DNA from: a virus | Lineage: Duplodnaviria; Heunggongvirae; Uroviricota; Caudoviricetes | Strand: one strand, 5' to 3' | IMG/VR virus record: IMGVR_UViG_2713896785_000023 | DNA: 26,308 bases | Shown here: positions 1-26,308 of the stretch, one piece after another | Numbering within the stretch: the first letter of the stretch is position 1 | How the letters are laid out: each line of letters begins with the position of its first letter | Program-made: the position numbers and the translations under genes | The notes under the pieces: generated by a model | What the model saw: the letters and a program-made list of their open reading frames with translations, nothing else | The model's database searches: none | What the model was told of the DNA's origin: nothing

Positions 1-7478: not shown

Positions 7479-8879
7479 TCAAAAGAAACGCTCCATCTTA
7501 CTGCTGTCAGTTCGTTTGTTACTGTATCTGCGCGGTCTGGACGGCTGCATTGATGTGGAAAGAACCTGCGCGCTTTCCTGGTCTACAGGCAGAAAATGTC
7601 CGTTATAAAAACGTCGGTAAATCGTCCCCAGAGAACCATTACGTTGCTTCGTGATATTAATTTCTGCGATGCCCCCGGCCTGCGTATCCGGGTTGTACAC
7701 TTCATCCCTGTAAAGCATCAGAATGATGTCAGCATCCGCCTCTATTTCTCCGGAATTTTTCAGGTCTGAGTTCATGGGACGTTTATTTGGTCTGGACTCC
7801 ACACCGCGGGAGAGCTGACTCAGCGCAATCAACGGAAAACCACCGGATTTTGCCAGGCCTTTAAGTCCCTTTGAGATTTCACCCACGGCAAGGTCATGAC
7901 GCCCCGTGGTTCGGGTTTTTATCAGCCCGAGATAATCAACCACCACCAGTGCCGTTTCCGGATGTTTAATCAAATGGTGTTTCGTTGTTGCGCATATCTC
8001 GTCAATGGTCAGGTTCGCCTGGTCCACCATCCAGATATTGCGTCCGGTCATCAGCTCCACCCCCTTAATGAAACGCGCCCAGTCTTCGTCACCAAAGTTA
8101 GAGACAGATTTCAGGCGCGATACAGGCATTCCTCCGGCAGCAGACACCATGCGTTCACCGATCTGAATGTTCGCCATTTCCATTGTGAACAGAAGAACAC
8201 CGCGCCCCTGTTCAGTCACTTTGTCGATGATATCCAGCGCCAGTTCGGTTTTGCCCATTGACGGACGAGCCGCAATAAATACCAGGTCGCCGGGCTCCAT
8301 GCCGCCTGTTTTTGCGTCCAGTTCATCAATACCGGTCATCAACGTCCTGGATTTCTCCAGCCCCTGATTCCGGCATTCAACACGGTCAACCACTTCCGGA
8401 AGCACATCATCAATATGTACCGGCTGAATTGCGCCTTTTTCCATCGACAATGAGGCCATCATGTTTTGAGCATCCTTCAGAGCATCCTCGGCTGCTTCAC
8501 AGGTATGCGCATCACGTAAATTCTGTAATGCTTCGGTCAGTGTTTTTTCTGCATCGCGCAGTGCGGCATTGCGTCGCAGTGCTGCAACATAGTGTTCCAG
8601 AGATGACTTCACCCAGGTTTTACGCCCGGTATCAGTAATCACCGGGGCAAGTTCCGGCATCTCATTGCACAACAGCACAGGATCAATCACGCCGGACACA
8701 CGGGCCTGTCTGCAGATGCCTGTGTATATATCCCGGTACGGTCGTACAGAAAAAACGTCCGCCGGTAGTGTGGCCAGAATATCCATCACTTCCGGATCTG
8801 CCCCACGCAAAAAGAATGCGCCAATAACAGCACCTTCCAGATCATCGTTACGCCAGACCGGGCTTTTCTGGCTGATCAT
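7479..8879 (-). CDS. Replicative DNA helicase, DnaB family (466 aa)
   Basis: Walker A ARPSMGKTELALD, Walker B VVVDYLGL, overall DnaB-like C-terminal domain; start overlaps upstream gene stop (ATGA). Confidence 0.9.
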   Translation of the reverse strand: MISQKSPVWRNDDLEGAVIGAFFLRGADPEVMDILATLPADVFSVRPYRDIYTGICRQARVSGVIDPVLLCNEMPELAPVITDTGRKTWVKSSLEHYVAALRRNAALRDAEKTLTEALQNLRDAHTCEAAEDALKDAQNMMASLSMEKGAIQPVHIDDVLPEVVDRVECRNQGLEKSRTLMTGIDELDAKTGGMEPGDLVFIAARPSMGKTELALDIIDKVTEQGRGVLLFTMEMANIQIGERMVSAAGGMPVSRLKSVSNFGDEDWARFIKGVELMTGRNIWMVDQANLTIDEICATTKHHLIKHPETALVVVDYLGLIKTRTTGRHDLAVGEISKGLKGLAKSGGFPLIALSQLSRGVESRPNKRPMNSDLKNSGEIEADADIILMLYRDEVYNPDTQAGGIAEINITKQRNGSLGTIYRRFYNGHFLPVDQESAQVLSTSMQPSRPRRYSNKRTDSSKMERFF

Positions 8880-9763
8880 GCTGCCACACCTCCGGCATGT
8901 GCACGGTAGCTGGGCCAGTTAAAGGACAACAGGTTACGGCCACCATCCGTAACCCTGTCAGCAATACGTGGACTGATGTATGCCCACAACGCCTTCGGTG
9001 AAAGATTGCTGATCAGGATGGTTGGCAGAATGCTTTCGTACCGGGCATTGATAATTTCCTGAAGAATGGCCATTTCCGCCGCGCTACCAAACTGGACACC
9101 CACTTCGTCGATAATCAGCAGATCCAGTGATGCATAATGCTCAATCACCTCATCCGCAGTTTTTTCGCTGTCATTCCGCCAGCAGTTTTTCACAGCCCGG
9201 GTCAGGCGCATCACGTCGGTGATCTCAACACTGGCGAGATAGTTGCGGATGACATATTTTGCCATCGCAACCGCCAGGTGATTTTTACCGGTGCCACAAC
9301 TGCCAGTCAGCACGAGATTTGTGCCGTTCTCCAGAACATCCGCCCAGTTTTCGGCATAGCGACGACAGGCAGCAAGATTTCTGGCTGCGTCAGGATTAAT
9401 CTCCTGATAGTTTTCAAACTCACAGTCACGAAAACGCAGTGCAATTCCGGCGTTATCAGTCAGTTCTTCCGCCTTCAGGGACGACAACTCCATAATCACA
9501 TCGTTGATTTCAGCACTCAGGCAATGAGGGCAGTGTGAAATTTTCTCTCTGTCCTCGCCATTACGATCCCCCCACACCAGAATATGCGTGTGATATTCGC
9601 CATGTTTTTCGCAATATCCGCGACCTTCACGCATCCGGCAGGAACGATAAGGCCACGGTTTTTCCCCAGTCTCCGCAAACGCCATCTCAGACCGTAACTC
9701 ATCCATCCGCGCCTGTAGTCTTGTTTGTTGTTCACGCAGGTTAAACGTCATCATCGCTGTCAC
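8876..9763 (-). CDS. DnaC/IstB-like helicase loader ATPase with N-terminal Cys/His cluster
   Basis: Walker A LTGSCGTGKNHLA, Walker B LLIIDEVG; CPHC...C..H cluster near the N-terminus. Confidence 0.85.
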   Translation of the reverse strand: MTAMMTFNLREQQTRLQARMDELRSEMAFAETGEKPWPYRSCRMREGRGYCEKHGEYHTHILVWGDRNGEDREKISHCPHCLSAEINDVIMELSSLKAEELTDNAGIALRFRDCEFENYQEINPDAARNLAACRRYAENWADVLENGTNLVLTGSCGTGKNHLAVAMAKYVIRNYLASVEITDVMRLTRAVKNCWRNDSEKTADEVIEHYASLDLLIIDEVGVQFGSAAEMAILQEIINARYESILPTILISNLSPKALWAYISPRIADRVTDGGRNLLSFNWPSYRAHAGGVAA

Positions 9764-9764
9764 C

Positions 9765-10679
9765 TCAGAATGTTAAGTTGTCACTGGATTTACCGAATTC
9801 GTCAGACATGGCACCAAGACCAGACAGGATATCTATCTGTCGCTGTCGCCCACCTCCGGGAGCGGCTGGCTGTTGCCAGAAATCTTCGAAGTGACGATCG
9901 GGTCCAAAGAACGTCGCAGCCTGCTTCACGAACTGTGTGCCGGTATTTCCTGTAGCACGTACCCAGGCGGCATAACGTCTCACACCATCAAGCATGGTCT
10001 CCGGTTTTATTCCCTCCCTGATACGGGCTTTCCAGGCTTTGAAGGCTGCTGACTTGGAATTGCCACCAGCACGTTTGGGATATTCCTGCCAGGCCTGTTC
10101 AAATTCCGGTGAATATTCCTGTCGGGCAGAACGTGCTGGTGCAGACGCATCAGCGGATGCGCCAATAGTGTTTTTACTCTCTGTAGTATTCTCTGAAGTA
10201 ATCTCTGTTGTATTCTCTGTAAGATCGAAATTGGTTTTCCCTTCTCCGCGGCGAGGGGTTTCCCGTGTCCGCGGTGAAGGCTTTCCCTCCTCCGCGAAAT
10301 TGGGTTTTACAGTTTCCCGAAAACGGGTTTCCCCATTTCGGGAAAACTGATTGTTTTCATTGATAATTTCATTAAGGCGCTCACAATCTATACGGTAGAA
10401 CATTTTGTGCTCAAGACGCTTGTTGGTTTCAACCAAAATGCCTCTGGACACAAGATGCTTACGCGCTACAGCCTGTTGTTCAAATGTAAGTCCGGTTTCG
10501 TGTTGTATCTCTTCACGCGTTTTATGTACGCCTTCCGCTGCATGTGCTTTATCCTGCCAGTAAAAAATCTGACCAAAGAAAATAACAGCGTGCGGACTTC
10601 CCATGTATTTAACGAGCCCTGGGTAATAAGCAACCGGATGTCCAAAATCGAGCAGAAGATCAGACGGACGCATAGCCAC
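9765..10679 (-). CDS. Replication initiator (lambda O-like) with repetitive linker
   Basis: N-terminal HTH-like region, internal TENTTEITSENTTESKNT repeat encoded over the iterons, position immediately upstream of the helicase loader. Confidence 0.7.
   Translation of the reverse strand: MAMRPSDLLLDFGHPVAYYPGLVKYMGSPHAVIFFGQIFYWQDKAHAAEGVHKTREEIQHETGLTFEQQAVARKHLVSRGILVETNKRLEHKMFYRIDCERLNEIINENNQFSRNGETRFRETVKPNFAEEGKPSPRTRETPRRGEGKTNFDLTENTTEITSENTTESKNTIGASADASAPARSARQEYSPEFEQAWQEYPKRAGGNSKSAAFKAWKARIREGIKPETMLDGVRRYAAWVRATGNTGTQFVKQAATFFGPDRHFEDFWQQPAAPGGGRQRQIDILSGLGAMSDEFGKSSDNLTF
10177..10370. repeat. Phage origin of replication: iteron array plus AT-rich segment inside the O-like gene
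   Basis: Four CTCTG-containing repeats (10177-10222), then five GG(G/C)TTTCCC-like repeats at ~22-24 bp spacing (10234-10334), then AT-rich ttgttttcattgataatttcatt. Confidence 0.65.
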
Positions 10680-10893
10680 CTCCCAGGCGTTTAAACATTT
10701 TTCCGGACTGAAACGCCACCAGCGGATAACTCAGGGTATGAGTACGTCCCTGAACCTGGCAGACAACTTTCTGGCTTTCAGTGCTGACTAGGCAAACCCG
10801 CAGAACGTGACCGTTGCTGGTGGCGAACCACTGCCCCACACGGGGGCAACGGTTGTATCGGTGATACAGAGAATTAACGAGGCGGCGAATCAT
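10660..10893 (-). CDS. Hypothetical small protein (77 aa)
   Basis: ORF in the coupled early operon; start overlaps upstream stop (ATGA); end overlaps the O-like start. Confidence 0.45.
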   Translation of the reverse strand: MIRRLVNSLYHRYNRCPRVGQWFATSNGHVLRVCLVSTESQKVVCQVQGRTHTLSYPLVAFQSGKMFKRLGGGYASV

Positions 10894-11123
10894 GGATGTA
10901 CCTCCCGCACATCAGCCATGAGCATTTTGCTGGCTGTTTCCAGCGCCTGATCGGCGCTAATTTGCATAACAGCCAGTGAGTGAGGAACGACAGCCCCGGC
11001 ATATTCTGTTTCACTGGTGGCGTGTTTATGCGCCATATCTGCGATAACAGAGATGTCAATCAGTGCATCCATCAGGGTTTTAATTACCGTAACAGAGGTG
11101 TCTGAATAATGGTTATTACACAT
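10890..11123 (-). CDS. Hypothetical small protein (77 aa)
   Basis: ORF with GGGAGG RBS; start overlaps the stop of the 219-aa gene. Confidence 0.45.
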   Translation of the reverse strand: MCNNHYSDTSVTVIKTLMDALIDISVIADMAHKHATSETEYAGAVVPHSLAVMQISADQALETASKMLMADVREVHP

Positions 11124-11775
11124 GGCGCGCCTCCCATTGATTACGGCGAAAAGCGGTATGATTCACGCTGGTTTCTGCCTCATGGAATGCTTCAATACAG
11201 CTCTCGTAGTACCGCATTGTGCGCAGACTTAACCCAAGCTGAAGCATCATCAGGCCATCAAGGGTGATGTAATAACCTCGCAAAGAGTCACCATAGATGT
11301 GATAAGTACCCGGTATGAAATTGCGGGTGAAAAATTCGCGCGAGCAGTTCAGGTACTCGATTTTGTCGACGATGTTCTGGTGCATGCGCTTGAAATGGCA
11401 GGCTACATGCAGGGAGAAAATAACGGCCTTACCGTTAATAATCTCAATTTTGAGGAATGGGTGGGTAGGGGTGGTTGCCATAGTGACATCCTCATGTGCG
11501 AATTTTGAAAACTCACCACATGGGACGCCAATCACAGAGGTGGTGAGACGTACAGGGTTGGCGTAACCGGTCGCACATGACCCCGGCGCATCTTTCGATG
11601 CCCCTGCACGCCCCACCATAATTTGGATGTGAGGAAACGTGCGCAAAAAAACCGCTGAAGCGCGGTTATGCGCATGTGCGAATTTCAGGACGCCAATCCC
11701 GGCACCCGCTTTATAAGGTGCAGAGACAGTGTAACGTTCCAAAAGTGCAGAATCAATATTCAGGTAGCGGATCAT
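11116..11775 (-). CDS. Hypothetical phage protein, tandem paralog 1 (219 aa)
   Basis: Long ORF; C-terminal ~105 aa nearly identical to the adjacent paralog (MAT(T/V)PT(H/S)PFLKIE..NGKAVIFSLHVACHFKRMHQNIVDKIEYLNCSREFF...). Confidence 0.65.
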   Translation of the reverse strand: MIRYLNIDSALLERYTVSAPYKAGAGIGVLKFAHAHNRASAVFLRTFPHIQIMVGRAGASKDAPGSCATGYANPVRLTTSVIGVPCGEFSKFAHEDVTMATTPTHPFLKIEIINGKAVIFSLHVACHFKRMHQNIVDKIEYLNCSREFFTRNFIPGTYHIYGDSLRGYYITLDGLMMLQLGLSLRTMRYYESCIEAFHEAETSVNHTAFRRNQWEARHV

Positions 11776-12431
11776 AGGTGCACCTCCCGTTGATGACGAC
11801 GGAAAGCGGAATGTACCTGGACGGTTTCAGCTTCATGGAATGCATCAATACAGCTCTCGTAGTACCGCATTGTGCGGAGACTTAACCCAAGCTGAAGCAT
11901 CATCAGGCCATCAAGGGTGATGTAATAACCATGCAAAGAGTCACCATAGATGTGACAAGTACCCGGTATGAAATTACGGGTAAAAAACTCGCGCGAGCAG
12001 TTCAGATACTCGATTTTGTCGACGATGTTCTGGTGCATGCGCTTGAAATGACAGGCAACATGCAGAGAGAAAATAACGGCCTTGCCGTTGACGACTTCGA
12101 TTTTGAGGAATGGGGAAGTTGGGACAGTAGCCATGATGGCAGCCTCCTTGATCGGTGAAATACTTCCACCACCGGAGGTTCCAAGCTCGCTGGTGGCGGA
12201 CTGAACAGGGTTGGAACTACCGGCGATCAAGGAAACCGGCGAGCCTTTCGGCTCCCCTGCCCAGCCCACCATAATTCTGGCGTGCGTGAGCGCGGACGAT
12301 AAAAAAGACGCTGGCGCGTCGTATATCGCCTCGATCAATTCCGGGGTTCCAATCCCGGCACCCGCTTTATAAGGTGCTGGAACAGTGTAACGTCCCGAAA
12401 TTGCAGAATCAATATGTTGGTTGCGGATCAT
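11772..12431 (-). CDS. Hypothetical phage protein, tandem paralog 2 (about 219 aa from ATG; track gives 226 aa from TTG)
   Basis: As above; the N-terminal half shares YTV(S/P)APYKAGAGIG but is otherwise diverged. Confidence 0.65.
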   Translation of the reverse strand: MIRNQHIDSAISGRYTVPAPYKAGAGIGTPELIEAIYDAPASFLSSALTHARIMVGWAGEPKGSPVSLIAGSSNPVQSATSELGTSGGGSISPIKEAAIMATVPTSPFLKIEVVNGKAVIFSLHVACHFKRMHQNIVDKIEYLNCSREFFTRNFIPGTCHIYGDSLHGYYITLDGLMMLQLGLSLRTMRYYESCIDAFHEAETVQVHSAFRRHQREVHL

Positions 12432-12448
12432 TTTGTACCTACTCGCCG

Positions 12449-12658
12449 TCAATCCGCGTTTTCGCGCTGATTCCAGTCATGAACAGCACGTTCTTTCGAA
12501 TCAGGGATCTGGTTTGCGTTACAGCAAGTACATGCGACGTAATAACCATCATCGCCATCCAGAAAATATTTCACCTCAATGAGTTGTACTTCCGGATTTC
12601 CGCAGAACGGGCAAGGTTTCAGATCGACATCACCAGTTACACACGTCTTGGTTTGCAT
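12449..12658 (-). CDS. Lar-family restriction alleviation protein (69 aa)
   Basis: KPCPFCG...C.CC cysteine pattern typical of the Lar family. Confidence 0.65.
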   Translation of the reverse strand: MQTKTCVTGDVDLKPCPFCGNPEVQLIEVKYFLDGDDGYYVACTCCNANQIPDSKERAVHDWNQRENAD

Positions 12659-13512
12659 TATTTGTTCTCCTGTAAAAGATTCGCGAGCTCAGTGTTATGG
12701 GTAAACAGCCCATCCCATGTTTTCTTCATCGGTAGTTCACCGTTCAGATAATGGCGATATAACCAGGCGGCACCTTTTTTCTTCAGGAGTGGTTTGAAAA
12801 TCTCGCGCATTTCCCCGTTTTCCTGCTCAACCTGCCCAGAACGCTCAGTCAGGTATTGGTCACGTGCATACGCTTTTACACGCCAGCGCGGATACATAGC
12901 CTCCGGACGGTCGTCATACAGCCAGTTACGCTCTTCAAGGAACGCATTAATCTGACGAGTGTTTACACCGTTGAGCTGTTTGCAGAACTGCACAGGAGTG
13001 ATGCCATCGGCGAGATGGCTTTCGAGTTTGCTGATGTAGCGAGCCTGACGCTCTGCATACCCGAGAGCAAGGCGTTCGGATTTTTTGGCTTCAATCCACG
13101 CTTCAGCAGCAGCGATCGGATCGTCAAAGTCTGGAATAGTGTTTGAAGAAGGCGTTGCTTTACGAAAATACGCCTGCTCCATTTTTTCGAAGAACGACCA
13201 GGCCTCGTCTGTATCGACGATTTTTGACATGCGGGCAGCGCCGCGTTCTGTCCAGAGGACAAGTGATGTTGTATGTTTATTAACCGACTCGCTAAAAGAT
13301 AGTCGGAAAGATTTCAGCTCATCACCGCTGATTTTGAAAAAGTGTTTACCCTCAACGAAACGATCTTCGTTTCGAATGTAGTTCTGTTGTATACGGATTG
13401 GCGTTGTTCCATATCCCGCCGCCAACGTTTCGGTGGTAACTACACGTACTCCCTGCCACTCAATAACTGGCAAGTTTTCAGGGTTGACTAATTTTTGTTT
13501 ATTGATCATCAT
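12658..13512 (-). CDS. Phage antirepressor-like protein (AntA/ORF6N-type N-domain + KilA-C-type C-domain)
   Basis: N-terminal PVIEWQGVRVVTTETLAAGYG...FFK and C-terminal ITPVQFCKQLNGVNTRQINAFLEERNWLY resemble antirepressor domain families (memory-based). Confidence 0.6.
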   Translation of the reverse strand: MMINKQKLVNPENLPVIEWQGVRVVTTETLAAGYGTTPIRIQQNYIRNEDRFVEGKHFFKISGDELKSFRLSFSESVNKHTTSLVLWTERGAARMSKIVDTDEAWSFFEKMEQAYFRKATPSSNTIPDFDDPIAAAEAWIEAKKSERLALGYAERQARYISKLESHLADGITPVQFCKQLNGVNTRQINAFLEERNWLYDDRPEAMYPRWRVKAYARDQYLTERSGQVEQENGEMREIFKPLLKKKGAAWLYRHYLNGELPMKKTWDGLFTHNTELANLLQENK

Positions 13513-13588
13513 GAAATCCCCTTACTAATCAGAATAAGTCGGGCTGACGGAGTGCGGCCCGGCTTTTCTTTTTTCGTTCAGTAACCGT

Positions 13589-13849
13589 TCATCGCGTGGA
13601 CATTTCTGATGAATCACTCTGCCCATCTTCCGTGCGCGCTAGGCTTGGGTGTGGGAAAAGTTTTGGCTTATCTGGCCTAAGCTCATGAGCGGGAATCCCT
13701 GTTACGGCAGAAACGTCTGGAACATGCTCCACCCCTACAAGTCCAATCTTTCTCCATCGGGAAACAGATGGCTGTTTGACCCCAACGGCGCGAGCTAATG
13801 CATTTACGCCCCCTGCAATATCTATTGCTTTCTCAATCGCTGATTTCAT
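13589..13849 (-). CDS. Cro-like HTH regulator (start of rightward operon)
   Basis: MKSAIEKAIDIAGGVNALARAVGVKQPSVSRWRK = Cro/YdaS-type HTH; divergent from the cI-like gene. Confidence 0.6.
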   Translation of the reverse strand: MKSAIEKAIDIAGGVNALARAVGVKQPSVSRWRKIGLVGVEHVPDVSAVTGIPAHELRPDKPKLFPHPSLARTEDGQSDSSEMSTR

Positions 13850-13858
13850 AAAACACAC

Positions 13859-13963
13859 CTAACAATTGCTTTTTCTATCAAAAAATAATAGCAACACCTA
13901 TTCCACCATGCAATAGACACACTTATAGAACGCATCTACAATGTAATAGCGGAGGCTATATTT
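13859..13963. promoter_or_regulatory. Immunity-region intergenic (divergent PR/PRM-type promoters and operators)
   Basis: 105-bp AT-rich spacer between divergent cro-like and cI-like genes; contains the CTAT-N9-ATAG palindrome ctatcaaaaaataatag. Confidence 0.5.
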
Positions 13964-14710
13964 ATGTCGAAATCACAAATGAGCATGTTGAGAACCCTTG
14001 CAGATAGGCTCAACTTTGCAATGTACGAAATGGGAATGAGCCAAGCTCAGTTGGCTAAGGCAGCAAACATGGCTCAACCGACCATTTGGCGAATAGCATC
14101 GGGGAATGCAAGAGGAACAACGAAAATTGTCGATCTCGCTAATGCTCTCGGTGTTACACCGGAATGGTTAAGTTCTGGTGTAGGTTCTATGAGGGCAGAG
14201 AACAAGAAACCATCTATTCCACCAAAATCCGAATGGGGGAAGATAGAGTCGTGGGATGAGCACACGCCTCTAAGTGATGATGAGGTTGAAGTCCCTTTTC
14301 TTAAAGATATTGAGTTTGCGTGTGGTACTGGGAAAGTGATTAGCGAAGATCATAATGGATTAAAACTTAGGTTTTCAAAAGCTACCCTTCGTCGGATCGG
14401 CGCAAACTCTGACGGAAGTGGAGTGCTATGTTTTCCGGCGACTGGTAACAGTATGGAGCCTATAATCCCTGATGGAACGACCGTAGCTATTGACACCAAC
14501 AACAAAAGAATTGTCGATGGTAAGTTGTATGCTATTGGACAAGATGATGGTTGTGGCGGACAACTAAAGCGCATTAAACAACTACACAGAAGACCAGGTG
14601 GAAAATTGATTATCCGCAGTTACAACAGTGACGAATACCCAGATGAAGAAACCAGTATTGATAAGGTTGATATTATCGGGCGTTTATTCTGGTACTCAGT
14701 TTTGCTTTGA
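13964..14710 (+). CDS. CI-like repressor (HTH + LexA/S24 peptidase domain)
   Basis: N-terminal HTH (MSQAQLAKAANMAQPTIWRI); C-terminal GNSMEP (Ser nucleophile) and LKRIK (Lys) autocleavage motifs. Confidence 0.85.
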   Translation: MSKSQMSMLRTLADRLNFAMYEMGMSQAQLAKAANMAQPTIWRIASGNARGTTKIVDLANALGVTPEWLSSGVGSMRAENKKPSIPPKSEWGKIESWDEHTPLSDDEVEVPFLKDIEFACGTGKVISEDHNGLKLRFSKATLRRIGANSDGSGVLCFPATGNSMEPIIPDGTTVAIDTNNKRIVDGKLYAIGQDDGCGGQLKRIKQLHRRPGGKLIIRSYNSDEYPDEETSIDKVDIIGRLFWYSVLL

Positions 14711-14770
14711 ATCAAAAAGGAAATATTTTTTATTAAATATCAATAAGGTAACAAAAATCACCCCAAAAAA

Positions 14771-14809
14771 ATAGAACTTGCTATTGCCATAATTTATAGC
14801 AAGTTCTAT
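14771..14809. promoter_or_regulatory. Perfect 12-bp inverted repeat (ATAGAACTTGCT-N15-AGCAAGTTCTAT), candidate operator or terminator
   Basis: Read directly; lies between the repressor gene and the double-HTH gene. Confidence 0.4.
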
Positions 14810-14874
14810 TATGCTCTCATTCCAAATAGATGGAGTTAATGAGATGAGGGCAAAACCGACTCTGACTTTTAATG

Positions 14875-15542
14875 GCTTTTCCATGCACCCACTGGATGCG
14901 CTAAAAAATACCGCCGTTCTTTTTGAAGCTGGATATTTATTAGCTACATCAAATAACCATGAATACTGTGAAATTGGCGATACCATAGTTGCTTTGGCCA
15001 CTGATTACGCCTTCGAAGTAAAAAACGCAATTTTTTATTCAAGACAAGATATTGCTCCTGAAAAACAGCCTGAATACATGGTTAACCTTAGCACCCAACG
15101 TGAAGCCTGCGGTTTGACGACCACCGAACTGGCCAGACTGCTCGATCTTGACGAAGAGATTATCCTGCAATGGGAGAGTGGAGAATACGAACCAACCATC
15201 AGCATGCTAATCCCCCTGGCAAATGTCCTGGGATGCGATCCTCTTTCTCTGCTGAGTGAAAAAAATAGCGCTGCTGCTGTTACCGTAAATCAGCCAGACA
15301 TCCAGGAGGAAAGCATTGGCACACGTATAGAAGCCGCACGTAAAAAAGTTGGACTGACAGAAGCAGACCTGGCACGCATGATTCACACCTACAACGACCC
15401 CATAAACGACTGGGAGTGCGGTATCTGCGAAGTCCCCGCAAGCCAGATCATTCCACTGGCTAATGCGCTTGGTTGCGATCCGATGTGGCTGTTAACTGGT
15501 GGGCCTATTGCCCGGGCTTCATCAGATACCATGGGGCAATAA
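14875..15542 (+). CDS. Protein with unknown N-domain plus two tandem XRE-type HTH domains
   Basis: Two HTH segments (GLTTTELARLLDL...PLANVLGCDPLSLL and GLTEADLARMIHT...PLANALGCDPMWLL); GGAG RBS before ATG at 14875 (track start 14811 also possible). Confidence 0.6.
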
Positions 15543-15765
15543 CATCGCCGCGCTTTTCTACAAGCTGAGAGCGAATTTCACGAAGTTCTTCAACTGAGGA
15601 GCCGAAAGCCAGAGTGACATAATCGCCACTTCTGCCATCAAGATACATACGGACATTTCTCTCAACCATTGCGGAAACAGTCTCAATATGAAAACACTTC
15701 TGAGACTCACTATATAACAGAACATACATGTCAGCTGAGGAAGCCATGAAAAAGTTCGAAAACAT
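15505..15765 (-). CDS. Possible small antisense-oriented ORF (86 aa), doubtful
   Basis: Protein-like translation but overlaps the 3' end of the double-HTH gene and the 5' end of the next plus-strand gene; no clear RBS. Confidence 0.2.
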   Translation of the reverse strand: MFSNFFMASSADMYVLLYSESQKCFHIETVSAMVERNVRMYLDGRSGDYVTLAFGSSVEELREIRSQLVEKRGDVIAPWYLMKPGQ

Positions 15766-16111
15766 AACTGTTCTCCATGTTGATAACTTTGATTATACAA
15801 ACCAGGAACTTCTCCCGGAGGTTGTAAAGGCAATAGATGTTGCCGATATAGTGATTAGAGGAAAGAGAATTGTCAAAAACAGGCTCGCATGCACTTCAGG
15901 AGCAATGACAGAAACAACCTCACAGCAAGATAATTACGAAGGCATTTGTCTGGAGCCTGATTCATTTGCGGTAAATGTTTATCATTTATTGCATGCAACA
16001 CAGGTATTACATATGTCCAGTAATCACGAAACAAAAGTACTTGGCAGCGAAATTCTGAATTTTGCATGTGAATATGCAAAAGCTGCTGCCGAAAAAGAAT
16101 TAGCGCAATAA
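15746..16111 (+). CDS. Hypothetical protein (about 121 aa)
   Basis: ORF with GAGGAA RBS before ATG at 15746; no recognisable motif; not Arg-rich (not N-like). Confidence 0.5.
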   Translation: MKKFENITVLHVDNFDYTNQELLPEVVKAIDVADIVIRGKRIVKNRLACTSGAMTETTSQQDNYEGICLEPDSFAVNVYHLLHATQVLHMSSNHETKVLGSEILNFACEYAKAAAEKELAQ

Positions 16112-16309
16112 CAATAAATATTCCCTGAATGTTTATTACGGTTTTATAGCCGGGGATTGTTACAACCTTTATTCATAGAGGGAACTCAGTTATGACTTTC
16201 CTGAAAAATAAGGCATCGTATAAAACTGCCTGCCTCATTGCGCAACATGGAGATTCTTATCTTCATATAGCCAACCTGTATTTGCGCAAAGCATATGGGA
16301 GATAAATAA

Positions 16310-26308: not shown

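What the first reader, a model, noticed from the sequence alone, without database searches (positions are those of the whole stretch)
11116..12431. Tandem paralogous early genes with near-identical 3' halves and diverged 5' halves
The two ORFs share an almost identical C-terminal ~105 aa, and their DNA is nearly identical over about 300 bp (for example 11140-11320 versus 11800-11980), while the N-terminal halves retain only short shared motifs (YTVxAPYKAGAGIG). This suggests recent duplication or gene conversion of an effector-like C-domain with variable N-terminal domains. They sit in the early operon just after Lar and the antirepressor, a region where phages commonly carry host-takeover or anti-defence genes. 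It could also be an assembly collapse artefact.
Basis: seen in the sequence. Interest (0 to 1): 0.55.

Follow-up and report, generated by a model that had tools for sequence, protein, structure and literature searches.

The report
Tandem antisense-RNA switches, not protein domains
The two "paralogous genes" are two copies of a known phage riboregulator cassette (IsrK-like leader, C4 antisense RNA, then a small Rha-type gene); the "diverged N-terminal halves" are the RNA genes, and each copy carries its own base-pairing address.

Summary
Two adjacent minus-strand ORFs (11116-11775 and 11772-12431) share a 92%-identical 3' part and a diverged 5' part. The interpretation does not hold.

Each 5' half is a non-coding regulatory cassette. 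It consists of a promoter-like element, an IsrK/c4-a1b1-type leader RNA with an intrinsic terminator, and a C4 antisense RNA. All four Rfam hits are above gathering score. Then come target sites a2 and b2, with b2 overlapping a Shine-Dalgarno sequence 10 nt before an internal ATG, the same geometry as phage P1 c4-icd.

The real genes are about 120-aa stand-alone Rha-domain proteins (11116-11481 and 11772-12134). The two C4 RNAs have different a'/b' recognition sequences. Each is perfectly complementary to its own targets and not to the other's, so the units appear independently addressed, like heteroimmune P1 and P7.

The copies are old paralogues (dS about 0.3, dN/dS about 0.1). Unit 1's ORF is 98.9% identical to a unit in another genome. 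This is neither a recent duplication nor an assembly artefact.

Arrays of 2-3 units recur in about 10% of related viral loci. The Pfam/PGAP "Ash" label matches the translated RNA cassette.

This is a known kind of system in a little-described tandem arrangement. Interest is moderate.

The parts
12384..12412 (-). Unit 2 promoter-like element: -35 TTGATT (12412-12407), 17-nt spacer, -10 TACACT (12389-12384). It sits 6 nt before isrK +1.
   Evidence: Coordinates. It occupies the same position as the Gifsy-1 isrK promoter region (TTGACA-18-TATATT). The TAcAcT hexamer is the best-conserved upstream block in 79 distinct units. The generic promoter scan did not call it, at 8 of 12 matches. Inferred, not shown.
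12301..12377 (-). Unit 2 IsrK-like leader RNA. a1 UUGGAAC lies in a hairpin loop (12352-12346). b1 UGAUCGAGG lies at 12337-12329 and pairs with b' through 7 Watson-Crick and 2 G-U pairs. The terminator hairpin is at 12320-12307, followed by U6.
   Evidence: Rfam isrK 63.9 bits against gathering 50. Terminator. Sites.
12189..12276 (-). Unit 2 C4 antisense RNA. b' is the hairpin-2 loop UCCUUGAUCG (12233-12224). a' is the junction GUUCCAA (12217-12211). The 3' end reads ...GCCACCA.
   Evidence: Rfam C4 84.6 bits against gathering 45. Structure and covariation.
12132..12184 (-). Unit 2 target and translation-initiation region: a2 UUGGAAC (12184-12178), b2 CGAUCAAGGA (12154-12145) overlapping the SD AAGGAGG (12149-12143), then ATG 12134-12132.
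   Evidence: 10/10 Watson-Crick complementarity of b' to b2. Only 2 of 20000 shuffles reach it.
11772..12134 (-). Unit 2 cargo gene: a 120-aa stand-alone Rha-domain protein ('Rha-short').
   Evidence: Pfam Phage_pRha 25.9 bits and phrog_995 at 5e-54. Other gene callers-121 aa proteins from this start (P0002, P0003, P0007). Coding signature.
11728..11756 (-). Unit 1 promoter-like element: -35 TTGATT (11756-11751) and -10 TACACT (11733-11728).
   Evidence: Inferred, as for unit 2.
11645..11721 (-). Unit 1 IsrK-like leader RNA: a1 UUGGCGU (11696-11690), b1 UCGCACAUG (11681-11673), terminator 11667-11650 followed by U7.
   Evidence: Rfam isrK 62.3 bits against gathering 50. Terminator. b' to b1 is a 9-nt run, reached by 12 of 20000 shuffles.
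11536..11623 (-). Unit 1 C4 antisense RNA: b' UCAUGUGCGA (11580-11571), a' ACGCCAA (11564-11558). The 3' end reads ...CACCACC.
   Evidence: Rfam C4 75.1 bits against gathering 45. Structure.
11479..11531 (-). Unit 1 target and translation-initiation region: a2 UUGGCGU (11531-11525), b2 UCGCACAUGA (11501-11492) overlapping the SD GAGGA (11493-11489), then ATG 11481-11479.
   Evidence: 10/10 complementarity of b' to b2. None of 20000 shuffles reach it.
11116..11481 (-). Unit 1 cargo gene: a 121-aa stand-alone Rha-domain protein. Its stop overlaps the ATG (11123) of the next 77-aa ORF.
   Evidence: Pfam Phage_pRha 30.0 bits against cutoff 29.9 and phrog_995 at 1.7e-57. 98.9% nt identity to a unit in L003.

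Best explanation
The interval holds two tandem copies of a phage 'immI-type' riboregulator module.

Each copy reads, 5' to 3' on the minus strand: its own promoter-like element; an IsrK/c4-a1b1-type leader RNA carrying decoy sites a1 and b1 and an intrinsic terminator; a C4 antisense RNA; target sites a2 and b2, with b2 overlapping the Shine-Dalgarno sequence; and a roughly 120-aa Rha-domain gene.

Inferred mechanism, by homology with P1/P7 c4 and Gifsy-1 IsrK:
- Transcripts that read through the leader terminator are processed to release C4.
- C4's a' junction and b' loop pair with a2 and b2 and occlude the ribosome-binding site. The Rha-short gene stays silent in the lysogen. By polarity, the tightly coupled downstream genes may be silenced too.
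- Short IsrK-like transcripts carry a1 and b1. They compete for C4 and for the alternative fold, and so switch translation on.

The two units have different a'/b' sequences. Each is matched only by its own targets, so they look like two independently addressed channels, comparable to heteroimmune P1 and P7.

The long 219-aa 'ash family' ORFs are a reading frame that stays open across the RNA genes. They are not two-domain proteins.
For: Shown here:
1. Rfam hits are above gathering score for isrK and C4 in both units.
2. In 27 C4 alleles, 100% of cells are paired and 13 pairs show compensatory changes. The slid-partner controls give 33-50% paired.
3. The b' loop is 10/10 complementary to a site overlapping the SD in each unit (0 and 2 of 20000 shuffles). 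The a' junction has 7/7 matches both upstream and downstream. Cross-unit runs are 4 nt or less.
4. Order and spacing match the annotated P1 locus: a1-b1-c4-a2-b2-SD-ATG, with the b2 end 10 nt before the ATG.
5. Complementarity covaries across the family. The loop matches its own downstream region with a run of 8 nt or more in 99 of 113 units, against 11 of 1130 mismatched controls. The target-to-start distance is 9-11 nt in 84 of 99 units.
6. The coding signature is present only in the 3' ORF: differences by codon position are 5/5/21 there against 39/32/31 in the 5' half, and dN/dS is 0.11-0.13.
7. The same cassette precedes unrelated cargo genes, and in 10 of 25 alleles an in-frame stop separates it from the cargo ORF.
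8. In Gifsy-1, 'orf45/STnc1160' is a C4-family RNA preceded by isrK. In P4, the historical 'cI protein' ORF contains the CI RNA and is what Pfam Phage_ASH matches.

From the literature: IsrK in trans activates translation of the downstream antirepressor (PMC4825925). C4 is needed for full repression of ant in P1 (PMC8198154, citing Citron & Schuster 1990).
Against: - There are no expression data for this locus. The promoters, C4 processing and repression are all inferred by homology.
- The generic promoter scan did not call the proposed promoters.
- The frame through the RNA genes is unusually open. It is stop-free in 39 of 43 C4 alleles, against 22-23 of 43 for the other frames. None of 39 variable loops has a stop in that frame, where 3.9 are expected. 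Here it is in frame with the cargo ORF. Translation across the cassette is therefore likely to matter, as shown for orf45 in Gifsy-1, and longer protein isoforms cannot be excluded.
- Unit 2's b1 decoy pairs only with the help of two G-U pairs.
- The function of the Rha-short cargo is unknown.
Confidence: 0.8

Rival explanations
1. One reading: two paralogous two-domain proteins of 219 aa. A recently duplicated or converted effector-like C-domain is fused to variable N-terminal domains.
For: Both long ORFs are open. PGAP annotates them as 'ash family protein'. Pfam Phage_ASH scores 47.7 and 58.6 bits. The PHROG profiles include the extension. The frame is stop-poor across alleles.
Against: The N-halves coincide with four above-threshold Rfam RNA hits that show covariation. 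They show no codon-position bias. An internal SD and ATG sit at conserved spacing. The annotated ATGs lie upstream of the unit promoters. The cassette precedes unrelated cargo, and in 10 of 25 alleles an in-frame stop separates it from the cargo ORF. dS is about 0.3, and closer orthologues exist elsewhere. P4's 'Ash/cI protein' region is an RNA gene.
Confidence: 0.05
2. Dual use. The RNA cassette is real, but ribosomes also read through it. They could start at the orf45-like AUG at the 5' end of C4 (11619 / 12272) or arrive from the upstream gene via the ATGA overlap at 11772-11775. This would unfold C4 and the SD hairpin and yield N-terminally extended Rha proteins. It would act as a bypass or activation route rather than as a folded 'Ash domain'.
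For: orf45 in Gifsy-1 is in this same frame. It is translated there and is required for AnrP translation (PMC4825925). Stops are avoided in this frame, including in the hypervariable loop. In the window this frame is fused in frame to the cargo. Database ORFs run across 2-3 units, at 344 and 555 aa.
Against: There is no obvious SD before the AUG at the 5' end of C4. The alleles are phylogenetically related, so the stop counts are not independent. The loop test is modest, at 0 observed against 3.9 expected. In P1 the mature c4 5' end lies inside this AUG.
Confidence: 0.3
3. P4-type mechanism. The C4 RNAs act mainly by causing premature transcription termination or polarity on the downstream operon, including the replication genes, rather than by blocking translation of Rha-short as such.
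For: P4 CI RNA belongs to the same Rfam family and sits after an isrK-like seqA element. [quoted passage not shown] The units lie inside a tightly overlapping operon upstream of the replication genes. Hairpin-plus-T-run motifs lie about 45 nt into each cargo ORF.
Against: b2 overlaps the SD exactly as in P1, which is the hallmark of a translational block. The intragenic hairpins are weak, and the scan found 5 terminator-like sites against 2.7 expected.
Confidence: 0.25
4. Assembly artefact: a single module mis-assembled as two.
For: None found beyond the repeat itself.
Against: The copies differ at 8% of ORF positions and at 35-54% of positions in the regulatory part. The locus is in a closed chromosome. 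Arrays of 2-3 units recur in independent genomes and viral contigs.
Confidence: 0.01

Closest known systems
Phage P1/P7 immI operon (c4 antisense RNA - icd - ant1/2)
   Same: It has the same Rfam family. It has the same element order, a1-b1-c4-a2-b2-SD-ATG. In both, a' lies in the junction and b' in the hairpin-2 loop, and the b2 end is 10 nt before the start codon. The leader has a terminator-like hairpin. The two window units differ in a'/b' with matching target changes, which is the principle reported for P1/P7 heteroimmunity (my own knowledge of Citron & Schuster 1990; the paper itself was not read here).
   Different: The cargo is a 120-aa Rha-domain protein, not Icd plus Ant. No C1-type operator was identified. 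There are two modules in tandem inside a lambdoid early-right operon instead of one stand-alone operon. An AUG at the 5' end of C4 opens a frame that runs in frame into the cargo.
Gifsy-1 isrK - orf45 (STnc1160) - anrP locus (Hershko-Shalev et al. 2016, PMC4825925)
   Same: It has the same isrK family leader with promoter and terminator, followed by a C4-family RNA, then an SD overlapped by the loop complement (ATCACCG+GAGG), then a cargo gene. The orf45 reading frame is the 'Ash' frame of the window.
   Different: In Gifsy-1, orf45 stops at an AUGA overlap with anrP. In the window the frame continues into the cargo. AnrP is an ORF6N-type protein. It resembles the window's uncontrolled antirepressor at 12658-13512 rather than Rha-short, with blastp E values of 0.8 and 2.2 for the two Rha-short ORFs. 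Gifsy-1 has a single copy.
Satellite phage P4 immunity (seqA - CI RNA - seqC - epsilon)
   Same: It has an isrK-like element (8615-8692) and a C4-family CI RNA (8420-8507), followed by a derepression gene. The old 'cI protein' ORF over the RNA is what Pfam Phage_ASH matches.
   Different: The IsrK paper describes P4 CI as causing premature transcription termination (PMC4825925). P4's cargo is epsilon (PF25738), not Rha.
Pfam PF10554 Phage_ASH / PGAP 'ash family protein'
   Same: Both window ORFs match it at aa 15-104 and 15-106.
   Different: The matched residues correspond to nt 11733-11464. That is the -10 element, isrK, C4, a2/b2 and the SD. There is no protein-level selection signature there. 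I read the 'domain' as a translated RNA cassette. [quoted passage not shown]

Membership tests
C4 antisense RNA (Rfam RF01695; P1/P7 c4, P4 CI) | Covariance-model score at or above the curated gathering score | tested here: met
   84.6 bits (12189-12276) and 75.1 bits (11536-11623) against gathering 45.
C4 antisense RNA (Rfam RF01695; P1/P7 c4, P4 CI) | Long closing helix enclosing two hairpins, supported by compensatory changes | tested here: met
   27 alleles including both window copies: 100% of 729 cells paired; 13 pairs changed on both sides; slid-partner controls 33-50% paired. Helix 3 is invariant because the search pattern fixed it.
C4 antisense RNA (Rfam RF01695; P1/P7 c4, P4 CI) | Exposed a' and b' segments complementary to a1/b1 upstream and a2/b2 downstream on the same strand | tested here: met
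   Unit 1: b' matches over 10 nt downstream and 9 nt upstream; a' matches over 7 nt at both. Unit 2: b' matches over 10 nt downstream, and upstream only with 2 G-U pairs; a' matches over 7 nt at both. Family-wide: 99 of 113 units against 11 of 1130 controls.
C4 antisense RNA (Rfam RF01695; P1/P7 c4, P4 CI) | b2 overlaps the ribosome-binding site of the first downstream ORF | tested here: met
   The b2 end is 10 nt before the ATG in both units, as in P1 icd. The distance is 9-11 nt in 84 of 99 related units.
C4 antisense RNA (Rfam RF01695; P1/P7 c4, P4 CI) | Released from a longer transcript by RNase P; represses the cargo in vivo | not testable with these tools
   Only the sequence is consistent (AAUUAU|GGUGG 5' context and a CCACC(A) 3' end, as in P1). 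C4 of P1 and P7 is listed among the non-tRNA substrates of RNase P (PMC2190699).
isrK / c4-a1b1 leader RNA (RF01394 / RF03163) | Covariance-model score at or above gathering | tested here: met
   isrK scores 63.9 and 62.3 bits against gathering 50. The related c4-a1b1 model scores only 22-23 bits against 46.7, so membership rests on the isrK model.
isrK / c4-a1b1 leader RNA (RF01394 / RF03163) | Own promoter and intrinsic terminator giving a short RNA plus read-through | tested here: inconclusive
   Terminator hairpins with U-runs were found in both units. The promoter TTGATT-17-TACACT is positionally homologous to Gifsy-1 and its -10 hexamer is conserved, but it falls below the scan threshold. 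There are no transcript data.
isrK / c4-a1b1 leader RNA (RF01394 / RF03163) | Small upstream ORF (orf45) ending in an AUGA overlap with the cargo start (translational coupling) | tested here: not met
   The AUG at the 5' end of C4 is present (11619, 12272), but the frame runs on in frame into the cargo with no stop. In Gifsy-1 the AUGA overlap is present.
Pfam Phage_ASH (PF10554) as a protein domain | Profile match above cutoff | tested here: met
   47.7 and 58.6 bits against cutoff 26.
Pfam Phage_ASH (PF10554) as a protein domain | Evidence that the matched region evolves as a protein | tested here: not met
   Differences by codon position are 39/32/31, against 5/5/21 in the adjacent true ORF. 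The region coincides with RNA genes. The P4 match overlies the CI RNA.
Phage_pRha (PF09669) regulatory / antirepressor proteins | Rha domain match | tested here: met
   Unit 1 scores 30.0 bits against cutoff 29.9. Unit 2 scores 25.9 bits, below cutoff. Both are supported by phrog_995 (1.7e-57), phrog_518 'Rha-like' (7.8e-14) and 1115 relatives at E<=1e-3.
Phage_pRha (PF09669) regulatory / antirepressor proteins | C-terminal partner domain (ANT, P22_AR_C or similar) as in full-length Rha/antirepressors | tested here: not met
   The proteins end about 15 aa after the Rha domain. Related long forms of 181-187 aa have an extra C-terminal part.
P1 immI operon | Cargo Icd plus Ant1/2 under a C1 operator | tested here: not met
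   Pfam and PHROGs give only Rha-type and transcription-regulator hits for the cargo. A C1-type operator was not searched for.

The most novel reading that the evidence does not exclude
Tandem arrays of 2-3 IsrK/C4 switches act as a multi-channel immunity and derepression device. Each unit has a distinct (a', b') address and drives a conserved stand-alone Rha-domain protein. A prophage could then keep several independently triggerable regulators silent, and could repress the matching modules of several classes of superinfecting phages. The stop-free frame through the RNA genes could let ribosomes coming from the upstream early operon override the antisense block during lytic growth.
Probability: 0.2. 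Interest if true: 0.6.

Novelty: new variant of a known kind. Interest (0 to 1): 0.4.

Why it matters
1. Annotation. Here the "ash family protein" and Pfam Phage_ASH labels match a translated riboregulator cassette. The query matched 1337 of 5426 complete E. coli genomes, and the cassette matched 280 phage records. Several papers treat "Ash" as a protein domain of unknown function. The real genes here are about 120 aa.

2. Biology. C4/IsrK switches control antirepressors and prophage induction, and many of the matching phage records are Stx-converting phages. Arrays with different addresses suggest that heteroimmunity at the RNA level is combinatorial and modular.

3. Cargo. The same cassette fronts very different genes, including a Tad2-like anti-Thoeris gene and a P4 epsilon-like derepressor. 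It could therefore serve as a signpost for conditionally expressed phage genes.

Tried and rejected
- AlphaFold2 on Rha-short with 7 close sequences gave a mean pLDDT of 53. That is too poor for a fold search, so none was run.
- A PDB sequence search found nothing at E<=10.
- The word-indexed homologue search returned only 27 close E. coli hits. The exhaustive search showed a large but distant Rha family.
- RNAduplex energies on loop segments did not separate cognate from non-cognate pairs cleanly, because stem bases were included. I relied on contiguous complementarity with shuffles instead.
- The generic promoter scan did not call the proposed unit promoters.
- The C4 pattern scan of genome contigs gave mostly chance hits in high-GC genomes. 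Only 38 of 120 were confirmed by nhmmer, mainly Pseudomonas and Enterobacterales.
- The P1 icd paper and the P1 genome paper were not held. I used the annotated P1 record instead.
- I considered AnrP as a homologue of the cargo and rejected it: blastp E values are 0.8 and 2.2 for the two Rha-short ORFs.
- I considered a tRNA or tmRNA-like element because of the CCACCA ends. ARAGORN found none.
Full report
**Observation**

The minus strand carries two adjacent ORFs. One is 11116-11775 (219 aa). The other is 11772-12452, which is 219 aa when read from the ATG at 12431. Repeat finding gives 11124-11423 versus 11777-12076 at 91% over 300 nt, and 11645-11775 versus 12301-12431 at 76%.

A full alignment with a per-segment count shows a mosaic:
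- promoter region and first hairpin: 81-89% identical
- rest of the leader: 59%
- spacer: 48%
- next 88 nt: 65%
- 54 nt before an internal ATG: 46%
- ORF codons 11-105: 92%

The neighbours are a Lar protein and an ORF6N+ANT antirepressor. These lie downstream of a cro-like and cI-like gene pair. The window is 100% identical to the closed chromosome of E. coli 2013C-3264, where both ORFs are annotated as 'ash family protein'.

**What the 5' halves are**

Rfam at gathering threshold finds, in each unit, an isrK RNA (12301-12377 at 63.9 bits; 11645-11721 at 62.3 bits; gathering 50). It also finds a C4 antisense RNA in each (12189-12276 at 84.6 bits; 11536-11623 at 75.1 bits; gathering 45). All four are on the minus strand.

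These four RNAs, together with the promoter-like element and the target sites described below, fill the 'N-terminal halves'. The Pfam Phage_ASH hit (aa 15-104) maps to nt 11733-11464. That is exactly this block.

Between the two copies, differences in the 5' block are spread evenly over codon positions (39/32/31). In the 3' ORF they fall 5/5/21, with 17 synonymous and 8 non-synonymous codon changes. The Nei-Gojobori estimate is dS 0.32-0.36 and dN/dS 0.11-0.13. Only the 3' part behaves as a protein-coding sequence.

Each 3' part begins at an internal ATG preceded by a Shine-Dalgarno sequence. Unit 1 has GAGGA-N7-ATG at 11481. Unit 2 has AAGGAGG-N8-ATG at 12134. Other gene callers already-121 aa proteins from these starts (P0002, P0003, P0007).

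**Anatomy compared with P1**

The annotated P1 record gives the reference layout: promoter, a1, b1, c4, a2, b2, then icd. In P1, a' is the single-stranded junction and b' is the loop of the second hairpin. The 3' end of b2 lies 10 nt before the icd ATG.

The window units have the same layout.
- Unit 1: b' UCAUGUGCGA (11580-11571) pairs 10/10 with b2 (11501-11492), which overlaps the SD. It pairs 9/9 with b1 (11681-11673). a' ACGCCAA pairs 7/7 with a2 (11531-11525) and with a1 (11696-11690).
- Unit 2: b' UCCUUGAUCG (12233-12224) pairs 10/10 with b2 (12154-12145), inside AAGGAGG. It pairs with b1 (12337-12329) through 7 Watson-Crick and 2 G-U pairs. a' GUUCCAA pairs 7/7 with a2 (12184-12178) and with a1 (12352-12346).

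The b'-b2 matches are reached by 0 and 2 of 20000 shuffles. The a' matches are reached by about 1% of shuffles each. Cross-unit runs never exceed 4 nt. Both leaders end in a hairpin plus U-run that the terminator scan detected.

Upstream of each isrK +1 lies TTGATT-17-TACACT. This is positionally homologous to the Gifsy-1 isrK promoter region, and its -10 hexamer is the best-conserved upstream block in 79 distinct units. The generic scan did not call it, so the promoter is inferred.

**Family-wide support**

A C4 core pattern retrieved 120 viral contigs. These gave 113 distinct units.
- The hairpin-2 loop has a Watson-Crick run of 8 nt or more to its own downstream region in 99 units. Only 11 of 1130 mismatched pairings reach that.
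- The target ends 9-11 nt before a start codon in 84 of 99 cases.
- On 27 alleles, the Rfam C4 structure is 100% paired, with 13 pairs changed on both sides. Slid-partner controls give 33-50% paired.

The downstream cargo varies. Rha-like proteins are the largest group (44 units, 12 C4 alleles). There are also several unrelated 59-94 aa proteins, a Tad2-like protein, a P4-epsilon-like 'Derepression' protein and a BRO-N protein. In 10 of 25 alleles, in-frame stops separate the cassette from the cargo ORF. So the 'N-terminal domain' is not an obligatory part of the cargo protein.

**Known relatives**

In Gifsy-1, Rfam places isrK at 34240-34316 and a C4-family RNA at 34131-34214. The latter is the region called orf45/STnc1160. 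The loop complement plus GAGG sits before the anrP start.

Hershko-Shalev et al. showed the following (PMC4825925):
- Transcripts read through the IsrK terminator.
- The long RNA is translationally silent.
- IsrK supplied in trans activates it.
- Translation of orf45 is needed for AnrP.
- AnrP induces the prophage.

In P4, the C4-family CI RNA (8420-8507) lies inside the historical 'cI gene product' ORF. That ORF is what Pfam Phage_ASH matches (aa 22-85). An isrK-like element lies upstream and epsilon lies downstream.

[quoted passage not shown] Other papers still treat Ash as a protein domain of unknown function (PMC8951638).

**Mechanism (inferred)**

Each unit is an immI-type switch. C4 is released from read-through transcripts and pairs with a2 and b2 to mask the SD of Rha-short. 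P1/P7 C4 is listed among the non-tRNA substrates of RNase P (PMC2190699), and the 5' AAUUAU|GGUGG context and the CCACC(A) 3' end are conserved. Short IsrK-like RNAs carrying a1 and b1 counteract this block.

The units sit inside an operon with overlapping stop and start codons that leads to the replication genes. Polarity on downstream genes is therefore possible, as in P4. This is listed as a rival or complement to the translational-block model.

The two units differ in both a' and b', with matching target changes. I infer that they are independently addressed. This is the same principle reported for P1/P7 heteroimmunity (from my own knowledge of Citron & Schuster 1990; the paper was not read here).

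**The open frame**

The frame through C4 is the orf45 frame. It is stop-free in 39 of 43 alleles, against 22-23 of 43 for the other two frames. None of the 39 distinct variable loops carries a stop in it. Shuffling predicts 3.9, and the other frames have 14 and 7.

In the window this frame runs in frame into the cargo. Some database ORFs run across 2-3 units. This suggests that translation across the cassette matters, as shown for orf45 in Gifsy-1. It does not make the cassette a protein domain. I keep this as a partly compatible rival.

**Age and recurrence**

Unit 1's ORF is 98.9% identical to the second unit of L003 (another E. coli) and 98.6% identical to a unit of L021. It is only 91.9% identical to unit 2 of the window. 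With dS of about 0.3, the paralogues predate the divergence of these phages.

nhmmer finds two C4 hits or more in 12 of 121 loci with hits. Ten of these (window included) are close tandem arrays with a spacing of 360-870 nt. In all ten, no two units share both a' and b', although some share one of them. A common pattern is one or two Rha-short units followed by a Rha-long unit of 181-187 aa. The window lacks the long unit. Doublets also occur in Pseudomonas and Pantoea genomes.

**The cargo**

Rha-short is a complete Rha domain plus about 15 residues. It has no C-terminal partner domain.
- Close relatives are few: 6 clusters below 1e-30.
- Distant Rha proteins are many: 1115 at E<=1e-3.
- The structure prediction was too poor to use.
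- No solved homologue was found.
- It is not homologous to AnrP, which resembles the window's ORF6N antirepressor instead.

Its function is unknown. From its position and its regulation I expect a lysis-lysogeny regulator, but this is only an inference.

**Verdict**

This is a known kind of system (C4/IsrK riboregulator with cargo) in a tandem, differently addressed arrangement. I did not find that arrangement described in the papers searched. It comes with a useful annotation correction. Interest is moderate.

Noticed in passing
window 2123-2860: Two tandem copies of the sRNA STnc100 (2184-2392 and 2647-2860, minus strand; 175 and 191 bits). An AgvB anti-GcvB sRNA lies on the opposite strand at 2123-2182, at 56.6 bits, right at its gathering score of 56. 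This is another tandem RNA duplication in the same prophage.
   Followed up: no
L048 and L111 (IMG/VR contigs), ORF just downstream of the C4 unit: An 85-aa cargo gene under a C4/b2-SD switch matches Pfam Tad2-like (Thoeris anti-defence 2) at 31.6 bits against cutoff 25. An anti-defence gene seems to be placed under antisense-RNA control.
   Followed up: partly
L090 (IMG/VR contig), cargo ORF of 79 aa: The cargo matches the P4 epsilon 'Derepression' family PF25738 at 25 bits, just below its cutoff of 27. This mirrors the P4 CI RNA-epsilon arrangement.
   Followed up: partly
window 11421-11437 and 12075-12089 (minus strand): A hairpin followed by a T-rich run (AACGGYAAGGCCGTT ATTTTCTC) lies about 45 nt inside each Rha-short ORF. 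It could be an attenuator used when the ORF is not translated, or a chance match. The region gave 5 terminator-like sites against 2.7 expected.
   Followed up: no
window 11736-11742 (minus strand): There is an extra copy of UUGGAAC, the a-type target of unit 2's C4. It sits in the spacer of unit 1's promoter-like element, so it would be present on read-through transcripts from unit 2. It may be chance, since about 0.2 such 7-mers are expected in 3 kb.
   Followed up: no
window 10714-10723 (minus strand): A 10-nt perfect complement (GCUGGUGGCG) to the 3' end of unit 2's C4 (CGCCACCAGC) lies inside the downstream 77-aa ORF.
   Followed up: no
L001 1-126 (NZ_CP027544.1 1661841-1662187): The prophage's antiterminator Q gene is annotated as frameshifted. 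The prophage carrying these switches may be defective for late gene expression.
   Followed up: no
window 12658-13512 (minus strand): The ORF6N+ANT antirepressor directly after cro resembles Gifsy-1 AnrP by eye, sharing motifs such as LWTERGAAR (no alignment was run). No C4/isrK switch lies in front of it. In this phage the AnrP-like gene and the riboswitch-like control appear to have been separated.
   Followed up: partly
P0028 (555 aa) and P0029 (344 aa): These database proteins contain two Rha-short matches each. In some genomes, whole arrays of 2-3 units are read as a single continuous ORF.
   Followed up: no
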